This document shows, piece by piece, positions 1 through 52,787 of a stretch of DNA of 52,787 nucleotides; the stretch's first letter is position 1; every line of letters begins with the position of its first letter. Where the stretch lies: positions 149,253,042 to 149,305,828 of the forward strand of contig NC_068981.1 in assembly GCF_001194135.2 (NCBI RefSeq), written 5' to 3'. The DNA comes from Octopus bimaculoides. Lineage: Eukaryota. A program made the translations under genes and the position numbers. The notes beneath the pieces are model-generated. The model had not been told where the DNA came from. It was given only the letters and a program-made list of their open reading frames with translations, and ran no database searches.

Positions 1-153
1 GTTTATGTCCCCGTAACTTAGCCGTTCAGCAAAAGAGACCGATAGAATAAGTACTAGGCTCACAAAAATAAGTCCTGGGGTCGATTTGCTCGACTAAAGG
101 CGGTGCTCCAGCATGGCCACAGTCAAATGACTGAAACAGGTAAAAGAGTAAAA
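1..153 (+). mobile_element. 3' part of a second SINE family; also about 30655-30790 (-) and 46600-46770 (+)
   Basis: AAGAGACCGATAGAATAAGTACTAGGCT...GGGGTCGATTTG...GGCGGTGCTCCAGCATGGCC recurs at the other two loci. Confidence 0.78.
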
Positions 154-610
154 AAGTATATGTATATATATATATATATCATACACACTTACGCGCGCGC
201 GCGCACACACACAAACACAGACACACACACACACACGCACACACTATCAATAAAAGCTTCGAAATAAAAACAACCTGTGAAGGGAACGAGCTGAACGCTC
301 TAGATTAATGATAAATTTGCAGTGATTCAAATTCACCAGACGGCATCAATATTTGCATGTGACTAACTCATACATTCCGAAGAGAATAAATAATCAAACA
401 TCATCCAGTCCTATTTTCTGTCTTCTGAAAAACTGAAACTTTCATTAACAATTTCAAATGAATCACTACCGAAATCGTTTAGACGGTGCAAGGGAGATAA
501 TTCTCATTTCTGCCTGTATCACTTCTGTCTGTATCAATGTTCCATAAATTTCTCAGATTGCTTTATGGATGTTACATTTCTTCCAGATGTATGAAATAAA
601 TGGAGAATGA

Positions 611-615
611 TACTA

Positions 616-670
<55 letters not shown>
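611..670. repeat. (CTA)n microsatellite
   Basis: Direct reading. Confidence 0.97.
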
Positions 671-672
<2 letters not shown>

Positions 673-1041
673 CTCTTGTTGTTGTTACTGTTTGTTATTA
701 TTATGTTTTTTTTTCTTCTTTCTTCAAATTTTCTTCCATTTCCGTACACCTAGAGCAAAAAAGCTCATTGTATGTATTCCCAGTTTACACACGCAAATTC
801 ACAGCTAAAATATGTATTTAAGAATAAATAAATAAATAAATAAATTCATGAATGGATGTTGTTTTCACAGCGATAATGCTCTTCTCAGTACATGAGTCGT
901 TCCAGTGAACACGATTTTCTGCACTTCCTGAAGGGATGGTAAGCCTGGTATCATTTTCAAATAGGTTTCAGTACCTTTTTTTTATTATTCCTAGAGATCC
1001 TACAATCACCGGTACGGTATTCGCCTCGAGACTACCGTACC

Positions 1042-1421
1042 TATTAGCAAGTCTTTATATTTAATGATCTTGTCAAATTCTTTCGCCGCTATATTGTGAT
1101 CGCATGGAATATTCGTGTCAATTAATAAACACATCTTTTTTGTCTGATCTTTTATAACAATATCCAGTTTATTAGCTTTTATAGTTTTGTCGGTATGTAC
1201 GGGGAAATCCCAGAGAATCGATACATTTTCTCCCTCAGTCACAGCTTCAGGATAGTGTTTATACCATTTGTCAGCGGTTTTGATTTTATAATGCCGACAT
1301 ATTGTCCAGTGTAAATACTGTCCGACTCTGTCATGTCTTGCTTTATATTCTACAGGTGCTAAGACTCTACACCCTGAGATTAGGTGGTCTGTAGTTTCTA
1401 TCTCATCGTTACAGAATCGAC

Positions 1422-1425
<4 letters not shown>
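1042..1425 (-). mobile_element. Non-LTR retrotransposon fragment, R4/Dong-like: CCHC knuckle plus restriction-like endonuclease
   Basis: KCRFCNDEIETTDHLISGC...YKARHDRVGQYLHW...ILWDFPVHTDKTIKANKLDIVIKD...LLID..IP...KEFDKIIKYKDL in one open frame. The usual PD of the endonuclease reads LD. Confidence 0.85.

Positions 1426-1503
<78 letters not shown>
1424..1503. repeat. (TTA)n microsatellite; further runs at about 1886-1963, 2506-2583 and (AAT)n at 25770-25870
   Basis: Direct reading. Confidence 0.97.
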
Positions 1504-1504
<1 letters not shown>

Positions 1505-1887
1505 GTCTGGTCAAAATGCTTAGTGGCATTTCATCCATCTTTACGTTCTGTGTTCAAATTCCGCCGAGGTTGACTTTTGTCTTTCACCCTTTCATCCAGT
1601 CGATAAAATAAGTACCAGTTGAGTACTGGGGTCGATGTAATCGACTAGTCCCCTCCCTCAAAATCTGAGGCCTTGTGCTTCTAGTAGAAAAGATTATTAT
1701 TATTTTTAGTCCAGGCGAAACGCTTAGCGGTATTTTGTCTGCCGCTACGTTCTGAGTTCAAATTACGCTGAGGTCGACTTTGCCTTTCGGGATCGATGAA
1801 ATAAGTACCAGTTATGCACTGAGGCCCATGGAATCGACTAGCCCCTTCCCACCAAAAATTTCAAGACCTTGTGCTTAGAGTAGAAAA

Positions 1888-1966
<79 letters not shown>

Positions 1967-2248
1967 CAGTCTTATTTTTATTGGGTGCTTTCTGTGCACT
2001 ATCGAGCGTAGCTCTGTATGCCTTGGCTATGTACTGTGGTTTGTTGTGGTGTTCTTATTTTCATCGAATTGAAACTGTTTTACGTAGGATGTTTTATGTA
2101 GGATGGTTTCTAATAGTGCTATTTTCTGTATGTTATGTATAATTGTGTTTTTATTATGTATTTGTCTGAATGTTTATTTTATGATACCTAATGCAGCTAC
2201 TATGATAGGAATTGTTTCTGTTTCTGGACTCTAAATTTAAGTTACCTC

Positions 2249-2279
<31 letters not shown>

Positions 2280-2505
2280 AATCATTATTATTACTACTAC
2301 TACTACTACTATAATGAAGGCAGCGAGCTGGCAGAATGGTTAGCGCGCTGGACGAAATGCTCAACGTTATTTCGCCCCTCGCTACGTTCTGAGTTCAAAT
2401 TCCCTTTCGGGGTCGATAAATTAAGTACCGGTGAAACACTGGGGTCGATGTAATCGACTAGCTCCCTCCCCACAAAGTTCAAGCCTTGTGCCTTTTGTAG
2501 AAAGG
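1505..2505 (+). mobile_element. Three copies of the same SINE family (about 1505-1695, 1715-1885, 2317-2505) among (ATT)n runs
   Basis: Shared ACGTTCTGAGTTCAAATTCCGCCGAGGTCGACTTTGCCTTTC...AAGTACCAG...GGGGTCGATGTAATCGAC core. Confidence 0.85.
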
Positions 2506-2528
2506 ATTATTTATTATTATTATTATTA

Positions 2529-2584
<56 letters not shown>

Positions 2585-4204
2585 TGTAGTAGTAGTAGTA
2601 ATATATACTTCTGGCTATACTGTGTTTATTAACAGCTTAACAGTTAATAATTCATTTAATTTCATTTCAAGTTATCATCCATGCATATTCTGAATCCGAC
2701 TAAGAGACTACAGCTGTGTTGGTAACTAACTTCTCAGTGGTGTGTGTCCGAATAAAACACTAACCAAAGGCATTCCAGGCATGACGACCACGAATTGCAT
2801 TATCCAATGTTTTTCTTTTTCAAAGACACAGAGTGTAGTTAAGAGTTTTAGCTGTTATTTCTAGCCGAGTCTGTCGTGGACTTATCACTGAGATTTATCG
2901 ATAGCGTAGGTGAATGCGTGTACATTTTCCCTAAAGCCTCCGCAGTTAATTCTTGGAGTGGCGAGAATATGATGAAAATTGCAAAACTATCCTTCATTTG
3001 TGATTTTACCAGTTCATTCCTTGCTCTCAATTGTTCCTTGTGTATTTATTTATTCGTTTTCCTTCGTTCTGCCAGTTAGATGATGATATTTTTCGTATAT
3101 ATCACGCTGTTTCAGACAGCAGGTTACTAACCTTGATGGAGCAATATGTTACCATTTGTTCATGATGTACTTTAAAGTTAACGAAGGGAAAGGAATATGC
3201 ATGTAGATTTCCGAATTGATGCTAATCTTGGTTCGATAATTGGAACAATCGACGAAAATAAGGAAATGTTTAATTAGCGACTACTTTAAAATATTAGTCA
3301 AACGCTTGTTCTCTCTTTAACAAACAGCTTTTTTTCTAAAATATAAAATGCAAATTTCCAGACGAAGTCTTAAATATGAGCAGATGTCAAACAATAGTAA
3401 TATATGGCACTATAATTAAATTTTCTTCAAAATTAGTCTTTTGAATTTCGCCTCATTAATTTCTACTCATTTTTGTTATTTCCATAATTTTTCTAGTAAT
3501 TTCTCATTATTTAAATTATTTAATTTTTTAAAATGGATTTTGTTTAATCCACTATGCTTTGTTTATTTATAACTAATTATTTTCAATGTTTACTTTAAAA
3601 ATGCTTACATTATTCCCAAAATTACTTTCGTAATTTCTGAAAGCTACTGTTTCATAATTTTATTAACATACATTGCCAAGGAAATTAAACAGACATGCAC
3701 AGCAGGATGCAGACATATCAATATGTAACTATTTCTGGAGGCAGTGGAATGGCAAAAACGCAGTTTATATATGCTTTAAGTTATATAATTCAATCTTCTG
3801 TGTTCTGAATTCAAATTCCTTATGGTTTGAGTTGGCCATTCACCTTGCCAGCGTTGATACGAAGTCTCTACATGATCGAATGTGCGATATGCTGCAAATA
3901 CTAACTAAAATCTTATATGTAACTCTACCATCTAAATGAAAATAGGTAACGACATAGCTAATAGTCTTAGAGAATTATCCAAGACAATATTATTGTCAAT
4001 GCTTGAAGAAAAATAAAGAGAGAAAACGGTCAAGGCTAGAATGCCTTTGGTCAAAGCTCTATACGATCAGGAATGACCATGAGATAAATAGAATAACATG
4101 CAAGAAGAAATATCCAATACATTAAAATATTCTCCAAGGAAAATAATGGGTGTACCCTGCAGAGGGTCAAAAACTATTTAACGTAAATGTGTTGGAACAT
4201 AGAC

Positions 4205-4878
4205 AACTTCGTCGCATGACTTTTAGAGGTCCCCTGCAAATTTTTGTTTCTAGGCCCCACCCCTTCAATCAAAATTGATAACCTACGCACCTTTAATTCA
4301 TAGCTATATTTTACTATAATCTACGCACCTTTAATTCATAGCTATATTTTACTATAATCTACGCACCTTTAATTCATAGCTATATTTTACTATAATCTAC
4401 CCGAAGTTCAATATTTCACGCTATCCTAAAGAACATTTTAAAAAGTACAAGTTAAATTTATTTAGGTTTATTACAAATTTCGATAAGTAAAACTTGCAGA
4501 TGTGAATAAAAGAGCAATTTTATAATCTAGGCAACTTTCAAAGACAAACACGGCGCACTTTTCGCTCCGCGAAACCATCGATCAGTTCAGAATAATCAAG
4601 ATGAGAGCTAAGATCGTGTTCAATAGATATCATAGACAATCTATAAAGTCTGATACACGTTCGTGGTACAATGTAATACTTTTACGAGAACTTTTGCAGG
4701 TACAATGTATTACCATTTTATCTCTTGAAACCTTCAGTTAACATAGTTTAATTGTTGTTCAACATCTTAACCAAGGTAAATAGATGACTCACCTTCGTAA
4801 TTTGATCTTAATACGGGGTCCCTCAACCATGGAGGCCCCCTGGGACCACAGGGGTTACAGGGGCTTAGCGACGGCCCT
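4205..4878 (-). mobile_element. hAT-derived non-autonomous element keeping the transposase C-terminus (4538-4642)
   Basis: RLSMISIEHDLSSHLDYSELIDGFAERKVRRVCL* matches the end of the hAT dimerisation domain. Terminus AGGGCCGTCGCTAAG at 4878; left end approximate. Confidence 0.7.
4283..4400. repeat. Perfect 38-bp tandem repeat, 3.1 copies
   Basis: CTACGCACCTTTAATTCATAGCTATATTTTACTATAAT starts at 4283, 4321 and 4359. Confidence 0.97.
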
Positions 4879-5349
4879 AAACATAGAAATAATCGTGATG
4901 ATGAATGACCGCGTCTTAAAACCATTTTAGAAATGATGGGGCTTTCTCCTGTCAGAACATATGTCTAAGAGAAGAATACTCTGATGTAAAAACCCGAGGA
5001 TCGTCAGTTTCTGTCGTTGCAGCCAAATGTTGAGGCAAAAGAAAAAAAGTATCTACTCTATATGAAAAGTGGATATCGTTTTGTGTATGCTTTGTTCGCT
5101 ATAATTAATTTACGTCCAGGAACTTATTAGAACCAGAAACAGTCCACGGACATTTAAATAAAGTAGCCTTCCCTGTTGCATTGGTCGAGCGATTCGTCGT
5201 ATCTGCGATTATGAAATACGGTAGGTGTAGTGAATTGGAGGAGCAAACCCGACTTTCCGATTCTCCAGTCTTTCTCGCGGTTCAGTCCTTCGTTGCTGCT
5301 TTTCTCTAAGATGTGCCTAAGAAGTGACTGTACTTTCGACTTGAGTTGA

Positions 5350-5400
<51 letters not shown>

Positions 5401-6099
5401 CCTCAATGCTTTCTTTTTACTTTCTAAACTGTAGGATTGTTTCAGGGAAATTTGGCGATTTTAGGCGACTAAAGAGAGAATCTCTGGTTGTTTCTGGAGT
5501 GGCGCAGAATCAGATTTGTTGTAAAGATATGAAAAATAATATAACCCAGACCCCTACCCCAAAAGTCTCGTTTTTATTACGTGACACAGACTGGTGTTTC
5601 TATCAGTGATCCTTGTTGCTTTCATTGTTTAACCCCAGATTGGTCATGATCGTACAGGCCAATAATCCAAGTGTCACTACCTCTGGCTTTACCAATTTTC
5701 CTTGAAACTGTACATCTATGGCATCATTGAATGTGTCCTGCTTTTTCTTTTAATTAGACGGAGGTTTAGCTACTGTTTTTGTGAGATCGTTTGACCGCAA
5801 AGAAGCCACCTCACCGGCTCGTAGCGGCTTTATTTCTCTCCAGCACATCAGTAAGACAGTAATATACTATTCAAGTAAATGTGCTGTTTTAAAATAGGCT
5901 ACATCAATACCGAACCCTGAAAAAAAAAATCACTATGTAGCCCAAACAGTCGAACTTGCCTCCTCCGTGTTGAGCCAGGCTGCAATTAGAGAGTCTGTGG
6001 TCAAATGGACTCCATAAACTACATAAATCTTCCTTCGCAAAGCTAAATTATAATGAAATAAAGCAAAACCAAATTTTTAAAATATTTTTGGTGGTAACT

Positions 6100-6105
6100 T
6101 TTATT
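6100..6105 (-). promoter_or_regulatory. Candidate AATAAA polyadenylation signal of the chitin-binding protein gene
   Basis: AATAAA on the minus strand about 450 nt past the exon D stop; AT-rich background. Confidence 0.35.
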
Positions 6106-6553
6106 TACATCTCATAAGACACAGAAGAAAATACTTCGTTTAAACAAAAATAAGAACATAAGAAATAAACCAGAATTATTTATGTATTTTCAAAACACTG
6201 ATTGGCATCTGGAATGGACATATGTTCATTAATAAGGATAACAATTATAATCATGGTAAAATTCATTCGATAAACGTCTAAAATTTTGATCGAGCGTAGC
6301 TTTGATCCATAAAATTCATCATAAAAGTTAATTTTTGTTTTAAATATTTGTAAAAAAAATATTGTGTGACTCCTTGATTAAACAGAAAGCTCATTGAATT
6401 CCTAATGATTCTTCTGTAATTATTTCTTCAAAAGATGGAGATTTGTTAATCTTAATCAAATTCTTGTGATCGGATCAAATTACCACGGCTGAGTATGTGT
6501 GTGGGTAGTGACTGAGAAGTTAGGAATAAGGGTTCATAGTTTCGCCATATAAT

Positions 6554-6743
6554 TTACTTCCCGTACGAAAATCCGCCTCCACTTCCTCCACCACCTCTTC
6601 CTCCACTACCACCACCACCGCCACCACGTCCTCCACTGCCGCCACCACGGCCTCCACCGCTGCCGCCGCCACCGCCGCCACGTCCTCCACTACCGCCACC
6701 GCCTCGTCCACCTTGGTTTCCGCCATAGTTTCCACTTTGATTG
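6554..6743 (-). CDS. Gly-rich chitin-binding protein probable terminal exon D, phase 2 start: NQSGNYGGNQGGRGGGGSGGRGGGGGGSGGGRGGGSGGRGGGGGGSGGRGGGGSGGGFSYGK*
   Basis: Strong acceptor TTTTTCATCTTTCCTAG. GGSGGR repeats resemble exon B. TAA at 6554-6556. The link to exon C cannot be verified because of the gap. Confidence 0.75.
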
Positions 6744-6779
6744 CTAGGAAAGATGAAAAACGAATGAAGATACATATAT

Positions 6780-6846
<67 letters not shown>

Positions 6847-6955
6847 CACACATATGCGCTGTGAAGCGTGTCACGTAACCAATGTAAAAGGTCCTACACT
6901 CCACTCCTAGTATTTCAATTAGCAGATAATCAGCAGGCGTCTATTTCCTCTACAT

Positions 6956-7296
6956 GAGTGGTTCTCAACCGTGGTCCATATCACTCCTTGGGGTCCATAT
7001 AAAATTTTTGGGGATCCACACAGGCAAAATACCAAATGGGATCCATAGTATTATTTTATAGGTTCATGAAAAAAGTATTCTGGTTGAGATGTATTTATTT
7101 CAAGAAACAGCTAGGTCTCTTTCCCCGACGTTTTACTCTGTTCAACTTACACAAGTGATCGTGAGAAAAACCAAATAGGAATTTTTAAAGAAGTATCTAT
7201 AAAACTAATTTCTAAACATTGAATGGCTATGGAGATATACTCGAATTAAATAGTAATCAAAGGGACTCATAGATAAAAATTGGTTGAGAACCACTG
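6956..7296. mobile_element. hAT (Charlie-like) MITE
   Basis: TIRs (G)AGTGGTTCTCAACC / GGTTGAGAACCACTG; 8-bp TSD ctctacat/atctacat. Confidence 0.88.
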
Positions 7297-8354
7297 ATCT
7301 ACATGTATAAATGAAAGTAGTTCTTCTCTATGAGATGCCCTTGTGTCCTTTGATAGATTTTATTATAAATCTTAAGTGGTAGCGTTCGTCGCACTCATCA
7401 TACAATGGCATGTTAGGATTGGCTAGTTTAGTCACCAACCCACGCATGTACTAGGTTACATGATACAAGCACAGGTAGAACCTAATCTAACTTGAACTGA
7501 GGTATTAATCAATATCATGGTGTCCTTAAAGCTATCAATCAGCTCGTTATATTATGTTCAAGTTAATATCAGAGCGGCAATATAGAAAGAAATAAAAGAT
7601 AAATCGGCAAACAAATATTGAGTTTAATATGAAAATGTAACCATCTGTATATCCGATCATATATCAGTGTTTAATGCTATATCTTATTAGATATCTATCA
7701 ATACATCATCGCTCTATTAAAATCCTCTCGACCAACCGTGTTTCTTATTTTTTCGAAGGCATTTGGAATTCATAACAACGAATACACAATTAGATTAATT
7801 CGGAACTGATCGTATACCAGTTACTCGTTAGCACAATGGTTTACTTTTTCCTTTACAGAACACCAAGTGAAAACTTACTGGCGCACTTCTCTTGGGAAGT
7901 AAAAATATTACTTGGATATTTCTTGTGGAAAGTTATACAAAACTTTGGAATAAAGTTAAAAATTTACATATAGTTATATGCAATCATATCTAACATGTTC
8001 GAGATAGAAAGATGATGCGCTGCAGATATAGTCTCAAGAGAAGAAATTCTCCTTGCAGACAGTATAAGTGTAAACACACTACTAGGTCATGAATGGCGTC
8101 ATCGGACCGTAGGTCACAAGCATTTTTGCGTTATTACGCATCATCAGATACGTATACTGAGCTGTCGTTCATGGCCACTATAAGCTGATCGTTCTCATAT
8201 TAGAACAGCAAATAGGACATTTGTTGTAATTATAATGTTGGGGAAGAACTTCATGCGCCATGTTAAAATAATGCTTTTTTAAATATATTTTTGTGCTGTG
8301 TGTGTTCATTCAGTTCAAGTCATGTTCAATGGTAGCTCACTGTGTTCGTCGAAA

Positions 8355-8731
8355 ATGCGCCTTGATTTCAAGACAATGCATAGCCGCATACCGCCAGAAA
8401 GACCAGCAACAAATTTAAAGGACTGGACGGCGTGGAAGTGCTGCCGCATCCAGCCTATAGTCCAGACGTTGCTCCATCTGACTACGATCCTTTCCAATCA
8501 ATGTAGTACTTTATGAAAGGTCACCGATTTAAGTCATTCGATGAAGCCGGTCAAGAAGTTTTCGATTCAAAGCTGAAGGATTGGTACTTTGACCGAAAGC
8601 TTGCACATCGTTGGCAGAAGGTCGTGGAAAATGATGGTCTTTATTTTAAAGAATGGTTGTTGTTTTTGAATGAATTCTTACATAAAAAATCATTATTTTA
8701 ACACGGTGCACGAAATTTTCCCTCAAACCAG
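8355..8731 (+). mobile_element. Mariner transposase C-terminal relic with probable right TIR, intronic
   Basis: FQDNA*PHTA...EVLPHPAYSPDVAPSDY...RWQKVVENDGLYF, with in-frame stops; ends before TA. Confidence 0.85.
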
Positions 8732-9324
8732 TAATTAGGGCGTTTAATAACCATACTTGAGTATAACAAAATTATAAATAATACATTTTCCAAGACACTC
8801 AAACATATTTATGAATTTTCTAAAGCTTTAAATAATATAAATAATAATTTTATCGCAAATGAAATGGCTGTTGAGCATAATTGATTTGTGAACTATATGC
8901 AAAATTAAGGCCTTTTCTATTTCTTGTTTNNNNNNNNNNNNNNNNNNNNNNNNNNNNNNNNNNNNNNNNNNNNNNNNNNNNNNNNNNNNNNNNNNNNNNN
9001 NNNNNNNNNNNNNNNNNNNNNNNNNNNNNNNNNNNNNNNNNNNNNNNNNNNNNNNNNNNNNNNNNNNNNNNNNNNNNNNNNNNNNNNNNNNNNNNNNNNN
9101 NNNNNNNNNNNNNNNNNNNNNNNNNNNNNNNNNNNNNNNNNNNNNNNNNNNNNNNNNNNNNNNNNNNNNNNNNNNNNNNNNNNNNNNNNNNNNNNNNNNN
9201 NNNNNNNNNNNNNNNNNNNNNNNNNNNNNNNNNNNNNNNNNNNNNNNNNNNNNNNNNNNNNNNNNNNNNNNNNNNNNNNNNNNNNNNNNNNNNNNNNNNN
9301 NNNNNNNNNNNNNNNNNNNNNNNN

Positions 9325-9919
9325 CGTCCACCTTGTCCTCCACGGTTTCCTCCTCCTCCACCTTGTCCATAACTTCCACCTCCTCCTCCTTGTCCTCTTC
9401 CTCCTTGTCCTCCTCCTCCTTGTCCTCCTCCTCCTTGTCCTCCTCCTCCTTGTCCTCCTCCACGGTTACCTCCATTTCCACCATTCCATCCTCCTTTTCC
9501 TCCTCCTCCACGGTTACCTCCATTCCATCCTCCTTGTCCTCCTCCTCTGTTTCCTCCACCGTTTCCTCCACCTTGACCATATCTACCTCCACCTTGCCCG
9601 CCACCATTACCTCCGTTCCAGCCACCATTACCTCCGTTCCAGCCACCATTACCTCCACCATTTCCGCCTCCACCATTTCCGCCTCCACCATTTCCGCCTC
9701 CACCACGTCCAAACTCTATGGCGCTCTTAGGCACCTGCAAGTTGCCACAGTCAGTGTTATTCAGGTAGTCGCATACTTGGATCCTAGGATTAAATACAGT
9801 ACCAGGAGCACATTCCTGAACGTCATTTAGGTAACCAAGGTTGCATTCGTAGTACATGTGACACATTTCATTGTGACGCTTCTTAAAGTCTTCTGCATAG
9901 TCACCACACAGTTCGTTGG
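9325..9919 (-). CDS. Gly-rich chitin-binding protein exon C, 3' end lost in gap 8930-9324: ChtBD2 #2 (CGDYAEDFKKRHNEMCHMYYECNLGYLNDVQECAPGTVFNPRIQVCDYLNNTDC) then Gly/Asn/Trp/Gln block
   Basis: Acceptor CTATTTTCTAG. The phase-1 join C|CC = Pro is in frame with exon B. Canonical C-x14-C-x5-C-x10-C-x12-C-x7-C spacing. Confidence 0.92.
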
Positions 9920-10119
9920 CTAGAAAATAGAAAGAAAATATTGTCAGTGCTCACTATCTTCTTCTGTTAACTTTACCACTCACAAACGTCATTATTTCCC
10001 TTTCACATTTACTCTTACTATAGAGAAATGAACGTGTATCTGTGAGACAATCTATATTATAATTCTGCTTAATCGTTGGCCCATTACACTTTAGTTAGTT
10101 AGAGGCAGAGGTGGAGTGT

Positions 10120-10163
<44 letters not shown>

Positions 10164-10173
10164 NNNNNNNNNN

Positions 10174-10218
<45 letters not shown>

Positions 10219-10415
10219 AGTGAAACACAAAAGGTAAGACGAAACAAGAGAGAAAGATGTATGTATGCATGTATGTAATGTGTATATGTATCTCTTTATT
10301 AACACGCTGATGGAAATGTGACACTGTCGTTAGTTGAAGAGAGAGGAGAGAGAGAGAAGAGAGAAGGATAGAAAGAAGAGAGGAAATAGAAAGAGGGGAG
10401 AGAAAGGAGGTAGAA

Positions 10416-10490
<75 letters not shown>
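10120..10490. repeat. (GA)n and purine-rich microsatellite tract
   Basis: Direct reading. Confidence 0.95.
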
Positions 10491-10491
<1 letters not shown>

Positions 10492-10664
10492 GAGAGATGG
10501 TCAGCGGTGAGAGATAGGTGGAAAGGGTTGCTATTATGGTATGTGATGAAATGGTTGAAGGAGAGGGTAAATAGAAAGAGATAGGGTAAAGCGAAAATTT
10601 AACGCAGGAGAGATGTGGGAAAGAAGTAAAAGGAAAATGGGAGAGAGAGAATAAGAGGAAGAAT

Positions 10665-10795
10665 GTATGTGAGTGAGAGAATGTGTGTAAGTGAGAGAAT
10701 GTGTGTGAGTAAGAGAATGTGTGTAAGTGAGAGAATGTGTGTGGGTGAGAGAATGTGTGTGAGTGAGAGAATGTGTGTGAGTGAGAGAATGTGTT
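10665..10795. repeat. 18-bp minisatellite (ATGTGTGTGAGTGAGAGA-like), about 7 copies
   Basis: Direct reading; produces the LSLTHI repeat in the ORF track. Confidence 0.9.
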
Positions 10796-11388
10796 TACTG
10801 GAGTGAACAGCGAAAAGTGATAGTTTTTGTTTTGTTTTTATATTCTTATCACCCATCAGATAACGCATGCGCTTTAGTGAAGTAACTATCGTCTGCTTAG
10901 TCAAAGCTTATAAAATATGGCCAACAACAGACGATGTAAAACTAACAAGACAAAGAATGATATGGTCTTTTTCAAATAACCATGTTAAAATTTGTTAAAA
11001 CATTACCAACGTAGTGAAGCAGAATAATATTATATTTTTCAAAAGTTTCTTGAAATTGCTCCTCTAATACTACTTATATGGACTTTACCATAATCTCAAG
11101 GCTCTAATGGTTCAGAAAATTATACAATTCCACCTTACAGTTTTCAAATCAACCGTGGAATTTTCACGGAGTACTACTAGTAACGATAAAGCTACTTTAT
11201 ACATGTTAACGTACATTTGGAAACACTACTTCATGTCAATCATAAATAAGAAAGTTGGGTGAGCCAATTTCCATCTTAGAACCTGACCACAGTTGATTCT
11301 TAACCAGATGGAGTACAGGGACATCGCTGTTTTATAAAGCACAGGCTGTGCGTTATCTATACCCCTGCTAGTATGACCACATCCGATT

Positions 11389-11424
<36 letters not shown>

Positions 11425-11454
11425 GATAATAATCCTTTTTATATATGGCCAACA

Positions 11455-11870
11455 ACAGACAATGTAATTTGGGGGGAAGGGTCAGTCCATTACATCGACC
11501 CCTGTATGTAACTGGTACTTAATTTATCGACCCCAAAAGAATGAAAAGCAAAGTCGACCTCGGTAGAATTCGAACTCAGAACGTAGCCACGGACGAAGTA
11601 TCACTAATCATTTTGTCCGGCGCGCTAACGATTTTACTAGCTAGTTGTCTTTACACAGGATAACAATAATATTGGTTTGAAAGAAGGGAGGGGATAAGTC
11701 GATCACATCGACTCTAAAGTTCAACTGGTACTTATTTTATCGATCTCCAAAAGATGAAAGGCAAAGTCTACCTCCGTAGAATATGAATGTAAAGGGAGGA
11801 CGAAACGCCGTTAAGCATTTTGGCCAACGTGCTAACGATTTTGCCAGCTCGCTGCAATTTTTCAAAGAAT
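11455..11870 (-). mobile_element. Two inverted SINE copies, same family
   Basis: Reverse complement of the core: ATCGACCCC...GGATGAAAGGCAAAGTCGACCTCGG...GAACTCAGAACGT. Confidence 0.8.
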
Positions 11871-12709
11871 AATGTTAACAATTGATAAGCGAATGCTTTA
11901 GTTTACAGAATCACACAGCATATAACGACAGGTTTCAGTACAGCTATATATTTTAGTACCTTGCTTATTTTGGTGATTTAAGCGTGTCAACACACATGTG
12001 ACACCCTTGTGGATCACTTAGGAGGCAGACATATGAATTTTTTGATGGGATGTATTCCAAGATTATTAATGGGTTGTATCCCAAGATTATTAATGAAATG
12101 TATCCCAAGCTTATTGATTTAGTACTAGCTGGGGGTCCCACTACACCAGTGTGATTAATTCTCATGAAAATATTATAGGAAAAAGTTACGCAAACTGATC
12201 AGTCGGTAATTTTAGAATCCTTTCCGAATCACATGACCGAATTCACATAACCAAAAGAGACAAGGCAGTGTCTACGAAGACCTAAATATTACTAAAGTGA
12301 CATACTTGCAGAAAGTTATGTGCCTATACTGAAGTAATGAACAGATCACTCAACTGAGATGCTGGTTAATGCTGAACCATATTAGCCTGTGGTACTTGTT
12401 TTTGTAGCTAGATGGATGAAGCCGTTAACAGCAAAGTACCTAGTATAACTTGTATAACGAGTATTAGAATATAAATCACCACCTGTTAACTGCTTGCTTA
12501 GAACTCTTTCATTCGCTCATTCATAATTATCTTTCACTCAGAGAGGAAGCATCTATGAAGTAGATCATCCTGCTAGAAATAGCAGCCAAATTTATCTCTA
12601 ATGACACCCAGCCATCTCAAAATAAGGAAGGACTGATGTTGCAGTATACAATAACATTGTATCGTAACAGTGACAATAATATCGATATGAATATGTTGTT
12701 TCTACTTAC

Positions 12710-13349
12710 GCCGTGCGCCGTTGCATTGTACATTGCCAGGGTAATCGCAATACTTTTGGTTATCGTTGAAGTACAACCCTTCTGGACACTGAAGCCTTTG
12801 TTCACCACTGTCGCCTTGACATTCGAAGTAATAGCTGCAATCTGATTGGTCAGCGCGTGCACAACTTCCACCACCTCCTTGCCAGTTGCCTCCTTGTCCT
12901 CCACCACCACCACCACCACCACTACCACCACCACCGCCTCCTTGACCATATCTTCCTCCACTACCTCCACCACCTCTTCCTCCGCTACCACCGCCACCAC
13001 CTTGTCCCCATCCTCCACTACCTCCGCCACCTCTTCCTCCGCTACCACCGCCGCCGCCACCACCTCTTCNNNNNNNNNNNNNNNNNNNNNNNNNNNNNNN
13101 NNNNNNNNNNNNNNNNNNNNNNNNNNNNNNNNNNNNNNNNNNNNNNNNNNNNNNNNNNNNNNNNNNNNNNNNNNNNNNNNNTTGCCAGTTGCCTCCTTGT
13201 CCTCCACCACCACCACCACCACCACTACCACCACCACCTCTTCCACCACTACTGCCGCCACCACCACCCTGACCATATCCACCACCACCACCTTGTCCGC
13301 CAGTATTTCCACCGCCTTGACCCCAGTTTCCTCCTTTATTTCCTCCTTT
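12710..13349 (-). CDS. Gly-rich chitin-binding protein exon B, phase 0-1, internal N gap 13070-13181: Gly/Ser/Arg/Gln block then ChtBD2 #1 (CARADQSDCSYYFECQGDSGEQRLQCPEGLYFNDNQKYCDYPGNVQC)
   Basis: Acceptor TTTTCCTTGCAG, donor GTAAGT. Six-Cys pattern C-x7-C-x5-C-x10-C-x12-C-x7-C with the CPxGLxF and CDY motifs of peritrophin-A/CBM14. Confidence 0.92.
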
Positions 13350-14436
13350 CTGCAAGGAAAAAGAAAAAAAAATCCAATTATTCGGTAAAACAAAGCTCAA
13401 TTAATAAAGATTAATATTAATTTCGAATATTAACAGTGACGTAATAACATCGTTGTTTAGCCACTGGTCAGTTCAAGGGGGAATTGTAATAGAAAACATT
13501 CCAAGTCACCTCTGCGTTTAGAACTGTATTTTCTTGCTTTAAGATGACAGGATGTGATTTGTAAGCATTTAGCTACTATTTCTAACGGAAATGTTTTCTC
13601 AAATTGATTAAAAAAATAATGTCGTTGATCCCATAAAAGAAAATGACCTTCTACTGACCAAAGAAATTAAACATTTATTGCTTACTTGTTAGTAATATTA
13701 AATGTCTAAGTATGATTTGGAAAAGCTAAGATTTTAAAACCAAAAAAGTACCCGGCTAAAACGCACTTTACAAATGCAACCTGTAAGTGGAATAGTAAAA
13801 ATATGCAAGACTTTTCTAAAGTTCAACATCTAACAGTTGTTGTTACTCCAATTTCAGCGATGGAGCTTTGTCTTCTTTCTACGAAAAATTCTAATAATTA
13901 AAAATACGACGAAAGGAACCATACGCATATTCACAAACATACGTATATATAGGCATGCATACATGCACATATATATACATACATGTACACAAACAAACGA
14001 ATGTACAAGCCTCATGTTTGTGCTACCGCCTCGACAGAAATTTTTCTGTTTTTGAAGTCAAGCCTAAAACTTCAGAATCACCATCAGTATGTAAATGTGA
14101 AAGTAGAGATATAGAAAACAAACTAGAATAAATAAATAAATAAATAAATAAATGAAGTTCTTTCCCCTCATTCTGTAACTCTTGGCAATCCGTGAGCACG
14201 ACCTGGTTTCGATTTTAACTTTAGCTGAAGTCATTTGACTTCAATAAACCGATTTATGGTCCTTAGGACAAAAGTACTAATTACTCGCCCCAAATCCTAC
14301 CCCGCCCTATTGAATAATAAACCGTTCTTTCTGTTCCTTTTAAAGAAACTATTAATTTATATAAAACCATCTGAACATCCTAAATATATGTATTGAAGAA
14401 TGTTGTAGATAAAATGCTTATTTTAATAGTATAGTC

Positions 14437-14619
14437 CAGTGGTTCCCAAGCTGGGGTCCGTGGACACCTGGTGGTCCGCAAAGGTAGTACTGTGGTGGGA
14501 TGGGGGTGGTCCGTGAACGTAATTCAGAATTTCACATATAAATATATACATAAGGATAAACATATTAAAAGGGGTCCGTGGACAAAACTCATTAAAAAAA
14601 AAAAGGTTCGGAACCACTG
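14437..14619. mobile_element. hAT MITE
   Basis: TIRs CAGTGGTTCC / GGAACCACTG; 8-bp TSD gtatagtc/gcatagtc. Confidence 0.88.
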
Positions 14620-14919
14620 GCATAGTCAGAGGGAAGAAAGTGTCCAACCGAGATTTGAGGCGGAAAGTGCAATGGAAGAAGAATCTATGATTCGTAAGAT
14701 ATCATCAAGCCTAGAGTGAATCTTTCCAGCAGAATGGAACCCTACAGGCTTAGTTTGAAGACTTTTGACCAAAGTGCCCGCAGAATGAGCTAACTGGATT
14801 CATGGGATTCGAAGCGAATTTTTCAACTAATTAGCCATTTCCAATATAAACACGAGACCGAAAAGGGATGATAATAGTCAAATATTATTTTATGGCTCGA
14901 ATATTACATATTTTAATAC

Positions 14920-17290
14920 AGTGGCGAGCTGGCAGAATCAGCACGCTGGGAAGAATGCTTCGCGGCATTTCACCCGTCCTTACGTTCTGAGTTCAGGTTC
15001 CGCCGAGGTCGACTTTACCGTTAATTCTTTCGGGATCAATAAAAGAAGTACCAGTTGACTACTGCGATCTGCGATCGCTGTAATCGACTTACTACACCTC
15101 CGAAATTACTGACCTTGTGCCAAAATTTAAAACCAATATCACATATTCAAATGCTTCCTGGAAGGATCAAAGTAAAGTCGACTTCGGTAAGGTTTGAAAT
15201 CAGAACGTACTATTATGTAACCAAATGCATTACGGTATTGCTGTCAGCGGCTCTGTCGGTTAAGCATACACTATCACCTATGTTATGAATAAAATAAATT
15301 GTGCATTTATACAAAATATTGCCTGATGAGAGTCTAAATGGATGCTTAAAAAATTAGGTCAAATTCTACTCTCTCTATGAAAGCTATACCCCAGCAGATC
15401 CTCAAATATGAAACGTAACCGAAGATGCCAGTTTACAATCTACAAATGAAGCTGACATACTTAACTAATAGAATTTTTGTTGGAAGGAAGTGAGTTCTTA
15501 AATAAGGATTTCTTTAAAAATGAGTCTCATTTATGAATTTTTTTAGACTGCAATGTTATTAATATAACTTTTCTTGTAAGGCGGTGAGCGGGCAGAAACG
15601 TTAGCACGCCGGGCGAAATGCTTAGCGGTATTTCGTCTGCCGCTACGTTCTGAGTTTAAATTCCGCCGAGGTCGACTTTGCCTTTCATCCTTTCGGGGTC
15701 GATTAAACAAGTACCAGTTACGCATTGGGGTCGATATAATCGACTTAATCCGTTTGTCTGTCTTTGCTTGTCCCTTCTGTGTGTAGCCCCTTGTGGTTAG
15801 TAGAGAAATAAGAAACGTTAGTACGCCGCGTGAAATGCTTAGCGGTATTTCGTCTGTCTTTATGTTCTGAGTTCAAATGCTGTGGTTAACTTTGCCTTTC
15901 ATCCTTTCGGGATTAAGTACCAGTTGCGCACCGGGGTCGATCTAATGTACATGCCCCCCTCCCCCAAAATTTCGGGCCTTGTGCCTAGAGTAGAAAAGAA
16001 TATTTGATGTGTAATAAAGTGCTCAGTTGTATATATTCAGAGGCATGGAAAAGTACTTTTATTATACATACTCAGAGCTACAAAATACTATGACAGGTTG
16101 GGCGTGTACAAATTTAGAAATTACTCTATTTATTGTATTTTCAGTTATTTTTATCGATGCGCATGCTTATGAAAATGGCGGCATTGCAGACAGCAATATT
16201 TTACACATATTTTTGCATTTATCTTTTAAATATCGACTTCTTACATAGGAAGTCAATACATGATCTTACATAGTACAACACATTCAAAGATGGGGCAGCC
16301 GATTTAATCCATCTCTCTCTCAGCAATGTAATTATTATTTTCTTTTATCAACTACAGATAGATGCAAAGCAAATTTGCAAGGAATGGAGGGAGGTGAATT
16401 CAGAACGTAAAGGGACGCAAGCAAATATCGCAAGATTTTAACTACTACTACTCTGGGTCTGACAATTCACTGTTTTAATAATATTTGTTGTAACATAAGT
16501 ATAATACCAGAAATTCGTGGAGAAAGAACAGTCGATTAAATCGGTCCTTGTATTTCACTGGTATTTTATTTTATCTACTCTGGAAGGATGAAAGATAAAG
16601 TGTACGTCGGCGGGGTTTGAACTCATAATGTAAAGAGTATTAACTAATAATTTCATCGATCTTAGTATTTCACAGGAAGTTTTTCTTTTTTAATGAAGGA
16701 TTAAAGGCAAAGTTAACCTTAGCAGGATTTGAACTTAGAACATAAAGAACCAGAACAAATGCCACAAAACCTTTTCTCCTACGCTTTAACGGTTCTGCCA
16801 ATCTAAGAAAATATTCTTTTCTAACAAGGTGAAAAATTTTTCGGTGACAGTCGATTATATCAACCTGTAGTATCTGAATTTATGTTATCGTCACCGGAAG
16901 GATGAAAGGTAAAGTAGATACAAGAGTAATTTGAACCCGGTAAGTGAAGTTACATAACTAAATACTGCAAACACTTCTGGGAGGCTATGCCAATCAACAC
17001 CATGATAATTCTTTCACATTTGGGCACAAGGCTGGTAGTTCTGTAGGGAGACGGCAAGTCGATTACATCGACCCCATTACTTGACTGATACTGCTTTTGT
17101 TTCAAATTGCAGTACAAGGCCAGCAAATTTTATGAGGATTGCTGCTCTAGTTTATCGACTCCGCAAGGATGACAGGCAAAGTTGACCGTGGTGGAATTTG
17201 AGCTCAGAACGTAATGAATTGGAAGAAATACCGTTAGGCATTTTGTCAGACACATTAACGATTATACCAGCTTTTAACCTCTTATTCCAA
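14920..17290. mobile_element. Cluster of SINE copies in both orientations; best copy 15578-16000 (+)
   Basis: Repeated core motifs at about 14920-15260, 15578-16000 and 16380-17290. Confidence 0.8.
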
Positions 17291-17544
17291 ATCATAATTA
17301 TGATATCAATAATAGTTTACATACAAGCTATTCTCATAGAAAAATAAAATTCTGAAATTAGCTTCAATAGGAACTGTAGAGTAGAAAATATTACCTAAAT
17401 ATCGACATCGTTCCCAAATTTGATGTTTGGTGTTTAGACAGATGCTAGATCAATAGCATTACAATTAAACATTGCTAATTAATTTCACACAATATATTAC
17501 AGTTATTTATTGAAATACACTGAGTCTTCGAAGAGAGAGAGAGA

Positions 17545-17609
<65 letters not shown>

Positions 17610-17725
17610 TCACGTTCGTTCCTTTCCCGATTCGTTACCTGAATGGAAGAAATATTAGGAAAAAACAAAAACAAAGTTCTTAATGCTTATATACGCATCA
17701 TTCAGAAGAAACTTTCTATACATAC

Positions 17726-17811
17726 CTGTCCGCCTGACCAATTATTGCCACCACCATTGTTGTTGTTGTTAGATCCTCCTTTTCCACCACCGCCAGGATT
17801 GAGTCCGTACA
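17726..17811 (-). CDS. Gly-rich chitin-binding protein exon A, 86 nt, phase 1-0: (V)YGLNPGGGGKGGSNNNNNGGGNNWSGGQ
   Basis: Acceptor TGTTTCTAG, donor CAG|GTATGT. The phase-0 end fits exon B, and the Gly/Asn/Trp vocabulary matches the other exons. Confidence 0.8.
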
Positions 17812-17958
17812 CTAGAAACATTATACATTATATATATATACATACATATACAACACAGACATATAAATATACATACATACATACATAAATACATACGTAC
17901 ATAAATACATACATATGCATATATGTATACATATACACACATATATATATGTATATAT

Positions 17959-17997
<39 letters not shown>

Positions 17998-18412
17998 TAT
18001 GCATATATCTGTGTGCGTATAAATTCAATAAATGAATGACAAAAAACATGTTACTTGACCACTCATTAACTTTCGGCTGTTTCTGCTATAAGAAGCAGTG
18101 TACGCAGGGCCGAGTGCTTGTGCAGTATCCTATAGCTCCCTCGGAGCCGACCCTATACTCTAAAGCAAAAGCTGATTGAGTTCTTGGTTACTGATATAGC
18201 CAATCTGAAGCAAAATCATTACATATATATATATATATATATATACTTCGTTTTTGTATCTAGTTTGCAAGATTCTTTACGTGATTTCATGTGTTGAAAC
18301 ACATTTTGCGTTAATAATATTGGCATAATGACTCTCCCTAGACACAACAAAATATACATACGTACACACACAAACACACATACACATACACCCCTTCCCC
18401 ACTCAATAAATA

Positions 18413-19586
18413 TTGGCAAGAAAGTAATTTCACTTTTCGTTAATAGATAGATTTACGATATTTTTGAATGACTTTTGTGAATGTTATGATTTTTTCCTTT
18501 TGACATTTGACAACCGTTATTTTTAGCTTACTTTAGAAGCAAATTGCACGTAATTTACAACTGTTAGTTCAGTGTGAATTTTAACATGGAGTGCAAAAAC
18601 GAACATTTTCGCCAATATTTTGCTCTTTTATTTCCGTAAAGGCAAGAAAGTTGCTGAGGCTCACAAAGAGATATGTAAAATTTATGGTGTTGATTGCTTA
18701 ACAGAACGCACTTGTTAAAAAATGGTTTAATACATTCCGTTCTGGAAATTCTCACTCAAAGATGACCAATGTTCTGGTCGACCTACTGAAGTTGATGATG
18801 ACCGAATCAAAGCTATAACTGGAACTGATTGTCATATAACTGTGCGAGAGATTGCAGAAAGGTTAAATGTATCACACACAATACTTGAAAATCACTTTTA
18901 AAATGTCTTGGACTCGTTAAGAAGCTCGATATTTGGGCTCCACATAAATTGAAAGAGATTCACTTAAAACAGCGAACCAATATTTGTGATATGCATGTCA
19001 AACACATGGTCCAGGCGTAATGAACCAGCACAAATCACATCGAAAGCTGAATTGCATCAAAAAAAGGTCATGCTGTCAATTTGGTGGGATTACAAAGATA
19101 TATATTTTGCGTTGCTTCCAATTCAGATGTTTACTGTCAACAACAAATGAAACTTGGAGGAAGCAATCAAGGAAAAACGGCCAGGATTGGCAAATGGTAA
19201 AAGAATCGTGTTCTACCATACCAACGCTAGACCACACACCTCTTTGCTAACTTGTAAAACATTACTGGAGCTTGGTTGGGAAGTTACGTCACATCCACCA
19301 TATAGTCCTGACCTTGCATCATCAGATTACCATTTATTTCGAAGTTGGCAAAATTCATTGAATAGTAAAATTCAATACTGATGATGACCTGAAATCGCAC
19401 TTGCTTCAGTTTTTGGCTGAAAAGGACCAGAAGTTCTATGAGCGCAGAATCATGAAATTGCTAGAAAGATGGCAAAAGGTCATCGAATAAAATAGAAAAT
19501 ATATGATTGATTAAAGTTCATTCTTTGTATGAAAAATATAATGACTTTTATTTCACACTACCGAAACTACTTTCTTGCCAACCCAA
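18413..19586 (+). mobile_element. Decayed mariner transposon, mellifera-like, with TIRs; transposase pseudogene 18586-19514
   Basis: TIRs TTGGCAAGAAAGTAATTTC and GAAACTACTTTCTTGCCAACCCAA flanked by TA. MECKNEHFR, SGRP.EVDDD, WAPHKL, NARPH, HPPYSPDLASSDYHLF. Frameshifts, stops and a deletion over the first catalytic Asp region. Confidence 0.93.
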
Positions 19587-19768
19587 TATATATATAATGA
19601 GGCCGCATAGTTTAATGGTCAGGGTGATGCATTCACCATCTAGCTATCGTAATTTCAATTCCTAGGCCGAGTGGTGCGTCGTGTTCTTCAACAAAACACT
19701 TGTTTCGAAATTGCTGCAGAAAGTGATTTATGTTCGTGGTGGTGAGTTTTTCTTTGGCNNNNNNNNNN

Positions 19769-19829
19769 GGGGCTAGGAATGTGGCATGGGTATCAAGGGG
19801 CGGTAACCAATAAGTTTTGGGAACCACTG
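19769..19829. mobile_element. One end of a hAT MITE; the rest is lost in a gap
   Basis: GGGAACCACTG followed by GTCTAAAC, the same terminus and target type as the other MITEs. Confidence 0.6.
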
Positions 19830-20439
19830 GTCTAAACCTATTAACTCAGTATATTTAGATTGCAATGCCTGCTTTATTTCACAATTATAAGTGGCACAAG
19901 TGCGATAAACTTGAGTTTAATTGAAAGAATCTGCTTTCTTGTTACTCCGTTCTTAATTGGTACTAAACACAATTTTATGTACATTAGTTAATCATTTTTC
20001 TTCATGCATCATTTCTTCCTCTCCAAACACCGAAATTAAAATTCTCAAAGTATCTTTGTTCTTAATGACTTCATAAACACGGTGTTTTCATAAATGTGAG
20101 ATGTCATGTTCCTTTCCCTCGTGCTCTTTAGACCGGTTACAATCTGTTCTGGTTCTTCCAAAACATGCTAAAGATATTTGAGGTTTATTTTTCTTTTTTT
20201 ACATTTTGACCCATTGTAGATTTTTCTTTCCTCGCCCCCCAGTTACACTGATATACTAATAATGAAATAATAAAATCACTATGATTAATCTTTTGCCTGC
20301 ATACAAATAGACTATTACAATTTAACAAGTATTCAGAGTAAATGGGATATTCAGGCAATAAATATAAAAATATATAATCTAAGTCGATGTCACAATGTCA
20401 GCTAAGAGAAATACTGATTTATAACATTGGCACAATGTC

Positions 20440-20830
20440 ACAAATGGTGGCTACGGATAATAAATAGTTAGATAAATCAACACTTAGCCTTCCACCACTA
20501 CTTCATTTATCGACCCCAGAAAGATGAAAGGTAAAATTAACTGTAGCGAATTTTGAACCTAGAACATAAAAAGCGACAAAAAACACAAGCAACTATTTGT
20601 CCACCACTTCCACGATTCTGTCTAAATCCGATCCAAATTAAAGGAAATACTATTCAGTCTATTTAGCGATTTTAATAAAAATAATTGGGTAATACTATCT
20701 TATTGACCCAGTGAGGATGAATTTAAAGTCGCCTTCGGTGGGATTTGAACTCAGAACATACATATCGGCAATTACATAACGCAGAAAGATATCTAGAATC
20801 GGATTCTGCTATCTACCACCTTTATTCATT
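20440..20830 (-). mobile_element. Degenerate SINE copies
   Basis: TTTATCGACCCC..AAGATGAAAGG and GGATTTGAACTCAGAAC motifs. Confidence 0.65.
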
Positions 20831-21221
20831 TATAATAACGAATAAATATATTGTATTATATCTTAAACCAAATATTATCAGCTCTTGAGTCCATTTTTCC
20901 ATGGCATTTATATTTCTATCAAATGAAGACATCACATACATACTGTTGCTGTACACAAATCTATATTTTGTTTCGGTAAATCACTAAATATCAAACATTA
21001 AACACTAAACAATGATAATGATTTGGGTAAAATTTGTGGAGAGGCAGAAAAAGGCCTTGCTGTATTAAGTTATGTCCCTTTAGCTAGCATTGAACCATCT
21101 ACAAAAAAAGATACTTGTTAAACATAATTAATCTCAGCTTTCAGTGTATTAATTTATCTGTAAATTTAAGTTGCTTCGTTTTTGTGCCTTTTCACGATCA
21201 TAAATTTTTGATTTATTCAAG

Positions 21222-21264
<43 letters not shown>

Positions 21265-21882
21265 NNNNNNNNNNNNNNNNNNNNNNNNNNNNNNNNNNNN
21301 NNNNNNNNNNNNNNNNNNNNNNNNNNNNNNNNNNNNNNNNNNNNNNNNNNNNNNNNNNNNNNNNNNNNNNNNNNNNNNNNNNNNNNNNNNNNNNNNNNNN
21401 NNNNNNNNNNNNNNNNNNNNNNNNNNNNNNNNNNNNNNNNNNNNNNNNNNNNNNNNNNNNNNNNNNNNNNNNNNNNNNNNNNNNNNNNNNNNNNNNNNNN
21501 NNNNNNNNNNNNNNNNNNNNNNNNNNNNNNNNNNNNNNNNNNNNNNNNNNNNNNNNNNNNNNNNNNNNNNNNNNNNNNNNNNNNNNNNNNNNNNNNNNNN
21601 NNNNNNNNNNNNNNNNNNNNNNNNNNNNNNNNNNNNNNNNNNNNNNNNNNNNNNNNNNNNNNNNNNNNNNNNNNNNNNNNNNNNNNNNNNNNNNNNNNNN
21701 NNNNNNNNNNNNNNNNNNNNNNNNNNNNNNNNNNNNNNNNNNNNNNNNNNNNNNNNNNNNNNNNNNNNNNNNNNNNNNNNNNNNNNNNNNNNNNNNNNNN
21801 NNNNNNNNNNNNNNNNNNNNNNNNNNNNNNNNNNNNNNNNNNNNNNNNNNNNNNNGATGTAAAAACGAATGACGAATGAATG

Positions 21883-21918
<36 letters not shown>

Positions 21919-23668
21919 CGCCAGTGTATACATTTGAAGGATATGAACATGAATAAAATAACGAAAATACAAGACGTTTATGAACAGTATCCATTGGAAT
22001 ATTTGTTCTGCAACGTGTTATAATCATTCTCTTATTTCTCTCTCTGTCTCTCTGTCTCTCTGACTCTCTGTCTCTGTCTCTCTCTCTTAAAGGATGTAGA
22101 AAGCTTGTGGATAATTCATTGGAAATTCAACAATTCCGATACAAAATAAATAATTTTATGAAATAGTCTACAAAATTACCAAGTTTGGGGGTCAATGACT
22201 GCATTGCTAAATATGCAAACTAAAGCATATAACCAATCATAAAATCTGCAAGGGATTATAAATCCCTTCGCTTTGATGATTTCTGTTGAAATATATAACC
22301 AGTTACACATATTTAACGAGAAACATACGAGTATGCTATTTCTTTATGTATGGAACCGTTACACATATTTGACCGTTAGCAGTTTCCAGCAACTATGGGA
22401 ATAATTGATTAATATAGTACACGCATTACCAACGAAACATTAACCAATTTCCTTGGTGACACGTTTCATTTGATGTTGACGTCAAAAATTAATTTTCAAT
22501 TTCCATTCCGCAAGCTATGCACACTTATACATTCAAATACTTGTATACATACATACTGCTAAGTCTATATATGTATGTAGGTTTCTTTTTATTATATATG
22601 CGCATACACATGAACGCACGCGCGCACAAACATGCACACGCATACACATGCACTCGCATATATGTATGTATGTAAGTACCTATATGTACGTATATGTATA
22701 CATATATATTTATATTGTTTATTTTATTTTACGTAAAGTTGCTCAATAATACTTTTATTAGAAGTGCATAGATTTTACTATATGTATATANNNNNNNNNN
22801 NNNNNNNNNNNNNNNNNNNNNNNNNNNNNNNNNNNNNNNNNNNNNNNNNNNNNNNNNNNNNNNNNNNNNNNNNNNNNNNNNNNNNNNNNNNNNNNNNNNN
22901 NNNNNNNNNNNNNNNNNNNNNNNNNNNNNNNNNNNNNNNNNNNNNNNNNNNNNNNNNNNNNNNNNNNNNNNNNNNNNNNNNNNNNNNNNNNNNNNNNNNN
23001 NNNNNNNNNNNNNNNNNNNNNNNNNNNNNNNNNNNNNNNNNNNNNNNNNNNNNNNNNNNNNNNNNNNNNNNNNNNNNNNNNNNNNNNNNNNNNNNNNNNN
23101 NNNNNNNNNNNNNNNNNNNNNNNNNNNNNNNNNNNNNNNNNNNNNNNNNNNNNNNNNNNNNNNNNNNNNNNNNNNNNNNNNNNNNNNNNNNNNNNNNNNN
23201 NNNNNNNNNNNNNNNNNNNNNNNNNNNNNNNNNNNNNNNNNNNNNNNNNNNNNNNNNNNNNNNNNNNNNNNNNNNNNNNNNNNNNNNNNNNNNNNNNNNN
23301 NNNNNNNNNNNNNNNNNNNNNNNNNNNNNNNNNNNNNNNNNNNNNNNNNNNNNNNNNNNNNNNNNNNNNNNNNNNNNNNNNNNNNNNNNNNNNNNNNNNN
23401 NNNNNNNNNNNNNNNNNNNNNNNNNNNNNNNNNNNNNNNNNNNNNNNNNNNNNNNNNNNNNNNNNNNNNNNNNNNNNNNNNNNNNNNNNNNNNNNNNNNN
23501 NNNNNNNNNNNNNNNNNNNNNNNNNNNNNNNNNNNNNNNNNNNNNNNNNNNNNNNNNNNNNNNNNNNNNNNNNNNNNNNNNNNNNNNNNNNNNNNNNNNN
23601 NNNNNNNNNNNNNNNNNNNNNNNNNNNNNNNNNNNNNNNNNNNNNNNNNNNNNNNNNNNNNNNNNNNN

Positions 23669-23709
<41 letters not shown>

Positions 23710-24773
23710 TAAATATATATATATGCATACATTCACATACATACACCCACACATACACACGCACGCACGCACACACACACACACATATATCGTGTGTATG
23801 TGCGTATGCGGGGGGGTGCGTGCGCGCGCGCGTAATGACTCGGATTATTAATCAGGGAGTCGAAAGAAATGAAGTTCTGAGGTCGGAAGGTTCTTACGTT
23901 ATTTAGAATTCAATGCTTTTCATTACGTACCAGAAAGGTTTTTTTTTTTTTTTTTAAATCTTCCTAAGAAAAAATTGAAGCATTTGATAACAGGTTGAGA
24001 ATGATTCAACACATATTGATGGCATTACAAGTGGCCTATAAAGAGATGATGAAGCTTCAAATTTCAAATACCCCAATCTGAGTACGTCTGACACTTACAA
24101 ACAAACAAAAAAAAAAATCAAATCAAAAATATTAAACAAATTTCGAGAAGTTTAATAGTTAATGCGTGACTTATAAAAGTGAAAAAGGATCGGCATTGCA
24201 CTCAACAACAAACCCAACTTTGGACCATTACTTATAGTAGAATAGCTTTTCTAAGCATAAGTACCTTATCATCACATGTAACCATATTTAGCAAGTGTTG
24301 TGGGATATTTTCATTCAGTTATTACTATGAAAATAAAATTAAGTACTGACTAGAAATAATTAATGAAGGTGCTAAATACACACGATTACTCTGTTATATT
24401 GTAATAGAACTGGAGATTTATCATCTTTGTACAAACTAGTAGAGCACGAAATTTATGTTCTTTCTTAAAAAGAAGAATTTTACGAGCGGCCACACACTAT
24501 GCTGTTTGACAACTCGATGAGGAACGCGTGTTATCAAGAATAACAATACATACTGAGTAAAGACTAAGATCTAACTAAACTGACATACATCTAAAAGAGA
24601 ATGTAGCTGTTCTCGGAAAGGGAAAGTTGTTGCGTACTGCATAGCATATGCTGACAAGATCAACAAAGAAATTGATAGATCATGCATGCAACTATCGTCT
24701 TTACCAACGCAAACTCATTCTATTACATTCCCTTCAGATTTAACTAAGCGCACAAGAAATGCATTCGGAGATC

Positions 24774-24825
<52 letters not shown>

Positions 24826-25665
24826 NNNNNNNNNNNNNNNNNNNNNNNNNNNNNNNNNNNNNNNNNNNNNNNNNNNNNNNNNNNNNNNNNNNNNNNNNNN
24901 NNNNNNNNNNNNNNNNNNNNNNNNNNNNNNNNNNNNNNNNNNNNNNNNNNNNNNNNNNNNNNNNNNNNNNNNNNNNNNNNNNNNNNNNNNNNNNNNNNNN
25001 NNNNNNNNNNNNNNNNNNNNNNNNNNNNNNNNNNNNNNNNNNNNNNNNNNNNNNNNNNNNNNNNNNNNNNNNNNNNNNNNNNNNNNNNNNNNNNNNNNNN
25101 NNNNNNNNNNNNNNNNNNNNNNNNNNNNNNNNNNNNNNNNNNNNNNNNNNNNNNNNNNNNNNNNNNNNNNNNNNNNNNNNNNNNNNNNNNNNNNNNNNNN
25201 NNNNNNNNNNNNNNNNNNNNNNNNNNNNNNNNNNNNNNNNNNNNNNNNNNNNNNNNNNNNNNNNNNNNNNNNNNNNNNNNNNNNNNNNNNNNNNNNNNNN
25301 NNNNNNNNNNNNNNNNNNNNNNNNNNNNNNNNNNNNNNNNNNNNNNNNNNNNNNNNNNNNNNNNNNNNNNNNNNNNNNNNNNNNNNNNNNNNNNNNNNNN
25401 NNNNNNNNNNNNNNNNNNNNNNNNNNNNNNNNNNNNNNNNNNNNNNNNNNNNNNNNNNNNNNNNNNNNNNNNNNNNNNNNNNNNNNNNNNNNNNNNNNNN
25501 NNNNNNNNNNNNNNNNNNNNNNNNNNNNNNNNNNNNNNNNNNNNNNNNNNNNNNNNNNNNNNNNNNNNNNNNNNNNNNNNNNNNNNNNNNNNNNNNNNNN
25601 NNNNNNNNNNNNNNNNNNNNNNNNNNNNNNNNNNNNNNNNNNNNNNNNNNNNNNNNNNNNNNNNN
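21265..25665. other. Three large assembly gaps (21265-21855, 22791-23668, 24826-25665) bounded by microsatellites
   Basis: N runs. Confidence 0.99.
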
Positions 25666-25737
25666 ATAACGCAAAAGAGGAATCTCAAACTGAACTAAAT
25701 TGATATTTAGGAATAGGTCAAGGTACTCTGACCTTTG

Positions 25738-25769
<32 letters not shown>

Positions 25770-25777
25770 TATAATAC

Positions 25778-25840
<63 letters not shown>

Positions 25841-26225
25841 TAAAAATAATAATAATAATAATAATAATAACAACGATAATCCTCAGGCAAAATCAGCGCG
25901 GCTCAGAGAACTGAAAAAATGCTGGACCTTAAATTAGTGTCAGGATTTCTACATAGTTTCTATCAATGTAATTTCACTACAAGCCTGGTCGACCTTAGTT
26001 AATGATAGAGAGTACTTGCTGGAGACGCCGCGCAGTAAAATAGAATCTGGTGTGTCATGATAGCGAAGCAAATTATTCAACTATTCTACTATGTACCCAT
26101 GTTACTACACATCTACAATGATACAAACACGTAATAGGAGAGTTAATGGACTTACATGTATACAAATTAAAGAAAAGTACTCAAAACTAATTTCTAGAGC
26201 ATAGATATGTATCATTGTGTGTGTA

Positions 26226-26284
<59 letters not shown>

Positions 26285-26319
26285 CTACACACATATAAAT
26301 GCATGTATATATGCATGTA

Positions 26320-26397
<78 letters not shown>

Positions 26398-26767
26398 CAT
26401 GAAGAAAATGAACTAAGAGTTATGTATTTAAACAACAAAGACAAACAGGCTATATGTAATACTAGCTAATACATATTGTTGATTTATTCAAACTATTCCA
26501 ACTTTTAAAGAAGGTAAAATAATCGCTTTTGGCAACTAGACCCACTCCAAATGAAAAAAAGGGAGATAATATTAAGATTCAGAAATTCTCTAATATTTAC
26601 ATAATATTAAAGAAAATTCAATATCATAATCTGCAGACAAGAGGATTAGACACGTGTTTCTGCTCGAATAGGCGTCATCAGTACAGCAGTAGGTTTACTT
26701 GGTCTGCAGCAGATGGGATATATAGACATATAAATGGAATAGTATGACGACAGCATTTTAGATGTAA

Positions 26768-26794
<27 letters not shown>

Positions 26795-26798
<4 letters not shown>

Positions 26799-27030
26799 TG
26801 AAAAGAAAGTCGTCAGAATTTTGGAATAACTTCTTTCATTTATTTTATACATATATTAGCGCTCTCGTTCGTCTTTCGAACTTGTCAAATATAATTCTGT
26901 GAAAATACAGAGATCTCTGTATTTTCACATTTATATTTGACAAGTTCGAAAGACGAACGAAAGCGCTAATATATGTATAAAATAAATGAAAGAAGTTATT
27001 CCAAAATTTTGACGACTTTTTTTTCAATAT
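26795..27030. repeat. Near-perfect spacerless palindrome, 119/117-bp arms
   Basis: Centre AGATCT at 26911-26916. The arms differ by a few substitutions and one 2-nt indel. Ends read TA|TTGAAA...TTTCAA|TA. Confidence 0.95.
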
Positions 27031-27055
27031 TTACTTCTGTACATCACACCTAACA

Positions 27056-27135
<80 letters not shown>

Positions 27136-28971
27136 GTATGTATGTGTTAGTGTATATACAAACGTACACATATATAAGACAGAAGGGTTGGATGAAAAAA
27201 TGTAACGTAACTCACGGTATTGGTATAATTCAGAGTAAAGAATGAAACAGCTGTAATCTCTACGGAAATATCAAAGTTCTTTGCCGCTCATACTTCGTCA
27301 TTTTGCTTACACGCACGCTCCCCCCCCCACACACATACACATATACACATATACACATATATATATATTAGTTGTATACATGCACATATACATATGTATA
27401 TGCATACTTATATGTGAGTCTATGTATGCTGTGTTTTTGTGTGTGCGCATGTTTGCGATTACTTACATTGTCTTTTTACCAGTCTTCGTGCAGGAACATA
27501 GTTGATGCAAAGCAGAAGTCCCACAAGAATGAATGTTTGCTGGAGCAAACCCATCTTTGGACTGGAAGGAAAAGCAAATAATATTTCAATAAATTACAAG
27601 AAGAAAGCGCAACAGAAGTGATAGCAACAGAGTATCAATTCCAATAAATAATTGTATTTCAAGATCTTAAAATATCGATTATATTACTACTTCTTACATA
27701 TAAAATTGTATTAAATGAGGTTGGGGAATTTAATTATACAATAAATAATACAAATATTCTTCTGACGGTGGTCAGATCGTACAACAATTAGGATTTAGTT
27801 GAAAGCGAAAAAGGCAATGGTGATGGTAATGATAGTTGTGGTGATGATGATACTGTTGGTGATGTCATGGATAATTATGACGGTGTCTAACATACATACG
27901 AGACCACTGGTTTGGAGAGAGAAAAACTGCCGATTATAAAGCACCCGCTGTTTTTGTTTTTTCTTACCCTCTCAAGGATGCAATCTAATGTTGGCCTTAA
28001 GAGAATTTGAATTCAGAATGCAAAAGGACGCAACTAAAAGCGTTTTGTTCATCGTTTTATCGATTTTTCTATTAATGCTTTCCTCGAGGGTGATGCTAAT
28101 GTCAAAGATATAAAGGAGATAAATAATTCATAATGTTTACGCCTTTCTTTCACAGCATGTGTATAGAGTAACAGCTTTAATTTGGGAAACGAAACAGAGT
28201 TGCTCACGAAGCTCAATATAGTCAACTTCTACTCTAAAACTCTTACTTGCTTATGAAATATTCCCGAGTTCTATTGTTTTTTTTTCTTTTCATATTCAAT
28301 ACTAAATCAGTTATTCTTAATAATAACAGGCAGGGAGCAATCTGTTCAGTAGAATCTGGTATATTTCGGTTATTTATTTTTCAAGTCACGCTGGAACGAG
28401 AGGTCACAGTAATTACTGAAAGAATACAGTACGAATTATGGTAAAGCCAGAATAATCCCAGTATAGATATATCTCGTATTGTACTATCTATTGAGTGACG
28501 AAGCAGAAGCGCTCTTGAGCGATTTTGTAATCGTTTCCTCTCTATATATTCTATATCGCAGGAAATATTTGTCCGGTACCAATAACTTCGTGCTGTTGTG
28601 GTTTAACCTCCAGTCGGTCGCCCCAACTGAGTAAAGCTTTGATAAAATGTTTTCTATCGAGGCAATGCAGTCTTGCTTTCCTAGATATCGTGTGCACCGA
28701 ACTATTTTGTCGAATGTGCCCTTTCCTTGATCATTTCGTAGACCGAAAAACAGTTCCTGAGGAAGCATTTGACGGCATTTCCAAGATCTTCCCTCGTTGA
28801 CTCAACTGTGTAGCTCTTATTGTTTAAAACTACATCAGTCGTGATCGAGTAGAAGACAGTCCAGCCGTGACCATCCTATCTTTTTCAGTAGACTGTAGGA
28901 TGTAATTCGAGTGAGATGTGGCTGCTGTTTCTAGTAGATCAAATGACCAATATGAGATTCTCACATCTCCT

Positions 28972-29018
<47 letters not shown>

Positions 29019-30123
29019 GCGTGTGTGTGCATGTATGTACATGTAAGTATGCAAGTTTCAGTAAGTGGCTGTCGTTTTGTTTCGCATCCAGAATTTTTTT
29101 TGTTAAAACTAAAAATAATTTGTGATACATACCTTTTAGTGTGGTCCACTCGAATGCTTGGATTGGTGGCAAAATTTCTTTATTATATAGGCTTAGTGCC
29201 ACGTGACCTGCTGGAGAAAAATATGTGAAAAGCGAGAAGAGCGAGAAAAGAAGAAAATATGGAAACAAGNNNNNNNNNNNNNNNNNNNNNNNNNNNNNNN
29301 NNNNNNNNNNNNNNNNNNNNNNNNNNNNNNNNNNNNNNNNNNNNNNNNNNNNNNNNNNNNNNNNNNNNNNNNNNNNNNNNNNNNNNNNNNNNNNNNNNNN
29401 NNNNNNNNNNNNNNNNNNNNNNNNNNNNNNNNNNNNNNNNNNNNNNNNNNNNNNNNNNNNNNNNNNNNNNNNNNNNNNNGAGAGAGAGATAAAAAAGTGA
29501 TTAAATAAGGGTAGATAACAAAATTATAGAAAAAAAAAATACTGTTAAGCTTGTGGTGCAGTGCGAGGGAAAAAGATACACCCCCAAAATAAAATAAAAT
29601 ATTAAAAAAAAAAAAACACAAATAATTCTTTGTGTAATTTGAAACTACAAAAGGTTTTCCTTTGGAGCAATGATACCAACCATCTCTGCCACCACTCTTC
29701 TAAGATCTCTGTTCCACTTCTCCCCTACCCCCGGTGCTTCAAGAATGTATCTAATAGACGAGAAACAAATGTTGCCATTAGCTAATTAACTCCCAAATGA
29801 AGGTCTTGTTTGTTCAGCGTCGACTAGAAAATGCACTGATTGTTTGCTGTACGGCTAATCCAATTTCTTAGCGTCCTGTCGTCAAAAATCCGGTTGGGAA
29901 GCCACTGACCAGACTAAGCAACACCCGTACCACAGTTAAGGTATTCGCCAGGTGCGTCCATCCCCAAGCTGACAGTTGCTGGTCTTTTACGTTGACATTA
30001 CATACCGTTTTAATCCTGAAGATATTACGTTACACGATGATGTTATTTGATTAGACACCGACATAAAATACTTTTATCGCACTAATCATTTGGTTTGAAG
30101 TGTCATATACAGGAGAAATGAGC

Positions 30124-30154
<31 letters not shown>

Positions 30155-30308
30155 CATACATACGTACACATATATGTGTGTGTGTGTATGTACGTGCGTG
30201 TATACATACGTGTGTGTGTGTATGTACGTACATGAATATATACAAGCCTACACACACATATGTATAAATATAATTATACATATCCACAGAAGCACACACA
30301 AACGGAGT

Positions 30309-30309
<1 letters not shown>

Positions 30310-30403
<94 letters not shown>
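30310..30403. repeat. (CA)n microsatellite, one of many (also about 5352, 21224, 24776, 27060, 28975, 43250, 51085)
   Basis: Direct reading. Confidence 0.97.
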
Positions 30404-30406
<3 letters not shown>

Positions 30407-30840
30407 ATTTGTATGTTTGTATATTTATGTAAGTGTGTATATATAACTGCCCAAAGCATGAATATTAACTAGAGAATGCTGAATAATGCAATATTTTGTC
30501 TACTAATTTACAAATTTCGCCCTAAAATCCAATAGGTGTTGTTTAAAATGTAAATTCAACAGACAGCATTAACGGAATCACATGTTCAATTTACATGAAC
30601 TTGATGATCAACACTGATTAGTCTCATTAATTATCTTTTAACTTTTTTTTAGTGATTTGATTGTGGCCATGCTGGGGCACCGCCTTGAAGGATTTTAGTC
30701 GAACAAATCGACCTCAGGACTTTTTAAAGCCTAGTACTTATTTTATTGTTGAACCGCTAAGTTACAGGAACACAATCACACCAGCACACACATACACATA
30801 CACACACACACACACATACACACACACACACAAAAACACA

Positions 30841-30876
<36 letters not shown>

Positions 30877-31929
30877 GACACACACACACACACACACAAG
30901 ACACTCACACGTGTATTTTGTTTTAGATGATATGATGTTGCTTGAGAGAGATTTGGTTGCTACTTTTAGCTAGTTCAACGATAATGGAGTGCTATCCTCA
31001 TTTATTTTAAATACTTATTGACATACGATCGTGTCTGTTTCTGCGCAGAAAGCTCGGTTCAATTCGCCTATCCTCCGCCTCTTGAGTGCTTCTTTAAAGC
31101 ACTCTAATCTGTCACCCGGTTAAATAGGTACGGTTTGTTGCAAGCATGTGAACTAGGCCCCCAATCTAAGGGTGACGCTCTTCTTCCCGCTCATCAGTTT
31201 TGAAATCCTTGATTGGAAGCCACCTTTTCTCCTTCAGCTTGATATATACCCTTTGTTGTACATCAATATTTTGTTATAACTTAATCATAGGAAGAAGAGC
31301 ATCGTCCATGATGCTTTCGTGGGGTTTATGTGATTAGTTTGGAAAGGTATTGGACCACGACTCATGGTTTATGCTAAATCCAAAGACCTGGTCGAAATCC
31401 TTTCAGCAGAGTGGACACCATTAAAGGCCTCAAATGCCTAGGAAGTAGTGTTGATCCATGTCATATATTAAGTCTAGCACCTATCATGTACAGTCCATTT
31501 CTGAGGCGTCCACACAGGTTTTGCCTTTCTACTTGAACTTATAAGTCTTGGGTAGTTCCGATGTTATGGTAGAAGACACTTGCTGGAAACGTCTCACATT
31601 TGGATCAGACATGGAACAACAGATCTGCAGAGTGAACTCCTTAACTGCTCGGCCCTACTCGATTCGATACTGAGTAGAGAGAGAAAGTTTGTTTAATTCT
31701 ATCTTATCATGTCACATGCGTCCAAACAAATGTCTTTTCATACCTAATTATCCTCTCCTAAGTATGAGGTAAATCGGAGTTGTTCATATTCACATTTTGT
31801 GAGGCAAAAAAAAAAAAAAAGACTGGGGGTTGCACATTAGGCATAATTAAGAATACCTAATACGATACCAGTTTTATAATTGGTTTTAGTTTAGACAAGA
31901 CCTGCTCTTTTGAGTTGAGGAGGATTAGT

Positions 31930-32080
31930 TGTGATGACACCAGTACTTAACTGGTATTGACCCAGAAGGATGAACAGCAAAATTGGCCTCAGTAAGATTT
32001 GAACTCAGCCAGTAAAATATCTGAAGAAATACCGCCAGGAATTTTGACCTACTCTAACGATTCTGCTAGCTCACTGCCAG
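31930..32080 (-). mobile_element. Degenerate SINE copy
   Basis: CCAGTACTTAACTGGT...GAAGGATGAA...GATTTGAACTCAG...GAAATACCGC. Confidence 0.65.
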
Positions 32081-32933
32081 TTTAACAACGCCGGACAATG
32101 TCCTTGTTGCTCTTGTTAGCATTTCAGCCTTGACATTCCAGACTTTCTAGGACTTTAATCTTCAATACATTTTTCTTTTTTAAGGTTTAATGAGGGAGTT
32201 TTGACAGCTATTTCGAATCGGTCAAACCTTCTGGTTGAAACTCCCGCATTGACTGGTGAAATATCGTTGTACAATATTGAATTTTGGTGTATACTGTAAT
32301 GTATTTTTCACAGCGTGAATATAATGAAATGTTTTTCGTCTCTTTGAAGAAATAAAAAAAATTTTTAATAATGTTTGTCTTCATGTCTCCTCTCTACCCT
32401 GAAACGCACTGAACACGAAATATTGCCTCGAATGATTGCCAAAAACCGTTAAGCTGCCAAAATAATGAATTAGATGCCGCTTCACTCACCGTCTCAAATA
32501 ACTTTGCCCCGATGGCGTTGATAAAAATAGCTTTCTTCAATTTACAGGCGGAACCATGTTTTGTTTTTTACTCCATCATCACCGTTTCAAAGATATCTTC
32601 AGTACACACTCGTACTTGTGCCTGCTTTAACAAGTCTACATCGCAACATTCGATGGACGGATCGTAATTTCTAAGATGTAACTGTTAGCGAAAATATCGG
32701 TGACATTCGCATCAGAGGGGCATGTCAATCGGTAGCATACAAAAATGGCCATCGTATCCCGGGTTCTACTATCGCTACAGTCAAATCTGGTGAGTCAAAA
32801 TTAACAAATATAACACCAGAAGTGAGGGATCGTTTGATTACATTATTTATTTCCATTTAGCTGGGCCATGTCACGGTACGAAGAAGTACGAGATTTCTTC
32901 TGCACCGATCTCTTTACCATAGCCACTCTTTAA

Positions 32934-33155
32934 CCCTTTAGCATTTAAACAGGCCCTATCTAGCCCAATTATTCAACCTGTTTTATATATTCAAACTGCC
33001 AAGATGTGACCCTGTGTACCTATCTTGCAATGTCATTCTAAAAATATACAATCACATCATTAAAATCTCAAAGCTATGAGTTAATGCATGACTGATTCAA
33101 GACATTGCGAATAAATTAGAATTAAATTTGACAGAGTAATCTGAACGCTAAATGG
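32934..33155. mobile_element. piggyBac-like MITE
   Basis: TTAA|CCCTTTAGCATT left end; degenerate right end CTGAACGCTAAATGG. Confidence 0.7.
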
Positions 33156-33544
33156 CAAATATTCGCTAAAAGTCAGAAGCCACATTAACTCGATAGACCT
33201 TGTGGTCCAGCTTAATACCACTCGAAGAAGCCGGAAGCAAATTGAGCTTGGTACTGCCCGTGGCTCACATTTGACAGATATTGTACATCGTCAACCACAC
33301 ACAGCACGTGACTTTCAGCAACTATCTCATTCCAATTTAATTACTTCTTTTTTCGATGCTTGAATAATTAAGATACCAAATCGAGTCCTCTGTTTATCTA
33401 AGACAAGTAGCATACTATTTACAAATGAAGAGGTTCCTGAGGTAATGGAAATGATACGTCCAGCAAATGTTACCATGGCATCTAATGCTGAGCTATATGA
33501 TAGGAGTGCAAGGCCAGGACCATCTTCATATTCGCTATCGGAAC

Positions 33545-34328
33545 TAATCCCATTAAACTTCGATTCATCGCTAAAATGAATCTGCCACCACTGTTCTTCT
33601 GTCCAAACGACATATTCGTGAGCGAAATGAAGACGGGCTCTTTGATTCTTCTTGGAGATCAGAAGTTTCTTTGCCAGCGCTCGTGCAAGCAACCCAGAAC
33701 CTCATAACCTCCGAGAAACTGTTTTGCGCGATACGTTGACATCGGAAGTGGGGCCAAACTCGCAAGATATCTCAGCAGCACTCTTAAACCTATCCTTCAG
33801 TGACATTCTAACCATAATACGATTCTGTCTTGGTGAAGTTTTATGAGGACTACCGGTTTTTTGGTTTAGCATCTGTCGATTCTGATGACTTAAAACGAGC
33901 TACAATTCGTTGCACAACACTTCGCTATCACAGAATTTGACTTGCCCTCTTGGTGAAAGCACACAATCCTTTGTTTTTCATCACAGGACACCGGTCGTCT
34001 CTCACTAGCCGCCGTGTTGACATTGAATGTTCCAATAAGGTATGATCGTAATAAATAACTGTTAGCCCATTAACAGTCTTCTAAACAACAAATACCTCGG
34101 TTAGTAATTCATTTCTTCTGCGTGACCCTTAACTGCAATTTGGAAGATTGTTTATTTCCTCATAACTTACAAAATATTTATTCCATTCACTTGAAGTTTT
34201 CACAAATGATAGATATTAGATGTACCTAAATATGTGTAAAATATCTAGTCTCAACGTTTTGTTAATCTTCTGTAATAACTATTTCAATACACTTGTTCTT
34301 CCTGTTCCTTATATTATCGCGGCTACTG
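33545..34328 (-). mobile_element. 5' half of a Tc1-family transposon
   Basis: TA|CAGTAGCCGCGATAATATAAG terminus. HTH-like DEKQRIV..H and G.P.KTS..Q.R, then LISKKNQRARLHFAHEYVVWTEEQWWQIHFSDESKFN (first DDE Asp). Truncated after that. Confidence 0.88.
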
Positions 34329-34422
34329 TAGATACCACGAAGCGAAGCAGTTCTTCAACATGACATGAGATATACGTTCAAGTATTTCAGTTGCTCAGTC
34401 ATTCGTGTGATTGTTGTACCAT

Positions 34423-34487
<65 letters not shown>

Positions 34488-34991
34488 NNNNNNNNNNNNN
34501 NNNNNNNNNNNNNNNNNNNNNNNNNNNNNNNNNNNNNNNNNNNNNNNNNNNNNNNNNNNNNNNNNNNNNNNNNNNNNNNNNNNNNNNNNNNNNNNNNNNN
34601 NNNNNNNNNNNNNNNNNNNNNNNNNNNNNNNNNNNNNNNNNNNNNNNNNNNNNNNNNNNNNNNNNNNNNNNNNNNNNNNNNNNNNNNNNNNNNNNNNNNN
34701 NNNNNNNNNNNNNNNNNNNNNNNNNNNNNNNNNNNNNNNNNNNNNNNNNNNNNNNNNNNNNNNNNNNNNNNNNNNNNNNNNNNNNNNNNNNNNNNNNNNN
34801 NNNNNNNNNNNNNNNNNNNNNNNNNNNNNNNNNNNNNNNNNNNNNNNNNNNNNNNNNNNNNNNNNNNNNNNNNNNNNNNNNNNNNNNNNNNNNNNNNNNN
34901 NNNNNNNNNNNNNNNNNNNNNNNNNNNNNNNNNNNNNNNNNNNNNNNNNNNNNNNNNNNNNNNNNNNNNNNNNNNNNNNNNNNNNNNNNNN

Positions 34992-35058
<67 letters not shown>

Positions 35059-35099
35059 TTCTACGTGTATATGCAGTTGTATATACATTTTCATGTGTG

Positions 35100-35212
35100 A
35101 GGGCGCATGGGCTAGTGGTTAAGATATTGCACTCTCAGTCGCGATATCGTGATTTCAATTCTTAGACCGGGTGGTGCGTTGTGTTCTGAAGCAAAACACT
35201 TCATCTCACGTC
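35100..35212 (+). mobile_element. tRNA-derived SINE head; related copy at about 19600-19715
   Basis: GGCGCATGGGCTAGTGGTTAAG...GATTTCAATTC...GGTGCGTTGTGTTCTGAAGCAAAACACTT; no intact cloverleaf. Confidence 0.65.
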
Positions 35213-35374
35213 ATCCATGAAAGATTACCGATTCAATATTGAGTTCGAAATAACAACGCACTGGAGAAAACAACACACTGATGACGCATAAATATATACA
35301 AAACAATTCATCACTCATGGAGAATAGTTTTATGAATTAATTGAAAACGAATGAAACAAACATTGATAACTTCC

Positions 35375-35380
35375 TTTATT
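35375..35380 (-). promoter_or_regulatory. Candidate AATAAA polyadenylation signal of Tbh
   Basis: AATAAA on the minus strand about 190 nt after the stop. The background is AT-rich, so this is weak evidence alone. Confidence 0.4.
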
Positions 35381-35570
35381 TAAATAAATACAACACAGTC
35401 ATCACTGCAAGCAGCAAGCAATATTATTTTAGCATAAATATGAACTCATCTACTAAGGCTGTTTGGATTATTGTGCTAATAGGTGGTCTGGAGGCAAAAG
35501 GTGCTAGTGTTTTGTTCTAAAGAGAAGACTTTTGCTACTGGCCTGGATATCATAACGTTAAGTATAGATA

Positions 35571-35681
35571 TTATGCAATTACATTGTCTTTCTCCGGATT
35601 ATTAAGAGTACAGTCGCAGTCACGTTCGGGTGGTTTCAATGGCAGTGTAATCTCTGTTTGTGGCATTCCTTCCCAGTTACC
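35571..35681 (-). CDS. Tbh: Tbh/DBH terminal coding exon, 111 nt: GNWEGMPQTEITLPLKPPERDCDCTLNNPEKDNVIA*
   Basis: Acceptor CTCTTCTCTATGTTTTAG, phase 0. G.W...P..I..L..P...C matches the DBH tail (GEWNLQPLPKVISTLEEPTPQC). TAA at 35571-35573. Confidence 0.9.
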   Translation of the reverse strand, partial: GNWEGMPQTEITLPLKPPERDCDCTLNNPEKDNVIA

Positions 35682-35798
35682 CTAAAACATAGAGAAGAGG
35701 CAGAAAAAGAACGACAATTAATGAACCATTTCTTAAATGAAAATATTGAGTTAGTACAAGGCCGGTAAGTTTTCATTGCTGTTATTAGTGGAAAGCAG

Positions 35799-35991
35799 GA
35801 GGTGGTGAGCTAGGAGAACCGTAAGCATGCCGGACAAAATGCTTTGCGGCATTTCGTCCGTCTTTACGCTCTGAGTTCAAATTCCGCCGAGGTTGATTGT
35901 ACGTTTCTTCCTTTCGAAGTCGATAAAATAAGTACCTGTTAAACTCTGAGGTCAATGGAAATTTCTGGCCTTGCGCCAAAATTTGAAACCA
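35799..35991 (+). mobile_element. SINE (abundant GGCGAGCTGGCAGAA family) with 17-bp TSD
   Basis: TTATTAGTGGAAAGCAG at 35782-35798 and 35992-36008 flanks the copy. Confidence 0.88.
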
Positions 35992-36639
35992 TTATTAGTG
36001 GAAAGCAGATAAAAACACAGATATTTTTGACTTCGTTGTCATTGACTGCCATCAGTTTTATTAGCCTTTCTTTGTTGAGAGAAAAGAACGAAACTAGACT
36101 TTCCATTCCCCATGGCAATAAAATTTTTTGATATCCTACAATATTTCTTCCGGATTAATTGTTCCTGAAGATCCTCATTCGTTTATTCGAGTTTCGTGCT
36201 TTACTCTGGGTTGTGTTCTAATTCTTGGAATGATGAATTACAAAGGTCCATAAAAGATTAACTCATACCACATGCTTACTTCTCACGATCACTAGAATGA
36301 TTAAACTATTCTACCAGCATTTTGCTACCCCTTAATTTCGAATCAAGAGTAAGCATATAAGTGCGCACTAGCTTAGCTGTATGAACTCCATCAGGCCACA
36401 TTCTACTGTCTTGAAGAATGAGATATTGTTATGTAATATACAATAAATAATGCACAATACAATGACAGGATGATCACTGCCTAAATAACGTTCATTATAG
36501 ATTTATTAAGTTAATACAGACCTGGGACTACATAGTATAGCATCAATGTATAGATAAACAATAACACCAATACATACACAGGCAGACACATGTATACAAC
36601 AATTAACATGAAAAGTCAGTAGTACACAGAGATGAAAAA

Positions 36640-37260
36640 CTCTTAGCAGTCGCTCTAACTGCTAGAAATATCAGCCAAATCTCCCTTAAATCACGAATGA
36701 CACAATAGAGAATGTAGACGCTGATATAAAAAAAAATGCAGGTCTGTCACAGCTTGAAAAATAGGGGACAAAGCTCTTTCAAATAATACCCCACTCCTTA
36801 AAAACGGAAGAATACATTAAATGTAGTCACAGATGTACATGAAGAAGGTTGGTTACAAACTGGAGACTTTCATGTCTGTTCAAGTTAGAAATATCAGTCA
36901 ATTCTCATTAAAAATCATTCATTCTACCATTCTAAAGAGGAAGGACATAGTGTAGTCTCTTATATACAAAAAGACATGAGGTCAAGGCTAACTTGCGATT
37001 ACCATCAGGCTAATCATAATTCAGCGGAGGCGTGTCTCTCCATAGTAGCTAGACCTACTAATAATAGCAGTCAAATGACCTTCAAATCACATAAAGTAAC
37101 ATCAATATAAAGACATTGATTAATGCACGCATGCGTACGCATACACACAGAAACTTGCATGTACACGTACTAGAAGAAACGGATGTCAGCTCTGAGAGGG
37201 TGCTCAAACTGTCAGAAATAGCAAGAAAATCTCCCACGAATTACTCGCCATAACAGTCGG
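36640..37260 (+). repeat. Array of degenerate CTGCTAGAAATAGCAGCCAAAT interspersed repeats; also about 12570, 28920 (-), 40695 and 51478
   Basis: The motif recurs several times here and elsewhere in the window. Confidence 0.65.
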
Positions 37261-37549
37261 AGTGTGTACTGGTCACTTTAGTGTCTGATATACAAAAAGA
37301 CAGTATAGTTATTATGGTTGGAAAGCCTTCCATCACGTGCCTGCTTGCCGCCTCCTAAATTAGGGCTAAACATAATGATAACAATAACTATAGTATTTCG
37401 TCATATCTTATCCAAATCATTTAATGCTGTTTACTACGCACGCATGTACGCTCTGCTATACAAAAATCCAGGCATGTCACGGCGAGGGTGTCTTTTATCA
37501 ATGTCTGCTCGATTAATGCTAACCCGAGGTTAAAAAGACAAAACAAAGT

Positions 37550-37583
<34 letters not shown>

Positions 37584-37843
37584 TCAACTATAGTATATCG
37601 TATACATCTTATCTTAAAATAATGTATTTACGAAATCCCATGGGAACATTTATTGCGTTCGTAATGTTTGTATTCGTTCCATTAGCAGCAGCAGACCATT
37701 TTCGTTATGGTAGCCATGTATACCACCCCTCACTGAAATCACACCCTACTCTCTCATATGTGTATACATATAGATGTTGAGTATGTATGTATGTATGTAT
37801 GTATGTATGTATGTATGTATGTATGTGTGAATGTATGTATGTT

Positions 37844-38061
37844 CGACGGGGTGCTGAAACGTTCCTGGCTTTGGACAAAAGAAAATACAGGAGGATCAGT
37901 TAATTATGATTTTATCCACCATATTCCCCTCTCAGGTTCACACACTTATTGCAGTGGTCCTTCAGTTTTTCTATGTCCTGAAAAAGAACTCGGAAGGTTG
38001 GGCCTCCAGCCAGGCCTTTTGCGAGACCCTTAAAGCGAGGAACTTTTCGGCATCCCCCTCG
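37844..38061. mobile_element. mariner-type MITE
   Basis: About 29-bp TIRs CGACGGGGTGCTGAAACGTTCCTGGCTTT / AAAGCGAGGAACTTTTCGGCATCCCCCTCG, followed by TA. Confidence 0.85.
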
Positions 38062-38750
38062 TATGTCATTTGTACTGAGATACTAGCTAAAACTATTAAA
38101 ATCCGATTTACCGTCCCCTGTAACTCTAGATTAGAAGAAAATGAAGTAAGGGGGAGGAGTTTCTATGTGTTCTCCCGATCTGTTAGAAATTAAGACAAAA
38201 TCTACTTCAAATCATTTGATATAGTCTTAAAACGGAGAAGAATGCACTGTAACCGGCTTCCGAATATCAAAATACACATTTGGAGAGCGAGAGAGTAGTT
38301 AGCTAAGCGTTTGGTGAGGATAGGTGTAGCTCAGAGAGCATTGTTTGAGATAAGTGGAAGAGATATCCCATCGGATAAGCTAACGGCAGAGTTTATGGAT
38401 GCTAGTTGATAACATCAACTACCAAATTCTTCGAAAAGTCATTCAGTAACATCAATATATAACCAAACAGTAACACCTATATACACACATTGAGCAACTC
38501 ACACATATGAAGGCACAGAGGGTATATGTGAGACACCATTCTGTCATTATATGATTCTCTGAGGCAAATAAAAGTACAGAAACACTTATATGCCAATGTG
38601 TGAGTATCTAAAGTAAGGATGAGATATGGTAGACAGCACCATTGTGTACATATCAGAGTGAAAAGCAGATGCGGTAAACAACAGCATAACATTGTGTATC
38701 AGTGTAAAAGAGGAGATTAGTTGCTGTAGAAAAAGAGGAAATGAATTAAA

Positions 38751-39285
38751 TGTAGCCTCGTTTATCACTGATTCATTCAGCACTTATCTGGGATAACACG
38801 GTACGCATAATTGTAAACCATATTACGCTTATTACGGATTGTCTGAGGTAACATAAATCAGCGATCAGTCGAAGGCTCTGCTTCTACCGCAAAAGACGTG
38901 TCCCAGCGACTACTCACAATATTCAGCTGCCGAGAATTCACAAACTATCTCTTGGGTTTACATGACCATGCTGCGAAGTTGCGTATCTTTTCATTTTCAT
39001 ACATTTTCACGTACTCGTACTTATCGACATAAGGCCAGCGAGCAGAAAAGATATGAAGGCGCTTGATACTTAACAATCGATGCAGACGATTGAATTTCCT
39101 ACAAGAGAAGGTAGCGATAAAAAAGCAAAACATGCGTGACAGATTCGTTGCTGTGGGGCGCGAGTTTGATATCAATGAATCTACCGTCTGTTCCATTCAT
39201 AAAAAGCATGATACTTTATTTATCACTAATTTATCTCATCACGGTGTTTCTTAAACACCTGCTCTCATGATAAACGAAGTTAATT
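38751..39285 (+). mobile_element. pogo/Tigger-like non-autonomous relic
   Basis: LQEKVAI...AVGREFDINESTVCSI.K resembles the CENP-B-type N-terminal HTH of Tigger transposases. Imperfect TIRs share TCGTTTATCA/TGATAAACGA. Confidence 0.7.
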
Positions 39286-39434
39286 ATGCATATATGTGTA
39301 TATGCGAAATATAAAAGTTTGTATATGTAAACAATGGTGGAGGCACGCCTACGTTAAATTTAAATTCATGCTTATACTTGAGGTGGCGGCGTAGTGAATA
39401 AGGAGGATGAGAGTGAAAGGTCGATGGTTTAAAG

Positions 39435-39744
39435 CAAGGGTCGAGGAACATTTTTAACCAATTACCCAAAATATATTTATTTACGCCAACCTTACACCCT
39501 TGATTTAAAAGGAAGAAAATCATAGATTCTTTTAATTCGAAAGGTTTATTGAATCTATTTATATGAATCTAATTACAAGTCTGTTACATTGGGCAGATGC
39601 AATGTTGCCAGAAGAAAAAATTCTGCCGTAACAAGGAACACGTTTTTCATATAATTTTGCTTATGTCTAATGAGTCCTCATTATCCCCAAGAATTTCATT
39701 TTTACCCCACTTGGGGTAATTTACCCCCGGTTCGTCGACCCCTG
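39435..39744. mobile_element. hAT MITE
   Basis: TIRs CAAGGGTCGAGGAAC / GTTCGTCGACCCCTG; 8-bp TSD gtttaaag/gtctaaag. Confidence 0.85.
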
Positions 39745-40158
39745 GTCTAAAGGAATGCTCGGCTATATGCTGTTAGGCGTTAACAATTACACTAAAGACC
39801 ACATTAGAAAATGTACTTCCATTAACGCCCCCAGAACACCTCTATAACCAACAACTGCTCCCACAAAACACCTGTACAATCATCACTGTGACTACCACTG
39901 ATATAACTCCTGATGACTCATTAACCATTTTCTTCGGTATATGTGATTGTGTGTGTGTGTTCGTATGTGTGCATGTGTAAACATTCCTGCATTTATGAAT
40001 GTGTATGGACTATAGGTACATATGCATTCACACCCTAACAGTACACACACATACGCAGTAATACAAAAACCAACTCCTACATGCATATTTAGTAGTGCTA
40101 AGATATCAAATAAAGCTAGAAACGTTTATATGTATAGTACAGTGCAGTGTATGTTAGC

Positions 40159-40191
<33 letters not shown>

Positions 40192-40849
40192 GGTACATAC
40201 ATGCATACATATACATATATACAGACACACACACGCACACACACATACACACACACATACACACACACATACACACATATATATAGTGTGTGTATGTGTG
40301 TGTGTGTGTGTGTGTGTGCCTCTGTGTGTGTGTGTATGTGTGTGTGTGTGTGTGCCTCTGTGTGTGTGTGTGTGTATGCGTGTACTTGCTATCCAGTTGA
40401 CATTATGCAGGGGCAGGTTCCAATGTTTGCAGGCATTAATAAAAAACAGATTTCTCAATGTTATTTTGAATGCTATTGATTGGATTTATGCCCAGAACAT
40501 GTCTGTTGATTTCAGAAGAACTAATGAATAAATCTAAGAATCGAAGAAACACGAAAACGATGCTACCGGATGAAATAGAGGCAGGATGACTAAGAAGAAG
40601 GATGAGGTGGGATGGAGGTGGGTGTAAACATAATACCCATACACCATATGCTGCCATTCAGTTGAAACATCCTTACTCTACATGGTCATATAATCTGCTA
40701 GAAATAGCAGCCAAATGTATTTAAAATCACATCTGTTGCCTTAATAATGAAAATGGCAAATTGAAGAAGGTAGTCATACATGGGACTTTTCTTGAACTCA
40801 ATATACAATGGTCACAACTATGAACTCCTTTAATTACAATTTTATTCTG

Positions 40850-41139
40850 ATGGAGCCCCCATAGCCATTCAATGTTTATAAACTAGTTTTATAGAAACTT
40901 TGAAAATTCCTATTTTGTTTTACACACATTGACTTGCGTAGGTTGAATTATGTAAAATGTTAGAGAAAGAAACCTGGCTGTTTCTTGCAATACATACCAG
41001 TAGATACATTTAAATCAAACATTTTTCAAGAACCCATAACATACTATTGTGAATCTTAAATTTACAATATTGTTGTGTGGACCTCCAAAATCTTATATGG
41101 ACCCTCAAGAGTCATATGGGCCCCGGTTGAGAACCACTG
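40850..41139. mobile_element. Partial inverted copy of the 6956-7296 MITE family
   Basis: Reverse-complement similarity to 6961-7230; ends GGTTGAGAACCACTG. Confidence 0.8.
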
Positions 41140-42393
41140 ATCTACGATGTCCGCTTGGCAGCAGCAGTAGCAGCACTAACTTCTGTATATGTATGAGTAG
41201 TAGGTCTTACTTGAGCTTTTTAGAAAGTTAATAATATATCAGCTTTGAAATATTTCTTAGAACTAACAAGAAGCCCTACACTTTGTGTTGATGTTTTGGC
41301 AATGTTATGTTTGTAAGATCGTCAGAAATCAGAAATTGCGAGGCCTATTATATGCAACTATTTTCTGGGATTTAACTGAATAAAAATTTAGGCCATGCAG
41401 GTTTGAAAATACCTCACGGAATGACGACCGTACCCTGCATAGTTACGGGATGCTCTTTAGCAAGACATAGCGCCCGTTCAGCTACCCTACCAAGAATATG
41501 GCAAACTCATGGGACTGCAGATTGGCAGATTGGGAAGAGGTAGCGGAAGTCAACTGAGCCAATGGAGATTCTTGCATTGATGCTGAGCGGAGGAATCCTG
41601 AAAAATCAACAGTCAGGATCACCAATCTGTATCAAGGGAGTAACTGCAACGCATCCATAGGAGTGGCGTTTACAGTTGTGTAATCATCTAATGGACGATT
41701 CATTTTGACTCAAGATCCCACATCAAATTCATATGAATAATAGATTTGGATGGCGACAAAGAGTTACGGGAATCCGTCCAAGCAACCCGATCGGATATAT
41801 ATNNNNNNNNNNNNNATATATATATATATATAGTTGAATAATGTTCATGACTATTGGAGGTGAATCTGAAAGACCTCCTGACTATTTGTAAGGACCGAGT
41901 CTCTGAGTCGCTTTAAGAGATTAGGCGGTTCATATCCTCTTTTAAAGATGCTCTCAAGCTTACTGTTAATTGAATTAGTGATGTTGAAGGCGAAGCCTTT
42001 AGTAAATGAAGAGGCTCTCTCTCTCTCTCTCAACTGAATTCTTTGCGAACAGAGCTGTCTGGATTGAAAAATGTTAATATGTTGGCGGATTCTACAAAGT
42101 TGGGCAGAGAAAGCGGTGATACAATTTTTAGAGGCGGCAGAACTGGTAGCTATATGATGCAAATATATATATGTATATGAAGGCAGACCACTTAAGGGTG
42201 AAATTTCATTAAACTGATCCAGCACTTCAATGATTTGATTCGCCTAGAAGAATAAAAATCAAACTAGGGACTATAAGGATTTGAATCTATAACATAAATA
42301 AATGTAAGTGTCACGAGCTATTTTGTCTGGGTCTTTGTCAAGTCTGCCATCCTCACAAGTTATTTCTTTTATATATGATGAAATTGTACTCAC

Positions 42394-42547
42394 TGGAAAC
42401 CTTCTGCCGTCTGATTGGTTACACTGCATGGATAGAGGCGAAATCTCGTAGAGTTTGTTAAGTAGGTGTGAGGTTAAAGGCGTCCATCTGACGGAGTTGT
42501 AGCTATTACGGTAGCCCTTGGATAGATCTATTTTATCAACGTCCCAT
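42394..42547 (-). CDS. Tbh: Tbh/DBH exon, 154 nt, phase 2-0: (R)WDVDKIDLSKGYRNSYNSVRWTPLTSHLLNKLYEISPLSMQCNQSDGRRFP
   Basis: Acceptor TTCTTCCTGTTGCAG, donor GTGAGT. The phase matches the previous exon (AG|A = Arg). W....L..LY..P.SM.CN.S..RF motif of the DBH/TBH C-terminal region. Confidence 0.93.
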
Positions 42548-43246
42548 CTGCAACAGGAAGAATTTGAGATAACGTTTGAAATGTGGCAGAAAATACGACG
42601 CGAATAAAACGTTATGGAAAATAGAACAGAGAACAGAACATAAAAAATAGGACATTGACGAAGGGCATAGAAAGTAGGACATCGACAAGAGGACAATAAG
42701 TAGGACGTAGACAAAGTACATAGAAAATAGGACACAAAGAGTAGCATATACACAACAGGACAAAGAATTTGAAAAAAGATGTGAATAAACAAAAAAATCA
42801 GTGGAATACAATTTTTGTTTCAACAAAAGGATCAATTGCTGCTTAACCTCAATTCAAAGCTGATCGACTAAACCTGTGGTCATAGTAAATTAAAAAGTGA
42901 CCATATCGATTCTCTTTTCAGACGTAGACTTTACGAGACTATATAATCCATAGTGCCCTTCCATGGAGGACGGTAGATTGATTACCTCCGTGGAAGCTCT
43001 CACGATGGATTGATCTCTCCGCAAGTTGAATAAAAATATCATTATAAATAAGTTTTATAACTTTTACGAGGGCCTTTAGCGCATTAGCAATGTGTGTTGA
43101 AATAGGTTGTTATCTCTAATATTTTTGTATGCGTATATTTTCCGTTTGTTGTCTTTTGATTTAATTCTGAAAATATCATTTATGTAACGCACGCACACAT
43201 TAATTATATATATACCATATATATGCATACTGTTTATATATATAAT

Positions 43247-43320
<74 letters not shown>

Positions 43321-45010
43321 CACAGTTTAAAATAGATCGATTTTCCATGATACGGGCTATTCTAAATACATTAATGATTGTAATACTTGTAATTTGAAAC
43401 CCTATTTCTAGCTATTGTTCAGCACCAAGTCAGACCTCATCTAGAAGACATTTGATGAACGACGTTCCAGTCGTGACCATAACAATTTTCGTCTTTCATT
43501 ATATCAGCTAATTTAGCTTCTTTTTTTAAAAATTTCTTTTAATAGAGAAGTTGGTAATAATTTGCAAGTACAGTCATTTGCTATATCAAGCAAGTCAAGA
43601 TAAATAAGATAAGGAAACATTGCTAGCAGCGAACTCGTGAAGCAATTTCTTAATAAGTATTAATAATTTTCCCGTCAACTCGTTATGTGCCCCTTACGAA
43701 TCTTGTGTGGTCTAATACTAGCTTCAAAGTTTGGTACAAGGCCAGCAATTTCGAAGAGGGAGTAGAGACGGACGAAGCGCCACTAAGCATTTTGCTCGGC
43801 GTGATAACGATTTTGCTAGCTCGCCATCCTGTGCAGGGTAATATTAATTCGGAAGATAAACACAAGTGTTATATTTGGGAGAGATTACACACACACTCAC
43901 AAACGCGCGCGCACACACACTCACAAACGCGCGCATGCACACACATACACACGCCCACACTCTGTTTTTCATACTTTCTAGACATTTAGAAACCTGTATA
44001 TGAGTATGTATATGTGTACATGTTTTACCAATATTCGAAAGGATAAAATGCAATGTCGGACCAACGAAGTAATGAAAATCCTGTTTTCTCAAAATAATAT
44101 GTGAATATATATCGGATTATAAAATATCGTGTTAGTTTTAAAAATTAGAATAAAAGAATAATGGGACTTAAATAAGGTTTTATCATATCAAAGTTATGTC
44201 CCTTGTTTTAGTAATCTTTTTTTTCTTCGTTTTAGCATTGTGCGAAAGATAAAGAATTAGGTTGAAAGGGGCGTAGCAGCACATTACCGTTGGAGAAGTC
44301 TATCTAGCCGTCTTCCATCGAGGTAAATTAATCAGAAAGGCAGAAGTTGAGGTTTTAATCACAGAAATGAATATAATTACATCCGAGCACAATCACCTGA
44401 TTCCGCTGGTCAACGAAACCATTTGAGAGAAACTGCATTAATGAAGACAGTACGGGTAGATTTTACCTGTTCTTGAATAGTAGGCCCTTTTGGATCAACG
44501 ATATTGATTCTATCTGCAGGTAGGAGTGATTTCAGAAAATATTACAAAGAAACAATGTTTTGTGAAGGAAGAGCTGGACATAGTAAGATGCTGGTAGTAA
44601 CAGAAGTGACAAGAAGGCAGTGGCGTAACTAGAGTGTGTACCACTGGGTTCAGCCCTTGACTTTGCCTCTCCCTCTCCCGAGCCCACAAGCATATACAAG
44701 GCTTATACTGCAGATTCAAAAATGCCGTCCCCACAAAAGTCGCCTGGGGTGGATCTCACCACACGCAACCTTCTAGCGACGAGGAGGGGAAGAGATAAGA
44801 CAGATAAGCCAAGGAGGAGATGGTATTAGTCCAGTTAGCTATGAGGAGCTAAAGTCTTTCCGGTAGCGGTAGAAGATGCAGAGAGATAAGAGAAGGCAAC
44901 TGTAAAGTGTTTGTGAGTGGGTGTGTAACAATCAACCATGTCACTGTAATACATAAAAAAATAGCAATACATTATACAAAACGAGTTTAATGTAATATGT
45001 ATTTGGTTAC

Positions 45011-45138
45011 CTTCTGATAAATTCGAACCATTTATTTAGCGTTTTCGTTTCAATAGAGCTTTTGCAAACTTCTAGATTCGTATTCGGGTAATAATGTAAA
45101 TAGCTAACACACATCTCATCAGTTATAGCAAATCCACC
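45011..45138 (-). CDS. Tbh: Tbh/DBH exon, 128 nt, phase 0-2: GGFAITDEMCVSYLHYYPNTNLEVCKSSIETKTLNKWFEFIR(R)
   Basis: Acceptor TTTTTCTATTTTCAG, donor GTAACC. GGF..xEMC..Y.HYYP..LE.CKS motif with the CuM Met ligand. Not in the ORF track. Confidence 0.96.
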
Positions 45139-46075
45139 CTGAAAATAGAAAAATTAGCAATTTATTTAGCATTCAGTTGAATATTGATTTCATTTGTTAA
45201 TGTTAGAAACACTCGTAGTCACATTCCGCCCCCTCTTGGATATCACAGCTGACTACAATGTAAATTTTTTCTCGTTTTCTAATGGTGGAATGATCATTAT
45301 TTCAAACAATGTTGCTTAATTTTCATTAGTCCCATTCACCTCGATAAAAATCGCCACCCCGTTGACTTACTTCTCTATTAGAGCAATGAACTTACAGGGT
45401 TAATAACCATAATCTTTATAAATAATACAAGCTTGCAGAAGAACGCAGTTCAAATATTGTTATGACTAGAACTAACAATTATATGGACGCCATATGCAGT
45501 GTGAAAATAAAATTTAACAGCTTCACACAAGGAAAACTGAGCTCAGACGCAATACATTCACGTTTTGGTATTGAACGTGTGTAAACAATACATAATTACT
45601 AACAAACATGTTCGCTCGTAAATAGAGAGAATAAAAACAAAAACAAAACAGTTCTTTCTTTCATTTCTAAGAGCAGGATAACAAGAAAAGGGGTATACAT
45701 TTTCACTGATAGCAGTCTGGTCAGGTGTTATCAAGGTATGTCTTTGCAACCACGCAGTTTCCTGTTTAGTCCCATTGTGAGATACTTTAAGCTGCTATAG
45801 TCCTGGATCAAGCAATTTGCTTACTCTGGGGCCATAGCAGTCAAAAGTAAGTGAATATGCTAGACAGAGACTGCATAAAAACCCTTCGTATACATACATA
45901 CATATATACATGTGTGCACACACACGTACATACACGCATACACACATGCATACACACATACGTAGTGATTCCGCGTAGTCATGATGGTACTAATAACCCG
46001 TTACTGGAACTTCAATATACTTCAAACACAGTAAATTAATGAAACTGATTACATAACGCCTCTTATCATTTATTT

Positions 46076-46077
<2 letters not shown>

Positions 46078-46158
<81 letters not shown>
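46078..46158. repeat. (TATC)n microsatellite; also about 26320-26375 and (GATA)n 46500-46583
   Basis: Direct reading. Confidence 0.95.
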
Positions 46159-46159
<1 letters not shown>

Positions 46160-46550
46160 AATATAATATAGGATAAATTCTTTATAAGAATTTATCAAGT
46201 AGTCAGCGTGAAAAAACCTCATAATGAAAAAATAACGAAAAATTTCGTAATGAAAAGATTCATCGTTTCTCCATAGATATATTTAAATATATATNNNNNN
46301 NNNNNNNNNNNNNNNNNNNNNNNNNNNNNNNNNNNNNNNNNNNNNNNNNNNNNNNNNNNNNNNNNNNNNNNNNNNNNNNNNNNNNNNNNNNNNNNNNNNN
46401 NNNNNNNNNNNNNNNNNNNNNNNNNNNNNNNNNNNNNNNNNNNNNNNNNNNNNNTATATATATATATATAGGTAGATAAATAGATAAATAGGTAGATAAA
46501 TAGATAGATAGATAGATAGATAGATAGATGGATAGATGGATAGATAGATG

Positions 46551-46585
<35 letters not shown>

Positions 46586-46995
46586 TTCTGTGCGATTTGT
46601 GCCTGTATTTGTCCCACTCCGTTTGATTACCGCTGTTGTTTTGTTTGCTATCTTGTAGCTGAACGATTCGGCTAAAAGAGACCTGCAGAATATATACCAG
46701 ACTTGAAGATAAGAGCTGGATCGATTCATTAACTCGGTGGTCCAGCATAGCCGCTGTCCAATGATGGAAACAAGTAAACGAAAAAAAAAAGAAGAATTAT
46801 ATTCATTTCTAACAATGTTATGAAGTCCGTGATGCTGTTCGGGGGCGGGGGCAGTTTTGAGTGCTGGCGTTGTAGTTCATTAGCGCATATTTCTCTCTTC
46901 TAATTCCCTTAATTTGCTACACAGTTGTGAATACTTATCCCAGACCACGACAATGATAGTTACATAACAACTATTACTTTCATTATTGTTTACCA

Positions 46996-47485
46996 GACGG
47001 TGAGCCAGAAGAATCGTAATCGTCGGCACTCCATATATAATGCTTGCCGGTATTTCGCCAGCATTTGTATTCTGAGTTCAAATTCCGCCGGGGTTGACTT
47101 TGCATTTTATCATATCGGGACGATAAAATACGTACCAGTTAAACACTGGAGTCGATGTAATCTACTAGCCTCTCTCCCTACGAATTTCAGGCCTTGTGTC
47201 TATAGTAGAAAGGTGGCGAGCTGGCAGAAACGTTAGCACGTCGGGAGAAATGCTTAACAGTATTTCATCTGCCGTTACGTTCTGAGTTCAAATTCCGTCG
47301 AGGTCGACTTTGGCGCAACTGGTACTTAATTTATCGACCCCGAAAGGATGAAAGGCACTGGTATAATCGACTTAATCCGTTTGTCTGTCCTTGTTTGTAC
47401 CCTCTATGTGTGGCCCCTTGTGGACAGTAAAGAAATAAGAAAGGATTATTATTATTATCACTATCAAGGTGGCGAGCTGGTAGTA
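46996..47485 (+). mobile_element. Tandem or nested SINE copies
   Basis: AGGTGGCGAGCTGGCAGAAACGTTAGCAC head at 47211 plus flanking partial copies. Confidence 0.82.
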
Positions 47486-47886
47486 ATGACCAGCACATCT
47501 TTTACATAAACTTAGTGCATTTATGATTTCATTTTGAAAAACGTAAGGCTATTTTGAGGGATATTTAGCTAGTATTTCTAACATGTTCAGCAGTCACGTA
47601 GTGGACCTCACATGGCAATCGTACACTGTAAGTTATGCTGTATCGTAATGTGCAAAACATTCCCTGTAGCCTTTAGCTCGAAACACTACGGAATAAAACA
47701 GGTTAAACTTGTAACTGATGCAGTACTGAACAGATAGGAAAGTATCAAGTAATTTAGTGCGCAGCTAGAATTCCTTGACCGGAATGACCCCCAAAGCATT
47801 CACCTAATATGTAGAGTAAGAAACACCGAGTTCCTTATAAACAACTTTCACTCTAGAATTTTCTTTTATTGTTATCTTTTTGTCGT

Positions 47887-48272
47887 GGAGACGCAATAAC
47901 CCAGATGTTACGGCAGTGGACTCACGGTCATAGGATCGCGGTTTCGATTCCAAGACCGGGCGTTGTGAGTGTTTATTGAGCGAAAACACCTAAAGCTCCA
48001 CGAGGCTCCGGCAGGGGATGGTGGCGAACCCTGTTGTATTCTTTCACCACAACTTTCTCTCATTCTTACTTCCTGTTTCTGTTGTGCCTGTAATTCAAAG
48101 GGTCAGCCTTGTCACACTTTGTCACGCTGAATATTCCCGAGAACTACGTTAAGAGTACACGTGTCTGTGGAGTGCTCAGCCACTTGCACGTTAATTACAC
48201 GAGCAGGCTGTTCCGTTGATCGGATCAACTGGAACCCTCGACGTCGTAAGCGACGGAGTGCCAACAGCAAAC
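47887..48272 (+). mobile_element. Near full-length tRNA-headed SINE, third family
   Basis: A-box/B-box-like head (GGTTTCGATTCC), about 390-bp body and CAACAGCAAA tail. Confidence 0.72.
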
Positions 48273-49499
48273 ATCTTTTTGTCACAAAGGAAGGCAGGTC
48301 ATGTGATCCTTCCCAGGGTCTCTGAGACTAACAAGACAGTGGTAGTAGATGTCCTCAAACTGTAGATCTGATCTGAACACTGAAGGTCCCCAGTGTGCCA
48401 GGCGGTGGTGCCACATCGGGTGACGGATGAAGTAGGTTATGGCGAGATTTGAACTCAGAATTCAAACAAAAGGCACAAATATCGCCAGGCATCCAGTCCA
48501 ACGGTCTACAGTCCCACGATTCCATTACTTTGATTTGATACTTATTTCGAAAGGAAGAAAGTAAAGTTGACATTAGCGTGATTTGAACTCAGAGAGCCGA
48601 CAGTTAGTTAGTCGCAGAATAATTACAGCTGTTTTCACCTATCTACATAGTCATCCAAACTTAGATGAAAGGGATGAGATTACTAACTTTGCCCTCTGAT
48701 CCGACTGAGACCAATATTGATTACTTAGGGCAGATATCCAATTATGTAGAAGTGTGAAAACGACAGAAGTAACCTAGTGCAATACTCCAATTTATTGATA
48801 TTGACAACAGATTTTCGATGACAAGAAAAGTTAATTCTGATGGTATATGACCGAGAAGGTTGAAAATAAGCATTAATGTGTCTTACATTACCATAGAATC
48901 AGAAATATATTGTGGCTGTTCTAGCTAATAGGTTGTATATATATATATACACTCAATTATGTTTTAGCTATTCGTTTTATCTTTGTGGTAAAGTTGAACT
49001 CCGGCAATGTCTATACACATATAGCTAGTAAACCTAATTAAATAATGTGAGAAATTTTTCACGGTGCCCTAAGGATTCTACGAACGTATCGCCCTACTCA
49101 ATACAAAAACTAATTTCAGAGTATTAGATATTTATATTGTTTGTAGTTTATTTTGTATGTGTTTCGGTACACACAACGACATATTAAACAAACAGCAATT
49201 ATAGAATAAAAGTTCTGTTGTCAATTTTGCAGTTTTACCTCCCGAAGTCAACAAAATGAAATCTGGTTAATCATTGATATACATCCTTCTACTTCACTTC
49301 CCGTCCTCCTTTCTCTACCTCTATTCCTCTCTCCTTGTAGATCAGCTACGTTCCGACAGGACTCTCACTAAATCCCTTTCCGGAAAGGATTGTGTGAACA
49401 GGTGGCAAAATTTTCTTCCTTACACAACAATTATGCAATATATCACAAAACAAAAATGAAGAATACAAAATAATGATAGGACAAATGTATTGTACTTAC

Positions 49500-49559
49500 A
49501 ATTGTGGCGTTTGATCTCTTCTCCGTGTTATATTCACATTCAATGACCATCGAATCTCC
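49500..49559 (-). CDS. Tbh: Tbh/DBH exon, 60 nt, phase 0-0: GDSMVIECEYNTEKRSNATI
   Basis: Acceptor CTCTTTCATCATGTAG, donor GTAAGT. Continues HILP|GD in frame and matches DBH GDVLITSCTYNTEDR. Not in the ORF track. Confidence 0.93.
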
Positions 49560-50093
49560 CTACATGATGAAAGAGCGATATACAAATATCTTAGCTTTGA
49601 AAATTTTAATATTTACGTACATGAAATTTTAAGCTCGTTTTAACAATAACGTTTATTTTTTAAACATCAATTTATTACTTGACAAGGTCTCTAATGGCAG
49701 TCATTAATTTCACTTTGGAAGCACTTGGTGGCAGGTTCAATCCCGTAACGTGGTACTTTGAATAAGCTTCATTAACCAAAGTATTGAGTTGACCAATTCC
49801 GTATGACAGGAATTTAATTGTTAGTATATCGAAGGTATAAAGAAGTCTGTCGTACACACACACACGTAATTTAGTTATAAGGATTCGGTAGAACCAAGGC
49901 ATATCAACATCTAGGACGCCAGAAATGGCTAGGTACGATAACAAAAGAGCTCACAGTTAGGTAAATAACATTGAAGACATCAAGTATTGGTAGGATACTG
50001 TAGATATGTAAATATAAATCCAGTTTAAACTTTAGACCTGACTTTTGCCTTAGTCTGTGTTGTTGAGTAGGTATATAAAACGTAAAGAAAATG

Positions 50094-50382
50094 GCGTTAA
50101 AATTTACGACAGATGTCTCGGTAGAATTCAGTTAATGCATTCATAGAAAATTACATCATAACATAGAATCAACCATCATCGGGTAAAAATTTTAAACAAA
50201 TAAGATCTCAAGCAGGTGATTTGTTCACATTGGTTTTGTCCAGATTGATAAAAGAAATCTTGCTTGATAGAAAACTTAGTTGTTTAAAATTTTACCTGAT
50301 GATGGGGGATTCTATGTTATGATGCAATCTATGAATGCATTAAGGAACTTCTACTGAGACAGGTGTCGTAAATTCTAAACGC
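50094..50382. repeat. Long inverted repeat, about 120-bp arms and 45-bp spacer, foldback/MITE-like
   Basis: 50094-50214 aligns by eye to the reverse complement of 50259-50382 at roughly 85% identity. A third partial arm lies at 50786-50820. Confidence 0.88.
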
Positions 50383-51083
50383 TACTTGTGATATATATGT
50401 ATGTATATATATATACATACATACATACATATATGTATGTATGTTTATATATATATATATATATATATATANNNNNNNNNNNNNNNNNNNNNNNNNNNNN
50501 NNNNNNNNNNNNNNNNNNNNNNNNNNNNNNNNNNNNNNNNNNNNNNNNNNNNNNNNNNNNNNNNNNNNNNNNNNNNNNNNNNNNNNNNNNNNNNNNNNNN
50601 NNNNNNNNNNNNNNNNNNNNNNNNNNNNNNNNNNNNNNNNNNNNNNNNNNNNNNNNNNNNNNNNNNNNNNNNNNNNNNNNNNNNNNNNNNNNNNNNNNNN
50701 NNNNNNNNNNNNNNNNNNNNNNNNNNNNNNNNNNNNNNNNNNNNNNNNNNNNNNNNNNNNATATATATATATATATATATATATACCTGTCTCAGTAGAA
50801 GTTCATTAACGCATTCATAGAATATCTATATGTATACATATACATACATACACACACACACACACATCAAAGACTTTCCGTATTCCCGAGCGTCATACTA
50901 ATATATACTTTTGTTATTTACACCACCTGTCCTCGTCTGTTGTTATTATTTGTATATTCTCCCATATATATGTATGTATATATATGCACATATATATGCA
51001 TATACACATATATTCATATATACATATCTATACGTATACATATATATATATATGTATACACATGCATACTCCCCACACGCGCG

Positions 51084-51138
<55 letters not shown>

Positions 51139-51277
51139 ACAGATGTATGACGTTTAAGTAATTTGTGCAGTATTTGCTCTGCTCCGTGTTTTACAGAATT
51201 GCAATGTTTTACTCCTTACCTTTTACAAGCAAATTTAGAAGTTGTTTTGGATAAGACACAAACGAAACTGCTAACGT

Positions 51278-51400
51278 TTATTATTTTTTTTTATCGCCCT
51301 TTCAAAGCCTAGCCAGGCTCATGGGCCCGGTTTCCCGGTTTCTATGGCGTATGCGTCCCCCCTCCCCATCGCAGCTGGACGGGACGCCAGTCCATCGCAG
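51278..51400 (-). mobile_element. SINE 3' fragment
   Basis: CTGCGATGGACTGGCGTCCCGTCCAG core and an A-rich tail on the minus strand. Confidence 0.55.
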
Positions 51401-51643
51401 AAATGTTTATTATAACTTGATCAAAATCAGTATGCAGTAATGACGGAAGTAAAAATAGAATTAAGCTTTCAACCTCCTAGAAATAGCTACTATATCTTCC
51501 TCAGATTGCACCAACCAACTTAAATAAAATGGACAGCTTGGATGATGTACGCTTCAATACTCAGAAACTGAAAACATGGAAGGATATTCACCGCTATGTA
51601 TACTTTATTATAGGCCTTCCTGAGCAGACCTGTGCTCTACCTC

Positions 51644-51679
<36 letters not shown>

Positions 51680-51746
51680 AACAAGTGCCGTAATTTTTCT
51701 TAAAAGAAAACTGTGCACTGCATTTAGTTGAATGGCGTCTACTAAC

Positions 51747-51929
51747 CGGAAGGATGTGAACAGGACGTGGAAGAAGCTTGATGATCTGGAAATGGGGGCT
51801 ATAATGGTCGTCATAGTTGACAGGAGGTAATTCTGTTCCATTTCGTATGTGTCTAATTGTCACCTTCTTCCCAGTTAAATGGGTATGGAGCTGTGAGGCG
51901 AAGATGTAAATTCCACCGTCTGGTAACGC
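51747..51929 (-). CDS. Tbh: Tyramine/dopamine beta-hydroxylase internal exon, 183 nt, phase 0-0: ALPDGGIYIFASQLHTHLTGKKVTIRHIRNGTELPPVNYDDHYSPHFQIIKLLPRPVHILP
   Basis: Acceptor TTATCTTTATAG and donor GTTAGT read directly. IFASQLHTHLTG (CuM His-x-His) and DxHYSPHFQ are DBH/TBH signature motifs; MOXD1 has DFNFQ instead. Confidence 0.96.
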
Positions 51930-52069
51930 CTATAAAGATAATTGATGAAATGACAATAGGGATAGAAAGTGGAACACAAACACCCACTCACTCACACACA
52001 CACAGAGACACACACACACAGACACACACACACAAACACAGGCACAGACACACACAGANNNNNNNNNNC

Positions 52070-52787
52070 CTTCTAAATGACATCAAGTCACAGAACATAG
52101 AAGTCATAGCTATCAGTGAAACCAGACTCAGTAACCCGCGGGCCCTCAAGTTCATGTTTAGCGGACATTTCGACATTTATTTTTCTCCCTGTCTGCCAAA
52201 CATGGGTGGTGGTGGTGCTACCGCGGTGCTTTTTCGGAAGCGTCTGAACCTAAAAGTAAGGCCAATATTCCTAGACCCGGAGGGTAGGCTGGTTGTCTTG
52301 AACGTCGATGGAACAAACGGGTGTGCTTTCCGTCTGATGGCAGTGTATGCACCGTCCTTAACGGGTCGGGCGGATTTCTTTAGACGTCTAGAGGTTTTCC
52401 TGGGAACGTCACGACCTTTACTGTTAGTAGGGGACTGGAACGCCACCTTGGACACGCATATAGATTATGTGGGAGTGGATAGGAGTAGAAGGGGATGTAA
52501 GTGCCTCAAAGACCTGCTCAGACGTTTCCATTTGTCTGATAGGTTCCGACTCGACCATCCGAACGTGCCAACGTGGACTTGGACAAACCGCGTCGGATCG
52601 TCGAGATCGTATCTAGATAGAGTTCTATGTAGGACAGCGGATAGAGATAGTGTAGGATGTCCACAATTTAAAATAGTCAGCTACACAGATCACAAGTTTG
52701 TGACGTGTACGCTCGACTTAGATAAGACACATAGGCAGGGTCCCGGTTACTGGAAACTGAACGCTTCGCTCTTAGTGCGGCAGGTTT
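52070..52787 (+). mobile_element. Non-LTR retrotransposon ORF2 apurinic-type endonuclease domain, L1/Tx1 clade; partial, runs off the window
   Basis: About 239 stop-free codons: IAISETRL, G.A.LF, DPEGR.V, AVYAP, LVGDWNA.LD, D.FR..HP..P.WTW, SYLDRV, TDHK, PGYWKLNASLL. GC-richer than its flanks. Confidence 0.93.

Follow-up and report, generated by a model that had tools for sequence, protein, structure and literature searches.

Closest described systems

In the beak of the squid Dosidicus gigas, a mollusc chitin composite, the secreted proteins DgCBP-1 to -4 carry chitin-binding domains of the peritrophin type and are proposed to coat chitin and to form a scaffold. The oyster protein CgCBP combines a signal peptide with two ChtBD2 domains. 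It has been shown by experiment to bind chitin, periostracum formation depends on it, and its knock-down impairs the chitinous periostracum (bioRxiv 10.1101/2022.04.18.488701). In insect resilin, Gly-rich elastic exons lie on both sides of a chitin-binding exon (PMC9999432), and the chiton protein RTMP1 contains a long Gly/Ser-rich disordered region and a putative chitin-binding region (PMC6351634). Arthropods have secreted, chitin-associated proteins in which CBM14 domains occur with Gly-rich low-complexity sequence, among them the CPAP/obstructor cuticle families and unnamed CBM14 proteins, with linkers rich in Gly, of Parnassius mnemosyne (CAK1580890.1) and Popillia japonica (KAK9685083.1).

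In a 52,787-nt stretch of Octopus bimaculoides DNA (hereafter the window), we found a real multi-exon gene that codes for a protein and lies on the minus strand. Two CBM14 (peritrophin-A/ChtBD2) domains, separated by an eight-residue joint, make up the acidic, disulfide-bonded core of the product, with long low-complexity arms on either side. Peritrophin-type domains are shared with the DgCBPs, and DgCBP-3 ("chitin binding beak protein 3"; PDB 7bwe, CBD-gamma) gave direct weak sequence matches (E=3.7e-4 and 1.5e-3); this similarity is only at the level of the domain family (about 22-24 bits), and DgCBP-3 is therefore not an orthologue. In squid beak the Gly/His-rich, low-complexity coacervating function resides in separate proteins, the DgHBPs, whereas here His-free Gly arms are fused to the CBM14 core. 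Like this product, CgCBP comes from a mollusc and has exactly two ChtBD2 domains, but no Gly-rich arms have been described for it, and our sequence searches detected no close relation between the two.

Insect resilin (pro-resilin, CG15920) follows the same design logic, with Gly-rich, Tyr-bearing disordered elastic regions flanking a central chitin-binding region on separate exons. For chitin binding, however, resilin has a Rebers-Riddiford domain rather than CBM14. Its repeats are also unrelated to those of the octopus product: Pro-containing GGRPSDSYGAPGGGN units of the resilin type are absent here, the arms having one Pro in 342 residues. The likeness is one of analogy, without homology. 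The arthropod CBM14 proteins have many domains split by (GGGGS)n or acidic Gly/Asn/Asp linkers, in contrast to the tight two-domain core of the octopus product, whose cationic arms lie at the termini, lack acidic residues and contain Trp, Tyr and Arg. CPAP1 and CPAP3 proteins have one or three domains. RTMP1, which belongs to a chitinous feeding organ, resembles the proposed product as a mollusc matrix protein, but its chitin-binding part is a Trp/Phe-rich, type-3-like region rather than CBM14, a region rich in His and predicted phosphoserines are present in addition, and no sequence similarity between it and the product was detected.

Gene structure

The first-pass annotation had described four exons with canonical splice sites, and we found AG or GT at every visible site, all on the minus strand. 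Exon A (17811-17726, 86 nt; acceptor tttctag|TG, donor CAG|gtatgt), read directly, begins in phase 1 and ends in phase 0. Its translation, (x)YGLNPGGGGKGGSNNNNNGGGNNWSGGQ, opens a Gly/Asn-rich N-terminal arm, and its GGNNW motif is similar to GGNWG and GGNWQ in exon B. Exon B (13349-12710, 640 nt as assembled; acceptor ccttgcag|AAAGG) is one unbroken ORF that runs from the Gly-rich N-terminal arm, with the motifs GGRGGGGSGG, GYGQGG and QGGNWQ, into CBM14 domain 1, and it exits at CGGC|gtaagt in phase 1. The visible part of exon C (9919 to at least 9325, 595 nt; acceptor ttttctag|CCAACG) encodes CBM14 domain 2 followed by a Gly/Asn/Gln arm of at least 129 aa (GGNGGWNGG, GGGQ, GRYGQGG). Exon D (6743-6554, 190 nt; acceptor tttcctag|CAATC) translates as (x)NQSGNYGGNQGG(RGGGGSGG)n...GGGFSYGK and ends in a TAA stop at 6556-6554. 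Direct reading and translation both gave the in-phase joins that had been claimed: A-B joins in phase 0, and B-C joins in phase 1, where C+CC makes a Pro and the two domains come to be linked by exactly C-NGARPNEL-C. Of the 463 aa visible in the product, 51% are Gly, and translation, Pfam and Cys spacing support the order originally proposed, from Gly block through ChtBD2, the eight-residue linker NGARPNEL, the second ChtBD2 and a Gly block to a Gly/Arg tail.

The 5' end of this four-exon model was incomplete: exons A-D lack a start codon, and exon A requires one base from an upstream exon. Leaving microsatellites aside, we scanned the whole window on both strands for ORFs that open with ATG, encode a hydrophobic core and reach a GTRAGT donor within 15-40 codons. 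The sole exon to pass, at 27561-27467 on the minus strand (acceptor ttccttccag|TCCAAAG, ATG at 27554, donor T|gtaagt), encodes MGLLQQTFILVGLLLCINYVPARRLVKRQ plus one base. It lies upstream on the same strand and leaves in phase 1, the phase that exon A needs, and splicing to exon A would give ...KRQ-L-YGLNPGGGG. We regard it as a candidate first coding exon, whose intron of 9.6 kb would contain four assembly gaps. The minimum span of the gene is 11.3 kb, rising to about 21 kb if this candidate signal-peptide exon is part of it. The product is probably secreted.

Assembly gaps and the 3' end

The assembly gap at 10164-10173 falls within a (GA)n microsatellite of the B-C intron and is of no consequence. 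A gap of 112 N (13070-13181) interrupts the Gly block of exon B. Either flank makes sense solely in the Gly frame, and the 112 N as assembled keep the frame of the exon (168+112+2 = 282), the gap length being an estimate. The 57 nt adjoining this gap (13182-13238) are an exact copy of 12880-12936, as would result from a genuine tandem repeat or else from a haplotype duplication or a false one. Given this ambiguity and the estimated gap length, the length of the N-terminal arm is uncertain. Gly-coding sequence also reaches a gap of 395 N (8930-9324), beyond which lies AT-rich non-coding DNA, and this gap hides the 3' end of exon C with its donor or stop codon. The exons, frames and domains first reported stand; the C-D join, for which the donor of exon C would lie inside this gap, is putative.

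We judge it unlikely that the four-exon chain is partly an assembly or model artefact. In that case exon D, and possibly the candidate first exon or exon A too, might come from another transcript or a decayed duplicate, and false duplication of a haplotype at the gap might have lengthened the Gly block of exon B. What remained would be a shorter protein, consisting of a Gly arm, two CBM14 domains and a second Gly arm that ends within 8930-9324. A related exon from other sequencing samples (L001), a homologue of exon C, bears on both sides of this question: it can be read to an in-frame TAA (GGK*), making a further exon unnecessary, but it also ends at AA|gtaagt in phase 2, as the exon D acceptor requires, needing two bases from the upstream exon. 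The exact repeat bordering 13070-13181, the unseen donor of exon C and the fact that exon D is open in two frames favor an artefact. Exon D, however, has a good acceptor, a stop codon and a candidate polyadenylation signal (AATAAA, 6100-6105, minus strand) in an AT-rich stretch about 450 nt downstream of the stop, and in the Gly frame its DNA shows homology with exon B's Gly/Arg/Ser repeat (local score 114, compared with 56 +/- 9 for codon-shuffled controls). Moreover, no other coding sequence was found between exons C and D. Were the chain an artefact, the length of the protein would change and the core finding would stay.

Two CBM14 domains

From first to sixth Cys, domain 1 (CARADQSDCSYYFECQGDSGEQRLQCPEGLYFNDNQKYCDYPGNVQC) occupies 12723-12863 and domain 2 (CGDYAEDFKKRHNEMCHMYYECNLGYLNDVQECAPGTVFNPRIQVCDYLNNTDC) 9747-9908, both on the minus strand and both matching Pfam PF01607. 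Each Cys domain passes the CBM_14 profile singly (39.4 and 35.6 bits against a cut-off of 22.1 bits), and the pair scores 63.4 bits. No Pfam domain other than CBM_14 was detected in the product. The six-Cys spacing is canonical, 7-5-10-12-7 in domain 1 and 14-5-10-12-7 in domain 2. In PDB sequence searches, domain 1 matched CBM14 modules of chitinases (E=1.2e-6) as well as DgCBP-3 of squid (E=3.7e-4), and further matches were to Avr4, tachycitin and Aplysia EHEP. The AF2 model is of low confidence (pLDDT 59.7), and its best 11 Foldseek matches are all CBM14 modules, though weak (E at least 0.09). Both domains retain aromatic-rich motifs (YYFEC...GLYFN...CDYP and MYYEC...GTVFNP...CDYL), which are usual in chitin-binding CBM14. 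The two-domain core is acidic, with a charge of -10. The CBM14 fold does not assure chitin binding, because the peritrophin-A domains of Aplysia EHEP and Der p 23 have the fold and do not bind chitin (PMC10619976).

Gly-rich arms and putative function

The arms comprise 342 visible residues and are 58-75% Gly. They contain no Asp or Glu and carry Arg and Lys, giving a net charge of +23 over these residues, and Trp, Tyr or Phe recurs every 15-30 residues amid Asn, Gln and Ser. His and Ala (0/342) are absent, there is a single Pro, and aliphatic residues are almost lacking. This composition does not support the earlier description of the arms as silk-like, as poly-Ala and GA blocks are missing; it is more in keeping with arms that are resilin-like or of a low-complexity sticker-and-spacer kind.

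The product is most likely a building block of chitin-based tissue, and the earlier proposal that it is a structural protein in the matrix of beak, radula, sucker or gut cuticle is a reasonable one. We judge the chances to be even that it is a matrix protein that is secreted, is anchored to chitin and has resilin-like arms able to associate with one another.

Quite unlikely, in our view, is an immune or antimicrobial effector on the model of tachycitin, hyastatin, penaeidins and type II crustins, in which chitin of fungi or parasites, or wounded cuticle of the animal itself, would be the target of the CBM14 pair, and the Gly arms would be membrane-active or agglutinating. Hyastatin has a Gly-rich region and a six-Cys domain and binds chitin, and penaeidins have an unstructured tail and a chitin-binding Cys domain (PMC2866484); cationic Gly-rich regions beside Cys-rich chitin-binding modules are known in antimicrobial peptides. 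The cationic, acid-free arms would suit such a role, as would the presence of tachycitin, a CBM14-like antimicrobial protein, among both sequence and fold matches. The product, at no fewer than 463 aa, is nevertheless several-fold larger than hyastatin (11.7 kDa) or tachycitin (73 residues), its Gly-dominated, aliphatic-poor arms are non-amphipathic, and tandem CBM14 domains with long low-complexity arms are more typical of matrix proteins. There is only a slim chance of a secreted gut-lumen or mucus protein whose peritrophin-A domains bind ligands other than structural chitin, for instance glycans or, as in Aplysia EHEP, polyphenols or catechols, and whose Gly arms are spacers or a precipitating or gel-forming part. 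In its favor, EHEP, one of the non-binders of chitin, comes first among the Foldseek matches, with 44-47% identity over 36 columns, and is also a PDB sequence match (E=2.8e-4). Against it, the structure model is weak and the match covers a short stretch, EHEP consists of three packed domains and lacks Gly arms, and both octopus domains keep the aromatic-rich motifs.

As a matrix protein, the product would be secreted by a chitin-depositing epithelium and anchored on chitin fibrils by its tandem CBM14 pair, and its flexible cationic arms would extend between fibrils. Arms could associate with one another through Arg-aromatic, aromatic-aromatic and Asn/Gln hydrogen-bond contacts, may also contact the acidic cores of neighboring molecules, and could be cross-linked at their Tyr residues. 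The outcome would be a hydrated, compliant protein phase bound to chitin.

Relatives and selection

The first-pass annotation did not recognize a named protein, and the searches agree: among the best 150 of 874 matches, we found no homologue, whether named or close, that shares this architecture, and the sole close relative was an unnamed genomic ORF (P0001/P0154), apart from which no match in that set exceeded 50% identity. Arthropod relatives (P0004 and P0138) share 34-35% identity with the window domain. An ORF joining both CBM14 domains was absent from the protein collection searched.

L001 has its acceptor at the same position and in the same phase as exon C (ag|CCAAT). Across the domain-2 exon, the window and L001 are 81% identical in amino acids, with a pN/pS of 0.14 and saturated synonymous sites, and 35 of the 51 differences fall at third codon positions. 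We conclude that the domain-2 exon is under strong purifying selection. When two related samples were compared, the exon C homologue with its Gly-rich tail was 96.3% identical without indels, whereas its flanks were 83% and 74% identical and contained indels. Therefore, the Gly arms beside the domain are conserved coding sequence.

Exon structure and the tandem CBM14 core

We set the boundaries of four minus-strand exons, A to D, base by base. Exon A (17811-17726, minus) lies between the acceptor tttctag|TG and the donor CAG|gtatgt and gives the product (x)YGLNPGGGGKGGSNNNNNGGGNNWSGGQ. Exon B (13349-12710, minus) follows the acceptor ccttgcag|AAAGG and ends at the donor CGGC|gtaagt, and its Gly-rich block runs stop-free into the first six-Cys domain. 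Exon C (9919 to at least 9325, minus; acceptor ttttctag|CCAACG) encodes the second six-Cys domain and at least 129 Gly/Asn/Gln-rich residues. Exon D (6743-6554, minus; acceptor tttcctag|CAATC) encodes a Gly/Arg/Ser tail with the C-terminus GGGFSYGK and stops at a TAA at 6556-6554. The first-pass annotation had described the splice sites as canonical, and this holds for all visible sites of the four exons, the donor of exon C being hidden inside the gap at 8930-9324. The A-B junction is in phase 0 and the B-C junction in phase 1 (C + CC = Pro), and splicing B to C yields exactly C-NGARPNEL-C, the linker that had been read between the two domains. The visible product is 463 aa long and 51% Gly, and a six-frame scan of the window found no further Gly-rich or CBM14-like coding stretch. 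We rejected exon C as the start of a separate gene: it has no ATG, the ORF upstream of it is only a translated polypyrimidine tract, and its acceptor is conserved in L001, a Logan contig with a homologous exon.

The two chitin-binding domains proposed earlier were recovered by HMMER with Pfam CBM_14 (PF01607), which scored the pair at 63.4 bits and placed each domain on its own above the cut-off of 22.1 bits (39.4 for domain 1, 35.6 for domain 2). The six Cys of domain 1 are spaced 7-5-10-12-7, with a short first loop, and those of domain 2 are spaced 14-5-10-12-7, which is the peritrophin-A pattern; the published reference for that pattern is CX15CX5CX9CX12CX5-9C (EHEP paper, PMC10619976). 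Sequence matches in the PDB were CBM14 modules of chitinases, Avr4, tachycitin, Aplysia EHEP and squid "chitin binding beak protein 3". An AF2 model of domain 2, built from a shallow alignment and of low confidence (pLDDT 59.7), contains the beta-hairpins expected of the small, three-disulfide tachycitin-like fold, and the best 11 Foldseek matches of this low-confidence model in the PDB were all CBM14 modules at weak E-values of at least 0.09. Judged from the sequence, we conclude that the two-domain CBM14 pattern is beyond chance.

The four arm segments on either side of the core total 342 visible residues and are 58-75% Gly. Asp, Glu, His and Ala are absent from them and Pro occurs once; they carry 23 Arg/Lys, 9 Trp, 7 Tyr, 1 Phe and abundant Asn, Gln and Ser, and Pfam assigned the arms alone to no family. 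Because Ala and GA blocks are absent, the arms are not silk-like, and we have dropped that part of the first-pass description. We take them instead to fit a "sticker and spacer" pattern, in which aromatic residues and Arg are set among Gly and polar residues, like that of resilin-like and phase-separating low-complexity regions. In the 122-residue core, Asp/Glu number 19 and Arg/Lys 9, for a net charge of -10. Since core and arms are oppositely charged, this composition would allow intermolecular arm-core contacts. A role for Arg-Tyr cation-pi contacts in the phase separation of spidroins is reported in PMC12772222.

Assembly gaps and the candidate C-D junction

Three assembly gaps were examined. 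One, at 10164-10173, sits within a (GA)n tract of the B-C intron and is irrelevant to the gene model. The second, at 13070-13181 (112 N), interrupts the Gly block of exon B, and both of its flanks are sensible in the Gly frame only. The frame is kept across this gap as assembled, but the gap length is an estimate and we therefore give the agreement little weight. The 57 nt adjoining the gap (13182-13238) are an exact copy of 12880-12936, which itself lies directly before domain 1. This repeat is either truly tandem, with units of about 170 nt, or the product of two haplotypes, or ends of contigs, set side by side, and as a result of the ambiguity the N-terminal arm is between about 85 and about 190 residues long. 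An exact duplication of 57 nt bordering a gap is what scaffolding two haplotypes, or overlapping ends of contigs, one after the other would be expected to leave. The 10-N gap is embedded in long (GA)n tracts (10120-10497), and an 18-nt minisatellite, AGAATGTGTGTGAGTGAG, is present in 7.5 copies at 10660-10794; both features belong to the B-C intron. Runs of (CA)n, (GA)n or (TA)n also edge most other gaps of the window.

The third gap, at 8930-9324, cuts exon C off on its 3' side: Gly codons reach the gap, and AT-rich non-coding DNA lies beyond it. We rejected L001 as a filler for this gap, as its flanks cannot be aligned to the window. The exon in L001 ends GGGGGGAA|gtaagt, a phase-2 donor of the phase that the exon D acceptor needs; in an alternative reading, this end is an in-frame TAA stop. 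In the Gly frame, exon D shares DNA homology with the SGGRGGGGSGG repeat of exon B (score 114 versus 56 +/- 9 for codon-shuffled controls), and an AATAAA lies about 450 nt downstream of the exon D stop. On the strength of the L001 donor phase, the repeat homology and the AATAAA, exons C and D are probably joined, at a candidate junction whose donor the gap hides. An exact look-up of the ORFs of exons D and A in other assemblies gave no record.

The gene model could be partly wrong, with exon D or exon A foreign to it or the N-terminal arm inflated by a false duplication. We consider this unlikely, and such an error would alter the length of the protein but leave the core finding intact. Two of the exons run into assembly gaps and half of the residues are Gly, so automatic annotation very likely misses or truncates the gene.

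A candidate first exon

Exon A begins in phase 1 without a usable start, and no signal peptide was found within exons A-D. An in-frame ATG (MFLVYGLNP...) lies 10 nt before exon A; we rejected it as the start, because a disulfide-rich domain would be left without a signal peptide and because a canonical acceptor separates this ATG from the exon. A search of the upstream sequence for an ATG, a hydrophobic core and a phase-1 donor, in that order, gave one convincing candidate, 27561-27467 (minus; ttccttccag|TCCAAAG ATG GGT...), which gives the product MGLLQQTFILVGLLLCINYVPARRLVKRQ and ends at the donor T|gtaagt in phase 1. The candidate has a strong acceptor, a Kozak-like ATG context, a GTAAGT donor and a phase matching that of exon A. 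When both strands of the whole window were scanned in any phase, no other ORF outside microsatellites had both a hydrophobic core and, 15-40 codons past the ATG, a GTRAGT donor. The intron from here to exon A would be 9.6 kb long and would contain four gaps. The 27561-27467 exon may be the first coding exon of the CBM14 gene; alternatively, it may be part of another gene that the gaps from 19.7 to 25.7 kb conceal.

Relatives and constraint

Among 5.8 billion clustered proteins, close similarity was confined to P0001 and its cluster mate P0154, two ORFs called on short Logan contigs assembled from the genomic data of several sequencing runs. When the spliced two-domain core was the query, word-indexed homology searches gave at least 100 candidates with the Gly flanks and 2 without them, and returned only P0001, so there is no annotated protein with these domains in that clustered collection. 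An exhaustive HMMER search with domain 2 gave 874 hits, and the best 150 of these, P0001 aside, were at most 49% identical in that single domain. The top of the list consisted mostly of multi-domain CBM14 proteins, and those we looked up came from tunicates, insects and a hemichordate. No protein of the same architecture was found among the 150 listed of the 874 matches or in the word-indexed core searches, which agrees with the earlier remark that the product was not recognised as a named protein.

P0001 matches exon C only; its acceptor (ag|CCAAT) agrees in position and phase, and the two are 81% identical in amino acids and 76% in nucleotides. Third codon positions account for 35 of the 51 differences between the two exons, pN/pS is 0.14, and synonymous sites are saturated. 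In blastn of L001 against the window, the part coding for domain 2 alone aligned (77%), and introns and flanks did not. Because synonymous sites are saturated and the introns cannot be aligned, the P0001/L001 sequence is an old paralogue or a distant orthologue. The pN/pS value and the third-position bias show that domain 2 is under strong purifying selection. We also compared L001 with L009, contigs from two related samples. The whole exon, including its 65-aa Gly-rich tail, was 96.3% identical with zero indels, whereas the flanks were 83% and 74% identical with many indels. This difference shows that a Gly-rich arm after this domain is conserved coding sequence.

A second family member is seen as a single exon only, with CBM14 domain 2 and a 65-aa Gly-rich tail that has two extra Cys, on contigs L001-L006 and L009-L011. 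Genomic reads from at least nine runs contain it, as two slightly differing versions (P0001 and P0154), and its end, GGGAAG|TAAGT, reads as a phase-2 donor or as a stop.

Comparison with known systems and putative function

The best-supported reading is a putative secreted, chitin-associated matrix protein. The tandem CBM14 pair would anchor the protein to chitin, and the space between fibrils would be filled by the arms as a compliant, hydrated phase that Tyr residues may render cross-linkable.

In resilin, a chitin-binding exon lies between Gly-rich elastic exons (PMC9999432). The likeness here is of composition only, with Tyr- and Trp-bearing, Gly-rich disordered arms on both sides of a chitin-binding part, and elasticity of these arms is putative. 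In contrast to resilin, the R&R (Rebers-Riddiford) consensus is absent and Pfam finds CBM_14 only, so this is not a member of the resilin family. We file the protein with the CBM14 chitin-associated matrix proteins, as resilin-like in its working and outside the resilin family.

Squid DgCBPs coat beak chitin, and in the squid beak this coating and the phase-separating, cross-linkable filler (DgHBPs) reside in separate proteins. We found no close, orthologous relationship to DgCBP-1 to -4, a comparison limited to CBD-gamma of DgCBP-3 (7bwe); the core including domain 1 matched it at E=3.7e-4 (23.8 bits) and domain 2 alone at E=1.5e-3 (21.8 bits), a similarity at the level of the domain family. 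The Pif/BMSP shell matrix proteins combine VWA with ChtBD2 or, in Pif-like proteins, with laminin-G. That combination is absent here: with Pfam, neither VWA nor LamG matched in core, arms or candidate exon 1, and the window holds no other Cys- or Gly-rich coding ORF. Insect CPAP1/CPAP3 (obstructor) proteins have one or three ChtBD2 domains at fixed spacing and little else, whereas here two domains stand 8 aa apart with Gly-rich arms of at least about 340 aa.

Further precedents are oyster CgCBP, which has a signal peptide and two ChtBD2, binds chitin, and impairs the periostracum when knocked down (bioRxiv 10.1101/2022.04.18.488701), and chiton RTMP1, with a Gly/Ser-rich region and a putative chitin-binding region (PMC6351634). 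ChtBD2 with repetitive low-complexity sequence is recurrent in lophotrochozoan matrix proteomes, and unnamed insect proteins have CBM14 modules spaced by Gly-rich linkers, so the combination per se is not new. On present evidence, the protein is a plausible but ordinary member of the large CBM14 matrix protein class. What is unusual in the predicted protein is a tight, acidic two-domain core with long terminal Gly arms that are acid-free, cationic and aromatic-bearing.

A chitin-targeted immune effector would also have cationic, Gly-rich arms, for which tachycitin, hyastatin and penaeidins are precedents. We consider this quite unlikely: Gly-rich chitin-binding antimicrobial peptides are about 5-12 kDa with one Cys-rich domain (hyastatin, 11.7 kDa; tachycitin, 73 residues; PMC2866484), whereas this protein, at 463 aa or more with two domains, is several-fold too large, and its arms are not amphipathic. 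Very unlikely, in our judgment, is a CBM14 protein that does not bind chitin, even with Aplysia EHEP, which binds phlorotannins, as the best fold match (at a weak E-value) and with neither EHEP nor Der p 23 binding chitin within the CBM14 family (PMC10619976).

Returning to the matrix protein, the model, if right, would be a compact design found in nature, in which a low-complexity polymer, elastic or prone to phase separation, is coupled to a defined chitin anchor. It would be relevant to chitin-composite biomaterials (beak, radula, sucker lining, gut cuticle) and would offer a template for recombinant chitin-binding elastomers. Resilin-type Gly-rich arms around a chitin-binding module would then have arisen separately on a CBM14 scaffold. 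A more specific proposal, which we regard as doubtful, is a lineage-specific mollusc family of at least two diverged members with common intron positions. This family would be an independent invention of a resilin-like or coacervate-forming one-chain material, with an acidic tandem-CBM14 anchor and cationic, acid-free Gly/Asn/Gln arms bearing Arg and Trp/Tyr stickers. If true, a single chain would unite what in the squid beak falls to two sets of proteins, the coating of chitin to DgCBPs and the filler role to DgHBPs.

Other features of the window

A suspected mariner-like C-terminal fragment at about 8400-8680 (plus), in the C-D intron, had no Pfam match. Weak remnants of Tc1/mariner-type transposase HTH regions lie at 33327-33692 and 33893-34069 (minus), scoring 19.8 bits (HTH_Tnp_Tc3_2) and 16.6 bits (HTH_SB), under the Pfam cut-off in each case. 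Neither ARAGORN nor Rfam recognised a tRNA in the SINE-like copies, and the whole window likewise gave nothing. These decayed copies, at least nine in number, about 160-200 nt long and in both orientations, occupy the A-B and B-C introns at 11473-11854, 14931-15070, 15587-15970, 16519-16950 and 17046-17277. Rich in A+T, microsatellites and SINEs, the sequence has a texture that fits an octopod genome. At the right end of the window, an exon at 51645-51929 (minus) encodes a Cu type II ascorbate-dependent monooxygenase C-terminal domain (PF03712, 67.6 bits). It belongs to a DBH/PHM-like gene whose nearest database relatives are 63-67% identical and unnamed.
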